A stretch of 64,000 nt of DNA from Candidatus Omnitrophota bacterium (GCA_023818695.1 JAMWCF010000001.1:403306-467305); one strand, 5' to 3'; positions 1-64,000 are shown, counted from the first letter of the stretch. A program made the numbers and translations. Notes: generated by a model not told the origin, from the sequence alone.

Positions 1-137
1 AACCGAGAGAGATCATTCCTCCAATCAGGGAACAGGTCCCTCCGTCCCCCGCGGAAAAACGGATTTTTGAGAACCATAACCAGAAGATCATCCGGGACCG
101 GGTCATGACCGAAACGATCGAAAACATTCTAAGGTGA
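1..137 (+). CDS. 3' end of an unidentified CDS entering from upstream of the window
   Basis: The frame is open from the window edge to TGA at 135-137 (...IFENHNQKIIRDRVMTETIENILR*), 1 nt before the pilB ATG. The visible residues show no recognisable domain. Confidence 0.3.
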   Translation, partial: PREIIPPIREQVPPSPAEKRIFENHNQKIIRDRVMTETIENILR

Positions 138-138
138 T

Positions 139-1881
139 ATGGCTGTCCGTACATACCAAAGACTCGGTGATATGCTTGTCAAGGAAAAGCTGATCAATGA
201 ATCGCAGCTTCGGGAAGCCGTCAATCTGCAAAAGACGACCGGCAAGCGCCTCGGCGAAGCCCTTGTCAACCTCCGCTATGTGACGGAAAACCAGCTGGCG
301 GAAATTCTGGGGCGGCAATTGGGCTTGCCGTTTCGGTCGTTTGAAAAAGGGGAGTTGACGCCCGTCAACGATCCTCAACTCAAGCAGATTCTGCCGGATG
401 AGCTGGTTCGAAAGCAGCTCCTTCTACCGCTTGCTAAAACCCAAAACACCCTAACGATCGCCTTGGCAGACCCTCTTGATCTCATCCTAATCGACAACGT
501 CAGAAAGATCAGCGGCCTTCAGGTTTCACCGGTCATCGCAACGAAATCGGACCTGGTCCGAGCAATCGAAGAGGTGTACGGCAAAAGGGATCTCCTGAAA
601 GAGGCCATCGCAGGCAGCTATGAGGGAAAGGCAATCCGTGATGACGGCCAAGACCAAACCGCCCAGGTCAAGGCAGAAGAGGAGGAACAACAGCTCCTTA
701 GCGAAGAGGACCTCCAGGCAAAGGCCGGGGAAACGCAGGTCGTCCGGCTCGTCGATCTGTTCCTGCTGGAAGCGGTCAATTCCCGCGCGAGCGACATCCA
801 TATCGAGCCGTACTTGAGGAAAATGTCCGTCCGGCTTCGGATCGACGGCGTTCTCAACCCGGTCGACCCCCCCGCGCCGCATCTGCTGCCGGCCATCATC
901 TCGAGGATAAAAATCCTGGCAAAAATGGATATCGCGGAGAAGCGCCTGCCGCAGGACGGAGGATTCACGATCCGGGTGGGCGAAAAGAACGTGGACCTGC
1001 GTGTTTCAACCATCCCGACCGTTTACGGGGAAAAGATCGTTCTGCGGCTTCTTGACAAAAGCAACCTCATCTTCAACTTTAAAGACCTCGGCATGTCCCA
1101 GAAAGAGGTTGACAAAACGGAGCGGGCCCTGATGTCCTCCTATGGGCTCATTTTCCTGACTGGGCCCACCGGATCGGGAAAATCGACGACCCTCTACGGG
1201 GCCCTCAACCGGATTAAAAGTTCGACCAAAAACATCCTGACGATCGAAGACCCGGTTGAATACAAGCTGGAGGGGCTCAACCAGGTCCAAGCTAAACCGC
1301 AGATCGGTCTGACCTTCGCGGCCGGATTGAGGGCCTTCCTTCGGCAGGATCCGGATATCATCATGGTCGGTGAGGTCCGCGACCTGGAAACCGCCGAAAT
1401 CTGCGTGCGCGCGGCCTTGACGGGTCACCTGGTCCTTTCGACCCTTCATACCAACGACGCCCCTTCGGCCATCACCCGCTTGATCGATCTGGGGATCGCG
1501 CCTTTCCTGCTGTCGCCATCCCTGCTCCTGGTCATCGCGCAACGCCTCGTCAGGAAGCTGTGTGAAAGCTGCAAAGAACCTTATGAGCTCCCCCAGCCGA
1601 TCCGGGAGAAAGTCAAGCTCCCCGAAGGAACTTACTACAGGGCCAAGGGGTGCGCCGAGTGCCGCAACACGGGGTTTCGGGGCCGAATCGGAGTTTTCGA
1701 GATCCTTGAAGTGGACGAAAAGATGCGGGAATTAATTTCCAAGGGTGCCAACGCCACGGAGCTTCGCAAGGCCGCCAAAGAGAACGGCATGAAGTCCCTT
1801 TTCCAAAGCGGAATCGAGAAAACAGCGGCTGGAATAACGACTTTGGAAGAGGTCTTCAGCGTGACCTTCGGGGAGACTTAA
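139..1881 (+). CDS. pilB: Type IV pilus / type II secretion assembly ATPase (GspE/PilB/MshE family) with an N-terminal MshEN-like domain
   Basis: 580-aa ORF. It has Walker A GPTGSGKST plus ILTIEDPVEY, DPDIIMVGEVRD and GHLVLSTLHTNDA boxes. C-terminal cysteine pairs CESC...CAEC are typical of secretion ATPases. The N-terminus is T2SSE_N-like. Confidence 0.9.
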   Translation: MAVRTYQRLGDMLVKEKLINESQLREAVNLQKTTGKRLGEALVNLRYVTENQLAEILGRQLGLPFRSFEKGELTPVNDPQLKQILPDELVRKQLLLPLAKTQNTLTIALADPLDLILIDNVRKISGLQVSPVIATKSDLVRAIEEVYGKRDLLKEAIAGSYEGKAIRDDGQDQTAQVKAEEEEQQLLSEEDLQAKAGETQVVRLVDLFLLEAVNSRASDIHIEPYLRKMSVRLRIDGVLNPVDPPAPHLLPAIISRIKILAKMDIAEKRLPQDGGFTIRVGEKNVDLRVSTIPTVYGEKIVLRLLDKSNLIFNFKDLGMSQKEVDKTERALMSSYGLIFLTGPTGSGKSTTLYGALNRIKSSTKNILTIEDPVEYKLEGLNQVQAKPQIGLTFAAGLRAFLRQDPDIIMVGEVRDLETAEICVRAALTGHLVLSTLHTNDAPSAITRLIDLGIAPFLLSPSLLLVIAQRLVRKLCESCKEPYELPQPIREKVKLPEGTYYRAKGCAECRNTGFRGRIGVFEILEVDEKMRELISKGANATELRKAAKENGMKSLFQSGIEKTAAGITTLEEVFSVTFGET

Positions 1882-1882
1882 G

Positions 1883-3097
1883 GTGGCTCGCTATTCCTTT
1901 GTCGCGCGAACCCGCTTAGGCCAACCCGAGAAAGGGACGATCGAAGCGCCCGACCCGGAATCGGCGATATCGATCCTGCAGGGAAGGGACCTCGTCGTCA
2001 TTTCGGTCCATGAGTCCAAAACCGGGCCGGTCATGATCGGCGGCGGGAAATCGTACCACAAATCCGTTAAAGCAGCCGACCTGGTGATCTTTGCGCGCTC
2101 CCTGGCTGCCATGACGGAAGCTGGTCTGCCGCTCTTGAGAGCCATGGAAGTTGTTGGAGAACAAGCCCGGTCCAAAAAACTCCAGTCGGCCATCAACGAT
2201 ATGACGCGGGATATCCGGGGTGGCTCCTCTTTTCGCGACGCGATCGCCAAACATCCGACCATCTTCTCTCCTTTTTGGGTCAGTCTGGTCGAAACGGGTG
2301 AGGCCTCGGGTCAGTTGACGCGGGGCTTGGAGCAGATCGCCACTCATCTCGAAAAAGCGGGTGCCATCCAGCGCAAGGTCGTTTCCGCTTTGATCTACCC
2401 CGCGATCCTAACCCTGGTCGCCGTCGTCGCTGTTCTCGTCTTTGTTCTGAAGATCATCCCCACCTTCGCCAGCCTTTATGCCGGCTTAGGAACCAACTTG
2501 CCTTTAGTGACCCGGATGGTCATGGCCGCCTGCAATACAATGGTAAGATTCTTCCCTCTTTTCCTCGGAGCGGTCATCTTGTCCTGGCTTTGCTTTTCAT
2601 TCTACGTCGGAACACCAATGGGACGCTGGCAGTTTGACAAGTTCAAACTGCGTGTGCCTCTGATAGGGCCGCTTCTGCAAAACGTCTCGGCGCAAAGATT
2701 CACCTCAAACCTGGCCACACTGCTCAAAGCGGGTGTTCCCATCCTGCACGCGTTGGACATCTCCATCACAACCTGCGAAAACAAAGTCGTTGCGTCGGTG
2801 CTGGAACACATGCGGGCCGGCGTCCGGGAGGGCCGCTCTCTCGCGGAACCCTTAAGCCGTACCGACATTTTTCCCTCTATGGTTTCCCAAATGATCGCCG
2901 TGGGAGAACAGACGGGGAAGCTTTCCTCCATGCTTGAAGAGGTTTCGGAGTATTACGAAGAGCAGGTCAACACGGCGGTGGAACGCTTGACCAGCATGCT
3001 TGAACCGATCATGCTTATCGGGATGGGGTTGGTCATCGGAACACTGGTTGTTTCGATGTATTTGCCAGTTTTCCAAATTTCATCAGCGGTGCATTAA
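1883..3097 (+). CDS. pilC: Type IV pilus / T2SS inner-membrane platform protein (PilC/GspF family)
   Basis: 404-aa ORF starting 1 nt after the pilB stop. It shows the duplicated GspF-type cytoplasmic domain plus TM helices and ends ...GLVIGTLVVSMYLPVFQ, as in PilC/GspF. Confidence 0.9.
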   Translation: MARYSFVARTRLGQPEKGTIEAPDPESAISILQGRDLVVISVHESKTGPVMIGGGKSYHKSVKAADLVIFARSLAAMTEAGLPLLRAMEVVGEQARSKKLQSAINDMTRDIRGGSSFRDAIAKHPTIFSPFWVSLVETGEASGQLTRGLEQIATHLEKAGAIQRKVVSALIYPAILTLVAVVAVLVFVLKIIPTFASLYAGLGTNLPLVTRMVMAACNTMVRFFPLFLGAVILSWLCFSFYVGTPMGRWQFDKFKLRVPLIGPLLQNVSAQRFTSNLATLLKAGVPILHALDISITTCENKVVASVLEHMRAGVREGRSLAEPLSRTDIFPSMVSQMIAVGEQTGKLSSMLEEVSEYYEEQVNTAVERLTSMLEPIMLIGMGLVIGTLVVSMYLPVFQISSAVH

Positions 3098-3229
3098 TCC
3101 TAACTCATTTATTTATAGGCGGTTATGCTTCTTGCCGGCGAAAAAATAATTGGAATAAAACAGGCGAAAGGCGGTTATTCATAAGTGGGGTCAAGCATCT
3201 CGCTTATTGGAACAAGAAGAAGAGGCGCT

Positions 3230-3628
3230 ATGGCGATTTCCGAGTACAATTTTGGTTTCACGCTTCTTGAGCTGCTGCTCGTGGTGCTCGTTGCGGGCAT
3301 TCTGGCGGCTGTCGCCATCCCGCAGTTCACCAATACCACCGACCGCTCCCGCGAGACGCAGGCGAGGTCGGTGATAGACATCATCCTGGCGGCGGAAGCG
3401 GCCTATTATCGGGAACATGGAGTCTTTACGGCAACTCTTTCAGAGTTGCCGGTCAGCGTGCCGGTTATGGCCGACTGGCTCCAACCAAATCTTTCGCATA
3501 CCGGCGGCACTGTTGTCACGGTTTCCATCAACGGGAATCAAACAGGGCACAATCACGCCGCTCATTTTATTCAGGGCATTTTGACTGACACCGGCTCCAA
3601 AATAGTAACAAACCAAAACGGACGATAA
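3230..3628 (+). CDS. Type IV pilin paralogue 1 (prepilin-type N-terminal cleavage/methylation domain)
   Basis: ATG at 3230 follows a GAAGAGG Shine-Dalgarno. The class III signal is MAISEYNFG/FTLLELLLVVLVAGILAAVAIPQF with Glu at +5. The GTG start at 3185 in the ORF track is probably too long. Confidence 0.8.
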   Translation: MAISEYNFGFTLLELLLVVLVAGILAAVAIPQFTNTTDRSRETQARSVIDIILAAEAAYYREHGVFTATLSELPVSVPVMADWLQPNLSHTGGTVVTVSINGNQTGHNHAAHFIQGILTDTGSKIVTNQNGR

Positions 3629-3636
3629 GGGGGACG

Positions 3637-3736
3637 CTTGATGGCCGAAGCAGCTTACTATCAGGAGATCTGATGGTTAACGTCCGAACCCATTAAGCAC
3701 TGGCGTCAAGACAATCACGAACGAAGCCAGACAGTA
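3637..3736 (+). pseudogene. Decayed, internally deleted pilin cassette remnant
   Basis: 3637-3667 (cttgatggccgaagcagcttactatcagga) matches the ILTAEAAYYQE-coding stretch of pilin 2 at about 3938-3968 with one mismatch. 3702-3736 (ggcgtcaagacaatcacgaacgaagccagacagtaa) aligns without gaps to the GVKTITNQNGQ* end of pilin 2, with 7 mismatches in the 37 aligned nt. There is no start codon or class III signal. Confidence 0.5.
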
Positions 3737-3788
3737 AGTTAACAAGCAGGGTAGATGTGCTGAAAAACCATAAAAAGGAGGATTAGCA

Positions 3789-4181
3789 ATGAGACGCAAC
3801 AAAGCAGGTTTTACGCTTCTGGAGCTGTTGATCGTGGTGATCATCGTGGGCATTCTGGCGGCTGTCGCCATCCCGCAGTTCACCAACGCTACGGATCGGT
3901 CCCGCGAGGCAGAAGCCCGGTCGGTGGCTGATGCCATCTTGACGGCCGAAGCAGCTTACTATCAGGAAAGGGGAGCATACACGACAGCATTGACCGACCT
4001 GATGGTCAGCGTGCCGACCACTCTAACCAACTGGCTGCAACCCGTTGTCACCAGCGGCACCACCGCTGTCACGGTTTCCCTCAACGGAAACCAAACGGGT
4101 CATGCCCACTCGACTCATATCATCCGGGGAATTTTGACGGATGCCGGCGTCAAAACCATCACGAACCAGAACGGACAGTAA
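3789..4181 (+). CDS. Type IV pilin paralogue 2
   Basis: AAAGGAGG Shine-Dalgarno upstream. The leader and N-terminus are MRRNKAG/FTLLELLIVVIIVGILAAVAIPQF. The C-terminus HIIRGILTDAGVKTITNQNGQ is shared with paralogues 1 and 3. Confidence 0.85.
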   Translation: MRRNKAGFTLLELLIVVIIVGILAAVAIPQFTNATDRSREAEARSVADAILTAEAAYYQERGAYTTALTDLMVSVPTTLTNWLQPVVTSGTTAVTVSLNGNQTGHAHSTHIIRGILTDAGVKTITNQNGQ

Positions 4182-4211
4182 GCGTGCAGAATAACGGGAC
4201 GGTGGCCAGAG

Positions 4212-4664
4212 GTGTCTCCCGCTGCTAATTCTCCGATAGGCAGGCACACCCCTACCGCGGCTATCGCGGTAGGGGTTGCTCGCCCCTCTCACGGGTTTAC
4301 TCTCCTTGAGTTGCTCATTACTGTGATTCTTATCGGAATTTTAGCAGCCATAGCGATTCCTACTTTCAACAACGCCGTGGACAGGGGCCGGGAAGCGGAG
4401 GCGAGGGCCGTCGTGGACACCATCCTGACGGCGGAAGCCGCCTATTACCAGGAACGAGCGACCTACACAACCGTGCTAACGGAACTGTTTGTGACCACTC
4501 CGACTATGAAGCAGTGGCGGGATCCTGTTGTCACCCAAGGCGCAGCCGCCGTGACCGTGTCCGTCAACGGCGACCAAACGGGCCATGGTCATCCTACCCA
4601 CATCATCCGAGGCATCTTGACCAATACAGGAGTCAAAACGATCACCAACCAGAATGGGGCTTAG
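4212..4664 (+). CDS. Type IV pilin paralogue 3 with an unusually long predicted leader
   Basis: The mature part, G/FTLLELLITVILIGILAAIAIPTF...HIIRGILTNTGVKTITNQNGA, is clearly a pilin. The only in-frame canonical start upstream of the cleavage Gly is GTG at 4212, giving a 28-aa leader. Confidence 0.75.
   Translation: MSPAANSPIGRHTPTAAIAVGVARPSHGFTLLELLITVILIGILAAIAIPTFNNAVDRGREAEARAVVDTILTAEAAYYQERATYTTVLTELFVTTPTMKQWRDPVVTQGAAAVTVSVNGDQTGHGHPTHIIRGILTNTGVKTITNQNGA
4248..4276 (+). other. Perfect 12-bp GC-rich hairpin inside the pilin-3 leader region
   Basis: acccctaccgcg-gctat-cgcggtaggggt read directly. No U-tract follows, so it is not a classical terminator. It lies between the pilin 2 stop and the pilin 3 cleavage site. 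Confidence 0.45.
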
Positions 4665-4673
4665 TCTTTCCCC

Positions 4674-6737
4674 ATGGGAGGAGAACCTTTCCGTTCTGAT
4701 CACGCCTCCCTTGCATGGAAGACTGCTTTACTGACCGGATTCTGCTCCTTCATCTCTTATCTTCTGACGCTGGCTCCCACCGTTGTGGGAGGGGATTCAG
4801 GAGAATTAACCACTGCGGCTGTCACGCTGGGAGTTCCGCACCCTCCCGGCTATCCTCTCTATTGTCTTCTGGCCCATTTTTTCTCCCTTTTACCATTTTC
4901 TGAACCGGCCTACGGAGTCAACCTCTTTTCCGCGACAGCCGCTTCAGCAGCCACCGGGCTGCTCTCTTTTCTCATCGTGACATCAGGAGCCGCTATCGTC
5001 CCCTCCTCCAAACCCTTGTTCCTCGGAACAGCCGGCTGGACGGGCGGCCTCCTGTGGGCCTGGTCTTCAAACTTCTGGAATCAGGCCGTCATCGCGGAAG
5101 TTTACACCCTCCACACCTTCTTCGTCATCGGCTACCTGCTTCTCCTGTTCCTCTGGTCCGAAAACCCTGTGCCCAAACGCCTCTATCGCTGCTCATTGTG
5201 GCTCGGGTTGAGCATGACGAACCACCATTTGACTCTCCTGTTTCTGCCGGTCCTGCTCTATCAGGGATTCGTGACCGTTCATCGCGACCGGACACTCGAC
5301 CTTCTCAAAACAGGGCTCAAAGCACTCGGATTCTTTGCTCTGCCCCTTCTCCTCTACCTCTACATTCCGATCCGTTCTTGGATGGGCGCCCCTCTTGACT
5401 GGGGTCGCGCCGTAACATGGGAATCCTTCGTCGCGCATCTGACCCGGAAACAATATTCCGGCTTGAACATCCAGGGCAACCTCGCCACGATTTTTGACGC
5501 GAAAAAGCTGTTCGACCCCGATTCAATCAAATCCTACATCAATCATTTGGGCAGCGAATACAGCTGGCTGTGGCTGGCGGGGATCCTCGGGATAGCGGTC
5601 TGTCTAAAAAAAAACATCCGGCTTCTTGTGCCTCTCCTTTTCATCTGGTTTTTCGGCAGCTTTTTGATCTGGATCAACACCCAGCAACACCATTTTTCTC
5701 ACCGTTTTTCCCATTATCTTTTCGATGTCTTCCTCTTGAGCGGAGAACCGACCCTTCTCTTGTGGATGGGCTGGGGACTCCTGTGGCTTTTCCGAAAGAT
5801 CGGCCGCACCAGGGACGGAATTCTGCTGATGTCGGCAGGGGCAATCCTGCTTCCAATCGGCCTCGCCGGCCTTCAATGGCGGTACAATGACAGAAACGGA
5901 GATTACATCGCTTACGACTTTAATTCCCAAATTCTGGATGCCCTCCCAACAGATGCCATTTACTTCACTTACGGGGACACAAATACCGCCGTTACGGCCT
6001 ACCTCCGACTCGTGAAGAACCGCCGCCCAGATGTTCTTCTTCTTGACTACAGCTGCGGGCAAGTATTTAAAGAAACGCCGCCTTATTGGGGACCCAACCG
6101 GAATCCGGAGAAACACAAAAGGGTTCTCGAATCCATGGTTGATTTTGTTCACAAAACACCCGATCCGGTTTACATCGCCTACGGCCACCCCCTCATCGAC
6201 AAACTCCTTCCTCATATCGTCCCCTACGGCCCTCTCGCCCATTACGACCCGACGCAAGACGCGCTCAACCCAAAACGCTCTTCTTTCCGGAGCGACTTCC
6301 CCTGGCACACTTTGAAGCTCCGCGGTCTCGACAAACCGATCGCCTTTAGTGATCAATGGAACTGGTTTACCATCGGAGATTGTCTCCTCGGCCAAGTCTT
6401 CGAAAAGCTCGGCGCCGCAAGCGGCTTTGAAACCATCGACAAATTCTCCCGGATTCTCCTCCTGGATTCTAAAACGTGGCTGGAAAATGGCGGACTCAGC
6501 CTGCTTTATTTTTTTCAGGGCCGTCTTGAGGAGGCCCTCACCGAACAATACAGGGTCGTTCTCCAGATGCCGAATGAGCCCACTGGATATTTCAACCTCG
6601 GTCTTCTGTGCGCAGCAACCGGCAGCAGGGAAAACGCTTTGATTCTTTGGAAGCAAGCGCTGCGGCTTAAACCAAACTGGCCGATCGCGGAGAAAGCTCT
6701 TGCTTCCATGGAAGACGTAAGTGGAGATCCCCCGTGA
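4674..6737 (+). CDS. DUF2723 / TMEM260-like GT-C family membrane glycosyltransferase (putative protein O-mannosyltransferase) with C-terminal TPR
   Basis: 687 aa with many TM helices. The first loop, GGDSGELTTAAVTLGVPHPPGYPLY, matches the D-x-GE...HPPG.PL signature I recall for DUF2723. The C-terminus is TPR-like (GYFNLGLLCAATGSRENALILWKQALRLKPNW). Confidence 0.75.
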   Translation: MGGEPFRSDHASLAWKTALLTGFCSFISYLLTLAPTVVGGDSGELTTAAVTLGVPHPPGYPLYCLLAHFFSLLPFSEPAYGVNLFSATAASAATGLLSFLIVTSGAAIVPSSKPLFLGTAGWTGGLLWAWSSNFWNQAVIAEVYTLHTFFVIGYLLLLFLWSENPVPKRLYRCSLWLGLSMTNHHLTLLFLPVLLYQGFVTVHRDRTLDLLKTGLKALGFFALPLLLYLYIPIRSWMGAPLDWGRAVTWESFVAHLTRKQYSGLNIQGNLATIFDAKKLFDPDSIKSYINHLGSEYSWLWLAGILGIAVCLKKNIRLLVPLLFIWFFGSFLIWINTQQHHFSHRFSHYLFDVFLLSGEPTLLLWMGWGLLWLFRKIGRTRDGILLMSAGAILLPIGLAGLQWRYNDRNGDYIAYDFNSQILDALPTDAIYFTYGDTNTAVTAYLRLVKNRRPDVLLLDYSCGQVFKETPPYWGPNRNPEKHKRVLESMVDFVHKTPDPVYIAYGHPLIDKLLPHIVPYGPLAHYDPTQDALNPKRSSFRSDFPWHTLKLRGLDKPIAFSDQWNWFTIGDCLLGQVFEKLGAASGFETIDKFSRILLLDSKTWLENGGLSLLYFFQGRLEEALTEQYRVVLQMPNEPTGYFNLGLLCAATGSRENALILWKQALRLKPNWPIAEKALASMEDVSGDPP

Positions 6738-7699
6738 CCGTCCCTCTACCTCTTGTCAGCGTTATCATCCCGGTCCCGCCAGGAATGACTCGGCCCTTGA
6801 TCCTCGATTCCCTTGAAAAGATCGACTATCCGAAAGACCGCCTTGAGGTACTTGTCAGCGCGGGGAGGATGCCGCCTCGCCAACGAAACCTGGCCGCTCA
6901 AGAGGCGGCGGGAACTTACCTCCTCTTTTTCGACGATGATGTCAGCGTTCCGCCGGATTATCTCCACGAATTGCTCCGACTCTACCAACAATGGGATTCC
7001 GACGCCCTCGGCGGTCCATGCCTGCCGGACCCCAACAAGCGATCCCTCCAACAAATGGCCATCGCCCACGTTCTTGGATCCTGGTGGGTGCTGGGGCCTC
7101 TGTGCGCCCGCTACAGACCGGCGAAGGCAACCCGGCACGCCACGGACCGCCAGCTTATCCTTTGCAACCAGAGCATCCGCCGGGACGCCTTCCGAAAGAG
7201 CGGCGGCTTCAATGAGCGCCTTTTCCCAAACGAGGAAAATGAGCTTCTGGATCGGTTCCGCCGAAACGGCCTGAAACTTGGCTATTCCCCCTCCTTAGCG
7301 ACGCGGCGGCCGACGGAAACCTCATGTGTGGATCACTGGAAGAAGGTGTTCCATTACGGACGGGGCAGGGGACGGCAACTGAAAATCGCTTTCTCATTCA
7401 GAAACCTGGAACATCTGCTCTTCATGCTCGTGGAGACAACCATTCTCGGCGGACTCCTTCTGCCCTGGCCCGGCGGAAAATGGCTCTGGCTGCTCTGCCT
7501 CCTCTGGCTGGCCGCGCCAACGTTAGAGGCCATCCGGCGGCTTCAATCGCTGCCAGCCGGATTGCTGACCGGCGTGGTCATCGCTGGCACGCATCTGTCC
7601 TACTGGGTGGGTTTCTGGTGCGGGCTGTTGACGTGGGATCGGCGAAGAGAAAAACTTGAAAATGTGGACGTCTCCATCCGGCGAATCAATTTCTCGTAA
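6734..7699 (+). CDS. Family 2 glycosyltransferase with C-terminal membrane helices
   Basis: The GTG start overlaps the upstream stop (GTGA). It has VSVIIPVPPG and LLFFDDDVSVP (DxD) motifs. The last ~90 aa form a hydrophobic TM segment. Confidence 0.75.
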   Translation: MTVPLPLVSVIIPVPPGMTRPLILDSLEKIDYPKDRLEVLVSAGRMPPRQRNLAAQEAAGTYLLFFDDDVSVPPDYLHELLRLYQQWDSDALGGPCLPDPNKRSLQQMAIAHVLGSWWVLGPLCARYRPAKATRHATDRQLILCNQSIRRDAFRKSGGFNERLFPNEENELLDRFRRNGLKLGYSPSLATRRPTETSCVDHWKKVFHYGRGRGRQLKIAFSFRNLEHLLFMLVETTILGGLLLPWPGGKWLWLLCLLWLAAPTLEAIRRLQSLPAGLLTGVVIAGTHLSYWVGFWCGLLTWDRRREKLENVDVSIRRINFS

Positions 7700-7721
7700 C
7701 GGTTCAAAGAAGGTCGCTGTC

Positions 7722-8879
7722 ATGGTCATGACCTATGCGAAGGGACCAACCATGACCTGCCGTGTCATTCCCATGTCGAAGCAGCTGAAAAAACATGGAT
7801 TGGAATTCCAGATTTTCGCTTTAAGCGAACACTTTCGGGGCGGGGAAGAAACAACCCGGATCGATGGAGAACCAGTTCATGTCATCGGGCAAGCTCATTT
7901 TACCACTGGACCAAACGGGGAAAAGATCCGGTTCGGTGGGTTGCGCTACCTCCAGGAGGTATGGAAGACATTTTGCCGGTTTACGAAGCGGCTTCGAAGG
8001 GAACACCCGGATATTGTTCACGTTTTTACGACAGATCCGGGAGCTCTTTTCATCGCGATGGGGCTTCGACTTCAAGGATTCCGGGTTATCCTGGACGTCG
8101 ATGATTCAACTTATGGAATGGGCGTCATGGCCGGTTACCCGAAACCTATCTTGTGGATTCAGTGGCTGCTGGAGAACAGCATCCCTCGAACCTTCCGCTT
8201 CCTCTCGGGGGCCACCTTTTCCAGGGCTCGACAATACAGGGGTTTAACCCGTTTGCAGATACCCGTAACAACGAATGGGTATCAACGGAACTGGGCAGCC
8301 GGTTCTCAACCACTCATCCGGGTGATCATGGTCGGAAACATGGCGGCGATCCATCTCCACATGAAAGTCGTCGAAATCATTCCAAAAATCATCCATCGGA
8401 ATGATAGAATCCGATTTTGTTTTATCGGAACCGGTGAGCGTTTCCCAGCCGTTCAAAGGAGAGCAAAAGAACTCGGTTTAACCGACGCCCTGGAACTAAC
8501 AGGGTATCTGCCTCGGGAACAAGTCATCCGGAAAATGTGTGAAGCAGACATCGGGATCTGCCCGATGGAAAACAACCCGTTTGACCGGTCGAGACTGCCG
8601 ATGAAAATATTGGAGTACATGGCTGCCGGCTTGTGCGTCGTATCGGCGCCCATTGGCGACATCCCCAATGTCATTCAGCATCGAAAAAACGGCTGGCTTT
8701 ACCGGCCGGGGGATATGAACGATTTTGCGGAGGGTATCGTGCAACTCGCTTCCGAACCGGACCTAATAGGGCGACTCGCCAAACAGGCGCTGGAGGACGT
8801 CCGGCAATATGATCCATCAAAAATCGAAAAGGCATGGCTCCATTTCTACAGAAAGGCTGGCGGATGGATCCAGAAATAA
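7722..8879 (+). CDS. Family 4 (GT-B fold, group 1) glycosyltransferase
   Basis: ATG at 7722 follows AAGAAGG. The C-terminal half carries the GT4-type region ICPMENNPFDRSRLPMKILEYMAAGLCVVS. The ORF-track start at 7656 overlaps the GT2 gene. Confidence 0.75.
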   Translation: MVMTYAKGPTMTCRVIPMSKQLKKHGLEFQIFALSEHFRGGEETTRIDGEPVHVIGQAHFTTGPNGEKIRFGGLRYLQEVWKTFCRFTKRLRREHPDIVHVFTTDPGALFIAMGLRLQGFRVILDVDDSTYGMGVMAGYPKPILWIQWLLENSIPRTFRFLSGATFSRARQYRGLTRLQIPVTTNGYQRNWAAGSQPLIRVIMVGNMAAIHLHMKVVEIIPKIIHRNDRIRFCFIGTGERFPAVQRRAKELGLTDALELTGYLPREQVIRKMCEADIGICPMENNPFDRSRLPMKILEYMAAGLCVVSAPIGDIPNVIQHRKNGWLYRPGDMNDFAEGIVQLASEPDLIGRLAKQALEDVRQYDPSKIEKAWLHFYRKAGGWIQK

Positions 8880-9625
8880 AAGCTCTTGTCATCATCCCCA
8901 CCTACAATGAACGGGCCGCGTTGCCAATCATCACCCCGGAGATACTGGCACTCCGGCCCGATATCGGGCTTCTCATCGTCGATGACAATTCTCCTGATGG
9001 AACGGGACAGGTGGCTGCATCCCTCTGCGAACAGTTCCCAGGCAGAATGTGGGTCCTGCATCGACAGGAAAAATCGGGCCTTGGCTCCGCCTACCTTCAG
9101 GGGTTCCGCTGGGCCATACAAAACATAGAGCGCGTGGAGTACCTCCTTCAGATGGACGCGGACAGGTCCCACGACCCTGCCGCCATCCCATCGCTGATCG
9201 AGGCCGCCGCATCCGCAGATCTGGTTATCGGGTCCCGCTACATCAACGGCGTGAGGATTTTGGACTGGCCGATGGAGCGGCTGCTCTTAAGCCATATCTC
9301 GAATACGGTGACACGAAAGCTGATCGGGCTTCCTCTGACCGACTGCACAAGCGGTTTTAAATGTTTCCGACGGGAAACCATCAAGAAGATCCTTGCTAGA
9401 GAGATCAACGCCAGAAGCTACGACTTTCAGGTGGCGGTCAACACCTTGTGCCACTGGCTCAATCTGACTATCACCGAGGTGCCAATCACTTTCCACAACA
9501 GAAGCCAGGGGATTTCCAAACTCACGCGTTCAGATGTGATCCGCGCCGCATCGCTTATTTTCAAACTCGGTTTCATGCGGTTTTTGCCTCGATCCATTCG
9601 GGTTGCGGGCCATAAATCGTATTAG
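8864..9625 (+). CDS. Polyprenol-phosphate mannose synthase (Dpm1/Ppm1-type GT2)
   Basis: ALVIIPTYNERAALPI, LLIVDDNSPDGTG and LLQMDADRSHDP are the characteristic Dpm1/Ppm1 motifs. The size, about 250 aa, fits. Confidence 0.8.
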   Translation: MDPEIKALVIIPTYNERAALPIITPEILALRPDIGLLIVDDNSPDGTGQVAASLCEQFPGRMWVLHRQEKSGLGSAYLQGFRWAIQNIERVEYLLQMDADRSHDPAAIPSLIEAAASADLVIGSRYINGVRILDWPMERLLLSHISNTVTRKLIGLPLTDCTSGFKCFRRETIKKILAREINARSYDFQVAVNTLCHWLNLTITEVPITFHNRSQGISKLTRSDVIRAASLIFKLGFMRFLPRSIRVAGHKSY

Positions 9626-9633
9626 AACTTTGT

Positions 9634-9662
9634 TTGAACTGGGTGCCAAAGTCGGGTATACT
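9634..9662 (+). promoter_or_regulatory. Sigma70-type promoter for the pseudopilin gene
   Basis: TTGAAC (9634-9639), a 17-nt spacer, then TATACT (9657-9662). It lies 30 nt upstream of the ATG at 9692, which has an AGGAG Shine-Dalgarno. Confidence 0.4.
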
Positions 9663-9691
9663 TCGTATGAATAGAATAGGGGTTAGGAGCC

Positions 9692-10135
9692 ATGACAAAA
9701 AGACGCAACCGAAATCGGCGAATAAAGAAAGAAGGCAAGAGGGGCTTCTCCCTCATGGAATTGTTGGTGGCGATCATCATCGTGACCATTCTCACCAAAG
9801 CTGCGCTGCCGGGTTACGGGCGCATGGTCGAAAAATCCAGGATGCGGGATGCTGAAGCAAAGCTGAACATCATATATCAAGCTGAACGGATTTATGACCT
9901 TGACAACAACATCTACGCAACCCGCGCGCAATTGATTCCGGCATATTCCCCCGAACCCAACACGCCCGATTTCACCTTCACCATCACCAGCACCGACTTC
10001 AATACCGGCTACACGGCGACGGCCACCCGAAACGGCAGCGGCAAATACGGCGGCAGCACCATCTCCCTGACACAGGCCTTTTCTGGCACCTACACTTACA
10101 GCGGCGAATACAACGCCAACGGACTTCCTAACTAG
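9692..10135 (+). CDS. Prepilin-type N-terminal domain protein (minor pilin / pseudopilin) with a polybasic leader
   Basis: MTKRRNRNRRIKKEGKRG/FSLMELLVAIIIVTILT is a class III signal with Glu at +5. The C-terminal part is Thr/Gly/Tyr-rich. Confidence 0.75.
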   Translation: MTKRRNRNRRIKKEGKRGFSLMELLVAIIIVTILTKAALPGYGRMVEKSRMRDAEAKLNIIYQAERIYDLDNNIYATRAQLIPAYSPEPNTPDFTFTITSTDFNTGYTATATRNGSGKYGGSTISLTQAFSGTYTYSGEYNANGLPN

Positions 10136-10159
10136 TTTTCGTTCGGATCCGTTCAAAAA

Positions 10160-10194
10160 CCCCCGCTTTCATCTGAAAGCAGGGGTTTTTGTTT
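10160..10194 (+). terminator. Rho-independent terminator after the pseudopilin gene
   Basis: The stem is cccccgctttc / gaaagcagggg (one bulged position) with loop atct, followed by tttttgttt. Confidence 0.6.
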
Positions 10195-10216
10195 ATGCTA
10201 TACTGTTGACTCTCAT

Positions 10217-10289
10217 GGGCCGGTAGCTCAGTTGGGAGAGCGCTGCAATCGCACTGCAGAGGCCAGGGGTTCAACTCCCCTCCGGTCCA
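10217..10289 (+). tRNA. tRNA-Ala (anticodon CGC)
   Basis: Cloverleaf folded by hand. The acceptor stem GGGCCGG/CCGGTCC contains the G3:U70 alanine identity pair. The anticodon loop is ATCGCAC and the T-loop is TTCAACT. CCA is not encoded. Confidence 0.95.
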
Positions 10290-10293
10290 TACT

Positions 10294-11793
10294 CTAACCT
10301 TTCTTTTTTCGCGCAATCCAGGGGGTTACCAACTCACGCGGATGGTAAGACTCTTTGGCCTGACGCAACCCCGAGAGGCCCGAATCTCCCATTGCGTTGA
10401 TAAATGGGTAGGAGTTCATCTCTCTGCAGAACTCCCGAAACATAAGTTGCGAAACACCATCCACAGCGGGGTCGGCGATCTCCAGGAAAACGCAGAAGGT
10501 GTCGGCGGACACCTCCGCTCCGAATGTATAACCGGCTATCCGACCCCCCTTTTCCAAAACGCGTCCGGTCACTCCTAACAGATCCCCTTCCATCATGAGG
10601 CGTCTGTGGAAGAAAAGTCCGTCCCTGACCAAAGCGCGAAAAAAGGGCTCCGGGACTTCCTGTTGTCGATACAAACCCCATTTGGTGTAAAGCTGAAGAC
10701 AGGCGACCAGATCGGCCTTCCGGAAAGGGCGAAAAGACCACGCCTCTGCGTTTCTTAAGCACCGATTGATCATCCCCCTTTGCGTCCGGTAGCGGTCTCC
10801 GCGCAAACCGGCGATATCCACCCTGCTGTACAAATACTCCGGTTCCCCGGCTTCCAGATGAAAACCGAAACCGACCCATGCCTCTTTCTGTTCCGCTTCA
10901 ATCCCTTCAATCCGGGAAACCTCATTGCCGCCATTAAGCTCCATCAACATGGCCCAGACCTGATCCGCCAACTTTGAATCCGGAGACCGTCCCAGCGGAG
11001 GCAAGGGCATAAAAAAACCACCTGCCTGTTCCGCAAAAAGACAGAGGGAATCTTCAAGCGGGGCCCACCAATACCGGATGATATCAGCCCATCCCACTAC
11101 GCCGGCCGCTGTATATCCGGAGTATCGGTGTTTTTCGAAGGAAAGGGCTTTTCGAAGCTGCTTTGCACCCTCAGGACCCTCCAATGGCCGGAGAGCCGGG
11201 TGCGGGGAAGGGGTATCCAGCTGTCGCCGTACTGCTTTTTTGAGGTGCGGCAACCCCGCTATAAAAAGAAACTCCGGCCAGGTCGGACCGACAACTGCCG
11301 GATTCATCCGAACATAATGGGCCGCTTCGGGCTTATGGAGGTATTGGATCAGACGCGCCGCATAATCAAGGATTTTTGGATCTTCGATGTTCTCCTGGAT
11401 GTATGGGCACTTCAAATCGACCGCCAAGCAAAGACGCTCACTCGATGCATCCTCACATAGAGTGAATGGATACAAGCGGCAATCAAGAGGTCTCATCGGA
11501 TAAATAGTGCACCGGTTCGATCCGGCATCGAAAGCGGGACACAAAAACCCGTGTCCACATTCCTTCAAAACGGGCCGCACGGATGGCCCTGCGGCATCCG
11601 GCTTGAGCCACCGCACTCTGACCGCCTCTTGAAGCCACCCGGCTTCTTGAGAGGACCACGTCGGCGTCTGAACGTGCTCTGTGTCCGGAAAGCGGCAACA
11701 AATTTTACAATCCAAGCACCGGCTTTCAGGCACCAGCTGGGGAATCCCCTCAATAAAACGGGCCACTTCATCTTCAGAATAAGACTTTCGCAT
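10294..11793 (-). CDS. Fusion protein: YkgJ-type CxxCxxCC zinc/iron-chelating domain plus DUF2156 (MprF C-terminal-like, GNAT-fold) domain
   Basis: The N-terminus has CLDCKICCRFPD and CPAFDAGSNRCTIYPMRPLDCRLYPF (UPF0153/YkgJ pattern). The C-terminal ~300 aa resemble DUF2156, the lysyl-PG synthase C-domain family. The open frame extends to 12078, but that would overlap the divergent PilZ gene. ATG 11793 or 11838 are more plausible starts. Confidence 0.6.
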   Translation of the reverse strand: MRKSYSEDEVARFIEGIPQLVPESRCLDCKICCRFPDTEHVQTPTWSSQEAGWLQEAVRVRWLKPDAAGPSVRPVLKECGHGFLCPAFDAGSNRCTIYPMRPLDCRLYPFTLCEDASSERLCLAVDLKCPYIQENIEDPKILDYAARLIQYLHKPEAAHYVRMNPAVVGPTWPEFLFIAGLPHLKKAVRRQLDTPSPHPALRPLEGPEGAKQLRKALSFEKHRYSGYTAAGVVGWADIIRYWWAPLEDSLCLFAEQAGGFFMPLPPLGRSPDSKLADQVWAMLMELNGGNEVSRIEGIEAEQKEAWVGFGFHLEAGEPEYLYSRVDIAGLRGDRYRTQRGMINRCLRNAEAWSFRPFRKADLVACLQLYTKWGLYRQQEVPEPFFRALVRDGLFFHRRLMMEGDLLGVTGRVLEKGGRIAGYTFGAEVSADTFCVFLEIADPAVDGVSQLMFREFCREMNSYPFINAMGDSGLSGLRQAKESYHPRELVTPWIARKKKG

Positions 11794-11935
11794 TTGTTTA
11801 CTCGATAAAAGTTCCGTGCTATAGTGTAGCACAAGCATAGGAGGGTACTGCCGTGTCGGTAACCCGTTCTCTTCGAGCACGAAGACGGCGCAAGAGAAGG
11901 TCCGGAAAAGCTCATCGGGCAAAAGGGCAAAAGAA

Positions 11936-12499
11936 ATGAGACCCGCCGTGTTCTCTGGCCCCGAGCGGCGCCACCGGACTCGGTATAAGGTTCGGATCCC
12001 GTTTGTTCTCAAGGGTGATTCCCAGGAAGTCCGGGGCGTGACGCGAAACGTTTCCATCCTCGGCATCTCCGCTTTCACGGATGGTTCTATGCCGGCCTCT
12101 CAACCGGTGGAATGTCACCTGAACCTGGCCGGTTCCACCGAAGCGATCGTGGCCGTTGGCACGATTATCCGCTGCGATCCGGCTCTGCAGCCGAATTCCG
12201 ACGGCGCCTACGAAGTGGGTGTCTTTTTCAAGCAGTTTCAAGGCAACGGCGAATCAATCCTCTCTGAATTCCTCCAGCAGATCGGAACCCAGGAAGAGGA
12301 CGCCATCAAGTCCGGCTATATACTCCTGAAGCAGAAGCAGGTCGCCAGAAAGAAGAAAAAACGGCTTGAAGCCATCCGGAAACGCCGCCGGCAAGAAGCC
12401 AGACTCCGAAAAAAGAAGCGCACTTTAAAAAAACAGTCGCAAAGCAAAAAGAAGAGGGGCGCCTCCCGCGGCAGAACAAAAAAGAGCATTCGCTCTTAA
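11936..12499 (+). CDS. PilZ domain protein with a polybasic C-terminal tail
   Basis: It has RRHRTR (RxxxR) and NVSILG (D/NxSxxG), the c-di-GMP-binding motifs. The last ~57 aa are almost entirely K/R (KKKKRLEAIRKRRRQEARLRKKKRTLKKQSQSKKKRG...). Confidence 0.75.
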   Translation: MRPAVFSGPERRHRTRYKVRIPFVLKGDSQEVRGVTRNVSILGISAFTDGSMPASQPVECHLNLAGSTEAIVAVGTIIRCDPALQPNSDGAYEVGVFFKQFQGNGESILSEFLQQIGTQEEDAIKSGYILLKQKQVARKKKKRLEAIRKRRRQEARLRKKKRTLKKQSQSKKKRGASRGRTKKSIRS

Positions 12500-12526
12500 G
12501 AGCGCACAGCGGCGGCGTGTCCAATC

Positions 12527-14545
12527 ATGGAAAAGCGGTACTCACTCACCCAAGCCGTCCAGACGCCTGCTAAAAAGATCGCTTATGAGGAAGCCCTCAA
12601 CGAAGAACAGTTCAGGGTCGTCACGGCAGGTGGAGGCCCCACCCTCGTTCTAGCGGGCCCCGGCAGCGGAAAAACCAGGACGCTGACTTACCGGGTTTCC
12701 TACCTCATCCAAAAGGAGATCCAACCCCGAAACATCCTCCTCGTCACCTTCACCGTCAAGGCGGCCAGGGAGATGCTCGACCGGGTTGAGAAAATCCTCG
12801 GTTATCGGCCCGATGGCCTGTGGGGCGGAACCTTCCACCATATCGGGAATATGATCCTGCGTCAGCATCCCAAATCGATGGGGCGCACCTCTGCCTTCGG
12901 GATCCTGGATGAGGAGGACGCCAAAGACCTGATCACCGCCTGCATGAATGACCTCAAACTTTCCACGACGAAAACCCGTTTCCCGCAGGCAAACGTCCTT
13001 GAATCCATTTTCAGTCTGGCCGTCAACACCTGCCGGACATTAGAAGACGTGGTTTCAGACTGTTACAGCCAGTTTACAGATCTCATCCCCGCCATTGAGC
13101 GAATCTGGGCAGGCTACAAGGAGAGAAAGCGCCGCGCCAACGTGCTGGACTACGACGACCTGCTCACAGAGCTGTTGTCCCTCTTGCGAAACAACCCGAA
13201 GGCCGGGCAGGGATATAGCAAACAGTTTCAATATGTCCTCGTGGACGAGTACCAGGACACGAACCGCCTCCAGCTCGAGCTGATCAAGGAGTTCAGCCGC
13301 GTTCACGGCAATATTCTCGCGGTCGGCGATGATGCCCAATCGATCTATGCCTTCCGGGGCGCCGAGGTGAAGAACCTCCTGGAATTCCCCACTATCTTCC
13401 CGGGTACGACGATTTACCGCCTGGAAACGAATTACAGGTCAACCCCCGAAATCCTCCGGCTTGCCAATGCGTCCATTCAGTTCAACTCGAAACAGTTTCC
13501 GAAAGAACTGCACGCCGTCAAGGGCCCGGGGGAAATCCCCGCGCTTGTCCCTTTGGCCGATGCCCGCCAGCAAGCCGCCTTCGTGGCTCAGAGAGTGCTG
13601 GAGCTCCGGGAGGAGGGAATCCCCCTGCAGGAAATCGCCGTCCTGTTCCGGGCCCGCTTCCAGTCGGCCGAACTGGAGCTGGAGCTCGCCAAGCGAAATA
13701 TCCCTTACCTTGTCCGCGGGGGGGTCCGCTTCTTCGAGCAGGCCCATATTAAGGACATCCTCGCGCACTTGAAAATACTGGTCAACCCGCAGGATGAGAT
13801 GGCCTGGCAGCGAACCCTCCAGATCCAGGAGGGGATCGGCTCCGGTTATGCCAGAAGGATCTGGGAAGCGATCGCATCCGCCTCCAACCCTCTCCAAGAG
13901 GCCATCCGGGGCAGGGACGTGGGAGCTCTGCCGTCCCGCACACAAGCCGGATGGAAGCGGTTTATCAATATGTTCCAAGAGCTCACCAATCCGGCCGTTT
14001 CAGGCCAGCCAGTGGAGGCCATCCTGGCCATCCTCCGGGCCGGTTATGAAGAGTACCTCAAAACCCATTTCAAGAACGCTTCGGAGAGGCGGGAGGACCT
14101 TGAACAGCTCATGAACCTGGCCAGCCATTACGAATCGGTTGAGCGTTTCGTTGAAGATCTGGCCTTGCGGGAACCTTTTAAGGGAGAAACGATTACGGGG
14201 TGGGAGGAACCGGATGAATTTCTCGTCCTTTCGACCATCCACCAGGCAAAAGGATTGGAATGGTCGGTCGTTTTCCTTATCGGCCTCGTGGAGGGACAGA
14301 TGCCTCACGCGAAAGCGATCGAAGACACAAACGCCTTGGAGGAGGAGCGCCGGCTTTTTTACGTCGCCGTTACCAGAACAAAAAGCCAGCTCTATTTGAC
14401 ATATCCGTTGACCCGTTACACCTATCAACGGGGGGAAGTCCTGATGCGGCCCTCCAGTTTCATCCAGGAACTTCCGGAGGAACTCTATGAACTCTGGCGA
14501 GTCTCATCCCCGGATCAGACATCTTCCTGGAACCTCGACCCTTAA
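12527..14545 (+). CDS. UvrD/PcrA/Rep family ATP-dependent DNA helicase
   Basis: Helicase motifs LAGPGSGKTRTLT, YVLVDEYQDTN and FYVAVTRTKSQL are present. The protein is 672 aa. Confidence 0.9.
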   Translation: MEKRYSLTQAVQTPAKKIAYEEALNEEQFRVVTAGGGPTLVLAGPGSGKTRTLTYRVSYLIQKEIQPRNILLVTFTVKAAREMLDRVEKILGYRPDGLWGGTFHHIGNMILRQHPKSMGRTSAFGILDEEDAKDLITACMNDLKLSTTKTRFPQANVLESIFSLAVNTCRTLEDVVSDCYSQFTDLIPAIERIWAGYKERKRRANVLDYDDLLTELLSLLRNNPKAGQGYSKQFQYVLVDEYQDTNRLQLELIKEFSRVHGNILAVGDDAQSIYAFRGAEVKNLLEFPTIFPGTTIYRLETNYRSTPEILRLANASIQFNSKQFPKELHAVKGPGEIPALVPLADARQQAAFVAQRVLELREEGIPLQEIAVLFRARFQSAELELELAKRNIPYLVRGGVRFFEQAHIKDILAHLKILVNPQDEMAWQRTLQIQEGIGSGYARRIWEAIASASNPLQEAIRGRDVGALPSRTQAGWKRFINMFQELTNPAVSGQPVEAILAILRAGYEEYLKTHFKNASERREDLEQLMNLASHYESVERFVEDLALREPFKGETITGWEEPDEFLVLSTIHQAKGLEWSVVFLIGLVEGQMPHAKAIEDTNALEEERRLFYVAVTRTKSQLYLTYPLTRYTYQRGEVLMRPSSFIQELPEELYELWRVSSPDQTSSWNLDP

Positions 14546-15617
14546 ACTCACCCTTACCGAAGCGATTAAAACCGAATCGCTTCGGCTCGGGTTTTCATCC
14601 GTTGGCATCGCCCCTGCCAGCGCTCTGAACAGGAGAAAGGCGGAGCTGGAGCATTGGCTTTCCATGGGGTTCAGCGGAGGCCTCGGCTACATGGAATCTT
14701 TCCTTCATCGCCAGAGCGACCTGCTGGCCAAGATCCCGGATTTAAAAAGCGTCATCGTGCTGACCGCTCCCTACGCGAACGGCAGGGAAATCCGCCTCCC
14801 ACCCGGGGCGGGGAAGATCGCACGGTACGCTCACGGGAAAGATTATCACCGGGTCATCGGCAAAAAGCTGGACAATCTGGAAGAGTTCCTCCGTGACCTG
14901 GCGCCGGAGATCCGGACTATAAGATCTGTCGACACCTCGGCAATCCAGGAGAGAACCCTCGCTGAATCGGCTGGTCTCGGCTTCGTCGGTAAAAACAGCT
15001 GTCTGATCCGGCCCAAGGAGGGTTCCTACCTCTTCCTGGCGGCCCTCTTGACCAATCTGGAGCTGGTGTCAGATAAACCGATCCAATGGGATTGTGGCTC
15101 CTGCAACCTCTGCCTCGAGGCCTGCCCAACAGGCGCTTTAAGCCCGGAGAGACCGTACCAGTTGGACGCCAATAAATGCATCTCCAGCCTGACGATTGAA
15201 AACAGGGGAACCATTCCCCCGTCTCTGCGGTCGGCAATTGGCGACTGGTTGTTCGGCTGCGATGTCTGCCAGGAGGTGTGCCCCTATAACCGGAAAACAG
15301 ACCATTCCCCCTGGCCTGAATTTCAAGCGAGACACGGGGCAGGGGCTGCCCCGACCCTAGCCGACATCTTGGCAATCCGAACTGATGAACTTTTTGTCAG
15401 GCGCTTTGCAGGAACCCCTCTGATGAGGGCCAAACGGCAGGGATTCCTTCGAAATGCGGCTGTTGTAGCTGGAAATTCAGGTAATCCAGAGCTCATAGAA
15501 CCCCTGAAGGAAGCGGCTGAATCCGATTCCTCCGAACTGGTCCGGGAACACGCCGCATGGGCCATCTTCAGGATAAAGCAGGCCCTGAAGACCTCCCCAG
15601 ACCCAAAAATCCCATAA
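14487..15617 (+). CDS. queG: tRNA epoxyqueuosine(34) reductase
   Basis: Two 4Fe-4S motifs, CGSCNLCLEACPTGAL and CDVCQEVCPYN, sit between an N-terminal DUF1730-like region and a C-terminal HEAT-like tail. The only canonical in-frame start overlaps the helicase gene by 59 nt. Confidence 0.85.
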   Translation: MNSGESHPRIRHLPGTSTLKLTLTEAIKTESLRLGFSSVGIAPASALNRRKAELEHWLSMGFSGGLGYMESFLHRQSDLLAKIPDLKSVIVLTAPYANGREIRLPPGAGKIARYAHGKDYHRVIGKKLDNLEEFLRDLAPEIRTIRSVDTSAIQERTLAESAGLGFVGKNSCLIRPKEGSYLFLAALLTNLELVSDKPIQWDCGSCNLCLEACPTGALSPERPYQLDANKCISSLTIENRGTIPPSLRSAIGDWLFGCDVCQEVCPYNRKTDHSPWPEFQARHGAGAAPTLADILAIRTDELFVRRFAGTPLMRAKRQGFLRNAAVVAGNSGNPELIEPLKEAAESDSSELVREHAAWAIFRIKQALKTSPDPKIP

Positions 15618-16049
15618 ATCCCGCTTGATCCCGGTTCTTAACCTTAGCTTGACCTGACTCTACATAATGTCTGATAATGATTCTTATGTTAATATATAAA
15701 CACGGTAGAAATATGCTTAACCAATTAAAATAATTTAAGTTATAAACATATGTGGAATTACTGTGAATAAACGGCTTCTTCTGCCTTTTTAGCAGAGCTA
15801 TAGTGAGGCTTTCCTGGCTGACAACCGCATCAAAAAAACTCTTTAAAAACGGGACAGAAAAAACAGCCCTACCGACTTTTTCCTTAGATACGCAGGAGAA
15901 GAGTCCGCAGAAAAGCCCCCAGAACGAGCCCGATAACGATTCCTCGGATCATGAAACGACTGGGGTCGAGATCAAACAGCGGGGTTTTCACAGGCGCAAA
16001 CCGACCTTCTGACATACAGTTTACCCCTATGAAAAAGGTGAGGTCAAGG

Positions 16050-16085
16050 AAAAAAAGGCCTCCCGCCCGGAGATGGCGGGAGGCC
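16050..16085 (-). terminator. Rho-independent terminator of the 50-aa membrane-protein gene
   Basis: A perfect 11-bp stem, ggcctcccgcc / ggcgggaggcc, with a 7-nt loop. On the minus strand it is followed by a run of 7 T (A-tract 16050-16056 on plus). Confidence 0.7.
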
Positions 16086-16122
16086 ATGCTGCGTTTCCTC
16101 CAGCGATATTCTTATCGCTTTA

Positions 16123-16275
16123 TTAGCGGAGGATGCCCAAAAACTTCAGGCCGAATACGATCCCCAGGGTCCCGACTAAAATCGGCAGAACCGCCCCTAG
16201 ATGTACGGAGTACATCCCTCCGATGACGGTCCCAATCAGGACTCCAGTGAGCAGATCCAGATGTTCACCTTTCAT
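16123..16275 (-). CDS. Small (50 aa) hydrophobic membrane protein, possibly XapX/DUF1427-like
   Basis: Hand translation gives MKGEHLDLLTGVLIGTVIGGMYSVHLGAVLPILVGTLGIVFGLKFLGILR*. A GGGGGTGA Shine-Dalgarno lies 6 nt upstream and a strong terminator lies downstream. It is below the 60-aa ORF-track cutoff. Confidence 0.5.
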   Translation of the reverse strand: MKGEHLDLLTGVLIGTVIGGMYSVHLGAVLPILVGTLGIVFGLKFLGILR

Positions 16276-16380
16276 GGCTACTCACCCCCTTTCAGAGGAG
16301 TTTGACCTCCTCGTTTACACCCGAAACCCCCACTCCACAAAATGTGCATTGTGAAATGGGGGTTCTCTGTTCCATTAATA

Positions 16381-16410
16381 AGTATATAATGGTCACTCCG
16401 ATAAAATCAA
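16381..16410 (-). promoter_or_regulatory. Candidate sigma70 promoter for the small membrane-protein gene
   Basis: On the minus strand, TTGATT (16405-16410) is followed by TATATA at 16 nt or TATACT at 18 nt. This would give a leader of about 100 nt. Confidence 0.3.
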
Positions 16411-16587
16411 GGACTCAAAATATAACACATTTATTATCAAATAGTTATATAACTAATTATTTTATAAAATAATTTATAATTAATTCATTACACAAATTCA
16501 GTTCTATAACATATTGATTTTAAATATGTTACAATATTATATATAATATATTTATTTATAATATGTTACGATAAAAGTCTTAGTGGG

Positions 16588-17310
16588 TTATCTGGCTATC
16601 ACGCCAGCTTCCAGTCGAAGCCGGCCCAAGTTCCTGGCAGGACATTGGCTGCAAAGAGGCCGGCTTTTATGGCAAAACCCCTTGCCTAGGGCTACCAAAA
16701 GGGCATGATATTCGTTAAAAAGAGCTCTTTGGTGAGGTAGGTTTTCGTAAAAAAAACGCTGAAGCTGGTCGTAGGAGGTTTCCCTGTCAACAAGGCAGTG
16801 GCGGGAGAAAATACGTCTGGTGTAGGCATCGACAACGAAGACCGGTTTATCAAGGGCGTACAGCAGGATACTGTCTGCCGTTTCAGGGCCTATTCCGGAT
16901 AGGGCAAGCAGCTCTGACCGCACCTGCCCTGCAGGGATTTTCCGAAGGGACTCTATTCTGCCGCCAGCCTTCCGGTGGAGGTACCGGACAAACCGCTTTA
17001 AGCGTTCGGCCTTTTGATTAAAGAAACCAGCGGAGTGGATGCAACCGGCCAACCGATCCAAAGAAACCCGATCCAAAACCTTTGGATCGAGCAAACCGGC
17101 CTGTTTCAATCCGGCGATCGCTTTGGCCGCGTTCGTCCAGGCAGTATTCTGGGTCAAAATGGCCCCTACAGCCACTTCAAAAGGGGTTTCGCCGGGCCAC
17201 CAGTGCTGGGGACCGAAATGCTCAAACAAACGCCGGTAGAAGAGCTGGACGGTGTTTTTCGGCCGATTCACGTCTTTTCGGCTGTCACGTCGCGTTTCCT
17301 CGCAACCCAC
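16588..17310 (-). CDS. Endonuclease III-related HhH-GPD family protein with a C-terminal Fe-S cysteine cluster
   Basis: GPQHWWPGETPFEVAVGAILTQNTAWTNA, the HhH motif LSGIGPETADSILLYAL, and CHKSRPLCSQCP at the C-terminus. Confidence 0.8.
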   Translation of the reverse strand: MGCEETRRDSRKDVNRPKNTVQLFYRRLFEHFGPQHWWPGETPFEVAVGAILTQNTAWTNAAKAIAGLKQAGLLDPKVLDRVSLDRLAGCIHSAGFFNQKAERLKRFVRYLHRKAGGRIESLRKIPAGQVRSELLALSGIGPETADSILLYALDKPVFVVDAYTRRIFSRHCLVDRETSYDQLQRFFYENLPHQRALFNEYHALLVALGKGFCHKSRPLCSQCPARNLGRLRLEAGVIAR

Positions 17311-19010
17311 CTTAACAACTCATCCGCCCCCATAGAATTCAGAATATCTTTCGGCCCCACCCAGGCCCGCCTAGCCATGGCAACACCCAATTTCAAAGTT
17401 CCTAGTTGCTCCAAGGCATGGGTGTCCGTTGAGATCACCAGCTTGGCGCCACATTCTTTCGCCTGTCTGGCATAAACATCGTTCAGATCCATCCGGACCG
17501 TGCAGCAGTTGATCTCCATGGCTGTGCCGGTCCTGGCCGCTTCGCGGAAAACCGCCTCCATATCCAGGGCGTAAGGATCCCGCTCGCCCAAAAGGCGTCC
17601 TGTCGGGTGGGCAAGAATGCTGACATACCGGTTCCGGACCGCCTTGACAATCCTCCTGGTCATCATCTCCTTGGGCTGCTTGAAAGCCGAGTGGACAGCC
17701 GCAATGACCACATCCAGCTTTTTCAAAACAGCATCCGGATAATCCAGCCGGCCATCGGGCAGGATATCCACTTCAGAACCTGTCAAGATCCGAAAAGGTT
17801 TTAAGCGCCGATTCAATGCCCCAACCTCCTTCAGCTGCGCCAGGATCCTCGCTTCCGAAAGACCCTTGGCTATCCGAAGGGACTGCGAGTGGTCAGAAAG
17901 GATCATATAGCGGTAGCCTTGCTTCCGGACGGCACCGGCGATCTCTTCGATGGAATGGCGTCCATCGGACCATGTCGAATGGTTGTGGAAAGACCCTTCG
18001 ATATCCTTCGCATCAACCAGCTGAGGCAACAACCCCTTCCGGGCCGCTTCTATCTCTCCCCGGTCTTCACGCAGCTCCGGCGGAATCCAGGAAAGCCCCA
18101 AAACTTCGTAAATCTCCTCCTCTTCGCGTCCGGCAAACTTCTTGCCGTCCTTTTCATGGAAAATACCGTATTCGTTAATGGTCAAACCCGACCGGTTAGC
18201 CAGAGAACGGAGCCGAATGTTATGCTCCTTCGACCCCGTGAAATAAAGCAGCGCCGCCCCGAATGAATCAAGGGGGACAACCCGCAGGTCGACCTGGATT
18301 CCCTGACGGGTCCGAATGCTGGACTTCGTTTCCCCTTGCGCCTGGACGGCCGCGACGAAAGGCAGCCGGACGAAGCCGTCCATGACCTTCTCCGGTTGAG
18401 GGGAGGCAATCAATATATCGAGATCCCGGACGGTCTCTTTGCATCGGCGCAGACTCCCGGCCACACTCAACCGCTTTATCCCCTTCAGCGTCTTTATCCC
18501 CTTTAAAACCTCTTCGGCCGCCTCCATGGCTTCCCCGAGAGGCATCCTTTCCTTCCCCGTCTTGACCAGCGCCACCCCCCGCAGGATATTTTCTTCCTTC
18601 TTCGCCTGAAACCCCGGAATGGCCCGAAGCTTTCCGGTCCGGGCCAGCCGCTCCAAATCATCGATGGATTTCGCATGGAAGCGATCATAAACCAATCTGG
18701 CGGTCTTCGGGCCGACCCCAGGAATTGTCAGCAGCTCGGCCAAGCTGGCCGGCACCTGTTTCTTCAGCTCATCCAAGTAGCGGAGTTTTCCTGTCTGCAG
18801 CATCTCCAGAATCTTGGCGCTCAAATCTTTGCCGATGCCCGGAATCCGCTCAAGCCCATTCGTCTCGGCCAGTAACCGAAGGTCTTCGGACAAATTCTTC
18901 AGATTCAAGGCAGCCCGTCTGTACGCCTGTATCCTGAAAGGGTTCTCCCCTTTCAGCTCCAGGAGATCTGCGATTTGTTCAAAAACCTCAGCGATTTCAC
19001 GCTGATCCAC
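17268..19010 (-). CDS. polX: Family X DNA polymerase with C-terminal PHP domain (PolX)
   Basis: N-terminal ENPFRIQAYRRAA and HhH motifs, a Pol-beta-like core, and a PHP domain (FHNHSTWSDGRHS). GTG at 19010 has a GGAGGA Shine-Dalgarno. The ORF-track ATG at 19058 has none. Confidence 0.9.
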   Translation of the reverse strand: MDQREIAEVFEQIADLLELKGENPFRIQAYRRAALNLKNLSEDLRLLAETNGLERIPGIGKDLSAKILEMLQTGKLRYLDELKKQVPASLAELLTIPGVGPKTARLVYDRFHAKSIDDLERLARTGKLRAIPGFQAKKEENILRGVALVKTGKERMPLGEAMEAAEEVLKGIKTLKGIKRLSVAGSLRRCKETVRDLDILIASPQPEKVMDGFVRLPFVAAVQAQGETKSSIRTRQGIQVDLRVVPLDSFGAALLYFTGSKEHNIRLRSLANRSGLTINEYGIFHEKDGKKFAGREEEEIYEVLGLSWIPPELREDRGEIEAARKGLLPQLVDAKDIEGSFHNHSTWSDGRHSIEEIAGAVRKQGYRYMILSDHSQSLRIAKGLSEARILAQLKEVGALNRRLKPFRILTGSEVDILPDGRLDYPDAVLKKLDVVIAAVHSAFKQPKEMMTRRIVKAVRNRYVSILAHPTGRLLGERDPYALDMEAVFREAARTGTAMEINCCTVRMDLNDVYARQAKECGAKLVISTDTHALEQLGTLKLGVAMARRAWVGPKDILNSMGADELLRWVARKRDVTAEKT

Positions 19011-19428
19011 GCGACAAGATCCTCCCCGCTTTTTTGAGGAGTTCCCTCTCATTCGCATAAGAGTTTTTTTTCACCGCCAGGGAAAGATCAAACCAGCGGG
19101 CCTCGTCAACTTCGAAATCATGGTCCTTAACGCTCCCGCGAACATAACGCATCAAATAGAAAGAAACCTTCTTGCTGATTTTTGAACCGTCCTGCACAAA
19201 AACATAACGGATATCGCCAACCTTGCGAATGATTTCTGCCGACACCCCGGTCTCCTCACGAACCTCCCGAAGGGCTGCCTCCTCCGTTGATTCCCCCGCG
19301 TCAATGTGCCCTTTCGGAAGACACCAGATAGATCCTCCCGCCCGGGAAACGAGGATGATCCGCAACACCCCTTCCCTGCCCCTTTTAAACACCACTCCTC
19401 CCGCCGAAAAGCGTTTTTTCAGCCTCAT
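18997..19428 (-). CDS. NUDIX hydrolase
   Basis: Nudix box GHIDAGESTEEAALREVREETGV. The protein is 143 aa. Confidence 0.85.
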   Translation of the reverse strand: MRLKKRFSAGGVVFKRGREGVLRIILVSRAGGSIWCLPKGHIDAGESTEEAALREVREETGVSAEIIRKVGDIRYVFVQDGSKISKKVSFYLMRYVRGSVKDHDFEVDEARWFDLSLAVKKNSYANERELLKKAGRILSRGSA

Positions 19429-20213
19429 CAGCCCCTCACCTGAACCTCATCCCCCACCGATACCTTGAAGAGACTGGCTGCAGACCCCCCGTTGACGGCC
19501 ACCTCCAGAAGTCCTCGACTCCCTATTAAGGCCACGCCGGCCCCTTTCCGAACGGCGGCGTATGAAATCCTCAACGGCCCGATTCTTTTCTTACCAATCC
19601 AGACGCGGCCTTTTTTTTCAAGAAAATGTGAACACTTTGCGAGAACCTCCGCCGAAATATTGGTCACAGCGTTCCCAAAGTGATCGATCGAAATGACTTT
19701 TCCGACAACCCGGCCAGAGTAAAAACGCGGAATGGAGAACGGCAACCGTTGGAAGGCAGCTACGCGATGACCCAGTTTCGAGGGGGACACACCCTTGGAG
19801 AGATGCCCGGCGACTGGCGCAAAAATATCGCGGCCGTGAAAGGTGTGGCTGACCGATGGGAGGGCGTACCGTCGGTTGGAGACCTCATACAAACGCCATT
19901 TTCTTGAGGAAGCGGTCAACCGGCTTAAAACACCGTTGTCTGGCCCAAGGAAGAGATGCCCGGCGAGATCCAGACACAGAATCCGTCTCTTTGACCCGAC
20001 CCCCGGATCCACCACAATAACGTGCACCGTCTTTTCCGGAAAAAATTTCCAGCTCCATAGGATGCGCCAGCTGGCCTGCTCCACATCGCCCGGGGGAACC
20101 TGATGACTGATGTCGATAATATGCGCGGAACGATTGATGGAAAGGATGACCCCCTTCATCGCTCCGACATATTCATCTTCAAAGCCGAAGTCGGTCAGAA
20201 GGGTCACAATCAT
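19428..20213 (-). CDS. SAM hydrolase / SAM-dependent halogenase family protein (S-adenosyl-L-methionine hydroxide adenosyltransferase, DUF62)
   Basis: The N-terminus MIVTLLTDFGFEDEYVGAMKGV and the ~260-aa length are typical of this family. Confidence 0.85.
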   Translation of the reverse strand: MIVTLLTDFGFEDEYVGAMKGVILSINRSAHIIDISHQVPPGDVEQASWRILWSWKFFPEKTVHVIVVDPGVGSKRRILCLDLAGHLFLGPDNGVLSRLTASSRKWRLYEVSNRRYALPSVSHTFHGRDIFAPVAGHLSKGVSPSKLGHRVAAFQRLPFSIPRFYSGRVVGKVISIDHFGNAVTNISAEVLAKCSHFLEKKGRVWIGKKRIGPLRISYAAVRKGAGVALIGSRGLLEVAVNGGSAASLFKVSVGDEVQVRG

Positions 20214-20225
20214 CTTTCAATTGAC

Positions 20226-21341
20226 CTATGAAAAAACTCTGTTTAACGGAGTGTAAGGCAAGCCCAGATCTTTGGCGAGCGGTTTATAAGTGACCTTTCC
20301 TTTCGCGATGTTGACGCCACGCGCCAGCGCGGGATGCCCCTTCAGCGCCCTGGCCAAACTTTCATCGCAGATTTGAAGAATAAATGGGAGCGTGGCATTG
20401 GTTAATCCGTAGGTAGAGGTGATGGGAACCGCGCCGGGGATGTTTGTCACACAGTAATGAACAACCGATTCATCAACGTAAATCGGCGCTGCGTGCGTGG
20501 TGGGGCGGGAGGTCTCGGCGCATCCACCCTGGTCAATAGCGACATCCACGATAACCGAACCGGGTTTCATCTTCTTGAGCATCCAGCGCTTGATGAGCAT
20601 AGGCGCCCTGGCCCCCCGCAGAAGGGCACAGCAGAAAACCAGGTCAGCTTCCGGAAGGCGGCTGGCGATATTGTGCTCATTCGACATGAGAAACGTTACG
20701 TTTTTGGGCATGATGTCTTCTAGATAGCGCAAACGGTTGAGATCCACATCCATGATGGTGACGTTTCCCCCAAAACCGGAGGCCACCTTGGCCGCATTCG
20801 CCCCCACAACCCCTCCTCCGAGAATCAGGATGTTAGCTGGAGCTACGCCGGGAATCCCTCCCAGCAGAATTCCCTTGCCTTTCATCGGTTTCTCAAGATA
20901 CTTGGCCCCTTCCTGCACAGCCATGCGGCCAGCGATCTCGCTCATAGGGATCAAAATCGGCAGCTGTCCTTGTTCATCCTCCACCGTTTCATAGGCAATG
21001 CAGGTGACTTTCCGTTTGAGCATGTTCTGGGCCAATTGCTTGCTCGCAGCAAAGTGGAAGAATGTGAACACGATCTGGCCAGGCCGGAGGAGCGGATATT
21101 CCTCCGTCTGGGGTTCTTTGACTTTTACAATAAGGCCGGCTTTCTTGAAGATTTCCTGCGGGGATTTGACGATGACGGCTCCGGCCTCCACGTATTCCCT
21201 GTCCGGAATATTGGAACCCAACCCCGCTCCCGATTCGACCAGAACGGCGTGACCCTTCTGGGCAAGAGCCGCCGCACCGGCCGGAATCAGGGCTACCCTG
21301 TATTCGTCCTTCTTAATCTCTTTCGGAACACCGACGATCAT
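20226..21341 (-). CDS. ald: Alanine dehydrogenase
   Basis: MIVGVPKEIKKDEYRVALIPAG at the N-terminus and the NAD-binding motif ILILGGGVVGANAA. The protein is 371 aa. Confidence 0.9.
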   Translation of the reverse strand: MIVGVPKEIKKDEYRVALIPAGAAALAQKGHAVLVESGAGLGSNIPDREYVEAGAVIVKSPQEIFKKAGLIVKVKEPQTEEYPLLRPGQIVFTFFHFAASKQLAQNMLKRKVTCIAYETVEDEQGQLPILIPMSEIAGRMAVQEGAKYLEKPMKGKGILLGGIPGVAPANILILGGGVVGANAAKVASGFGGNVTIMDVDLNRLRYLEDIMPKNVTFLMSNEHNIASRLPEADLVFCCALLRGARAPMLIKRWMLKKMKPGSVIVDVAIDQGGCAETSRPTTHAAPIYVDESVVHYCVTNIPGAVPITSTYGLTNATLPFILQICDESLARALKGHPALARGVNIAKGKVTYKPLAKDLGLPYTPLNRVFS

Positions 21342-21708
21342 GGGAAAGCATGCTCTGGAGAACGAATTCTGCTATGGAACGCCTGTCTTCCTGCTTCAGG
21401 TCGGAAAAATAGATGGCGGTCGCATAGGACCGCCCCGACGATCCGCTGGACTCCTCTTCCTGCCTTACAACCACGCCAACGCACCTAATGGATCTGGCGG
21501 AAAATCCCGAAGAGTCCCTGGGCAGATGGAACCGTATTTCCAATTGAGTCATAAGCGGGATCGGATGAGGCAGTTTGCAAAGGACGCCGCCACAGCTGAT
21601 ATTCTTCGTCTCCGCAACAAATGTATCGCCTTCTCCGACCCTGATCTGACACGGGAGCCGTTCCGGTATGCGGGGATATTTACGGCGTTCTGCGAAATTC
21701 ATTCTCAA
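21313..21708 (-). CDS. PilZ domain protein
   Basis: RRKYPR (RxxxR) and NISCGG (NxSxxG) motifs. It overlaps the ald start by 29 nt. Confidence 0.75.
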   Translation of the reverse strand: MRMNFAERRKYPRIPERLPCQIRVGEGDTFVAETKNISCGGVLCKLPHPIPLMTQLEIRFHLPRDSSGFSARSIRCVGVVVRQEEESSGSSGRSYATAIYFSDLKQEDRRSIAEFVLQSMLSHDRRCSERD

Positions 21709-22567
21709 AAAACCCCAACACGGTTCGCGTATAACTCATCCTGTCCCTGTAAAAACAAGCCACGTGTTCCGATTCCGGAACAAGCCATAAACGTTTTGGA
21801 TCTTTGGCGGCATCGTATATGCTCTGACCATCCTCCCACGGGACGGTCTTGTCGGCTGTGCCATGAATGATCAGAACGGGCCTTGGCGAGACCCTACCGA
21901 CAAGACATTTCGGACTGATCGACTTCGCGCTACAGCCCAACCGCAACTGTGCAAACCAAACGACAATCTGCCCCAGAGGAAACCGGGGAATATGATAGGC
22001 CATTCGCAGCGCCCTCGCAACCGCCTTGCCGAAGTCCCCATAGGCCGAATCGCTCACGACTGCTTTAATTTTCGGAAAGTGGGCCGCCGCAATAATGCCG
22101 ATGGCTCCTCCCATCGATATGCCATAGCACCCGACCGGCAAATCCTTAAATTCGGAAGAGGCGCTAAGGTAATCCAACACTGCTTCAATATCCATCGTCT
22201 CGCGTTTTCCGAAAGAAAAAGTGGATCCTTCGGAACAACCGTGCCCACGGAAATCGATCGAAATCAAATGACATGAGCCATGCAAGGCAAACGCCTGGAT
22301 AACATCCAAGAGATCCGCCTTGCAGGTTCCAAAACCATGAAGCAAAATCAGAACGCCTTGTGGGGAACGGGAACGGACCAGCCACCCATCTAATCGGATA
22401 CCATCCTTGGCTGTAAACCGGACTGGTTCCCAAGGGATTCCAACATCAGAAGGATTGGCGGAAGGTGCATAGCGGGGCTGACGTACGACCCAAGAAGAGC
22501 CAATGATCCCCCATACAACCAGGGACAGAAGGAAAACGAGAAACCAACTCAAAACAAAGGGTTCCAA
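21680..22567 (-). CDS. Alpha/beta hydrolase with an N-terminal membrane anchor
   Basis: N-terminal TM helix, nucleophile elbow GISMGG, and a C-terminal Asp/His region (IHGTADKTVP ... SEHV). Confidence 0.8.
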   Translation of the reverse strand: MEPFVLSWFLVFLLSLVVWGIIGSSWVVRQPRYAPSANPSDVGIPWEPVRFTAKDGIRLDGWLVRSRSPQGVLILLHGFGTCKADLLDVIQAFALHGSCHLISIDFRGHGCSEGSTFSFGKRETMDIEAVLDYLSASSEFKDLPVGCYGISMGGAIGIIAAAHFPKIKAVVSDSAYGDFGKAVARALRMAYHIPRFPLGQIVVWFAQLRLGCSAKSISPKCLVGRVSPRPVLIIHGTADKTVPWEDGQSIYDAAKDPKRLWLVPESEHVACFYRDRMSYTRTVLGFFENEFRRTP

Positions 22568-22585
22568 AAACCGGAATGTCCGTTT

Positions 22586-22948
22586 TTAAAGGGCCTCCCT
22601 GATGCCGCCAAGCCACCGGGAGTAGACAAAATCAAGGAGGCGGGCTAAATCAAGCGGCTTGATGGTGATAATCTTCATCCCCGCATTAACGCCCTTTGCC
22701 CTTTTTCCCTCCTCCGACCAGGTCACCTCGGCTGTGGCGAAAATCGGTATATTGTCCCCAGGCACACGCAGGGTCAAATCAACGTGTTCCCCCTTGCCCA
22801 CTTTGTCTGGGAAAGAAACCCCGAACCCTTCCCTCGAACAATCCCTGATATGGACGCTGCCGGTCAGCATGGAAGGCCCTTTCGCCCAGTATTCAGCTTT
22901 CAAGTCGGTTGATATCCGCATATACTTCCTGCGTTCTTTCGTAGACAT
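22586..22948 (-). CDS. PilZ domain protein
   Basis: ATG at 22948 follows GGAGAAGGAG. RRKYMR and DCSREG motifs are present. The ORF-track start at 22978 is a TTG without a Shine-Dalgarno. Confidence 0.75.
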   Translation of the reverse strand: MSTKERRKYMRISTDLKAEYWAKGPSMLTGSVHIRDCSREGFGVSFPDKVGKGEHVDLTLRVPGDNIPIFATAEVTWSEEGKRAKGVNAGMKIITIKPLDLARLLDFVYSRWLGGIREAL

Positions 22949-22989
22949 GGTTTTCTCCTTCTCCTCCCCGCTGAACAACCATTTTGTAA

Positions 22990-25089
22990 TTATCTTAACA
23001 TATCGGTGGCTTCAACAGGCCGCATTGTAATCAGTCCTTTCCGATACGCCTTTAAAAAAGCATCCACCACCACCGGATCAAATTGCGTCCCGGATCCCCC
23101 TTCGATTTCTTCCACAGCCACCGAATCGGCCAAATGTTTCCGATAAGGACGGTCAGTCGTCATCGCATCAAATGTATCGGCAACCGAGATGATTCTTGTC
23201 ATAAGGGGGATTTCCATTCCCCGCAAACCATCCGGATAGCCACGCCCATCATACCTCTCATGATGCGCTTTGACAGCTTTGGCGACCTCCTCCATCCCTT
23301 TGATTGGCTGAAGGATAATCGCACCCACAATGGAGTGCTCTTCCATTTTCTTAAATTCCTTGGGAGTCAATTTACCTTTCTTGCCGAGAATGTCGTCCGG
23401 TATGCCGATCTTGCCGATATCATGAAGCAATGCGGCAATTTTCAGCGTCTCTTTAAACCGCTGAAACCCCCTCACTTCCGGATGGGACGCGAGCTCACCG
23501 GCTATCACAAGGGAGTAGGCCGTGCACCGTTCCGTGTGCCCATGCGTGTAGGGATCGCGGGCATCCACCGCGGCGGCCAGAGCGATGGCTGTGTGGATGA
23601 AAAGCTGGTGCTCCCGCTCATAAAGCTTCTCAATCTCCGACATCCTCTGGTAGAGCTGTTCGTAAAGCTGCGCGTTTTCCAGGGCGATAGCCCCTTCATT
23701 CGCCAGCGTTGTCAGCAAATCCAAATCTTCCTTCCGATACGGCTCACCGGAAAGTTTGTCCCCCAACACCAAGAATCCTAAAAGCTGGGACTTGCTGAAA
23801 GCCGGAACGCAAATCCTCGAATGCAGCGTTTCCATCTGGGTCCGGACATCCAAAAGATTCCGGCGGAAGACAGACCTCGGAGGAAACATCCGTTCATCAT
23901 TGAGCCAGCGCATGATCTCATCCAAAGAGAGGATTTCTTTCTTCTCTTCAAGCCAGGTGACCAGAGGGTTGTCCCGGTCGACATTCATTCCCACGGGACA
24001 CTTCTCCTTCCCGCGGCTGACTTTCAAAATATAATGGGTGCTGTTCCGGTATAGAATGCCGACATGCGAAACCCTTACCCGCATGCCGATAAAATGGGCC
24101 ATCATTTTTAGGAGGCGATCGATGGAGGTCGCCTTCGCCATACCCCGTGAAGCCTCCTTCAATGTTTTCTGCCATTCAAACCTTCGCTGATAGAGAAGGG
24201 CGTCTGTTGCTTTCGTTAACCAATGGTCCAGGGGACGGACAACCACCGTCACAACGCTTAAAGCCACGGCACACATCCACAAAACCCTCCTGTCCAGGGC
24301 CTGTGGGCCGTAGAATAAGAACTGCCCCAAAAAGACAACGAACACGACAAACAAACCGACAAGGATGGAGTACAGACTCGCATAAATCAGGGTGTTTTTA
24401 ATCACAATCGACACATTCAACAGCTTCCATCGAATCATGGAATAGCCAACCAGAAGATAGAAAAGGATCAAAATCATGCCTCCAGGGGGCGGAGCCACCT
24501 CCCACACGGCCGGGAAGACGGAACACAAACCGGCCATGCCAAAAAGAGAAGCCAGCACCATGTACAGCAACTGGTTTTTATGGCGTCCGCTCTGCGCCCG
24601 GTAGGACCTCAATAAAATCCAGATCGCCGCGGTGTAAACCGCTACAAACCAGAGGGCGAAAACTCCGTAGAACAACCCTGCCGTTGGATAAAAACCGCCG
24701 GAGGGATCAACACGGACGCCGTTCAAAAATAGGGGGGTCGGAATGAGCGCCGTGAAGAGGGCAGCGAAAACCATGTTCCATGTCACAAAAGAAGAGTTGG
24801 TGGCGCCAGGCTGGCTCAAATTTAAGACGAATTTAAAGAAGAAAACAGGAATAAAAGCGAAAGCGATATGCCCTGTATAACTCCACAAAAAAGCCCCGTT
24901 TTCCGAGGTGGAAAACCGGAGCAGGAATGAACTGAAGGCCCAGCAGCTGACGGCAATCGAGAAAGCGAACCATGCGGTGTTAAGGGGGTTTCTCCTGTTT
25001 TTTGAAAATCCCCATAAACCGAAACCCAGACTCATCAGGCCGCATACAGCCATCGGCCATGACCACGCTGCCGCCGAAAACTCCGTCAT
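22990..25089 (-). CDS. Membrane-bound sensor with GAF-like and HD-GYP domains (putative c-di-GMP phosphodiesterase)
   Basis: The N-terminal ~300 aa is multi-TM, followed by a central GAF-like region. The C-terminus has HDIGKIGIPD ... HHERYDGRGYPDGL. Confidence 0.85.
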   Translation of the reverse strand: MTEFSAAAWSWPMAVCGLMSLGFGLWGFSKNRRNPLNTAWFAFSIAVSCWAFSSFLLRFSTSENGAFLWSYTGHIAFAFIPVFFFKFVLNLSQPGATNSSFVTWNMVFAALFTALIPTPLFLNGVRVDPSGGFYPTAGLFYGVFALWFVAVYTAAIWILLRSYRAQSGRHKNQLLYMVLASLFGMAGLCSVFPAVWEVAPPPGGMILILFYLLVGYSMIRWKLLNVSIVIKNTLIYASLYSILVGLFVVFVVFLGQFLFYGPQALDRRVLWMCAVALSVVTVVVRPLDHWLTKATDALLYQRRFEWQKTLKEASRGMAKATSIDRLLKMMAHFIGMRVRVSHVGILYRNSTHYILKVSRGKEKCPVGMNVDRDNPLVTWLEEKKEILSLDEIMRWLNDERMFPPRSVFRRNLLDVRTQMETLHSRICVPAFSKSQLLGFLVLGDKLSGEPYRKEDLDLLTTLANEGAIALENAQLYEQLYQRMSEIEKLYEREHQLFIHTAIALAAAVDARDPYTHGHTERCTAYSLVIAGELASHPEVRGFQRFKETLKIAALLHDIGKIGIPDDILGKKGKLTPKEFKKMEEHSIVGAIILQPIKGMEEVAKAVKAHHERYDGRGYPDGLRGMEIPLMTRIISVADTFDAMTTDRPYRKHLADSVAVEEIEGGSGTQFDPVVVDAFLKAYRKGLITMRPVEATDMLR

Positions 25090-25949
25090 CCCGCCACCTC
25101 CACTAAACCGTGGGTGATGGCCGTCTTTCTGATGACATCCGCCAAACGAATCAGCCCTGCTCGGGTGAAGCTTTCGTTATAGATGACCTTGACCCCTTGG
25201 CGGGTCAAGTCCTCCACCTGCACGTTTCTCGAAACGGGAAGGGCCGAGTTGGACCCATGAATGATGAGCTCCTTTGGTTTCGAAGGGGACATCATGACCT
25301 TTAAAGGGACTTCGCCTCCTGCTCCCAACATCGACAAATCGACCAAAACGATATCCGGTTTGAAAGAAACCAACAGCTTCAAGACCTCTTCCATAGAATA
25401 GGCCGGGGAAATTTCATAAAAACCGCCGCACTTATCGGAATCCGAGAAGAAGACTTCCTTCAGCTTGTAGGTGTACTCGGAAGGTTCGACAAAAAGCAAC
25501 TTGGCTCTCGCTTTAGGTCCTCGGAGAGATTCGGTCGATTCCGGTTGGACCGGAACGGTGTCGGACACCTGCTGTCCCGACAAAACCCTCTCGATGGTAG
25601 CCGTCAGCGCCTCGATGCCGAAAGGTTTTATCAAAAAACCGTCAACGCCGAGTTTTTCGACCATCTCTTGAAACTGGTCGTCATAGGCGGTCACGACAAT
25701 AACTCTCGTTTTTCGGCTGTGGGAATGGATGAATTTCAGGACTTCAATGCCGTTGACGCCCGGCATCTTCATGTCCAGAAGGACCAGATCAACCTCATGC
25801 TGATGCAACAATCGCATGGCTTGCATGCCGTCCAAAGCCGTCAACATCTCGTACCCCTTGCCCATGAAGTAACCGTGGAGGGCAAAGGTAACTTCCTGCT
25901 CGTCATCAACAACAAGCACTTTTTTAGACTCGGACGACTTTAAGACCAT
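25086..25949 (-). CDS. Response regulator: receiver domain plus a second degenerate receiver-like domain
   Basis: KVLVVDDEQE, DLVLLDMKMPGVNG and LIKPF define a canonical REC. The C-terminal half is REC-like but lacks the acidic pair (LLFVEPSE). The stop overlaps the HD-GYP start (ATGA). Confidence 0.85.
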   Translation of the reverse strand: MVLKSSESKKVLVVDDEQEVTFALHGYFMGKGYEMLTALDGMQAMRLLHQHEVDLVLLDMKMPGVNGIEVLKFIHSHSRKTRVIVVTAYDDQFQEMVEKLGVDGFLIKPFGIEALTATIERVLSGQQVSDTVPVQPESTESLRGPKARAKLLFVEPSEYTYKLKEVFFSDSDKCGGFYEISPAYSMEEVLKLLVSFKPDIVLVDLSMLGAGGEVPLKVMMSPSKPKELIIHGSNSALPVSRNVQVEDLTRQGVKVIYNESFTRAGLIRLADVIRKTAITHGLVEVAG

Positions 25950-25977
25950 CGGAGGAACCCTCTATGATGACGGTTAG

Positions 25978-26012
25978 AAAAAAATAAACGTCCACAGAAA
26001 GCCTGTAGACGT
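25978..26012 (-). terminator. Intrinsic terminator inside the 5' leader of the REC/HD-GYP operon (attenuator)
   Basis: On the minus-strand RNA, ACGUCUACAG-GCUUU-CUGUGGACGU forms 10 bp with one G-U pair, followed by UUAUUUUUUUU. It ends about 29 nt upstream of the REC ATG at 25949. Confidence 0.6.
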
Positions 26013-26184
26013 CTAGGTGAGGCACCAGTCCGGGGAGTTGTGGAGCTGGCTGCATCTCTGATTTTCAACCCCTCTCCTGACCCGATCCATTGCACCATCG
26101 GATCTTCTCCCTTTCATCCTCGCGAATGATAACGATGAGGCCGTCCCTCAAGATTTCGACAAAAGGGAGGAGAATCAAGCGGAC
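26013..26184 (-). promoter_or_regulatory. Structured ~170-nt leader RNA of unknown class (candidate riboswitch / attenuation leader)
   Basis: It lies between a near-consensus promoter and the leader terminator. Several hairpins are visible by eye, for example GAUCCGAU-GGUGCAAUGG-AUCGGGUC and CUCCCUUU...AAAGGGAG. I could not match it to any known riboswitch. Confidence 0.4.
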
Positions 26185-26213
26185 AGTATAAAGTTACGCT
26201 TGCGCCGTGTCAA
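26185..26213 (-). promoter_or_regulatory. Near-consensus sigma70 promoter driving the REC/HD-GYP/PilZ gene string
   Basis: On the minus strand: TTGACA (26208-26213), a 17-nt spacer, then TATACT (26185-26190). Confidence 0.55.
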
Positions 26214-26332
26214 CGATTTTCGCAACTCAAAACCCGATGGCAGAAAGCGGCGAAAGAGCAAATCCAGCAAAACATCCGCACTTTTCGAAAGAGCTTCAAC
26301 TATATAATTAATATGAGATTATGAAAATCTCT

Positions 26333-27952
26333 TTATTTTATATTATTTACATAATCAGTAAAATAGCCGCCAGTCAATGCATCAAGCCGTGCTTCCACCT
26401 CTTTCACGCGAAGCATTCTTTCCGAAAGCAGCGTAGGATCATCCGATGGGAGAGCTTCAAACTCGGACAAAAACCTCTGTCTCTGGAAATATAGGTGGGT
26501 CACTTCATCCAGGATATCCTGTCTTAACTGAACCATCAACCGAGATCGCGTGTCGATTGATATGAGGTCCGGATTCCAAATAAGATCGGCCAAATTCCAG
26601 CTTAAATCGAAACCGACCTGAACTGATTCATCTTCGGGTCCGACAAAAAACTGGGTTTCCCCTTTTGCGGAGGAGGATGCGATTGTCCTGTCCTTATCAC
26701 GATCAAGACTGACCCCTATCCGGGGCAGCCAGTGGCGGTAAAAAGCGGCCTGCTTCCAGCGGCTGATCTTACCGGCGCTGACATCCGCATAACGAATAGC
26801 CGCCTCCTGGACATCCCGTATCGAAGGGATCCCGTCAACCTGCAAAGAAAGGGCGGCAGGCCGTTGAGGGTTAACAGCTGCCGGAACCGGAACCTGCAAA
26901 AGTCCTTGTGGGGTTCCAAGCCATAATGAACGACCGTCGGCGCTCAAGGCCATTTCGGTAATATCCATCGGAACAGCCGAAACCTTCAACGAGGACCATT
27001 TTCGGGCTTCGGCACTAAACTGAAAAAGCCCATCCGGTGTCAGGACATACAAGGTCCCGAAATGCCGAAAATCCATCACAATCTGGCGAAATCGGGCCGG
27101 CCGCATTCCTTCCAATGGAACCTCCGTCCAATCATCCCCGCTATTGCGGCTGAGCCACATCCCTTTATCGGTCCACAAACAAATACCGGTAGATTCGCTC
27201 CGGAAAGCCAACCCTCCCGTTTTACCGGAAGAAGATCCCTCAGGGTCCTCTCCGGTTCCCGCTTCGGGATCCTCGCCGACTGGAGCAGGATCCTGCTGCC
27301 GAAACACTCTCTCCCAAGGATCATGCGGCGCTTTGAATCTGAACAAACCACTTTCCATCAAAACATAAGAATAATCGCCCGGAACAGCCGGCGCGGAAAC
27401 GGCCAAAACAGAGTTCCCTTCCGTCTCCTGGCCCGGTTCATTCCAAACGATCCCGCCATCTGAGCTCCATGCAATCCCGCCGCGCGTCTCCACCAGAAGA
27501 AGAGGAGGATCCTCTGCCCCCACGGACAAAGATAAAACCGGATCTTTGAAGCGGCGGAGACGAGCCCACCTCCTCCCTCCGTCATCTGAAAAAAACAGGA
27601 CGCGACCGCTCACCACGTAAAGGGACGTGGAATCGGCTGGATGGACGCACATATCCTGAATTGGTCCCCCAAAAAGAAAACTCCGGAAAACTGTTCTCCA
27701 TGTCCTCCCCCCGTCAGCGGTGCGGTAAAGAGTGCGTGGAGTTCCAGCCCACAGAAGCCCTTCCGATAACCGGTCGGAAACAACCGAAACGATATCCGAT
27801 CCTCCAAGGAAAATTCCCTGCGGAACAGACGCCGACGGCGCTGCCATGTCTCCCTCCGCCCATACCAGCCATCCCACAGACAGAACGCACAGTGCGAATC
27901 CGATACCGAAGAACAAAAGGGCCTTTCTCACATCCCACCTCCTGTTTTGCAT
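26333..27952 (-). CDS. BNR/Asp-box repeat (beta-propeller) protein with an N-terminal anchor and an unassigned C-terminal domain
   Basis: Repeats TADGGRTW, SDDGGRRW, SSDGGIVW and SRNSGDDW. An N-terminal hydrophobic segment, ALLFFGIGFALCVLSVGWLVWA. The start is ambiguous (27952, 27973 or 28021). Confidence 0.65.
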   Translation of the reverse strand: MQNRRWDVRKALLFFGIGFALCVLSVGWLVWAEGDMAAPSASVPQGIFLGGSDIVSVVSDRLSEGLLWAGTPRTLYRTADGGRTWRTVFRSFLFGGPIQDMCVHPADSTSLYVVSGRVLFFSDDGGRRWARLRRFKDPVLSLSVGAEDPPLLLVETRGGIAWSSDGGIVWNEPGQETEGNSVLAVSAPAVPGDYSYVLMESGLFRFKAPHDPWERVFRQQDPAPVGEDPEAGTGEDPEGSSSGKTGGLAFRSESTGICLWTDKGMWLSRNSGDDWTEVPLEGMRPARFRQIVMDFRHFGTLYVLTPDGLFQFSAEARKWSSLKVSAVPMDITEMALSADGRSLWLGTPQGLLQVPVPAAVNPQRPAALSLQVDGIPSIRDVQEAAIRYADVSAGKISRWKQAAFYRHWLPRIGVSLDRDKDRTIASSSAKGETQFFVGPEDESVQVGFDLSWNLADLIWNPDLISIDTRSRLMVQLRQDILDEVTHLYFQRQRFLSEFEALPSDDPTLLSERMLRVKEVEARLDALTGGYFTDYVNNIK

Positions 27953-28026
27953 CAATTGTATACAAATTTGCATATTTAACAAATAATTTTTTGCACGAAC
28001 TGCAATAAAAGCCAGATCCAAGGAAC

Positions 28027-28055
28027 TTGACGCTCATCTGGATTGCTGGTATCGT
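28027..28055 (+). promoter_or_regulatory. Candidate sigma70 promoter of the XRE-cupin regulator (nearly leaderless)
   Basis: TTGACG (28027-28032), a 17-nt spacer, then TATCGT (28050-28055). The ATG at 28063 is only 7 nt downstream. Confidence 0.35.
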
Positions 28056-28062
28056 CGGTCTT

Positions 28063-28614
28063 ATGAAGGCCCTGGGCAAACGGGTGCGGCTTTATCGGCT
28101 GCGCCAAAACCTGACACTCGCCGATCTCGCAAAGAGATCGGGAATAGCGCTTTCCACCCTAAGCCGCATTGAAACCGGCAAGATGACAGGCACGCTGGAG
28201 TCTCACATAGCCATCTCCAAAGCGCTCGGAATTCGCCTTCCCGAACTTTATTCGGATCTGGATTCCAACGGCCCCCCTCTCGAAATCCGCAGAAGCTCTC
28301 AAAAGGACCGGCAATTCAGCATCAGAGGTACTCACTTGACCGTCCTTGTGTCCAACGCCCTCCAGAAGAAAATGCTGCCGGTCATCATTCAGCTACCTCC
28401 AGGCAAAGCTTCGAGAGAAGAGCAACCGCCTGCCGGTACAGAGAAATTTCTCTACGTCCTAAAGGGAAAATGCGCGGTGTCAACAGGGGAACAACAGATT
28501 GTTTTGAACCAGGGGGACAGCGCTTATTTTCAGGCAGCGCTTCAATACTCACTCAAAAACGTGGGATCAACCAAATCTCTTATCTTGAGCACTTCCTGCC
28601 CCCCAGCAATTTAG
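28063..28614 (+). CDS. XRE-family HTH transcriptional regulator with a C-terminal cupin domain
   Basis: The HTH is LTLADLAKRSGIALSTLSRIETGK. The C-terminal cupin-like strands are FLYVLKGKCAVSTGEQQIVLNQGDSAYF. The start is taken at MKALGKRVRLYRL. Confidence 0.8.
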   Translation: MKALGKRVRLYRLRQNLTLADLAKRSGIALSTLSRIETGKMTGTLESHIAISKALGIRLPELYSDLDSNGPPLEIRRSSQKDRQFSIRGTHLTVLVSNALQKKMLPVIIQLPPGKASREEQPPAGTEKFLYVLKGKCAVSTGEQQIVLNQGDSAYFQAALQYSLKNVGSTKSLILSTSCPPAI

Positions 28615-29003
28615 CGGGCCTGCTCCACCAGAAGGGGATAGCGGACCTTCAGATCCCCATTTAAAAGGACCTCAATCGCGTATTCACCCGGCTGGGCCAA
28701 TTCCAGGTTGCTGAAGCGAGCAATAACCGAGTGCCTGCCTTTCAAATTCGTCAGGTGGAAAACGGTTTCCTTGTCTCTGGCGATTTCCTGGCCGGCTGGA
28801 TCCAAAATCCGGCTGTACTGCTTGAACGAGCCGACACCGCCAACCCAGCCGTTGACAACAAAAAGGGTCGGGTGGACTGCCGGGAATTCCCGCGCCCCGA
28901 TCGTCTCAAACATGCCGATAAGGATGAACTTTCCATTCTCTTCTCTCCGCACGTCATCGCAGAGAACGGAATAAAGCAGGGAGGGCTCTATAGAGGTATT
29001 CAA
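28611..29003 (-). CDS. Hypothetical protein (possibly DUF6941-like)
   Basis: 130-aa ORF whose start overlaps the upstream PilZ stop by 4 nt. The N-terminal pattern LLYSVLCDDVRREENGKFILIGMFETI...FP resembles what I recall of DUF6941, but that is from memory only. Confidence 0.45.
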   Translation of the reverse strand: MNTSIEPSLLYSVLCDDVRREENGKFILIGMFETIGAREFPAVHPTLFVVNGWVGGVGSFKQYSRILDPAGQEIARDKETVFHLTNLKGRHSVIARFSNLELAQPGEYAIEVLLNGDLKVRYPLLVEQAR

Positions 29004-29416
29004 GGAGCGGTAGCGGGGGCTATCTTGTCGAGCAGGGCCTCTAATCGAGACTTATCATCCGGGGAAAGGCCTGAAAATTCGATGCCGGTGTCGAAACTCT
29101 GCTTCCGTTTGATGTCTCTGCGAAGGACGACCCACACAATCGTTCCTTGGGATCGGATGGGGGGCTTGCCGTCTTCAACGGTGAGCTCCAATTCAACGGG
29201 CGAAAAGATATCCAGTCCCCTGTCCATCAGAACGCAGACTCCGCCCAACCCAATATTCTCCGTGACGGTGGAGATAGACGAGGTTCCTCCCGCTTGCCGG
29301 AGCTTTATGACGCACCGCGATTTGACCCTCGGAAACCGGCGTTGGTTTATTCCCTGCCACACGGCCTGTGCCCTCCTTATGCTTCCTCTTATAGAGGATA
29401 TTGAATCAAATTGCAA
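29000..29416 (-). CDS. PilZ domain protein (variant second motif)
   Basis: QRRFPR (RxxxR) and NIGLGG (NxGxxG rather than NxSxxG). The C-terminal half is a beta-barrel-like PilZ domain. Confidence 0.7.
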   Translation of the reverse strand: MQFDSISSIRGSIRRAQAVWQGINQRRFPRVKSRCVIKLRQAGGTSSISTVTENIGLGGVCVLMDRGLDIFSPVELELTVEDGKPPIRSQGTIVWVVLRRDIKRKQSFDTGIEFSGLSPDDKSRLEALLDKIAPATAP

Positions 29417-29453
29417 GGGATTCTAAATCGTGATACCCTGATGTCGACGAGCT

Positions 29454-30314
29454 ATGTACGAAGCCTTCTACGGATTCCGGGAGAAACCCTTCCACGTCAC
29501 GGCCGACCCTGCGTTCCTCTACCTGTCCCGGCAGCACCAGGAAGCCATGGATCACTTAAGCTATGGGCTTCAGCAGCGCCTCGGCTTCCTCATGATTACG
29601 GGAGAGGTCGGCACGGGAAAGACGACAGTAGCGCGGGCCCTGGTTGACAAACTGGCCGGCATCATTCATACGGCCCTCATTTTGAACCCGGCTCTTAGTG
29701 GTACCCAGCTGCTTCAAGCGATCGCCAAAGATTTCGGCATTCTGCCTGATCCAAAAACGCGCCGCCTGCCAACCAACCGCGGAGAACTCATCGGACTCAT
29801 TGAAAACTTTCTGCTTAAACAGGCCGCTGCCGGCAGTTATTGCGTCCTGATCATCGATGAAGCCCAGGCATTGAGCTTGCAGGCGCTGGAACAGGTTCGC
29901 CTTCTTTCCACCGTTGAAACAACGAAAGCAAAATTGCTCCAAATCATCCTGGTTGGACAGCCGGAGTTGATCGAACGGCTTGAAAGGAATTACAGACTGC
30001 GGGCTCTTAAAGACAGGATCGCCGTCAAATACCACATGCAGCCATTAACCGAGGAAGAGACTGGCGCTTACATCAACCACCGGCTGCGCGTGGCCAGCGC
30101 GGAACGTCAGATCCCCCGTTTCACGGAGGGCGCCATCTCCAAAATCGCGTCTCTATCCAACGGCATACCACGACGAATCAACAGGATCTGCGATAACGCC
30201 CTTTTGGCTGGTTTTGTTCATGAAGCGTTCACGATCGATGAAAAACTGGTGGAAGAAGGGCATATGAACCGCGTTCATGACACGGATACGGTGCCTTATT
30301 TTACAAATACCTGA
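29454..30314 (+). CDS. ExeA/MshM-type AAA ATPase (short form, no peptidoglycan-binding domain)
   Basis: MYEAFYGFREKPF at the N-terminus, Walker A ITGEVGTGKTT and Walker B LIIDEAQAL. At 286 aa it matches the MshM-like short forms. Confidence 0.85.
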   Translation: MYEAFYGFREKPFHVTADPAFLYLSRQHQEAMDHLSYGLQQRLGFLMITGEVGTGKTTVARALVDKLAGIIHTALILNPALSGTQLLQAIAKDFGILPDPKTRRLPTNRGELIGLIENFLLKQAAAGSYCVLIIDEAQALSLQALEQVRLLSTVETTKAKLLQIILVGQPELIERLERNYRLRALKDRIAVKYHMQPLTEEETGAYINHRLRVASAERQIPRFTEGAISKIASLSNGIPRRINRICDNALLAGFVHEAFTIDEKLVEEGHMNRVHDTDTVPYFTNT

Positions 30315-30335
30315 TCACAATAGAGGAGGCATGAG

Positions 30336-30740
30336 ATGAGTTTAATTGCTGAAGCGCTTCGCAAGGCAGCAAGCGATCCATCGGGCTCTACTTTCAGGAA
30401 ACCTCGCTGGTTTTATGGAATAGCATTCATCCTGTTTGTTGCGCTTGGGTTCGGCTTGGTCACCCAATCGCATAAAGAACCCTCCGCTACAAAAATGGAG
30501 AAGCCGCAGGCGGCGAAGGTGTCCAGCGAAAAAATCGGTTTAGAGCTTTCCCGAACGGCTGAAAAGCGATGGCAACTAAGCGGAACGATCCGAGGCGGCC
30601 ACGGAAAACCGATCGCCCTTCTGAATAATTCCGTCGTCGCCGAAGGAGAGACGATCGGCGGGATGAAGGTGGTTCAGGTCCGCGAAGATGAGGTGGATTT
30701 GGAGGCGGACGGAAGGATTGAAACGGTTGAGATTCGCTGA
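30336..30740 (+). CDS. GspB-like small bitopic protein (type II secretion protein B C-terminal-like domain)
   Basis: N-terminal TM segment WFYGIAFILFVALGFGLV. The C-terminus LSGTIRGGHGKPIALLNNSVVAEGETIGGMKVVQVREDEVDL resembles the GspB/PilP-type beta domain. It lies directly downstream of the exeA-like gene. Confidence 0.5.
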   Translation: MSLIAEALRKAASDPSGSTFRKPRWFYGIAFILFVALGFGLVTQSHKEPSATKMEKPQAAKVSSEKIGLELSRTAEKRWQLSGTIRGGHGKPIALLNNSVVAEGETIGGMKVVQVREDEVDLEADGRIETVEIR

Positions 30741-30741
30741 A

Positions 30742-31461
30742 CTACCGCAGTTTGACAAACGCGTCTGAAAAGCGGGGATCTTCCACTAGACGCTTTTTTT
30801 CCAGAACAGCTTCGTCTCGGCTGACAAATTGCCCAACGCAAACCACATAGCGCGGTTTGCCATTCCGTCGTTTAGTTTCCACGACAAAAGCGGGATAGCC
30901 GATCTCCTGAAGGTAGGCCAGTACTTGATCCGCCATGGGGCGGACATCGTAAACCACCACCTGAACGGTGTAAGGAGAAGCTTCCTGAAAAAGGATCGGA
31001 GAGGCCTGCAAAAACTGAACCCCAGCAGGATAGCCAAGGATGACCCCGAGCACGAGAAATACGAAAACACCCCCGAAAAGCTTTTTCCACCTTCCTGCTC
31101 CGGGATCATCGCTGTGCGAGGAAGCCCTTTCCGGCAACGGCGTCTCAATCATCTTCCGCTGTCGGATCATCGCCTCTTCCAGCCGTTCCCTTTCCTGCCT
31201 CAAGACAATCAGCTCGCTTCGAAGCCGGTCCAGTTCACTCGCTAAAATTTCGGTACCCGTCCACTTGGAATCCGGCTTGCTGCCCTGCAAAAAGGAGGTT
31301 GTCGTCCCCATCTGACGCCATGGGGTTTCCTTTCTCACGGCTCCTGCATCCTGTGCGACCATCCTGCTGGAAGAGGCTCCCCGACGGTAACCTCCGTAAA
31401 GGCGCGCTTGGATTTCCGCCTCCGTCAACACTTTCATCCCGTGAGAGTCGCCCTGTTTCAT
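30742..31461 (-). CDS. SPOR domain (peptidoglycan-binding) membrane protein
   Basis: Central TM helix and coiled-coil. The C-terminal SPOR-like region is YTVQVVVYDVRPMADQVLAYLQEIGYPAFVV...VCVGQFVSRDEA. Confidence 0.75.
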   Translation of the reverse strand: MKQGDSHGMKVLTEAEIQARLYGGYRRGASSSRMVAQDAGAVRKETPWRQMGTTTSFLQGSKPDSKWTGTEILASELDRLRSELIVLRQERERLEEAMIRQRKMIETPLPERASSHSDDPGAGRWKKLFGGVFVFLVLGVILGYPAGVQFLQASPILFQEASPYTVQVVVYDVRPMADQVLAYLQEIGYPAFVVETKRRNGKPRYVVCVGQFVSRDEAVLEKKRLVEDPRFSDAFVKLR

Positions 31462-31922
31462 TTCGATTGCAACCTCAAGCGGTAAAGAGACAAAGTGACG
31501 TCACCGAACGTCCAGGATCCATTTTCCGAAAATCCAAGCAAACGGCACAGCCGGACAGCCTGCTCCATCCGGTTCGACGTCCGAATGACAACCTCTTCAA
31601 ACCCTTGACGGCGGCAAAACCCCAGGGACTCTTGAAGCAGCTTGAAGCCGATTCCCCTGCCCCGGTAATGGGGATCCACAAAGAGGCGTCGTAAAATAGC
31701 AGTTTTCTCTCCATCCGCCTTAACACCACACGTCCCGATGATCTGATTCCCTTCTTCAGCGATAAAAAAAACGTTTGCCGGCCCTTGGTAGGTTTCGGTC
31801 AAACGCTCCAGGTCATTCGTGGCGTAAGCTGACTGATCCTCTGGAAACTCCTTCGCTAAGACCGAGGTCACCAGCCTCAACACCTGCTCCGAATCTTTCG
31901 GTTCACATATCCGTATCGTCAC
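31458..31922 (-). CDS. GNAT family N-acetyltransferase
   Basis: Acetyl-CoA binding motif RRLFVDPHYRGRGIGFKLL. GTG start. The stop overlaps the SPOR gene start. Confidence 0.85.
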   Translation of the reverse strand: MTIRICEPKDSEQVLRLVTSVLAKEFPEDQSAYATNDLERLTETYQGPANVFFIAEEGNQIIGTCGVKADGEKTAILRRLFVDPHYRGRGIGFKLLQESLGFCRRQGFEEVVIRTSNRMEQAVRLCRLLGFSENGSWTFGDVTLSLYRLRLQSK

Positions 31923-31992
31923 GCTTCAACAACCAATATCACACCACATAAAATAATGATAATGCCGAACCCACATCACAAATGATTACCTT

Positions 31993-32022
31993 ATGTTACA
32001 GAAGACGGCCGCATGCTGTCAA
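31993..32022 (-). promoter_or_regulatory. Candidate sigma70 promoter for the GNAT-SPOR pair
   Basis: On the minus strand: TTGACA (32017-32022), an 18-nt spacer, then TAACAT (31993-31998). Confidence 0.35.
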
Positions 32023-32044
32023 CCAGGAAAAAATAGTCCGGGAA

Positions 32045-32737
32045 TCAGGGGATCGGGGCCAGCAAATGCTCCAAAGCCTGTTTGGCGGCCTCTTGACTGG
32101 CCGCCTTTTTACTGGGGCCGGCCCCCTGGCCGTATGTCTTGCCTCTCCAACCCACAGCCACCCGGAAAATCCGCCGGTGTCCCGGGCCCGTTTCTTCGAG
32201 AACCTTGTATTCCGGCGTCGCTCTGAAATACCGGAGGGAATATTCCTGCAGAAGAGACTTGTAATCAACCGATGAATGACCCGATTCAACCGCTTCTATT
32301 TCGCCATGGAAAAGACGCTTGATCAGGCGGGATGCGGGCACAACTCCCCGGTCCAGAAAAATGGCCGCGATGACGGCTTCGAAAGCCGATCCGATGATGG
32401 ACGGCCTCTTGCCTTCCCCGCGAGCGACTTCGCCTGTCCCCATCAGGATCCATCGGTCTAATTGCAAAGCTGAAGCGATGTCAGCCAGCGTCGTCCGGCT
32501 GACAATCTGCGCTTTGATCTTGGCCAGATCCCCGACCTTCAGATTCGGATAGCGCCGATAGAGTTCCTCCGAAATAACCAAACCGATGACGGCATCTCCA
32601 AGGAACTCCATTGTCTCGTTGTCGCTCAAAGAGGCGGACTGCCTGCCCCCTTGCACGTAAGACCGGTGGACAAGCGCCTGGTTCAAAAGCTGAAGACGCC
32701 TGAAGCGAACCCCCAGGAGATGTTCAAGGTGATGCAA
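32045..32737 (-). CDS. rnc: Ribonuclease III
   Basis: RNase III signature ETMEFLGDAV and a C-terminal dsRBD (GPGHRRIFRVAV...GQGAGPSKKAASQEAAKQAL). Confidence 0.9.
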   Translation of the reverse strand: MHHLEHLLGVRFRRLQLLNQALVHRSYVQGGRQSASLSDNETMEFLGDAVIGLVISEELYRRYPNLKVGDLAKIKAQIVSRTTLADIASALQLDRWILMGTGEVARGEGKRPSIIGSAFEAVIAAIFLDRGVVPASRLIKRLFHGEIEAVESGHSSVDYKSLLQEYSLRYFRATPEYKVLEETGPGHRRIFRVAVGWRGKTYGQGAGPSKKAASQEAAKQALEHLLAPIP

Positions 32738-32782
32738 CTCCTTCGCTCTTTGGCGATCAATTCCAGTCCGGAAAAGGATGGA

Positions 32783-33895
32783 TCACCTCTCTAAAACAGA
32801 CCGGATGGATAACCGCACAATCCGGTCAGGCACGCCGGTTTGGACAATGGCCCGGCCGATCCCCGTGGGTAAAACCCAACGGTTCCGGCCGATCGACCAT
32901 TTTTTATCCTGCGCCATGGCTTTTAAAAGATCGGCTTCCTTGACGCCTCGGACGGTCTGCGGCAGACCCGCATGACGGAGGAGCCCCTGAATCTTCTCAA
33001 GCTCCGAATCACCTATTTTATTCAAACGCAGGGCTATATCGGCGGCGACCTTCATCCCAACCGAAACAGCTTCTCCATGCGTGTAGGCCGTGCCGTAGCG
33101 GGTCGCCGCTTCGAGGGCATGACCGAAAGTGTGCCCGAAGTTCAGCAACGTCCTGATGGAACGAGTCTCTTTCTCATCCTGTTCAACAGCCCATCTCTTC
33201 ACAAGGATGGCCCGTGAGATGACCCACCCCAGCCGATTTGTGGAAGACCGCAAGGCGGAGAGGGGTGTCGCTTCCAAAAACCGAAAAAGAGCGGCATCCC
33301 GGATGACCGCGCACTTGACCACTTCCGCCAAGCCGGATCGGAATTGCCTGTCAGGCAGGGTTTTTAAGAACTCGAGATCGATAAAAACTAATCGCGGCTG
33401 AACGAACAAACCCACAAGATTTTTCCCGTGAGGCAGGTCTATCCCCGTCTTGCCGCCGATAGATGAATCTACTTGGGCCAAGAGGGTCGTCGGAACCTGT
33501 ACAAAAGGAATTCCGCGCCTGTAAATCCCAGCCGCTACGCCGCCGAGGTCTCCAACAACGCCGCCACCGATAAGAACAAGGAAGAGCTTTCTACCGGGAC
33601 CGTCCCAGCTGGCCAACCGCGACAAAACCGTCCCCAACATCGTAAAACTTTTGCTCCGTTCCGTGTCGGGAATGGTCATCGACTTGACCTCAAAACCGGC
33701 GCGGCGAATCGATGCTGCCGCCTGGCGCGTCAATCCTGAAGCGCGCTGGATCGTCGGATTGGTGAGAATAACGGCGTGCGTCCCGAGCTGCAGCCGTTTT
33801 ATCTCCTGCCCCAGGCGAGCCAGATGACCGGATCCCAGAAGAATATCGTAGCTGTTCACGCCCAAACGGATGGATATACGGGATGGAAATTTCAT
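32783..33895 (-). CDS. aroB: 3-dehydroquinate synthase
   Basis: LIGGGVVGDLGG nucleotide-binding motif and the metal-binding region HTFGHALE...HGEAV. The protein is 370 aa. Confidence 0.9.
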   Translation of the reverse strand: MKFPSRISIRLGVNSYDILLGSGHLARLGQEIKRLQLGTHAVILTNPTIQRASGLTRQAAASIRRAGFEVKSMTIPDTERSKSFTMLGTVLSRLASWDGPGRKLFLVLIGGGVVGDLGGVAAGIYRRGIPFVQVPTTLLAQVDSSIGGKTGIDLPHGKNLVGLFVQPRLVFIDLEFLKTLPDRQFRSGLAEVVKCAVIRDAALFRFLEATPLSALRSSTNRLGWVISRAILVKRWAVEQDEKETRSIRTLLNFGHTFGHALEAATRYGTAYTHGEAVSVGMKVAADIALRLNKIGDSELEKIQGLLRHAGLPQTVRGVKEADLLKAMAQDKKWSIGRNRWVLPTGIGRAIVQTGVPDRIVRLSIRSVLER

Positions 33896-34512
33896 TGCAC
33901 CCCCAAAAACCGGGCCATGTGATAAACAACCGGCATCATGATCCTGTCAATGACGCCCAGATAAAGGAGCGCCATCACCAGCACGATCCCCCACTTTTCC
34001 AATAAAGCCAGCATTCGTGCCGCATGGGCCGGCAGCAATCCCCCCAAAACGCGGGAACCGTCCAGCGGGGGAATCGGCAGAAGGTTGAATGTCCCCAGCA
34101 GAAGATTCACCAGGATAAGATACCTCACCAGAGGAATTGCCAGCGGGGGCAGCCACTCCTGAAAAAACTTGAGCATGAACGCCGCCGCGGCGGCCAAACT
34201 GTAATTGGCCAGGGGACCCGCCGCCCCCACCCATAACATATCCCTTCTGGGGTGCCTGAAATAGAGGGCGTTGACCGGGACCGGTCTCGCCCATCCGAAA
34301 ACAACGGGGGCTCTCAGCAGCATCAGAAACAGCGGCAGACCGACCGTTCCCACGGGATCGATGTGTTTGAATGGATTGAAAGTCAACCGGCCGGCTTTCC
34401 AGGCGGTCGGATCCCCCAAAAAGAGAGCCACCCACCCATGGCTCACCTCATGGACCATGACGGAAACCATGAAAAGAGGGAACAAAAGCAGGAAACCGTA
34501 GAAGACGTCCAT
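33892..34512 (-). CDS. Site-2 protease family (peptidase M50) membrane metalloprotease
   Basis: MVHEVSHG (HExxH) lies in the first TM helix, and the protein is multi-TM. ATG at 34512 overlaps the nnrE stop (TAATG). The ORF-track start at 34626 lies inside nnrE. Confidence 0.8.
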   Translation of the reverse strand: MDVFYGFLLLFPLFMVSVMVHEVSHGWVALFLGDPTAWKAGRLTFNPFKHIDPVGTVGLPLFLMLLRAPVVFGWARPVPVNALYFRHPRRDMLWVGAAGPLANYSLAAAAAFMLKFFQEWLPPLAIPLVRYLILVNLLLGTFNLLPIPPLDGSRVLGGLLPAHAARMLALLEKWGIVLVMALLYLGVIDRIMMPVVYHMARFLGVQ

Positions 34513-35213
34513 TATGCTGCAAACCTCTGGATGACTTTCCTCGGAAGGGAGATGTCCGCGACGACGATCCGACCCGCATAGGAGGGCCCCCTGCCCCTCT
34601 TTAAACCGACCTTCGGGAATCCGCACGTGACGGTCACATCGGCTTTCACGGCCTCAGGGAACGGATCTCCCGTATCAGCGGAAAGCCCGGAAGGAATGTC
34701 AACCGCGACAACCGGAAAAGACCGGCTGTTCAGCCATCGAATGATCGAAAGAATCGGCTCCCGCAGGGGACCGGTAAAACCCGTTCCTAAAAGGGCGTCC
34801 ACCGCCAGCCGGATGGAATGGTCCCTTCGGCACCAGCGCCGCCACGCTTCGACCGAATCGGTCCGGTGAATCCTGATGCCGGATTTCCGAAGGATATTGA
34901 AATTGATTCTCGAAGCTCCCGACAACAGCCCGGGGTCCCCGGCGAAAACAACTTCCACGGGAATACCGCTGTTGTCCAGAGACCTGGCAGCGACAAAACC
35001 ATCGCCGCCATTAGCCCCCCTACCGGAAAAAATGACGACATTTCCGGCGCCTTTTTTCCCGTCCTTCTTCAAAATCTTCTTCGCGATGTCCGCCACAGCC
35101 CATCCGGCATGTTCCATCAAAATAAGATCGGGAACGCCAAACCGCTCTTGGGCCAAGCGATCCGCGGCGCGCATTCGCGCCGCCGTCAAGGGCTTCGAGA
35201 GGCTAGCGGACAA
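34512..35213 (-). CDS. nnrE: NAD(P)H-hydrate epimerase (YjeF N-terminal domain)
   Basis: GRGANGGDGFVAAR and the DALLGTGF pattern of YjeF_N. The protein is 233 aa. Confidence 0.8.
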   Translation of the reverse strand: MSASLSKPLTAARMRAADRLAQERFGVPDLILMEHAGWAVADIAKKILKKDGKKGAGNVVIFSGRGANGGDGFVAARSLDNSGIPVEVVFAGDPGLLSGASRINFNILRKSGIRIHRTDSVEAWRRWCRRDHSIRLAVDALLGTGFTGPLREPILSIIRWLNSRSFPVVAVDIPSGLSADTGDPFPEAVKADVTVTCGFPKVGLKRGRGPSYAGRIVVADISLPRKVIQRFAA

Positions 35214-35523
35214 CGGATCCAGGCGGCATAACCCGCTCCGGAAGAACCAGGCTCAAATGCTCGCCATCCGAAGCCGCTAAAAGCATGCCGTGAGACGTCA
35301 CCCCACGGATGGTAGCCGGTTCCAGGTTATCAACCACAACGATCAGCTTCCCGACCAATTCGGAGGGAAGATAATGGCGGGCTATCCCCGCGACAATCTC
35401 TTTCTGAACGCCTCCGGTATCAACTTTCAAAATGAGAAGTTTGTCAGCATCCGGATGAGCCCGAGCTTCGACAACTCGGGCGACCTTCAAAACGATTTCA
35501 CGGAATTGATCGATTGTCACCAC
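35203..35523 (-). CDS. tRNA-binding domain protein (CsaA / MetRS C-terminal-like)
   Basis: 106 aa. KVARVVEARAHPDADKLLILKVDTG...VVVDNLEPATIRGVTSHGMLLA is the OB-fold tRNA_bind pattern. Confidence 0.8.
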   Translation of the reverse strand: MVTIDQFREIVLKVARVVEARAHPDADKLLILKVDTGGVQKEIVAGIARHYLPSELVGKLIVVVDNLEPATIRGVTSHGMLLAASDGEHLSLVLPERVMPPGSVVR

Positions 35524-36052
35524 CTAACACCCCTTCCTCTTTGGCAAAGTAGGTCACATACAACCGGTTCACCCAACCGATCCCTTTCCCTGCCGCTTCA
35601 ATCTCGGCCCAATCGCGGACGAACCGCTTTACTCGGACACGTTGTCCTTCAGAGAGCGAACCGACGCCCGCATAGGCCATCCCGGGACCGGTTCGAATGC
35701 GCACGCGGGACCGCGCCAAAGCGCTGGAGCCATCCCCTTCCATCTGGAGATTTCCTTTGAGCACATATACAGAAATGGCCGGAGGGAGCCGGACGCCATA
35801 CCAGTCTCCCCGCTTTTGAAGAACCTGCACACGGTTTCCTTTTGAAAGCTGGGAGATCACCTCGGCGGAAAGGGAGGGGGCGGACCGGATATTCACGCGA
35901 TCTCCGGTGATCAAGCCGACAAAAGGAGGCGGTGTTTCCTCCGAGATATCCGCAACGGCCGCTCCGGGCATCCCATTTTCGTTTTCGGGATACCCTTGCG
36001 CGCACATCAAGAGGCATATGACAGCGAAAGCGGCAGTCGCTTGGAAAAGCAC
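35498..36052 (-). CDS. Secreted protein with two bacterial SH3 domains
   Basis: Signal-like N-terminus MLFQATAAFAVICLLMCAQG. GDRVNIRSAPSLSAEVISQL...WYGV and RVRIRTGPGMAYAGVGSL...WAEI are SH3_3 patterns. Confidence 0.7.
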   Translation of the reverse strand: MLFQATAAFAVICLLMCAQGYPENENGMPGAAVADISEETPPPFVGLITGDRVNIRSAPSLSAEVISQLSKGNRVQVLQKRGDWYGVRLPPAISVYVLKGNLQMEGDGSSALARSRVRIRTGPGMAYAGVGSLSEGQRVRVKRFVRDWAEIEAAGKGIGWVNRLYVTYFAKEEGVLGGDNRSIP

Positions 36053-36060
36053 CTGACTGG

Positions 36061-36369
36061 TTACTTTTTAGGAGCCGCCGCTCCTTTGGCGGGAGGCGCA
36101 GCCCCCGCCTTGGGGGTCACCGGAGCAGCTCCCTGCCCCGCAGCCGCTTCAGCGCCCGAAGTACCTGCGGCCGCTTCTTCCGCCTTGGCGGCTTTTTCCT
36201 TCTTGATTTTGATCTTGATGTTTTTAACCTTCGGAAGCCCCAGGACGGAACCGGAAGAGATATCCAGCACGCCTCGCTCCTGTAAAATTTTAATCCTCTC
36301 CAGGCGGGATAAAACAGAGCGGTGCCGCTTCATGGTATTAGATGATTTGTAGCTTGAATGAATCGACAT
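36061..36369 (-). CDS. Small basic protein (TIGR04137-like core) with an Ala/Lys/Pro-rich tail
   Basis: The core, KRHRSVLSRLERIKILQERG...VLGLPKVKN, resembles the small basic protein family as I recall it. Residues ~52-102 are low complexity (KIKIKKEKAAKAEEAAAG...GAAPPAKGAAAPKK). Confidence 0.5.
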   Translation of the reverse strand: MSIHSSYKSSNTMKRHRSVLSRLERIKILQERGVLDISSGSVLGLPKVKNIKIKIKKEKAAKAEEAAAGTSGAEAAAGQGAAPVTPKAGAAPPAKGAAAPKK

Positions 36370-36390
36370 TTTTCCCTCTTCTTTAGATCG

Positions 36391-36966
36391 TCAGCTTGAA
36401 GAAAGCCGCTTCACAAAACCGTCGTGATACGTCTTGCGCAGGGTGGCCAATTTATCCATCGCCTCCATTTTGGATCGATATCCCACCACCCGAAGTTCAT
36501 AATACTTTCCCTGTTTTATAACGCGCGGATTAAATCCCTGCCGCCGCAGACGATCTGCCTCGGCTTGAGCGGAATGGACCCCCACATAAGAAGCCAGTTG
36601 AATCACATACGGTCCCTCCGGCACGGCCGCAGCAGAAACCGCGGCCTCGGATGTCTCTCTGGCGGACTGCTGTTTGTCCCGTTGAATGACTTGAACAGCC
36701 TTTACCGGGTTTTCTTCCGGCCTGGAAAGGACCGCCTGCCCAACCGCTTCAACCCGTTCCATCCGATCCGCCGAACCACCCAGTTGTTTGCCCCGTTCAA
36801 CACCGATACAAAAACCTGCCAGCAACACGAGAATTAAACTCAATACCGAAAAAATAACGTCCTCATAGGCAACCCGAAACCGAACAAATTGGTGGGGAAA
36901 CAACGGCGGCACAATCCGCTTTCGCTTACCCTCTGGCTGGAAATTCTCAAACAGCTCCGATTGCAT
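36391..36966 (-). CDS. SPOR domain membrane protein
   Basis: One TM helix (VIFSVLSLILVLLAGFCIGV) and a C-terminal SPOR region, YVIQLASYVGVHSAQAEADRLRRQGF...YYELRVVGYRSKMEA. Confidence 0.75.
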   Translation of the reverse strand: MQSELFENFQPEGKRKRIVPPLFPHQFVRFRVAYEDVIFSVLSLILVLLAGFCIGVERGKQLGGSADRMERVEAVGQAVLSRPEENPVKAVQVIQRDKQQSARETSEAAVSAAAVPEGPYVIQLASYVGVHSAQAEADRLRRQGFNPRVIKQGKYYELRVVGYRSKMEAMDKLATLRKTYHDGFVKRLSSS

Positions 36967-37041
36967 GAAACTTTATTATAACAAAGAAAAACCGATCAAA
37001 AAAGAGTTGTTTTTAACCATAATACATTTATTTGCAAAAAG

Positions 37042-40000
37042 TTATGCTTCGCTTGCAGGACAGAGGCGCCGAAAGTCGCATCGCCGGCATTTGAAAAAGG
37101 AGGGGGTGGGGGAAAAATCGCTTTGCCGGATCTCCTCGATAAGATCCTCGATTTTCTGATAGGTCTTCTCAAGGGAAGCGGGATCGATCTCAAATGAGAG
37201 CTTTTCATTCACCTGAAGGAAATAAAAACCGATCTTCTTGGGGTCCATGTTGAAATTTTTCTTCACGGCCAGAGCATAAAGACGTAATTGGAGCTGCTCG
37301 TCTTCGCTGGCGTCATCTTTCGGCTTCCCCGTCTTGTAATCCACTATTTCAACCCCCCCCTCAGGCAACGGGTCAACCCTGTCGATGACGCCTTTGAGAA
37401 AGAAATCGCCGAAGGGAAGCAAGAACGGTTTTTCCAATAAAAGCGGCATGCCGAAGTTCCCTTCATGCTTCCTGTAAAAAGCCGAGAGCATTTCATCTCC
37501 CCTGCGCCGGTATTCTTCATCCTGTCCGGCCTCCCCATACCGACCTGGAACATGACACCGGTGAAAGGTATCCAGAAGATCGGCAAGCGAAGGGGTTTCC
37601 CCTGTGACGACCCGCCTGAAAAAAGCCTCCAAACAGGCATGCAGATCGACGCCGAAGGACATCTGCGGGGTCGGCTTCACGGGAATCTGGTAGAGATAGG
37701 CGAACTTGTACTTCAGAGGGCAGTACCGGAACGTTTCCAATTGGGTATAGCTGAATTTCGTCTGTGGCGCGACAGCCGCATGGATAAATCGGGTGTGCAT
37801 CTGGCTCTGCTTTCCAAGCAGAAGAGACGCCGCTGTTTTCAGCTCTTCCATCAGTCTTTCAAAACCGGATTGATCATCTCTGTTGAGAGATCTGATGCTC
37901 CGGATGATTTGAAGAATCCTCCGCTCCTCGTGAAGGGAGGCGACAGGAATCGTCGCCCCCTGCAGAAACGGATTCTGCATACCATCCTCCAGCGCGGAAA
38001 CGGCCGAACGGAGATCTTCCACAGCAACCTGTTTTCCCAGCCCCTCTTCCTTTATTTCCTGAATAAAAACGGAAGGGCGCTGATAAGGCCTGTCCCTGGT
38101 CATCAGGAAAAGCTCTTTCCGGGCACGCGTACAGGCCACGTAACACAAGCGCCTTTCTTCTTGGAGATGGTAATCTCCCTGCGGAAGCCTTTCCTTCATG
38201 AGCTCGTCGGGAAAAGGGATCGGTTCCGGCCTGGTTCTGGTTGGAAAGCGGCCTTGAACATTGGACAGGAGAATGACCCAATCGAACTCCAAACCCTTGG
38301 CCTGATGGATGGACATCATCCGGACGGCGTCAAGACGCAACCCGGCATCTTCCTCATCTTCCTGCGGGAGATCTCCTCCCGCCTCCTGGTAGGCATCCGC
38401 ATACCAGAGAAATTCCTCAAGCGTCCTCTTTTGGGGATGGTTGTGCGCATAGCGGTGAACAAACCGGAGGAACCTCCCAAGGCAAACAAGGGAATCCTGC
38501 CCTTCCTGGACCGGCAGGCAAAAAAGCATCCGCAGGGATCCTTCTTCCAGAACAGCCTGCACCAACTGGTCGATTCCGGTCCGAAACGCGCGGGTTCTGA
38601 AGGCATCCCACTCTCTCACAAATTCCCCCAGGGCGTGTTTTCCCTCTTTTGAAACGGCGCTCAAACCATCCGGTCTTTTGAGCAGATCAAAAAGGGCAAC
38701 CTGACGCTCCCTGGCAGAGGCATTGAGTGCCAGTAGGTCGTCCACTGAAATCCCCCAAACCGGCAGATTCAAGACCCGGAAAAGCTCAATGGTGTCGCTT
38801 GGGTCATGGATCACCTTCAGGAAAGAAACAACGTCCTTGATCTCCGGATGGTCGAAAAGGGAGCTTCCCCCCTGCGTGATAAACGGGATACCGTTGCGTC
38901 TTAAGCTTTCAGCCGCATATTCACGGTGGGCATGGGCCCGATAGAAAACCGCCACGCGGCTGAAACTCCGCTCCGCCAGGGGCTGTCCCTCATAAATCTC
39001 GCGGATTTTCTGGGCGACGGTTTCCGCCTCATGAAGGTCGTCGTGGCACACAAGGATCCTGACGGGAGAACCCTCGAGACCCTCCGTCCACAGATTCTTT
39101 GCGGGGTCGTACCGGTCCGGTTCATTGCGTCGGATAAACCGGTTGGAAACCTCAAGAATGTTCTGGGTCGACCGGTAGTTTCTGAAGAGGCGGATCGTGC
39201 GAACCTGGGGAAACATCTCCTTCATCAGCAAGAAACTGGCAAAAGAGGCGCCTCGGAACCGGTAAATGGCCTGATCGTCGTCACCGACCACGCACAGATT
39301 CCCATCCGAACCCGCCAAAAGGCCCAGAAGACGGATTTGGGCTACGTTCGTATCCTGGAACTCATCAACAACGATGTAGCGGTAGCGTCGGCGCATCCGT
39401 TCCAGCAAAGCGGGTTTCTCCCGGAGTGTCCTATAGGTTTCAAGCAGCAGATCGCCGAAATCAAAGCAGCCGGCGGCTTTCAGCTCCTCTTGATAGGTCC
39501 GGTAAACCCTCGCCACTTCCGCGGCTCTGGCGCGCTCCTGCGGATCGGTCAATCTCCGGGCGTAATCAGAAAATTCTTCAGGAGTGACAAGTTCATCCTT
39601 GGCTCTGCTGATAAACCTCAAAAAACCATCGATGCAATCAGCCGGATAGGCGATATTCCAATAATGGGACAGCTTCAAGCGCGGCAGGAGGCGCCGGAAA
39701 AAGATCCAGGATTCCGGCCGGTCCAACAACTGGAAGCGGGCGGGACCGCCCGACTCCCCCCCCTCTTCCTGCAGAAACCGGTGGCAAAATCCATGGAAAG
39801 TGAGTATCTCCAAATCCCCATCCCGGCTTTCCAGAAGCTGTTCAGCGCGCCTCTTGAGCTCTTCGGCGGATTTCCTCGAAAAGGACAAGGCCAAAACATT
39901 TTCTGGTCGCACATCCGGTTTGGATTCCAAGAGAAAGGCGATTCGGTGGGCAATTACACGCGTCTTGCCCGTACCGGCTCCAGCGATGATGAGCAGGGGA

Positions 40001-40113
40001 CCTTCCGTCGTCAGGACCGCTTCTCGCTGATCCGGGTTCAGCCCCTTTAGAAGCGGGGATTCCGCGTCACTTGTTCGTGACAGCTTTAATGGAGAGGGGA
40101 AACTCAAAGTCAA
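37042..40113 (-). CDS. UvrD-type helicase fused to a C-terminal PD-(D/E)XK (Cas4/AddB-like) nuclease domain
   Basis: Helicase motifs IIAGAGTGKTRV, YIVVDEFQDTN and CYVACTRARKEL. The C-terminal ~250 aa has a nuclease-like core (IDRVD...EIVDYKTGK) and terminal cysteines CRRCDFRRLC. Confidence 0.85.
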   Translation of the reverse strand: MTLSFPSPLKLSRTSDAESPLLKGLNPDQREAVLTTEGPLLIIAGAGTGKTRVIAHRIAFLLESKPDVRPENVLALSFSRKSAEELKRRAEQLLESRDGDLEILTFHGFCHRFLQEEGGESGGPARFQLLDRPESWIFFRRLLPRLKLSHYWNIAYPADCIDGFLRFISRAKDELVTPEEFSDYARRLTDPQERARAAEVARVYRTYQEELKAAGCFDFGDLLLETYRTLREKPALLERMRRRYRYIVVDEFQDTNVAQIRLLGLLAGSDGNLCVVGDDDQAIYRFRGASFASFLLMKEMFPQVRTIRLFRNYRSTQNILEVSNRFIRRNEPDRYDPAKNLWTEGLEGSPVRILVCHDDLHEAETVAQKIREIYEGQPLAERSFSRVAVFYRAHAHREYAAESLRRNGIPFITQGGSSLFDHPEIKDVVSFLKVIHDPSDTIELFRVLNLPVWGISVDDLLALNASARERQVALFDLLKRPDGLSAVSKEGKHALGEFVREWDAFRTRAFRTGIDQLVQAVLEEGSLRMLFCLPVQEGQDSLVCLGRFLRFVHRYAHNHPQKRTLEEFLWYADAYQEAGGDLPQEDEEDAGLRLDAVRMMSIHQAKGLEFDWVILLSNVQGRFPTRTRPEPIPFPDELMKERLPQGDYHLQEERRLCYVACTRARKELFLMTRDRPYQRPSVFIQEIKEEGLGKQVAVEDLRSAVSALEDGMQNPFLQGATIPVASLHEERRILQIIRSIRSLNRDDQSGFERLMEELKTAASLLLGKQSQMHTRFIHAAVAPQTKFSYTQLETFRYCPLKYKFAYLYQIPVKPTPQMSFGVDLHACLEAFFRRVVTGETPSLADLLDTFHRCHVPGRYGEAGQDEEYRRRGDEMLSAFYRKHEGNFGMPLLLEKPFLLPFGDFFLKGVIDRVDPLPEGGVEIVDYKTGKPKDDASEDEQLQLRLYALAVKKNFNMDPKKIGFYFLQVNEKLSFEIDPASLEKTYQKIEDLIEEIRQSDFSPTPSFFKCRRCDFRRLCPASEA

Positions 40114-40828
40114 GAGAGGTGTTCGGCAGATCCGCGGGGCTGAAATCGGTCTTGAGATTTCCGATGATTAAACGGACTGACGTGGCGTTCGGGTGCGGCC
40201 TCGGGAAAGCGATGTATCCATCATAAGCGATGCCCGGATGCACGTAGCCCGCCCCCAACCGAACCTGCTTGATCAGGTAATGGAGCTTGCGGCCGGCCCC
40301 CGACCCCATGGACCCCGCCACCTTCAGAGGTATCCCGTAAGGGCCGGGAGCCAAATCTCCGGTCGTCTTCGCAAAAGCCCAGACGTTCGTTCTGGCCTCA
40401 TAGATTGCCGAAATGTTGTCCGGGGAGAGCTCCGAGTACTGGATATTGATGTTGTCTATCAAAACAAAATCCTCCGGGTTGACCTTGATCTTCTTCCCGC
40501 TGTGATTCGCGATCCGGATATAAAAAACGAGCGTCTCCTCCGGGTACGGATTCTTGCCGGCCAGTTTGCCGAAGATCTCCTCTTTCTCGAAAAACCGGTC
40601 CAACTCCTCCGGGCTCGCAAACCGGATGGTCACATCGACACCGGACTTCGAAAGAGAGGAGGAGATCGGATCAACGGTGATCGACGCCGCGAGCGATTCC
40701 GGCCTGCGCATCTCAATCTCGCCCTTCGGTCTTTCAATCCCGGGAGTAAAACCACCCCTGCAACCGGAGCTGACGGCCACGATCCCACACAACCCGAAAG
40801 AAACAAAGACTCTCCTCATTGGGCTCAT
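40067..40828 (-). CDS. Lipoprotein of unknown function
   Basis: Signal peptide with lipobox GIVAVSSGC. The rest looks beta-rich. The start overlaps the upstream gene stop by 4 nt. Confidence 0.6.
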   Translation of the reverse strand: MSPMRRVFVSFGLCGIVAVSSGCRGGFTPGIERPKGEIEMRRPESLAASITVDPISSSLSKSGVDVTIRFASPEELDRFFEKEEIFGKLAGKNPYPEETLVFYIRIANHSGKKIKVNPEDFVLIDNINIQYSELSPDNISAIYEARTNVWAFAKTTGDLAPGPYGIPLKVAGSMGSGAGRKLHYLIKQVRLGAGYVHPGIAYDGYIAFPRPHPNATSVRLIIGNLKTDFSPADLPNTSLDFEFPLSIKAVTNK

Positions 40829-41520
40829 CGCGCTTTATTCTCCTTGGTGTTGAGCGAAAATGACAAGAAACTTGAAATGAACGATAAAGAAGGCTGTCCT
40901 AAGGTGCCATCCGCACGAAATTGAAAGGGTTCCCATGTCGCGTTTGACCCATCGTCTGATTTTACCAGTTCCAGCTCCCGGAGAACATCCTTTGCTATAG
41001 CACCCTCTACGGATAATTCCATTTCGCGAGTCCGGCTTAACCAGCCTCGCGCATCCGCCCGCATCAATCCCCCCTGCACAACAAGCCGATCCAGCACAAA
41101 ACGGCTGGACCCCACTTGCACGCTGGCGAACCCACCTAAAATGCCGCGGTCCGAGGAGGCGATTCGAAGGACCGACTCTTTCTGGATTCCCCATGTCGGA
41201 GCATCCGCCCGGATCACATCAAATTCCCACCGGGTCGATAAGTTGCCTCCAACGACCGACAGATAACGGGGAATAATTCGAACCTCCTCCACAGAGAAAC
41301 AGCCTCCCGTGGGAGCTTCCACACGCAGGCCGGTCAGGCGCATCAAACGCCAGGGAGCCCATCGGGCCTCCTGCACGGAAACCCGCCATCCTGTCAGGGT
41401 CTCTACTTTCCGGAGTGCCTGCCTGACAGAACTCGTCAGCGGCCAAGAGACGCAGCCCAGCAGCGCGATGACAAACAGAAAGCCCGCTGCAATCAGTGCA
41501 ATCAGCCATTTTTGACTCAT
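40825..41520 (-). CDS. N-terminally anchored envelope protein, distantly AsmA/GspN-like (uncertain)
   Basis: TM helix WLIALIAAGFLFVIALLG. Repeated G...L...V...G beta-like segments and a C-terminal ADGTLGQPSL are reminiscent of AsmA/GspN C-termini. Its boundaries overlap both neighbours by 4 nt. Confidence 0.45.
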   Translation of the reverse strand: MSQKWLIALIAAGFLFVIALLGCVSWPLTSSVRQALRKVETLTGWRVSVQEARWAPWRLMRLTGLRVEAPTGGCFSVEEVRIIPRYLSVVGGNLSTRWEFDVIRADAPTWGIQKESVLRIASSDRGILGGFASVQVGSSRFVLDRLVVQGGLMRADARGWLSRTREMELSVEGAIAKDVLRELELVKSDDGSNATWEPFQFRADGTLGQPSLSFISSFLSFSLNTKENKAR

Positions 41521-41771
41521 GCCGTCAAAAACTCCTCGATATCGGCCAGAACCTGCCGGTCGCTCGGCAGCGAATAAGCGGTGGCGGAACCTACTTCATG
41601 AGCCGATAACCATTTCAGATCCACCAATCCTTTGACGGCTTGCTCGACCACCTTCCCTTCCAAACCAAGCCAGCCGGCGATGCTCCGGATGGATTCAACC
41701 GCATGATCGTGCCGCCGGAAAAACCTCAAAACCTGCTCCTGAACAGGTGAGATGGGAAAAGAAGGCTTCAT
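41517..41771 (-). CDS. Small cytoplasmic protein, possible winged-helix fold
   Basis: 84-aa ORF starting 3 nt after the HD-GYP gene stop. The helix-rich pattern EQVLRFFRRHDHAVESIRSIAGWLGLEG is the only basis for the assignment. Confidence 0.4.
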   Translation of the reverse strand: MKPSFPISPVQEQVLRFFRRHDHAVESIRSIAGWLGLEGKVVEQAVKGLVDLKWLSAHEVGSATAYSLPSDRQVLADIEEFLTA

Positions 41772-41773
41772 TT

Positions 41774-43339
41774 CTACCGATCTCTCCTGACCACCGTACG
41801 GGACCGGCTTTCTTCTTTGAAGTAGCGAGAAACCAGCTCCTCCAGCTTCCCTTCCCTCAACAACACAAGGAAGACCTTGACCACTTTCGGATCGAACTGC
41901 GTCCCTGTGTGGGAAGCGATCTCGTGAGCCGCTTCTCCTACCGACAACGACCGCCGGTAGGGCCGTTCCGATATCATCGCCTCAAAGGCGTTCGCCACGC
42001 TGAGAATCCTGGCCCCGAGCGGAATCGCTTCCCCTTTGAGCCCCTTCGGATAGCCGGTTCCATCGTACCTCTCATGATGATGGAGGATGATGGGGACGGC
42101 CGGCTCCAAGATCTCCAACGGCTCCAAAAGGCGGGCTCCTTTAACCGTGTGTTCTTTGACGGCCTTGAATTCCGAGGGATTCAATTTGCTCGGTTTTCTG
42201 ACGATCTCATCCGGAATTCCGATCCGACCTGCATCGTGCAGCAGCGCCGCGTACTGCAACGGCCGGAGCTGTGAGCTTCTGATCCCCATTTTCTCCGCGA
42301 TCGCCAAACACAAATCGGCCAGAAACTGCCTTTGCGTCCCTTTCCTCCTCGGCGACCGGACATCCATTCCGTCCAAAATGGCGCTCAAACTCCGGATGGT
42401 TCCCCACGTCACCCTTTCCTGCGTTTCGTACATGTGGGCATTCCGGATGGCAACAACGGCCTGCTCCGCCAAGGTGGTCAGAATCTCCTGATCGAGATTC
42501 CCGAAAGGAGTGCCCTCCCTGGAACGTCGAACCATAATGACCCCAATGCAGTCCTCCTCGATGAGCGGAACAATAAGGGTTCTGTCCAAAAGACGGACTT
42601 GGCACTTGGAAGCCACGCTTCCGATCACACCGGAACCCAGACGGCTGGCATGGACGGCACCATTGCGACCTTGGTGGATATTGACGACGGCGCGGGGTAC
42701 AAGCATCTTCCTTTCCCGGTCCAGAAGCCAAATAGCGCAAAATTCCGACCGTAAAACCTGACAGCACAGGCGGGCCATCCTCGGCAAAAGTTCTTTTAAA
42801 TCCAAAGAGGAGCTGATCAAACGGTGAATGGTGTGAACCGTGGAAAGGGCCACGCACCGGGGCTGAACGGTTTCCGAAAGCATTTTGAGCTCTTTCGCCT
42901 GATTCATCTCCCGCAAACCGGTTTCAGCAGCCATCTCAGCCAGAGTAACGCCCTCTGTAGAAACCGGTTTTTCACTGTGGCAGACGGCAAGATATCCCTC
43001 AACCTGGGATTCTCTGTTCTTAACAGGAATGCATACGGCGTGCTTCTCAATGGGACAGAGAAAAGCCCATGAAGCTTTGGTTTGGTGGGCTTGCGCCACA
43101 GCCTGAAGGAACTGGTTCTGGCAAATCTTGCGGCCCTTGGGGGTTCTCACGAACTCGCACGTCCGACAAGCCGTTGTGTAGTCGAGAGTTTTAGGGGTTT
43201 CGCCTCGAATGGTCCACCAAATCGGGTTTTTGACCGGGGCGGTCAAAACCTGTCGGATCCGATCAACGATGGGCGATTCATAAAATGTTTCAATCCGCAC
43301 AAGCGCCATGGATTCCTGTCTCTGGAGTTGCTCCTTCAC
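41774..43339 (-). CDS. Cytoplasmic sensor with Cys-containing N-terminal (PocR-like?) domain, GAF domain and HD-GYP domain
   Basis: HDAGRIGIPDE ... HHHERYDGTGYPKGL at the C-terminus, with a central GAF-like region. The N-terminal cysteines (CRTCEF...GRKIC) resemble PocR-type sensor domains, from memory only. Confidence 0.85.
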   Translation of the reverse strand: MKEQLQRQESMALVRIETFYESPIVDRIRQVLTAPVKNPIWWTIRGETPKTLDYTTACRTCEFVRTPKGRKICQNQFLQAVAQAHQTKASWAFLCPIEKHAVCIPVKNRESQVEGYLAVCHSEKPVSTEGVTLAEMAAETGLREMNQAKELKMLSETVQPRCVALSTVHTIHRLISSSLDLKELLPRMARLCCQVLRSEFCAIWLLDRERKMLVPRAVVNIHQGRNGAVHASRLGSGVIGSVASKCQVRLLDRTLIVPLIEEDCIGVIMVRRSREGTPFGNLDQEILTTLAEQAVVAIRNAHMYETQERVTWGTIRSLSAILDGMDVRSPRRKGTQRQFLADLCLAIAEKMGIRSSQLRPLQYAALLHDAGRIGIPDEIVRKPSKLNPSEFKAVKEHTVKGARLLEPLEILEPAVPIILHHHERYDGTGYPKGLKGEAIPLGARILSVANAFEAMISERPYRRSLSVGEAAHEIASHTGTQFDPKVVKVFLVLLREGKLEELVSRYFKEESRSRTVVRRDR

Positions 43340-43381
43340 CCATAATTATACCCTTTCCAGGAGATCCATGCTGCGCATAAC

Positions 43382-44545
43382 TCACATTCTCTCAAAGGGA
43401 TAAAACAATTTCCTGTATTCATCCAACGCATACCGGTCGGTCATACCCGCGATATAGTCGCAAATAACCCGATAGGGGTCCTCTTTCTGCAAACGTCCTC
43501 GAGTCGTGTGAGGAAGCTGATCCGGTTTATTCAAATAAGCCTCGAAGAGGGCCGTCACGAATCTCTTGGCTTTATCGGCCATCCGAACCACCTTGTAATG
43601 GTGGTACAGCTCTTTGAAAAGAAACTTCTTTAACGGCGCCCGAAGATTGCTCATGCCGGAGCTGAACGCGATGAGACGTCCGGGAACCCGTCGGAGGTCC
43701 GACGATTGACGGATGCCGCTGCGGCTTATCCTCCGGAGGGATTCCTGAATCAAATCGGTCGCCTGGAGATCGATCAACCGGCGTATGATCTGGTATTTCA
43801 GCAGTTCGGCCGACATGCCGGTATGCCTCTTTTTTTCCTGGGATCGAACTTCGCGCCAAAGAGGAATTTTATTGAGGTCTTCCTCATGGAGGAGCCCCGA
43901 GGTAATGCCGTCATCCAAATCATGGTGGTCATAAGCAATTTCATCCGCCACATCGACAAGCTGGGCTTCCAGAGAGAGAGGAGGCGGAAGTTTTTCTATG
44001 GCGTCAGGAATGGGAACCCTGTGCTTGTTCAAACCGGTCCGAATCTCCCATGTGAGATTCAATCCGGGGAAATCCGGATAACGCTGTTCCAGGAGGCATA
44101 CAATCCTCAACGCCTGGAGATTGTGGTCGAATCCTCCATGGTCCCTCATGATCTCCCGCAGCGCATCCTCTCCGGAATGACCAAAAGGACCATGCCCCAG
44201 ATCGTGCGCCAGAGCGATGGCTTCCGCCAAGTCCACGTTCAACCGGAGGGCGCGGGCGATCGTTTTGGCGATCTGGGCCACTTCCAGGGTATGAGTCAGG
44301 CGGGTCCGGTAATAATCCCCTTCATGAATAACGAAGACCTGGGTCTTGTATTCCAACCGCCTGAACGCCGTGGAGTGGATAATCCGGTCGTGATCCCTCT
44401 GGAAGCAGGTACGGTACGGGTGCTCGGCTTCCGGGTGCTCCCTGCCCTGAGAATCGGCGGCAAAAACCGCGTAGGGGGCTAAGGTTTTACGCTCAATCTG
44501 CTCGAGCTGCTTTCGGGAGAGAAGACCCTTTTCTTTTTTTGGCAT
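43382..44545 (-). CDS. dgt: dGTP triphosphohydrolase-like HD-domain protein
   Basis: RTRLTHTLEVAQI and AHDLGHGPFGHSGE HD motifs. ATG at 44545 (MPKKEKG...). The ORF-track start at 44671 lies inside the HIT gene. Confidence 0.85.
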   Translation of the reverse strand: MPKKEKGLLSRKQLEQIERKTLAPYAVFAADSQGREHPEAEHPYRTCFQRDHDRIIHSTAFRRLEYKTQVFVIHEGDYYRTRLTHTLEVAQIAKTIARALRLNVDLAEAIALAHDLGHGPFGHSGEDALREIMRDHGGFDHNLQALRIVCLLEQRYPDFPGLNLTWEIRTGLNKHRVPIPDAIEKLPPPLSLEAQLVDVADEIAYDHHDLDDGITSGLLHEEDLNKIPLWREVRSQEKKRHTGMSAELLKYQIIRRLIDLQATDLIQESLRRISRSGIRQSSDLRRVPGRLIAFSSGMSNLRAPLKKFLFKELYHHYKVVRMADKAKRFVTALFEAYLNKPDQLPHTTRGRLQKEDPYRVICDYIAGMTDRYALDEYRKLFYPFERM

Positions 44546-45056
44546 GGCCACGACCCATCCTTCCTGCACGCCGAAGAACCTGATAGGCGGCATGCAAAGA
44601 CTGGGAAATGACTTTCGTGTCCGATACAACCGGCATGAAATTCGTATCGCCTGTCCAACGCGGAACAACATGCAGATGCAGATGGCCCGGAATGCCGGCT
44701 CCGGCGATTTTGCCGATATTCAACCCGATGTTGTAGCCATGAGGCGACATGCTTGCTTCCAAACGGTTCAAGGCATCAACCGTCAACTGAAGAAGTTCCG
44801 CCCACTCTTCCTGGCTGATCTTGGCCAGATCCCCTATGTGCCGGTAGGGGGCGACCATCACGTGGCCGTTGTTGTATGGGTATTTATTCAGGAGAGAGAA
44901 GGTGCGGATGCCCCTGGCGATCACATGGTTCCTGTCGTCGTTGCCCGTCCGCTTCGCTCTGCAAAAAACACATCCGCTGGCGCTTTTTTCCCTGGCCAGG
45001 GCAATATACCTCAAGCGCCAGGGAGCCCATAGTTTCCCCTGGGCTTGACCTTTCAT
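44493..45056 (-). CDS. HIT family protein (Ap4A phosphorylase / GalT-like branch)
   Basis: Histidine triad GHLHLHVVPR and N-terminal WAPWRLRYI. The start overlaps the upstream ATPase stop (ATGA). Confidence 0.85.
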   Translation of the reverse strand: MKGQAQGKLWAPWRLRYIALAREKSASGCVFCRAKRTGNDDRNHVIARGIRTFSLLNKYPYNNGHVMVAPYRHIGDLAKISQEEWAELLQLTVDALNRLEASMSPHGYNIGLNIGKIAGAGIPGHLHLHVVPRWTGDTNFMPVVSDTKVISQSLHAAYQVLRRAGRMGRGHAKKRKGSSLPKAARAD

Positions 45057-46801
45057 GAAACCGCTTGATCCCGGTTCACGTGAAAGGGGTGCTGATCCTC
45101 TGTCTCCATAAGACGGCCCTGGGCATGGATGGGCGTGGAAGGCGCCAACGAAAAGGCTGCGTGTGACGGCAGGGAGAGCCGGCTTAAACCGTAAAGGTCA
45201 AGCAGATCGCTCAAAACATCAAGATCCCATATCCGAATCTGGTGTTCCTGAAGAATAATCCTGGCGTTGACCTCCACGGAATGAGCGCCGATCAAAACTT
45301 TCTTGTGGTATTTGAACGGAATTTTCCCGACCCCTTCCGCCACGGCTCTGGCGTGACCCTCTTGAAGGGAGCCGAGCCAGGGAATGACAAGCCAGCTTTT
45401 GTCCGCCTGGCTTTCCTGGTGCGCAATGAACGCCGTTGCCGGGACGATGCCGGCGACTGATTCCACCCGGCACATCTTCGGCAGCACAATCCTTTTACCT
45501 TCGACCTCGCACAGCTCCCCGGACCATCGCCGAAGCAGCTCTTTCACTTGACCTTCAAGCGGCCGATCGATGGTCTCGCGGACCTTTTTTATCCACATCC
45601 AGAGAGAATCGCGGAAATGCGCGCGCGCATGAACGGAATCGGAAAATGCTGCTCCCTGCAGAATCGGGTATGCTGTCAGAAGCCATAAGCGAAAAAGCCG
45701 GTCGGGCACCCGGTAAAAACCGCCGTTCTTGAGGACGAAACCATGCTGCTCCAGAATCTTCAACGCCTTCCCCACGTACGAAGAGGAACGTTCCACGGCC
45801 ACCGCTATCTGCGCCGTCCTATGGAATCCGCACGCCACTGCCGCCAACACCTGAAGCCATCCCCTCCTGCCGGGATGCGGCGGCAACGCCCGGAGCCGGT
45901 TTTCGAAATGCTGCCTTAAAATCCCTCGGCCATCCAGCATGAGGGACTCGAGCACATCGAGAACCGCCCTTTCCTGGTTCTCCGCCAACTCTCGGGATCC
46001 CTTATCAAGCAATCCCTCCAAGATTGGATCCAGGTAACCCGGATATCCCTGGGCCAATTGCATGATCAGATGCTCCAGAAACGGCTCCATGGGACCGTCA
46101 GTCCAAACCGAACGGATCGCTTTTAAGCTGGCGGCCGGCTCCAAAGGGTTCACCTCAACAACCTCAAATTGGCCGAAAAGCAGGTTAAGCCCTTCCCGAA
46201 GAATCGCCCGGGCCGCCTGGGATTGCGAAGAAGCGGCCACATAGAGGGTGGAGCTTTGAACCATGATTTTGTGCCCGAGCTGCCGGAACGGCTCTTTGAT
46301 CCCCCACTGATCCATCCGGTGAAACTCATCCAACACCAGTAGACACGGCAACCCCGTCTCCCTACTGACCTGCTGGGGCACATCCCACACTTTTCCAAAA
46401 AGATCGTTGGCCTTCTGCTCATCGAGCTTCACCAATAACCGCTGGGCTACCTGCGCTGAATGCGGGATCCATTCCGTCGACCTCTGAAAAAGGCCGACCG
46501 GGTCACCGCCGCCCGGCATACCGGCGCATTTGACTCTGACCACAGCCGACACAACGGCCTCTATGAAACGGGCTGCCCACTCAGCGAATGTTTCCCCCGT
46601 CCGAAAATCGATATAGACAGAGATGAGCGGCAGAGAAGGAACGCACTTCTCCAGCAGCAAGCGGTTCAGGAGGGCCGTTTTACCAACGTCGGGCGGTCCT
46701 AGAAGGGCGACGTTCTGGCGATAACCAGCCAGAAAACCGTCGATCCTTTTCCATAAAGAAGATGTAATTTCCGAACGCTCGAACCACGAAACGATGGACA
46801 T
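45053..46801 (-). CDS. ATPase_2 (archaeal-type AAA) family ATP-binding protein with winged-helix and DUF234-like C-terminal region
   Basis: Walker A LLGPPDVGKTALL and Walker B LLVLDEFHRM. A central wHTH-like segment (RTAQIAVAVERSSSYVGKALKILEQHGFV). The C-terminal ~180 aa are unassigned. Confidence 0.7.
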   Translation of the reverse strand: MSIVSWFERSEITSSLWKRIDGFLAGYRQNVALLGPPDVGKTALLNRLLLEKCVPSLPLISVYIDFRTGETFAEWAARFIEAVVSAVVRVKCAGMPGGGDPVGLFQRSTEWIPHSAQVAQRLLVKLDEQKANDLFGKVWDVPQQVSRETGLPCLLVLDEFHRMDQWGIKEPFRQLGHKIMVQSSTLYVAASSQSQAARAILREGLNLLFGQFEVVEVNPLEPAASLKAIRSVWTDGPMEPFLEHLIMQLAQGYPGYLDPILEGLLDKGSRELAENQERAVLDVLESLMLDGRGILRQHFENRLRALPPHPGRRGWLQVLAAVACGFHRTAQIAVAVERSSSYVGKALKILEQHGFVLKNGGFYRVPDRLFRLWLLTAYPILQGAAFSDSVHARAHFRDSLWMWIKKVRETIDRPLEGQVKELLRRWSGELCEVEGKRIVLPKMCRVESVAGIVPATAFIAHQESQADKSWLVIPWLGSLQEGHARAVAEGVGKIPFKYHKKVLIGAHSVEVNARIILQEHQIRIWDLDVLSDLLDLYGLSRLSLPSHAAFSLAPSTPIHAQGRLMETEDQHPFHVNRDQAVS

Positions 46802-46826
46802 CTTCAGCCTTTACCCAAGAATAAAA

Positions 46827-46900
46827 TGGAGCGGGTGGAGGGAATCGAACCCTCATCTGAAGCTTGGGAAGCTTCCATTCTGCCACTGAACTACACCCGC
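46827..46900 (-). tRNA. tRNA-Gly (anticodon CCC), CCA encoded
   Basis: The reverse complement is GCGGGTGTAGTTCAGTGGCAGAATGGAAGCTTCCCAAGCTTCAGATGAGGGTTCGATTCCCTCCACCCGCTCCA. It folds into a cloverleaf with anticodon loop TTCCCAA. Confidence 0.95.
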
Positions 46901-46919
46901 AGCCAAGTTGTGTTGAAGT

Positions 46920-47828
46920 TCAGACAATGATCGCACGGGTCAAGGACCGGAAAACCCGCGACCTTTTCAAAACATCCCGAATGGTAGCATTCATCAGCCG
47001 GGAAGGCCCGAAATCCTCAATTGTCATGGAAGCCACCGATGAACCGAACTCAACGCCCCGGCAGAGCACTTCCCAAGAAACCTTCCGGTGAGTCGTCAAG
47101 TAACCAAGACACGCTCCGGCGAAAGCGTCCCCCGCACCGGTCGGATCAACCACTTTCTGCAAAGGATATGCCGGAAGAGTGAAAAAGGAATCGCGTGAGG
47201 CGGCCAAAACACCGTGCTCCCCCTTCTTCACGATTGCGACTTTCGGGCCGAATCGCGCCAGCACCCGCGTCGCCTGGACGAGCGAATGGAGACCCGTCAG
47301 CAGGCGAACCTCACTGTCATTCAGGAAAACGATATCCACCTTTTTCAACAGTTTCAAGAAACCCCTTCGCTGTGTACTGATCCAATCATCCCTGGAATCA
47401 CAGGCGGTAATCTTCGGCGATCGCAGCTGCTTTAACACCCGCCATTGAAGGGCCGGATGGATATTCCCCAGAAAAACGTAGGGGGCCCTCTTGAGGGAAT
47501 CCGGCAGCCGGGGCTGAAACCCTCCAAAAACACCTAAGTCCAGGTACAAAGTCGTCGGCTGGAGGTCCTGATTGTACCGGCCCTTCCACCGGAAGGTTTT
47601 CCCCTCGACCTGTCTGAAACCGACCCCATCAATTCCGTATTTCCGGAAAGATTTCTTGAACCTCTCCGGGAAATCGGTCCCAACCACCCCCACCACACCG
47701 ACGGGCGTCCAAAACCTGGCGCCCAACGCCGCGTAGGTGGCCGATCCACCTAAAACGGAATCCGCACTGCCCCACGGGGTCTGGATGGAATCGATGGCTA
47801 TAGAGCCCACGATCAAAAGCTGTTTCAT
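46920..47828 (-). CDS. PfkB-family carbohydrate kinase
   Basis: The ribokinase-like fold is indicated by the C-terminal motif DPTGAGDAFAG. The protein is 302 aa. The substrate is not inferable. Confidence 0.8.
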   Translation of the reverse strand: MKQLLIVGSIAIDSIQTPWGSADSVLGGSATYAALGARFWTPVGVVGVVGTDFPERFKKSFRKYGIDGVGFRQVEGKTFRWKGRYNQDLQPTTLYLDLGVFGGFQPRLPDSLKRAPYVFLGNIHPALQWRVLKQLRSPKITACDSRDDWISTQRRGFLKLLKKVDIVFLNDSEVRLLTGLHSLVQATRVLARFGPKVAIVKKGEHGVLAASRDSFFTLPAYPLQKVVDPTGAGDAFAGACLGYLTTHRKVSWEVLCRGVEFGSSVASMTIEDFGPSRLMNATIRDVLKRSRVFRSLTRAIIV

Positions 47829-48475
47829 GACACGTATGCCGCAGTGATAAGCGCCTTGAGAGTTCTTGCCGCCTCTTCCGGATCGCGGGCACCAGCGACA
47901 GCTCGGACAACAGCAATTCTTGTCGCCCCCGCCGATAATACCAAAGGCAGCGTTTGAAGGTCAATCCCGCCAATCGCCACCCATGGAATGGAAACTCCCT
48001 CCTTGACCTGCCGGATCAATTCGGTGCCGACAACGGGATAGTCCGGCTTTGTCGGAGTCTTAAAAACAGGTCCTACACCGATGTAATCGGCGCCGTCGTT
48101 TTCGGCCGCCTTGGCCTCTGACAAAGAATGCGTTGAGCGTCCGATCAGCAGAGAGGGACCCGCCAATTCCCTTGCCTGTCTCACCGGAATATCCTCGTGC
48201 CCCAGATGAACGCCGTCCGCCCTGGAAAGCAGGGCCGCGTCCAAACGGTCGTTGACGATAAAAACGGCGCCGCTGCGCCGGGTCAGTTCCCGAAGACGGC
48301 GGGCGGTTTCAAGGAACTCCCCATCCGAGGACAATTTGTCTCTCCACTGGATTGCGTCGGCGCCGCCCCGAACAGCCCCCTCGGCGACAGCGACCGGATC
48401 CCTTCCCTGGAGGACGGCCCGGTCAACGATGACGTAGAGATGACAGGTGCGCACAGATCGACTGTTCGATATCAT
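47825..48475 (-). CDS. thiE: Thiamine-phosphate synthase
   Basis: HLYVIVD and ADYIGVGPVFKTPTK motifs. ATG at 48475 was chosen. The open frame continues to 48577 and overlaps the upstream ORF. Confidence 0.8.
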   Translation of the reverse strand: MISNSRSVRTCHLYVIVDRAVLQGRDPVAVAEGAVRGGADAIQWRDKLSSDGEFLETARRLRELTRRSGAVFIVNDRLDAALLSRADGVHLGHEDIPVRQARELAGPSLLIGRSTHSLSEAKAAENDGADYIGVGPVFKTPTKPDYPVVGTELIRQVKEGVSIPWVAIGGIDLQTLPLVLSAGATRIAVVRAVAGARDPEEAARTLKALITAAYVS

Positions 48476-48863
48476 AAACCTCAAAACGCAATCGCGTCCA
48501 CCGGCGTGCCTGTTGAAGCGACCACAAGCGCGAGAACTCTTCCAGAACGCGAACGGACTCCTCCACCCGTCTAGCATTCGCGGTCAACAGGTCCTGATAA
48601 AGCTTGTGTCCGGAACGGATGCGCCGCAGAGACGGACGGCCGGCGTCGCGATGAACGTCGCGGGTCTTCAGGAACGCCGGCGGAGGCAGCAGGCGCGATA
48701 TGCGCCCTATGGTATGGCGGACCTTCTCACACCGGCGCGTCAGAGCGGCATCCGAGAGAATGAAGCGGGCTATTTCCTCGCAAACCCTCATCCCCTCCCG
48801 GGCCCGGTTGAGATTGGCATCCATCACCCTCCAAACACTGTCTGACAAACATCCATTTCTCAT
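48423..48863 (-). CDS. ThiE-associated N-terminal-domain-like protein (function unknown)
   Basis: DANLNRAREGMRV...EEIARF resembles the N-terminal extension present on long-form ThiE proteins, as I recall them. Here it is a separate frame overlapping thiE. Confidence 0.5.
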   Translation of the reverse strand: MRNGCLSDSVWRVMDANLNRAREGMRVCEEIARFILSDAALTRRCEKVRHTIGRISRLLPPPAFLKTRDVHRDAGRPSLRRIRSGHKLYQDLLTANARRVEESVRVLEEFSRLWSLQQARRWTRLRFEVYDIEQSICAHLSSLRHR

Positions 48864-48883
48864 CTGCTGATCCGATAGCTCCT

Positions 48884-49354
48884 TCAGAAACCGTCGGCCC
48901 TCTCGATACGCCGAAGAAGCCAGGAAGTGGACCGGTTTTTGACATAAGGAATCCGGACCACTCGGCCGCCCGAGGCCTTGACAACATCGGCGCCGACAAT
49001 TTTGTCCAATTTCCAGTCCCCGCCCTTAGCCAGAATGTCCGGACGGATCGCTTGAATCAACCGAAGAGGCGTATCCTGGGAAAAGATGGTGACGTAATCG
49101 ACCGGTTTGAGCGCCGCGACCATCCTGGCCCGTTCTCTTTCCGTCACAACCGGCCGGCGGCTGCCTTTCAAGCGGCGGACGGAGCTGTCGCTGTTGACCG
49201 CCACGACAAGGACATCCGCCATCCTGCTTATTTTTTCAAAAACATCCAGATGCCCGACGTGCAGCACGTCAAAACAACCATTGGTAAACGCGATAGACCG
49301 GCCCTGCCGTCGAAGCCGTTTGAGAACCGGCAGCAACCGGCCAAGCGGAAGCAC
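48884..49354 (-). CDS. D-glycero-beta-D-manno-heptose 1-phosphate adenylyltransferase (RfaE domain II-like cytidylyltransferase)
   Basis: FTNGCFDVLHVGH nucleotidyltransferase motif. GTG at 49354 lies 8 nt after the gmhA stop, with an AAGGGAG Shine-Dalgarno. The ORF-track start at 49459 overlaps gmhA by 98 nt. Confidence 0.8.
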   Translation of the reverse strand: MLPLGRLLPVLKRLRRQGRSIAFTNGCFDVLHVGHLDVFEKISRMADVLVVAVNSDSSVRRLKGSRRPVVTERERARMVAALKPVDYVTIFSQDTPLRLIQAIRPDILAKGGDWKLDKIVGADVVKASGGRVVRIPYVKNRSTSWLLRRIERADGF

Positions 49355-49361
49355 GGCTCCC

Positions 49362-49973
49362 TTACGTGTTGGCGAAGTGCGCTTCAATGAGTTCGCAGAG
49401 GATATGGCCGATCGTGATATGAGATTCCTGAATCCGCTGGGTCGAGTCGGAGGGGACAATAAGACTCAAATCGGCTGTTTGCGCCAAGGTTCCCCCATCG
49501 TGCCCGGTCAAGGCGATCGTCTTCAGGCCCAACTCCTTCGCCAGCCGAATCGCCGACAAAACGTTTGGGGAATTCCCGCTTGTGGAGATCCCGACGGCAA
49601 TATCGCCCCTCTTGCCCAGTGCCTCCACCTGCCTCTGAAAAACAGATTCATAACCGAAATCGTTGGCAAGAGCCGTCAATCCAGAGGTATCGGTCGTCAA
49701 TGCGATGGCGGGAAGGGCGCGCCGCTTCACCAGAAGCTTGCCAACCAACTCCGCCGCGATGTGCTGGCTGTCGGCCGCCGAACCGCCGTTTCCGAAAAGA
49801 AGGACTTTCCCGCCCGATTCCAAGGACTGAATCAACCATTGGGCGGCCTCGGCGATGACCGGGACAAGCGTTTTGACGACGAGCTCCTTCGTCCGGATGC
49901 TATCAATCAACCGGTTCTCAATTTCCGTCCGGAATGTTTCCGGGTTAACCGAAGAAGATCCGCGCGATTTCAT
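49362..49973 (-). CDS. gmhA: D-sedoheptulose 7-phosphate isomerase (SIS domain)
   Basis: LLFGNGGSAADSQH and the downstream SIS pattern (ISTSGNSPNV). The protein is 203 aa. Confidence 0.85.
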   Translation of the reverse strand: MKSRGSSSVNPETFRTEIENRLIDSIRTKELVVKTLVPVIAEAAQWLIQSLESGGKVLLFGNGGSAADSQHIAAELVGKLLVKRRALPAIALTTDTSGLTALANDFGYESVFQRQVEALGKRGDIAVGISTSGNSPNVLSAIRLAKELGLKTIALTGHDGGTLAQTADLSLIVPSDSTQRIQESHITIGHILCELIEAHFANT

Positions 49974-50991
49974 AGAGGGACATATCGAGCGTTTTGAGCT
50001 TCTCGACGGCCTTTTCCATGGAAACAGCGACGATCTTGTTGCCGTTCAAGCTCACCATCTTGCCGAATTCGCCGTTTCTCACAAGATCGACAGCATGCAC
50101 GCCGAAACGGGTCCCCAACACCCGATCGAACGCCGTCGGGGAACCTCCCCTTTGGACATGCCCCAACACGGTGACCCGGGTCTCAAACCCCGTTTTTTCC
50201 TCAATGATGCCGGCAAGAACCTCCCCGATTCCGCCCAAGCGGACATGACCAAAAGCATCCAGTTTCTTGTCCTGTGAGACGTACTCTCCTTTCTTGAACT
50301 CAGCCCCTTCGGCAACCACGATGATGGAGAAGGTCTTACCCCTCTTATGCCGCTTATGGATCGCCGCGCACACTTCCGCTATATCGATGGGCAGCTCCGG
50401 CACGAGGATCATATCAGCGCCGCCGGCGATGCCAGCGTAAACGGCGATCCAACCGGCATGCCGGCCCATCACCTCCACCACCATGATCCGGTGATGGCTT
50501 TCGGCCGTCGTATGGAGGCGATCAATGGACTCCATCGCAATGTTGACCGCCGTGTCAAATCCAAAGGTATAGTCGGTTTCGGACAGGTCGTTGTCGATCG
50601 TCTTCGGAACGCCGACGACCGGGATCCCTTCCTTGACGAGCTTGGAAGCGACCCCCAGTGTGTCCTCGCCACCGATGGCGATCAAGGCGTCCAACCCCAG
50701 CGTTTTGAAATTTCTCTTTACCGCCTCCAGCAATTCCGGTTTCTTGTAGGGGTTGGTCCTCGAGGTATTCAGGATGGTCCCGCCGCGGTGCAGGATACCG
50801 GAAACAGACTGGATATCGAGGGCAACGGTCTCCTTGTCGACTAAACCCTTCCATCCGTTCTTGATCCCGACCACTTCGATCCCAACGAGAACTGACTTCC
50901 TGACGATAGCCCGGATGACCGGGTTTAACCCCGGGCAATCCCCTCCCCCGGTCAAAACGCCGATTTTCTTGACACTCATAGAAGCCGACAT
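49945..50991 (-). CDS. 6-phosphofructokinase, signature residues suggest the PPi-dependent type
   Basis: GVLTGGGDCPGLN. IGGEDT has Asp at the position equivalent to E. coli Gly104. PKTIDND has Lys at the position equivalent to Gly124. Confidence 0.9.
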   Translation of the reverse strand: MSASMSVKKIGVLTGGGDCPGLNPVIRAIVRKSVLVGIEVVGIKNGWKGLVDKETVALDIQSVSGILHRGGTILNTSRTNPYKKPELLEAVKRNFKTLGLDALIAIGGEDTLGVASKLVKEGIPVVGVPKTIDNDLSETDYTFGFDTAVNIAMESIDRLHTTAESHHRIMVVEVMGRHAGWIAVYAGIAGGADMILVPELPIDIAEVCAAIHKRHKRGKTFSIIVVAEGAEFKKGEYVSQDKKLDAFGHVRLGGIGEVLAGIIEEKTGFETRVTVLGHVQRGGSPTAFDRVLGTRFGVHAVDLVRNGEFGKMVSLNGNKIVAVSMEKAVEKLKTLDMSLYEIARIFFG

Positions 50992-50994
50992 GCG

Positions 50995-51591
50995 TTAAAA
51001 CCCTCCACGGAAGGGGGTACTCAACTGCTCTTCCCGGCGGCTTGGACGGGGCCCCTCTTCCCGATGGGAAATCTTGGCCACATGGATTCTTACATAAATC
51101 GGCTCCTCAATACCCGCCAGCATTTCAGACACCCTGGCTTTGACAACCGATTGAAGCTGCTCCGTTACCTCCGGGATATGCGCCTCTGCCCACAAGGAGA
51201 CCTTGGCCCGCACTACGATCTTCCCCTTGCCGGCCACCACATCCGCACGGAGATCTCGGACCGAAGGGACCTCTTTAGCGGCGCGCCGGACAAAATCCTC
51301 CACGGCGGAGAGAGAAACCGTGACCTGACCATCTGGATTATCGAACGCGATGATCTTCTGGCGCTGAAGCTTCGCCAGCGTCAACTGAACGATGATCCAG
51401 TTCAGCAGAATGAGCCCGACTCCCGTCACAAAACAGGCGATACGGAGGTTCTTTTCCAAATAGGCCATCTCCAGCCATTGAAGAGCCCCCTCCACAGGCA
51501 CCCAGTGGAGGGAGAAACTGACCAGGCTGGCTCCCAAAAGGATGAACAAGGTCATATAACAGCCCATGATAATCCAGACAAAAAGCTTCAT
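50995..51591 (-). CDS. Asp23-associated membrane anchor protein (AmaP-like)
   Basis: Two N-terminal TM helices are followed by an Asp23-like soluble region (VTVSLSAVEDFVRRAAKEV...). The start overlaps the asp23-like stop by 4 nt. Confidence 0.6.
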   Translation of the reverse strand: MKLFVWIIMGCYMTLFILLGASLVSFSLHWVPVEGALQWLEMAYLEKNLRIACFVTGVGLILLNWIIVQLTLAKLQRQKIIAFDNPDGQVTVSLSAVEDFVRRAAKEVPSVRDLRADVVAGKGKIVVRAKVSLWAEAHIPEVTEQLQSVVKARVSEMLAGIEEPIYVRIHVAKISHREEGPRPSRREEQLSTPFRGGF

Positions 51592-51932
51592 TTTGGTTCA
51601 CTCCGTCTTGGTTTCACATGGTGGATGCTGACGTTGACCTCGGAAACGGTTAACCCGGTCATTCGTTCCACCATTTCCCGAACCCGATCCTGTACTTCAG
51701 TTCCAACTTCCGGCAAACTGACGCCGTAATCAACGACAAGGTTCAGCCACAACCGCGCCTCCTGGTCCTGAAGCTCCACCTGGACGGCGCTTTTGCCGAA
51801 ATACCGCTTCCACGGAACAACTCCTTCCCAGATACCGGAAACACCCATCACCTCTTGAGCAGCAAGGGCCGCGATCGAGCCGACGACGTCATCCCGTATA
51901 AAAACAGCGCCCAGATCAGCCCGGCGGGACAT
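51588..51932 (-). CDS. Asp23/Gls24 family envelope stress protein
   Basis: 114 aa. The pattern is DDVVGSIAALAAQEVMGVSG ... EVNVSIHHV. Confidence 0.85.
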   Translation of the reverse strand: MSRRADLGAVFIRDDVVGSIAALAAQEVMGVSGIWEGVVPWKRYFGKSAVQVELQDQEARLWLNLVVDYGVSLPEVGTEVQDRVREMVERMTGLTVSEVNVSIHHVKPRRSEPK

Positions 51933-51933
51933 G

Positions 51934-53307
51934 TCAGGAGCCCACCAGTTCGTTCGCCGGTTTCTGTGAACCGTAGAGGACTTCGACGAAATCGGTTGAG
52001 TACCTGCCGGAAACGAAGATCCGGTCCTTCATGACTTTTCTGTGGAAAGACAGTGTCGTTTTGACCGGTTCGACAACCATCTCCTCTAAGGCGCGAGACA
52101 TGGTATGGATGGCCTCCTGACGGTTCTTCCCATGAACGATCACCTTTGCCAAAAGAGAATCGTAGTGGGGCGGCACCTTGTAGCCGGTGTAAAGGTGGCT
52201 GTCCACCCGCACACCGGGCCCACCCGGCGGCTGGTAAGCGGTGACCTGTCCGGGACACGGCATGAAATCCTGGTCCGGGTCTTCAGCGTTGATCCGGCAC
52301 TCGATGGCATGGCCCGACCATCGGATATCCTCCTGAGAGAAGGGGAGCCGTTCCCCCGCCGCAACCCGGATCTGCTCCTTGATCAGATCAATGCCGGTCA
52401 CCATCTCGGTGACCGGGTGCTCCACCTGGATGCGGGTGTTCATCTCCATAAAATAATAATTCCCCTGTTCGTCCACGAGGCATTCCACGGTACCGACGGA
52501 ATTGTAATTGACCGCCTTCGCCCCGCGAACAGCCATCTCACCCATCTTTTTCCGAAGTTTGGAGTCGACGACCGGAGAGGGGCTCTCCTCAATCAGTTTC
52601 TGGTGCCTTCTCTGCACCGAGCAGTCCCTCTCCCCAAGACTGACCACGTGGCCATACGCGTCACCGATAACCTGGATCTCCACGTGGCGCGGTTTTTCGA
52701 TGTACTTTTCAATGTACACATCGGGAACCCCGAACGCCGCCTCCGCCTCCGCTTGAGCAGTCATGAAAGCGCTGATGAGCCTCACATCGTTGTGAGCGAC
52801 GCGCATCCCTTTGCCGCCGCCGCCGGCGGACGCCTTGATAATGACCGGATAGCCGATATGTTTGGCTATCTTGAGCGCCTCTTCCTTCGTTTTCACGCCG
52901 CCAGCGGAACCGGGGATCAACGGCACGCCGGCCTTCCCCATGATCCGTTTGGCTTCAATCTTGTCTCCCATGGCCCGGATGGCATCCGGGGAGGGTCCGA
53001 TGAACCTGATCTTGCAAGATTCGCAGATCTCGGCAAAATGAGCGTTTTCCGCCAGAAAACCGTAACCCGGATGGATGGCCTCAACATCGGTGATTTCAGC
53101 GGCACTGATGATGGCGGGAATGTTTCGATAGCTGGAGGCCGATGGAGCGGCGCCGATGCAAACCGCTTCATCGGCCATCCGAACATGCAGGGACTCGATG
53201 TCCGGCTGGGAGTAAACGGCGACGGTCCGAATCCCCAGTTCCTTGCACGCCCGGATCACTCGGACGGCAATTTCACCACGGTTTGCTATGAGAATTTTTG
53301 AAAACAT
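51934..53307 (-). CDS. accC: Acetyl-CoA carboxylase biotin carboxylase subunit
   Basis: [20 protein letters not shown] at the N-terminus and ATP-grasp motifs throughout. The protein is 457 aa. Confidence 0.95.
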
Positions 53308-53326
53308 CGGTCAATGGGCAGCCTGT

Positions 53327-53776
53327 CTAAGAGGGTTCCACGACGAAAAGAACCTGGCCGAATTCCACCGGCTGCGCGTTTTCCACGGCGATCTTGACGA
53401 TCCGACCCTTCACCTCGGATTTAATCTCATTCATGAGCTTCATGGCTTCAATGATGCATAAAACCTGTCCCGGCTTGATCTCCTGCCCCACCTCCACGAA
53501 GGGAGGCGCCTCCGGAGCGGGCGCCCGGTAAAAGGTTCCCACCATCGGCGACTTGATTTCTGTTCCTGTTGCCTTGGGGGCCTGTTCGGGAACCGGCATT
53601 GGCGCAACGGCAACCTGCGGCGAGGCGGCGATTGCCCTTTCAATCACGACCCCATCGCCCGCAACTGCTCCCGCTTTCTTCAGCCGGATTTTCATCCCTT
53701 CCCGTTCCAGTTCCACCTCGATCAGCTGATGCTCATTCATAAGAGCGATTAGCTCTTTGAGTTCTTTTAGGTTCAT
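53327..53776 (-). CDS. accB: Acetyl-CoA carboxylase biotin carboxyl carrier protein
   Basis: Biotinylation motif EAMKLMNEI and an Ala/Pro-rich linker. The protein is 149 aa. Confidence 0.9.
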
Positions 53777-53832
53777 CTGGAAATCATCCCCTCGTTGAAA
53801 ATCGCTCTGGAATAGAACCCCGGCCAGGAAGT

Positions 53833-54393
53833 TCAGGCGCGGCCGGAATATTCGCCGGTTCGCGTGTCGACCTTGATCACATCCCCAGGACCGATAAACA
53901 AAGGCACTTGAATCTTCAGGCCCGTTTCCAGCGTGGCCGGCTTCATGGCCGCCTTGGAGGTATCCCCTTTGAGGCCGGGATCCGATTCGGTCACCTTCAA
54001 GGAAACGGTGGTCGGCAGTTCGATGCTGACCAAACGCCCTTCGTAAAGCTCGGCTCGCACCTCCATATTCTCCAGGAGGTAATTGACCGAGTCTCCCAAA
54101 TCCTTGGCCTGAAAGGCCCGATCCTCATACGTTTCCAAGTCCATGAAATGGTAGGTATCGCCGGCTCTGTATTGGTACTGGAGAGGCTTCTTCTCTATGA
54201 AGGCATCCTGAAACTTCTCCCCGGCATCGTACGTCCTGTCAATGACGTTGCCGGTCTTGAGGGACCGGAATTTGGTCCTGACAAAGGCGGCTCCCTTACC
54301 GGGCTTCACATGCTGGAAATCCACGATCACAAAGAGCTCTCCATTAATGAGAAGAGCCATCCCCTTTTTGAATTGAGACGTTGAAATAGGCAT
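53833..54393 (-). CDS. efp: Elongation factor P
   Basis: The N-terminus ...[16 protein letters not shown] contains the conserved modified-Lys loop. The protein is 186 aa. Confidence 0.95.
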
Positions 54394-54404
54394 AAGCAGT
54401 TATT

Positions 54405-54866
54405 CTAACGTTTATGGCCGGAGTTCGTCAATAAACCGTGCAGCGCTTCAAGCCCAAGCAGGTAACTGTGCGCCCCGAAACCGGAAACCTGGCCGCTGAC
54501 AACCGGCGCCATGAGCGACTGCTGACGGAACGATTCCCGCGCGTGGATGTTGCTCAAATGGACTTCGACCGCTGGGAGGGCGGCCGACTCCAGGGCATCC
54601 CGTATGGCGACGGAGGTGTGCGTGTAGGCGGCCGGGTTGATCAAAATCCCGTCGTAACGGCTGTGGGACGCGCCAATGGCATCCACAATCTCCCCCTCAT
54701 GGTTCGACTGGAGGATCGTGAGGGTCACTTTCAACTCTTTCGCCCGCTGCCGAAGCGCTTGGTTGACGGCGTTCAAAGTCGTACGGCCGTAAACGGAAGG
54801 GTTCCGGCGTCCCAGCAAATGCAGATTGGGTCCATGAATGACGAGGATTTTCTTGGGAGATTTCAC
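54405..54866 (-). CDS. aroQ: Type II 3-dehydroquinate dehydratase
   Basis: [15 protein letters not shown] and the downstream HLSNIHARE motif. GTG at 54866 overlaps the upstream stop (GTGA). The ORF-track start at 54995 overlaps the Trm112-like gene. Confidence 0.9.
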
Positions 54867-55054
54867 GAAATGCCCGTTGGTTGTTTTTTCTCGGGTTTGC
54901 GGCCCTCTTCCACCAGCAGAACGGGGATTCCGTCCCGCACGGGGAAAACCAGCCCGCAGGAAGCGCCCGTGCAGACAATGGTATCCCCACGCCATTCAAC
55001 ACTCGAACGACAAGCGGGGCACGCTAGGATCTCCAGCAGTTCCTTATCGATCAT
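54863..55054 (-). CDS. Trm112 family (UPF0434) zinc-ribbon protein
   Basis: 63 aa. [14 protein letters not shown] ... [18 protein letters not shown]. Confidence 0.8.
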
Positions 55055-55061
55055 TGGACCT

Positions 55062-56162
55062 TCACACTCCCTTCAGAGAAGCGGCCTGGCCTTCTTCGAA
55101 TGACAATTCCGCCGCCCTTTTTGACGGGGCCTCGATCGCCTTGAGCTTGTCTTCGAACTGGGACAGGTGCCGGTCCGCCTTTGAGAAATTCTGCGCGGCG
55201 TTGCCCAGCTGCTTGCCAACCAGGTCAAAATCCACCCGCAGCCCCGAGAGCTCCCTGTAAAGACTGCTCAAACCGGCCAGGATATCCTTCGCCCGCTGTT
55301 CGACCTCGAACCCCCTCAAACCGTGAAGGATGACCAGCAGGTAGGCGTAAAAGCTGTTCGGGGAAACCGGGATCACTTTTTTCTGGATTGCATGCTGGAA
55401 AAGCCCTTTCTCATCGCTGATGCCGTCCTCTCGGATCATCACCTCGTAATAGACGTTCTCCGACGGAATGTACATCAACGCAAATTCAAACGTCCCCTCC
55501 GAAGGCCGGATATACTTCCCCGCGATCGAATCGATGTGGTTTTTCACGTTTCGGATCAACGCCTTGCGGGCCTCGGCCCTCTCTTGGTCGGTGGCCGCCT
55601 GCGCGAGGCGCTGGAAGTTCTCCAGCGGGAACTTGGAATCGACCGGCACCAGGCGCCCGCGCATGCGGATCACCGCATCTACCCGTTCGCCGTCGGAAAA
55701 ACCGTGCTGGAACGCGTAGAATTCGTTCTTGGGCAGAATCTGCCTCAAGAGGTCCTCCAGAAAAAATTCGCCGATCCCGCCCCGCATCTTGGGGGCTCTC
55801 AACAGATCCTGCAGGGAGGAAACATCGCGGCCGACCTCCTCCACATCTTTGATTGCTTCTTGAAGCCGGCCCAATTCCTGCGACGCCTTGGTCATGGTGT
55901 CGTTGACCTGCTGAAGCTTCTGGCTGACCGTGAGTTCGGTCGTTTGGACCTGCCCCTGCATCTGGCTCCACACCTTCTGGATCTCCAACGCGAACTGCTT
56001 CAACAACTCGTCCCGCAGGAGGTTCAGCTTGGCCTCTTCTTTCCGTTCCAGCGCCTGCTGCATCTCCAGCGGCAGCGGGGAACGGACAAGCCGCCAGAGA
56101 AACAAAACCATCATTCCCAGCAGAAGAACGGCGGCTATCCCCAGCCACGTCCACAGCATCAT
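55062..56162 (-). CDS. rmuC: DNA recombination protein RmuC
   Basis: N-terminal TM helix (MMLWTWLGIAAVLLLGMMVLFL), a long coiled coil and a C-terminal RmuC nuclease-like region (VDAVIRM...VPVDSKFP). Confidence 0.85.
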   Translation of the reverse strand: MMLWTWLGIAAVLLLGMMVLFLWRLVRSPLPLEMQQALERKEEAKLNLLRDELLKQFALEIQKVWSQMQGQVQTTELTVSQKLQQVNDTMTKASQELGRLQEAIKDVEEVGRDVSSLQDLLRAPKMRGGIGEFFLEDLLRQILPKNEFYAFQHGFSDGERVDAVIRMRGRLVPVDSKFPLENFQRLAQAATDQERAEARKALIRNVKNHIDSIAGKYIRPSEGTFEFALMYIPSENVYYEVMIREDGISDEKGLFQHAIQKKVIPVSPNSFYAYLLVILHGLRGFEVEQRAKDILAGLSSLYRELSGLRVDFDLVGKQLGNAAQNFSKADRHLSQFEDKLKAIEAPSKRAAELSFEEGQAASLKGV

Positions 56163-56172
56163 CTCTCTCCCC

Positions 56173-56631
56173 CTATAAAGGACGTCCCTGATCCACCTTG
56201 CTGACGTACTGCATCCGCAGTTCGTAAAGGAGGTTGTCCAACAAGGCGATTTCATCGCCGTTGAGATTCCCGGCGGTCTTTTCCTTCAGCATGCCTAGGA
56301 CGTCGATCAGATAGCGGGCCTGCTCCAGATCGATCTGCGACTGGCGGGTAACCGGATGGGGAATCTCCCCCAAAGCGATCATCGCCTGCATGGACAGGGT
56401 GGAAAGGAAAAAGGCGAACTCCGACTGCTCCTGCCCGGCCGGCCTAGTACGGGCCTGCGGACCCGGTTCAGGCCGCTTCTCTTTCGGCGCAGGGCCGGCC
56501 TGCCGGCTTTCCGGAGAAAAGGCGGCGGCCTGTTTCGCGGATGAGGCCTGCCCCTTCTCCCGTTGAACCCGTTCCTTCCAGTCTTCATCCACCTTCTTCA
56601 CGACTTCACGTGATTCGTCGCTCATTGCCAT
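56173..56631 (-). CDS. DUF1844 domain protein
   Basis: FAFFLSTLSMQAMIALGEIPHP...QIDLEQARYLIDVLGML is the DUF1844 core. ATG at 56631 (MAMSDESREV) was chosen. Confidence 0.7.
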   Translation of the reverse strand: MAMSDESREVVKKVDEDWKERVQREKGQASSAKQAAAFSPESRQAGPAPKEKRPEPGPQARTRPAGQEQSEFAFFLSTLSMQAMIALGEIPHPVTRQSQIDLEQARYLIDVLGMLKEKTAGNLNGDEIALLDNLLYELRMQYVSKVDQGRPL

Positions 56632-57473
56632 ATGATCCCCGCATATCCCATGACGGAATCCCGAAAACCTATCTGCTGGGCGCTCGTCCGGTAAGAAACC
56701 AGCCGGGATCGGCCCGCCCCCAACTCCCTTGCCGCAGTCATCACTACGGCTGCCACCTGAACGCCGCACACCGGTATCGCATCCCTCTGAACGGTCTTCA
56801 GGAATCCCTCTTCGTCGAATCCCAGGAGGGCGCGAATGACCGTCTCATCCTTCTTCCGAACATCTTCCAGAGGTTCGAAGCTTGAAAGATTCACCGAGGC
56901 GACGAGCAGCGGATTTTCCCCGGAAGCCCGTAGTGCCCTGGCAATCCCCCTGCCGAGCTCTCCAACCCGGAGGGGATCTTTATCCGATAATACAACAGGA
57001 ACAAACCAATGGATACCCACAAATCGCTGGAGAAACGGCAACTGGACCTCCGCCGAATGCTCATCCCGGTGACCGCCGCTGTCTTTTTCCAGGATCCCAT
57101 CAGCTTCCTTATAAATCGCCTCGGCCAATTCCTGAAAAACAGGCAGTTTCCCCAGCGGCGTCCGCCATATCCCACCGCACACAATGCTGGCGGAGGACCC
57201 CTGCGTGTGCCGCGGACCTATGATGACGGCTCCGCGCGCACGGCCCACCTGGGCGTAAACCGACGCAGCCACTTCTCCGGAGGCCGTATCCCCCCCATGC
57301 GGGACGCAGACGGCAACCACTCTTTCCTTTCCCTTGGAAACCTGTCCTGCGTCTCCCAAAAGATCCAGGGATCCCCGCAAGGTGTTCTCTTGGGCCGCAT
57401 AAAAGATCCCGGCAACGGCCGGTTCACGAATGGGCCCCGTCCTACCTTTTCTTTTGACCGTGCGGCCCGACAT
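56622..57473 (-). CDS. Memo-like protein (AmmeMemoRadiSam system protein B family)
   Basis: VAGIFYAA near the N-terminus and the conserved His/Asp pattern (VCVPHGG ... HSAEVQLPFL). ATG at 57473 was chosen. Confidence 0.75.
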   Translation of the reverse strand: MSGRTVKRKGRTGPIREPAVAGIFYAAQENTLRGSLDLLGDAGQVSKGKERVVAVCVPHGGDTASGEVAASVYAQVGRARGAVIIGPRHTQGSSASIVCGGIWRTPLGKLPVFQELAEAIYKEADGILEKDSGGHRDEHSAEVQLPFLQRFVGIHWFVPVVLSDKDPLRVGELGRGIARALRASGENPLLVASVNLSSFEPLEDVRKKDETVIRALLGFDEEGFLKTVQRDAIPVCGVQVAAVVMTAARELGAGRSRLVSYRTSAQQIGFRDSVMGYAGIIWQ

Positions 57474-60096
57474 CGACGATCTCGGCCAGCGTGCCGGATT
57501 CACCGGACGAACCGGCCTCTTCCCCACCTGCTGGCTGTCCGATGACAATGGCGCACCGGTTGGAATCAAGAACTGTCCGGGCAAATGACCGCAACTGCTG
57601 GGAGGTCAATTCCCGAATTCTGGCTTCATAGCGCCGCGGGTAATCGTATCCGAGCCCATACAGCTCATCCAACCCCAACTGCGATACCTCGGCGGACTGG
57701 GTCTGTCTGGCGATCCGCCTGGCTCCCAGGAGCCCCTGTTTTGCATCCTGCAGCTCCTTGTCCGGGACGGGAACGGTCGACAGACGGGATATCTCCTCAA
57801 GAAGAACCTTTCTGATATTTTCAATCTGGGCCGGTTCCGCAACCGCGTAAAGAACGAAAGCGCCCGGCTCCAGTCCGTGAACCGCAAAAGAGCCGACGGT
57901 ATAAGCCAACCCCCTCTTCTCCCGGACCTCCTTGAAAAGCCGGCCGGCGCCACCTGAAAGGATCGTGTCAAGCAGGTCCAGCTCCGCGATAGAAGGGTCT
58001 GAAAGGCCGACGGTGTGAAATCCGATCATGATCAACCCCTCTTTACGGGAAACCGCTTCCACATGCTCCTTCGGGCCGCTCAAGGCCGGCTCCGGAGGAT
58101 GGATAACCTGCTCTCCTGTGCCCGCGGACAGACCACCGAAGGCCTGCCGGCACATGGAGAGGACCTTCTCCTTCTGGAAATCACCGACGATGCTGATCAC
58201 CATCCTTTCCGGCACCAGCACCCGCTTGTAAAAATTTCTCAACTCTTCCGGCCGCAGTTTTGCAACCCGGTCTGGATCGCCGCTGGGATCGAAACGGTAG
58301 GGGTGCGTTGTGAAGAGGGTCCCCATCATCCGCTTGGCCCCCCACGCAAACGGATCCTCCTCGGCGGTTTTGATCTGCGCCAACAGGAGCTGTCTTTCCT
58401 TCTCCAGCTCCTGTTCCGGGAAATGGGAGTGGAGGATCAGATCGGCGAGAAGCCGCATCGATTCCTCCAAACCATCAGGCGTCACCTCCATGCTCAAACC
58501 GATGCTGTTTCTTCCGGAAAAAGGATGTAGGGTTCCCCCTAAGCCGTTGATCTCCTCTACGATCTGCTGTGCCGACCGGCGCGGCGTCCCCCTCATCAGC
58601 ATCCGGGCCGTCAGGGTGGAGATGCCGTTGTTTTCTTCGGTCTCATACCGGACGCCGCCGAGAAAAGAGACCTGCAGGGTCACCAGAGGAACCCGATGAT
58701 CCTCCCTCAACAGGATCCGAAGCCCGTTCTGTAGGACCTCCTTCTCGGCATGCCTCTCACCGCCTGCTCCCGGCGCGGAGACCTGTTGTCCGAATCGCTC
58801 CAGCGCACCCCTTGGGAAAAGGGTAACCGTCGTCGCAGTCTGCGCTTTCAGATACAACAGGGCAGCTCTGCGGATATCCTCCGCCGAAACCGATTGAATC
58901 CCTTCCAGGTACCGGTAAGAAAACGCCGGATCCCCCACCAAAACCTCATTGCCGGCCAGATCGGCTGCCAAACCGGTGACCGTCTGCCTGTCGGCCCAAT
59001 AATGCCGCAGAAGAGCCCTCTTGGCCGATTCGATCTCCTGCTGTGAAAACAGCTCTTTTGAAGCCCTCTCCACCTGTTCCCAAATCCCCCGAACCGCTTC
59101 CTGAACCTTTTCCGGCTCGGACCGGAACGTCACCACAAAGAGACCGGGATCCTGCGGGGTATAGTTCCAGGAACTGACCGAATGGACGATCCCCGTTTCC
59201 TTCAAAGACCTGTCCAGCCAGGAACCGCGGTATCCTCCCAGCAATCGAGCCAAGAGATCCAAAGCAAACAGGTCCGGATGGGCGACGGCAACCGAAGGGA
59301 ACCCGACGGCGGCCATGGCCGTGGCCACATCCGCCTCCCGGCTGATCTGCCTGGGACCGGTTAGCGGCGGCTCCTGCGGAAGAGGTTCCAGCGCGATCCG
59401 TCCCGGTTCGATGCCTGCCGTCAACCCTTCAAGCCGTTTGAACACCGCTTCCGGCTCCACATCCCCTACGACGGCCAAAACAATCTGATGAGGCCGATAC
59501 CACTGCCGGTGATAAGCCACCACCTCTTCACGGCTCAACTTCGTCAATAACGGCTCATACCCGATGATCGGAATCCGGTACGGGTGCACCCTGTAAGCGG
59601 TTTCAAACAGGGACTCCCACAGCAGGTGGTCCGGATCATCCTTGCCGAGCTTCAATTCACGCAGAACGACATCCTTCTCTTTGGCGAATTCGGCGGGGTC
59701 AAAGCTTGAAAAAAAGAGGGCGTCGACCAAAAGATCGGCACCTTCCGACCAAAACTCCTTATTGACGATCAGCTGGTAGCTGGTGGTGTCGTAGGTGGTG
59801 AACCCCTGGGACGTCCCCCCGTAGGATCTGGCCTCCTGTTCGACCGCCCCGACAGGCCTCCGGGAAGTCCCTTTGAACAGCATATGCTCCAGGACGTGAG
59901 AAATCCCGGTCCCCAGAAAGGCCCCCTCCCTCGCGGAGCCAGTCCTGACGGTCGCGTGAAAAGCGACAAGCGGATGGGCCCTGTCCTGCTGGACGATGAC
60001 GGTCAAACCGTTGGGAAGGACCTTCCGGAGGTAGGCAGGGGGCCGCCTCTCCTTCGATGAGAGATCAGAAAAGATCGGTCTTTCCGGAACAGCCAT
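57442..60096 (-). CDS. Tandem M16 (pitrilysin/insulinase) family zinc peptidase
   Basis: HVLEHMLFKGT (HxxEH) in the first half. A second M16-like half follows from about residue 450. The protein is 884 aa. Confidence 0.85.
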   Translation of the reverse strand: MAVPERPIFSDLSSKERRPPAYLRKVLPNGLTVIVQQDRAHPLVAFHATVRTGSAREGAFLGTGISHVLEHMLFKGTSRRPVGAVEQEARSYGGTSQGFTTYDTTSYQLIVNKEFWSEGADLLVDALFFSSFDPAEFAKEKDVVLRELKLGKDDPDHLLWESLFETAYRVHPYRIPIIGYEPLLTKLSREEVVAYHRQWYRPHQIVLAVVGDVEPEAVFKRLEGLTAGIEPGRIALEPLPQEPPLTGPRQISREADVATAMAAVGFPSVAVAHPDLFALDLLARLLGGYRGSWLDRSLKETGIVHSVSSWNYTPQDPGLFVVTFRSEPEKVQEAVRGIWEQVERASKELFSQQEIESAKRALLRHYWADRQTVTGLAADLAGNEVLVGDPAFSYRYLEGIQSVSAEDIRRAALLYLKAQTATTVTLFPRGALERFGQQVSAPGAGGERHAEKEVLQNGLRILLREDHRVPLVTLQVSFLGGVRYETEENNGISTLTARMLMRGTPRRSAQQIVEEINGLGGTLHPFSGRNSIGLSMEVTPDGLEESMRLLADLILHSHFPEQELEKERQLLLAQIKTAEEDPFAWGAKRMMGTLFTTHPYRFDPSGDPDRVAKLRPEELRNFYKRVLVPERMVISIVGDFQKEKVLSMCRQAFGGLSAGTGEQVIHPPEPALSGPKEHVEAVSRKEGLIMIGFHTVGLSDPSIAELDLLDTILSGGAGRLFKEVREKRGLAYTVGSFAVHGLEPGAFVLYAVAEPAQIENIRKVLLEEISRLSTVPVPDKELQDAKQGLLGARRIARQTQSAEVSQLGLDELYGLGYDYPRRYEARIRELTSQQLRSFARTVLDSNRCAIVIGQPAGGEEAGSSGESGTLAEIVDVGPHGQKKR

Positions 60097-60140
60097 GGCC
60101 TGACCCCCGGACAGGAGATAGAAAAAGATGAGGAAGGTGA

Positions 60141-60311
60141 TTAAGTTCGTCTGCGGCCTTCTCGCAACTTGCGGCGCCGGACAACGGAGGGCTTTTCGTA
60201 ATGTTTTCGCGCCCGGACCACTTTTAAGATCCCCTCCCGCTCGACCTTTTTTTTAAGGCGGCGAAGGGCTTTTTCCAACGGCTCATTCTCTCGGACTTCA
60301 ACTGCAGGCAT
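60141..60311 (-). CDS. rpsU: 30S ribosomal protein S21
   Basis: Hand translation gives [56 protein letters not shown]. An AGAGGAG Shine-Dalgarno lies upstream. At 56 aa it is absent from the ORF track. Confidence 0.85.
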
Positions 60312-60336
60312 TCAACGTAACTCCTCTGTTTTAACT

Positions 60337-60365
60337 ATGATACATAAAATGGACCCCGCCGTCAA
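60337..60365 (-). promoter_or_regulatory. Candidate sigma70 promoter of rpsU
   Basis: On the minus strand: TTGACG (60360-60365), a 17-nt spacer, then TATCAT (60337-60342). Confidence 0.4.
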
Positions 60366-60385
60366 GGAAAGCTCCCGTCGGAAAT

Positions 60386-61018
60386 TCAATCGAGCCGGTA
60401 CTGGATCAGAAACTCCAAATCCGGCAAAGAATTCTTCAACTCGTCGGGACACCGGGGATAGGGGACGGCCTCCTGAACCCCCTTAACCGCCAGCTCCCCT
60501 ATGAGGGGATCCGAAGCTTCCAGCAAAACCGCCGTCTTCAACTGGCCATCCGGCCGGATGGAAAGACGCAAACGGACCGCTCCCTCGATCGGGTTGCGGG
60601 GATAAACAAGGTTCGTTTCGAGATGCTGGCGGATGAGATTTTTGTACTCAACAAGGGCAAACGCCGACTGCGGAATGACCGCCCCCGCTCCGCGAAGAAC
60701 CGGCAGATCGGCAACGGATGACTTCGTGCTTCGCCGAACTGATGGGGTTGCAACCTCCAGCTGCTTGCGAACGGTATCCGGCTTCTGTTCCTTCGGGGCA
60801 ACGGCAGGCAAAACCGGCTTATCCGGCACAGAAGGCCGGACGATCGCCGCCGGGGGACCGGTCTTCCGACGGTTCACGTCCTTCCCAGAGAGAGCGATGT
60901 ACGAAATTTCCAGCGGGTGCAATGTTTCCCGAGAAGGAACTATCCCGCTGGGCGGTCGGATGGCCAGAAGCCCCATGTGCAGAAGAACGGAAGCCGCAAC
61001 GGAGACTTTCAAGCTCAT
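60386..61018 (-). CDS. TonB family protein (paralogue 1)
   Basis: N-terminal anchor VSVAASVLLHMGLLAI, a Pro-rich spacer, and a C-terminal TonB_C-like domain (YKNLIRQHLETNLVYPRNPIEGAVRLRLSI). Confidence 0.7.
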   Translation of the reverse strand: MSLKVSVAASVLLHMGLLAIRPPSGIVPSRETLHPLEISYIALSGKDVNRRKTGPPAAIVRPSVPDKPVLPAVAPKEQKPDTVRKQLEVATPSVRRSTKSSVADLPVLRGAGAVIPQSAFALVEYKNLIRQHLETNLVYPRNPIEGAVRLRLSIRPDGQLKTAVLLEASDPLIGELAVKGVQEAVPYPRCPDELKNSLPDLEFLIQYRLD

Positions 61019-61033
61019 CGAGACCGCACGCCG

Positions 61034-61669
61034 CTAACTCTCCTGAAACCGTATCCTGACAGTGAACGAAACCGTCTCCTTGAGCCACGACGCCGGCAGA
61101 GGCGGAAACGGGGCGGACGCCTGAATCCCCTCCAGGACCGCTTTTTCCAGAGGGGTCCCCGCGGCGGAACCCGATCCGATCACCTTTGCCGATTTCACGT
61201 TGCCGTGCTGGTCCAGCACAAAGTAAAGAATCGCCTCCGTCCGGCCGACCACTCGTGCGCCGGCCCTGTGACGGATCGTTCTGCCTAGCTTTGAGCGCAG
61301 TTGCTCGATATACGGCTGCATCGATGCCGCATCTTTTCCATCCAGCGTCAAAACAGCGGATGTGTCTTTTTGCTCCTCCACAGGGGCGATGGCTTCATCC
61401 GCCTGAATGGAGCGCCCTCCGGCGGTCGGTGCCTGTTGAAACCGTGGACCAGTCTCGGGGATGTAAACAAATTCGATCTCCGGCAGAAGGTCGGACGGTT
61501 CCGCTGATAAAACGGCGGGATCTTGGCTGACATCGTCATGACGACGGACCGGAAAAAAGGCCCCTTTCCCGATGCTGAATGTCAGCATGACCGCGGCATG
61601 GAAAAACAGGGAACAGCTGACCGCTACTTGGAAGCGGCGACGGCTGCCGCCGACCTGTGCGTTATCCAC
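61034..61669 (-). CDS. TonB family protein (paralogue 2)
   Basis: N-terminal anchor VAVSCSLFFHAAVMLTF and a C-terminal TonB_C-like region (ILYFVLDQHGNVKSAKVIGSGSAAGTPLEKAVLEGIQASAPFPPLP). Confidence 0.7.
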   Translation of the reverse strand: MDNAQVGGSRRRFQVAVSCSLFFHAAVMLTFSIGKGAFFPVRRHDDVSQDPAVLSAEPSDLLPEIEFVYIPETGPRFQQAPTAGGRSIQADEAIAPVEEQKDTSAVLTLDGKDAASMQPYIEQLRSKLGRTIRHRAGARVVGRTEAILYFVLDQHGNVKSAKVIGSGSAAGTPLEKAVLEGIQASAPFPPLPASWLKETVSFTVRIRFQES

Positions 61670-62154
61670 CGATTCAAAAGTTCATAACCCCCGAAAAGGA
61701 TGGCGGTGTAGAGAACGTCTCCAATCAAGCCGTTGCGATAAAACGGAATGCCGGCGGCGTAACAGGCCGCCAATCCGCCCGCATCCGCCGGATAATATCC
61801 CTTCCCGCACCCGAACAGCCACACCCCGAAATTGGACAGGAGAAAAAACAGGGTCGACGCCAGCGCGGAGCAGCCAACGACGCCGGCGACCGTCCGTCTT
61901 TTCCTCAAGAGGAAACCGATGCCGGCGCTCAAGGCCACGGCCGCCCAGCCGAACAGATGCTCCGGAATCCAGCCCAGCAGGAGGTCCCCCGCGGCCATCG
62001 CCGACACCGCCGCCAAGGGGGCCCATCTTTTCGGAAGGGTGGCCCCGCAAAAAAGACCGATTCCGATCACGGGAGCGATATTGGGAATGTGCGGCATCAC
62101 GCGCAGGATAACGGCCATGAAAACAAAAAATAAAGGGAGACGCACTTGTTCCAT
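61624..62154 (-). CDS. Polytopic membrane protein, DUF6580-like putative transporter component
   Basis: MEQVRLPLFFVFMAVILRVMPHIPNIAPVIGIGLF... and ...GIPFYRNGLIGDVLY match my recollection of DUF6580. It sits between the TonB genes and the receptor. Confidence 0.5.
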   Translation of the reverse strand: MEQVRLPLFFVFMAVILRVMPHIPNIAPVIGIGLFCGATLPKRWAPLAAVSAMAAGDLLLGWIPEHLFGWAAVALSAGIGFLLRKRRTVAGVVGCSALASTLFFLLSNFGVWLFGCGKGYYPADAGGLAACYAAGIPFYRNGLIGDVLYTAILFGGYELLNRWITHRSAAAVAASK

Positions 62155-62207
62155 AAAAACCTCCTTTTTAACGTCCCTCTTACTATACCAAAATAAGTTT
62201 TTCGGCT

Positions 62208-64000
62208 CTACAGATCCCAGGAAATACCAATCAACCATGTCCTCGGAGCAGCCGGGTTCTCCCCGGTCGACACCGCCGTGGCAATGGAGGAGGGAGCCGT
62301 CTCATACTCCTCATCCAGGAGGTTTAGAACGGTGCAATAGACCCTGGTGTTCTTTGGAAGCCGATACTCGAGGGTGCCGTTGACGACCCCGTAGATGTCG
62401 GCCGGGAACCTGTTGTTGAAATCGTTGATCCTGAACTGATCCCCCACCCACAGCAGATCCAGGTCGCCTGCAAGGTTCTTGACGATAGGAAAGCGGACCC
62501 CAGCCGTCACCCGGTGTCGGGGAACAGCCGGAATCTCATAGCCGGTGAAGATCCCCTTATGGAACTGCGCCTCCATCAAGGTGTAGGTCGAGTAATAGGA
62601 AACCCCTTTCTCCTTCCAATCACCTGATACGCTCAACTCCATCCCCTTGCGGCGAGTGGTGAAGTTGGAGTTCTCGAAGGTGAAGAAATTGAAAAGAATC
62701 TCATCTTTCGCGTGGATGAAAAAACCGGCCGCCTTGATGACCGCCCACGGAGCCGCCTGCCAGCGGACGCCGACCTCGTAATGGTCGGCCAACTGCGGTT
62801 TCACGTCAACCGAATCGTTAAAAGGCGGCAGGACAGCGTCCAGGTCGTCTATGTTCGGCGCCTTGAACGCGCGCGCAGCGCTGGCATAGATGCTGGCTGA
62901 ATCATGGATCCGATAATTGACCCCGACCTTGGGACTCCTTCCTTCGAAGCGCAGCGTCCCGTCGAAAGTTGGAAAAGTTAGTGATTCCTCATACCGGCTT
63001 TTGTCGAACCTAAAACCCATCGTGATCGTCAGCCGCTCGAAGAGGCGCAGCGCCTCCTCCAGGTAGATCCCGTAAGCCGTCCGGTTCGACTCCGATTTCG
63101 AACCGGTCCGGCTGCCGGTCACCGCCTTGTCTTTGGCGGCGTCCACACCCGCGATGCTGGAGAGCTCCCAGGCGGACCCCTTCGCTTCATGGCCGACCCG
63201 GACCCCCCCTCCCAGGGTTTTGGCGATGTTGGCAAACCGGCTCGTGACGACCGAATCCGACTCCCTGTCGTTGACGAAAAGATTGCCGACGGCGGTCCAG
63301 GCCTCCCCAATCCTTTGGGTCCACTGCGCGGAAGCGGAATCCTGATGATCGTCAAAAAATCCGGCGAATGACCCCTCCTGTTTCCGGTTCTTCTCCACGG
63401 TCTCCTTCGTGATCCCTCCGGCGAAGCCGGTCGTGTCCTGGTGGTCGCTGGCGGTGAACTCCAACCGGGTGTCGGGAGTCGGCTCCCATCCTCCGAAAAG
63501 ATTCACGGTTGTGCCGCGGGAGATGACCCTGTTTCGGTACCCGCCTGTCTCCTGCCGCGTCACCCCAGCGCTGTACGAAAATTTCCCTTCGGTACCCCGC
63601 GCAACCGAGGTGATGCGCCGGTGAAGATAGCTGCCCACCTCCGCGGAACCCTGGAACTGGATTGGTTTGTCACCTCCACGCTTGGTGATGACGTTGATCA
63701 CGCCGCTCAAGGCCCCCTCCCCATAGATGGTGCCTGCCCCACCCCGGATGACCTCGATCCTTTCGATCTGTTCCACGGGGATCGAAAGCCAATGGACCTC
63801 ATCGCCAGTGATCCGGTTCTGGCGGATCCCGTTGACCAACACAAGGGCGTTGGTTCTTGAGCTGTTGGCGAAACCTCTTATATTCAATCCGCTGTCCACG
63901 CCCAAACCGGACCCCGCGGAGTCCAGCAGACTGACCCCCTCAAGCTGGGCCAGAAGGTCGGTCACGGTTTCGGCCCCTGACGCCCTGATCCGTTCTTCTT
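62208..64000 (-). CDS. TonB-dependent outer-membrane receptor (5' end lies outside the window)
   Basis: Plug-domain motifs (DLLAQLEGVSL, NIRGF, VLVNGIRQN, IERIEVIRGGAGTIYG) and a long beta-barrel region. The frame stays open upstream of the GTG at 63965 to the window edge. Confidence 0.85.
   Translation of the reverse strand, partial: EERIRASGAETVTDLLAQLEGVSLLDSAGSGLGVDSGLNIRGFANSSRTNALVLVNGIRQNRITGDEVHWLSIPVEQIERIEVIRGGAGTIYGEGALSGVINVITKRGGDKPIQFQGSAEVGSYLHRRITSVARGTEGKFSYSAGVTRQETGGYRNRVISRGTTVNLFGGWEPTPDTRLEFTASDHQDTTGFAGGITKETVEKNRKQEGSFAGFFDDHQDSASAQWTQRIGEAWTAVGNLFVNDRESDSVVTSRFANIAKTLGGGVRVGHEAKGSAWELSSIAGVDAAKDKAVTGSRTGSKSESNRTAYGIYLEEALRLFERLTITMGFRFDKSRYEESLTFPTFDGTLRFEGRSPKVGVNYRIHDSASIYASAARAFKAPNIDDLDAVLPPFNDSVDVKPQLADHYEVGVRWQAAPWAVIKAAGFFIHAKDEILFNFFTFENSNFTTRRKGMELSVSGDWKEKGVSYYSTYTLMEAQFHKGIFTGYEIPAVPRHRVTAGVRFPIVKNLAGDLDLLWVGDQFRINDFNNRFPADIYGVVNGTLEYRLPKNTRVYCTVLNLLDEEYETAPSSIATAVSTGENPAAPRTWLIGISWDL

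Follow-up and report, generated by a model that had tools for sequence, protein, structure and literature searches.

A structured leader with a terminator inside its ORF upstream of Omnitrophota sensor operons, a probable ribosome-mediated transcription attenuator

Leader ORFs that act on terminators and the locus in the window

In the pyrL leader of the Escherichia coli pyrBI operon, terminator formation is prevented by a ribosome that translates the leader in tight coupling with RNA polymerase (PMC5021804, citing Roland et al. 1988). Reporter work has found that a ribosome translating an ORF represses intrinsic terminators that lie within the ORF or directly behind it (PMC4824070), and the ilvB-II motif of Corynebacterium, a structured noncoding RNA candidate, proved to hold a conserved upstream ORF, or uORF (PMC10272879). 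The element described here lies on the minus strand of a 64-kb stretch of Candidatus Omnitrophota DNA, hereafter the window. In its logic the element comes nearest to ribosome-mediated attenuation of the pyrL type, to which it adds translational coupling and a start region that is structured and conserved. As in pyrL, a leader ORF with its own Shine-Dalgarno (SD) sequence reads through an intrinsic terminator ahead of a structural gene, and the peptide sequence appears unimportant, with selection acting on translation instead. The leader ORF of rph-pyrE ends just before its terminator, unlike the read-through seen here. The element has no sequence relationship to pyrL, and no U-rich, UTP-sensitive pause tract was seen in it; its uORF starts inside a covarying multi-helix domain and has a stop overlapping the downstream start codon, and the operons under its putative control are signalling operons rather than pyrimidine genes.

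Structured sensory RNA and short ORFs are also combined in the mgtA and mgtCBR leaders of Salmonella, where translation of mgtL and mgtP alters the fate of the leader. These ORFs have about 17 codons, include Pro or other regulatory codons and end before the region of termination, which is Rho-dependent. The element differs from these leaders in that its ORF spans an intrinsic terminator and holds no regulatory codon run. The uORF attenuators trpL, hisL and ilvB share with it a promoter-proximal uORF and an intrinsic terminator, but here tandem regulatory codons are missing, the uORF reads on into the terminator instead of stopping ahead of it, and no conserved antiterminator that could alternate with the terminator was apparent by eye in the family alignment (A6), in which the spacer before the terminator is variable. 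To our knowledge almost nothing is known of gene regulation in the uncultivated Omnitrophota, and no description of the element was found in the literature on Omnitrophica/Omnitrophota riboswitches, attenuation and uORFs or on HisKA_7TM. The element is a phylum-level, undescribed cis-regulatory family and provides a concrete, testable regulatory device for this group.

The features of the leader in the window are as follows.

26213-26185, minus strand: sigma-70-type promoter TTGACA-17-TATACT (boxes 26213-26208 and 26190-26185), 11 of 12 consensus matches
25979-26180, minus strand: whole leader element (structured RNA, uORF and terminator), a full-length match to covariance model R1
26164-26173, minus strand: P1 5' strand UCUCCUCCCU, a C/U-rich version, at the position of family helix P1
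26114-26129, minus strand: helix P3 hairpin UCAUUC-GCGA-GGAUGA, read from the sequence, at the family P3 position
26107-26111, minus strand: SD-like GGGAG of the uORF, 8 nt before the AUG
26079-26104, minus strand: helix P4, GAUCCGAU / AUCGGGUC, arms 26104-26097 and 26086-26079
25940-26098, minus strand: uORF of 52 codons, MVQWIGSGEGLKIRDAASSTTPRTGASPRRLQAFCGRLFFSNRHHRGFLRWS and stop, reading through the terminator and conserved in homologues
26025-26049, minus strand: helix P6, supported by covariation, with the conserved loop ACUCCCC (26038-26032) complementary to the uORF SD
25978-26015, minus strand: intrinsic terminator ACGUCUACAG-GCUUU-CUGUGGACGU then UUUAUUUUUUU, inside the uORF

The original prediction placed a consensus-like promoter, a structured leader and a strong terminator ahead of a gene for a receiver (REC) protein, and this layout is real and conserved in homologous copies. 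The promoter is the top promoter-like site within 22000-30000, and RNA would start near 26178-26180 on the minus strand. The terminator stem (26015-25985) has 14 pairs followed by TTTATTTTTTT to 25978 and is the strongest terminator-like site in the same 8-kb stretch, with 28 nt between its T-run and the REC ATG (25949). The 201-nt leader folds at -73.1 kcal/mol (z = -2.47 against dinucleotide shuffles), and the stable GAUCCGAU/AUCGGGUC hairpin pointed out earlier corresponds to family helix P4. Upstream of the promoter, an A+T-rich spacer (26214-26340, minus strand) separates it from a BNR-repeat gene (stop 26333) and contains a small inverted repeat, GAGAUU...AAUCUC. Two weaker promoter-like sites are located at 26362-26335 and 26327-26299.

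Rfam 15 at the gathering score returned nothing in the element for either the window copy or typical copies, in keeping with the earlier failure to recognise a known riboswitch core, and a permissive search of 25850-26450 and of the typical copy L087 gave chance-level matches only (E of at least 1, and above 2 throughout 25850-26450, with bits far below gathering). GEMM-I and GEMM-II riboswitches sit 5' of c-di-GMP signalling genes and often use terminators. Neither GEMM-I (RF01051) nor GEMM-II (RF01786) matched the element even at E up to 10; its architecture is different from theirs and it also precedes operons without a c-di-GMP domain. The sole Rfam matches in the 64-kb window were two tRNA genes, at 10217-10289 on the plus strand and 46830-46900 on the minus strand.

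Homologous copies and covariation of the fold

About 26 homologous copies were identified in Omnitrophota MAGs and metagenomes. The leader is carried by 8 of the 17 orthologous REC loci in species-representative genomes, with equal promoter spacing and a nearly identical terminator, while a terminator-pattern scan of metagenome contigs gave 16 further copies and contigs encoding the uORF peptide another 4. Two matches of the pattern scan, L093 and L094, were rejected as chance matches within coding regions. A TTGAC-N17-TAnnnT box is found at equal distance in most homologous copies. Model R1 aligned with the window copy over its full length (model positions 1-206 of 206; 49.4 bits, E about 1e-10), and neither the covariance model nor a pattern search allowing 3 mismatches located a second copy within the 64-kb window. 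Antisense matches of the model were to the palindromic terminator only.

The per-sequence folds and alignment A6 agree on a layout of P1, an optional P2, P3, a junction, P4, P5, P6, a spacer and the terminator. P1 is a long-range helix in which a 5' UGUCGUACCC pairs with GGGUACGRC and P2 is a variable hairpin. The P3-P4 junction is the purine sequence AAGGAGG, and P4 has the form CGAUCC-GAUGnnAG-GGAUCG. After P5, a variable stretch, P6 (GCUUAGC-ACUCCCCGA-GCAAGC) is separated by a variable spacer of 10-12 nt from the terminator, ACGUCUACGG-NCUUU-CCGUAGACGU and a U-run, the sequence of which is nearly invariant. Alignment of all copies with MAFFT and RNAalifold recovered only P6 and the terminator, as the 5' half was misaligned. 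A 10-sequence seed misplaced P1 of three copies (L084, L088 and L097), and R1 was therefore built from 7 copies with a hand-written structure.

The homologous upstream regions were compared for covariation as the original prediction had proposed. Double changes, on both sides of a pair, occurred in 20 of the 37 pairs in A6 against a shuffle mean of 8.9, and none of 500 shuffles reached the observed number. Standard pairs made up 91.4% of the pair cells compared with 37-47% once partners were slid by 1-3 columns, and the covariation score was 0.256 compared with at most 0.10 in the slid versions; A6 is fitted to the model and so favours the structure, and the slid controls use the same alignment. 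Covarying pairs were distributed over P1 (7/10), P3 (5/5) and P6 (4/6), while the terminator pairs were paired in 99.5% of cells and three of them never vary. This comparison establishes the 5' two thirds of the leader as a covarying multi-helix domain in which P1 closes P3 and P4, followed by P6. With a covarying fold that is absent from Rfam, the earlier description of the region as an unclassified cis-regulatory attenuator holds.

Divergence within the family is greatest in the window copy and in L001, its nearest relative. The P1 5' strand is C/U-rich in both and can pair with uORF codons 8-10 or with the SD region; in the window its possible partners are 26077-26069 (homologous P1) or, in the MFE fold, the uORF SD region at about 26114-26105. 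Only about 6 of the 10 P1 model pairs are standard in the window, and the covariance model alignment leaves its P3 unpaired (1/5 model pairs standard).

Two further complementarities were noted. The P6 loop ACUCCCC (26032-26038) is complementary to the SD (26107-26111; GGGAG in the window and GGAG in most copies), and in L001 both are altered (CCCUCUU with AGGAGGG). One might speculate that the loop (CUCC) and the SD (GGAG), both of which vary little, form a pseudoknot that closes the start site once P6 has been transcribed. The sequence AU(C/U)AU is conserved just 5' of P3 (about 26126-26130; A6 columns 56-60) and is complementary to the start-codon AUGA/AUGG (26095-26098; A6 columns 95-98). 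These partners are very invariant, and their contact could, again as a speculation, sequester the start codon.

The near-invariant sequences of P4 and the terminator stem go beyond what ribosome blocking alone would call for and hint at a further partner, a protein or a tertiary contact. Antitermination or attenuation in which a sequence-specific RNA-binding protein governs hairpin formation or the initiation of the uORF, for instance CsrA on the GGA-rich start region or a regulator from the operon on the invariant terminator hairpin, is in our estimate very unlikely to be the explanation of the element. It would account for conservation of the terminator-stem and P4 sequences beyond pairing needs, the operons do encode regulators, and the several GGA motifs about 18 nt apart in the uORF start region would, speculatively, suit a CsrA-like repressor. 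ANTAR targets carry a pair of hairpins in tandem, each with a hexanucleotide loop that has A at position 1 and G at position 4, and the second hairpin overlaps the terminator. This signature of two hexaloop hairpins is absent here and speaks against the protein-mediated reading, the terminator loop being the 5-nt NCUUU and the loop of the preceding P6 10 nt or longer. Control by a protein is nonetheless compatible with ribosome-mediated attenuation and not exclusive of it.

The upstream ORF and its passage through the terminator

The leader had originally been described as lacking a convincing ORF, which is incorrect as the 52-codon uORF (26098-25940) follows GGGAG by 8 nt and is conserved in homologues. 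Its AUG (26098-26096) is located where the 3' end of the P4 5' arm meets the loop, and the uORF ends, stop codon included, 10 nt past the first nucleotide of the REC ATG. Of the 22 aligned copies, 20 have a start codon in the P4-loop column (18 AUG and 2 GUG), with L011 and L090 lacking that column, and in most copies the ribosome-binding site reads AAGGAGG, 7 nt, AUG. The uORF is 40-60 codons long across the family, and in the family layout it passes over the 3' strand of P1, P6 and the entire terminator hairpin.

Frame 0 runs without a stop codon to the end of the terminator stem in 18 of 20 copies, and frames +1 and +2 do so in 1 of 40. In L086 and L098, both of which have GUG starts, the uORF stops ahead of the terminator, in L098 about 7 nt before the stem, and these truncated uORFs are accompanied by longer spacers and good downstream SDs. 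The frame in which the terminator is read depends on the lineage. The peptides end in ...NVYGLSVDVF in copies with 107, 110, 113, 116, 119 or 125 nt between the AUG and the end of the stem, and in ...RLRAFRRRF in the window, L001, L082 and L095, where this interval measures 111 nt; the distance class that would place the terminator TAG in frame never occurs. The uORF overlaps the start of the next gene in 14 of 16 copies, its stop codon finishing 4-14 nt past the first nucleotide of that gene's start codon, and six of the overlaps are of the ATGA or GTGA type. Independent gene calls likewise gave overlaps of 4-8 nt between the uORF and the downstream gene, and several downstream genes have no SD of their own.

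A peptide-profile search of public data retrieved 43 unnamed proteins of 39-78 aa that correspond to the uORF and have hypervariable tails after ...VDVF, so that at least 43 public entries for "hypothetical small proteins" represent leader ORFs, which is a caution for annotation. No single-amino-acid runs or tandem regulatory codons were found in these 43 peptides or in the 20 from the aligned copies. Where pairs of P1 and P6 covary, the encoded residues change as well (GYD to GCE and AS to SG are examples), and variability at unpaired sites was 0.83, 0.86 and 0.87 at codon positions 1, 2 and 3 (eight indel-free copies), with no codon periodicity. As frame 0 is kept open while the frame across the terminator is lineage-dependent and codon periodicity is absent, selection appears to act on translation itself and not on the peptide.

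These data bear on the possibility that the uORF is a gene for a small protein of about 45 aa (M..VV..GGYD..LATPRAS..NVYGLSVDVF), for example a signalling or regulatory peptide for the 7TM sensors, to which the downstream gene is coupled and for which the RNA structure is secondary. The peptide pattern is common to the 43 database proteins, the SD and AUG are strong, the frame is open with in-frame indels (+3, +6, +9, +15 and -3 nt), and the association with 7TM receptor genes is constant. Leader peptides can also act in trans, as does peTrpL (PMC7298713). A protein-coding function is, on the other hand, difficult to reconcile with an intrinsic terminator inside the coding region ahead of the stop codon, with a post-terminator tail that is hypervariable in length and sequence, and with the missing third-position excess of variability. 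The peptide search recovers same-frame copies only, and the apparent conservation of the peptide is therefore partly a selection bias. Since the C-terminal frame was switched in at least 3 lineages including the window, residues change where the helices covary and there is no codon periodicity, a conserved small protein is downgraded to a doubtful explanation.

The uORF also bears on the reading of the element as a classical metabolite riboswitch, in which an aptamer formed by P1, P3, P4 and P6 would bind a ligand that directly sets terminator formation and the uORF would be incidental. There is an aptamer-like fold backed by covariation, a multi-stem junction with highly conserved junction nucleotides (20/37 pairs compensatory, 91% of cells paired), with an intrinsic terminator directly after it and a position that is always 5' of a gene. 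It would have to be a new class given its absence from Rfam, and the 7TM-GAF sensors shared among the neighbourhoods could indicate a common signal. This reading leaves unexplained the frame 0 bias (18/20 against 1/40) and the stop-start overlaps, and the conserved junction is itself a consensus SD and AUG. No conserved alternative partner for the terminator arm was seen by eye in A6, where the 10-12 nt spacer is variable, and the first genes are heterogeneous (REC, HMG-CoA reductase, SRPBCC/dehydrogenase, methyltransferase, acyltransferase and thioesterase). A riboswitch of this kind is unlikely. The original proposal of a novel riboswitch or attenuator is thus borne out in its attenuator half; a ligand riboswitch is not the simplest reading and would be possible only as an addition that gates uORF initiation. 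A candidate "riboswitch" can thus be a composite of an RNA fold and a translated uORF.

Short forms of the leader, with a brief leader and the conserved terminator hairpin before a REC gene, were observed in L017 (2925-2981) and L091 (3488-3576, minus strand). The short form in L091 contains a 26-codon ORF that begins near the 5' end and has the TAG in the terminator 3' arm as its stop.

Operon context and proposed mechanism

The four operon genes downstream of the element in the window are as follows.

25086-25949, minus strand: REC gene (receiver and uncharacterised C-terminal domain, 287 aa), first operon gene
25089-22990, minus strand: HisKA_7TM-GAF-HD-GYP, second operon gene
22978-22586, minus strand: PilZ, third operon gene
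22567-21680, minus strand: hydrolase, fourth operon gene

In each copy a same-strand gene begins at most about 60 nt past the T-run. The element is found upstream of different operon types, with one copy per locus examined. Type A loci are syntenic with the window and have the order PilZ, DUF6941, HTH/cupin, BNR protein, element, REC-X, 7TM-HD-GYP, PilZ, hydrolase and PilZ; L105 has the gene order of the window. Type B loci have tandem HisKA_7TM kinases, the element, a variable enzyme, a 7TM-GAF kinase and two REC genes. The variable enzymes include an HMG-CoA reductase, an SRPBCC protein with a dehydrogenase-like domain, a methyltransferase-aminotransferase, an acyltransferase-HAD and a putative thioesterase, the last assigned by eye. 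Directly upstream of the element, 2-5 paralogous HisKA_7TM kinase genes lie in tandem in L100 (1-7896), L102 (4605-7849) and L104 (1686-5708), and the stops and starts of these type B kinase genes often overlap.

The association with a c-di-GMP operon in the original prediction is not specific, as the element also precedes operons of an enzyme, a 7TM-GAF histidine kinase and REC genes and is missing from 6 of the 17 orthologous REC loci. The common denominator of the element loci is a 7TM-sensor operon and not c-di-GMP as such. The element marks HisKA_7TM/GAF sensor operons, encoding kinases or an HD-GYP phosphodiesterase, and may for this reason help to define a regulon and its signal. At the 6 REC loci without the element, a comparable promoter lies within 10-25 nt of the REC start and the leader is entirely missing, indicating that the element is a facultative module between promoter and gene. 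The promoters of these leaderless loci (L005, L006, L008, L009, L010 and L012) are of the TTGACAGG-N17-TATAGT type and lie at about 2950-3000 in each.

The same arrangement bears on whether the terminated transcript of about 200 nt could itself be the product, a trans-acting sRNA whose P6 CUCCCC loop pairs with the SDs of target genes, with read-through being leakage. The element has its own promoter, a strong terminator, a stable fold and a C-rich loop in the last hairpin before the terminator, a loop that resembles those of RsaE/RoxS-type sRNAs. The position and orientation of an sRNA gene would be unconstrained, whereas all of the approximately 26 copies are co-oriented with an adjoining gene before which a separate promoter would not fit, and where the element is absent a comparable promoter drives REC directly. 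The conserved uORF, with a stop that overlaps the start of the next gene, would also be unexplained. We consider an sRNA improbable as the sole function, and a dual role as attenuator and sRNA is possible.

A terminator inside an ORF and before its stop codon means that the RNAs ending there are non-stop and that those continuing have had the hairpin suppressed, an arrangement that is sensible only as an attenuator. With a uORF that passes through the terminator and stops at the start codon of the gene that follows, ribosomes most likely decide the transcription of the operon. Given the fold, ribosome-binding site, conserved open frame, embedded terminator, stop-start overlap and cis arrangement, each of which the sequence comparison establishes, we regard the region with moderate confidence as a member of an Omnitrophota family of cis-acting, ribosome-mediated transcription attenuators with translational coupling. 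Outside the pyrimidine genes of enterobacteria, it would be a natural case of a leader ORF that contains a terminator and is coupled to the start codon of the gene behind it.

In the proposed mechanism a ribosome would initiate at the AUG in the P4 loop, trail RNA polymerase closely and melt P1 and P6. By covering the 5' arm of the terminator it would keep the hairpin from forming and transcription would go on, after which the ribosome terminating on the uORF would reinitiate at the overlapping start codon of the first gene, giving translational coupling. If the uORF were left untranslated, with the SD and AUG held in the P3/P4/P1 fold or with translation lagging, the terminator would form and a non-stop transcript of about 200 nt would be released. 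The conserved P1/P3/P4 fold would have to open for 30S binding, so that uORF initiation is the likely regulated step, and the fold could respond to temperature, a protein or a ligand. By acting as pause hairpins, P1 and P6 may also keep ribosome and polymerase in step. Sensing of the pyrL type needs a nucleotide-sensitive pause, and inspection of A6 by eye revealed no conserved pause tract, U-rich or of a similar kind.

A tentative extension of ribosome-mediated attenuation is that P1/P3/P4 form a true sensor, either a riboswitch of a new class or a fold that responds to a protein or to temperature, gating a uORF that disarms the terminator and hands the ribosome onward. If so, RNA sensing, antitermination by a pioneer ribosome and translational coupling would make up a three-layer device set before 7TM receptor signalling operons, including the c-di-GMP HD-GYP operon of the window.

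The genes around the operon are also conserved. PilZ and DUF6941 (together 28611-29416, minus strand) and a divergent AAA_22 ATPase (29454-30314, plus strand) are neighbours in L105 and another Omnitrophota contig as well, which suggests a larger conserved gene neighbourhood related to c-di-GMP. The REC protein is 100% identical to a Candidatus Omnitrophica MAG protein and has hundreds of orthologues, the sources of which, where named, are Omnitrophica/Omnitrophota, with other MAGs labelled 'uncultured Planctomycetia'. Its C-terminal half of about 160 aa has no Pfam match but is conserved, many of its residues being invariant among 31 orthologues (such as P198 D199 ... G252 E259 F261 T262), and may be a degenerate second receiver.
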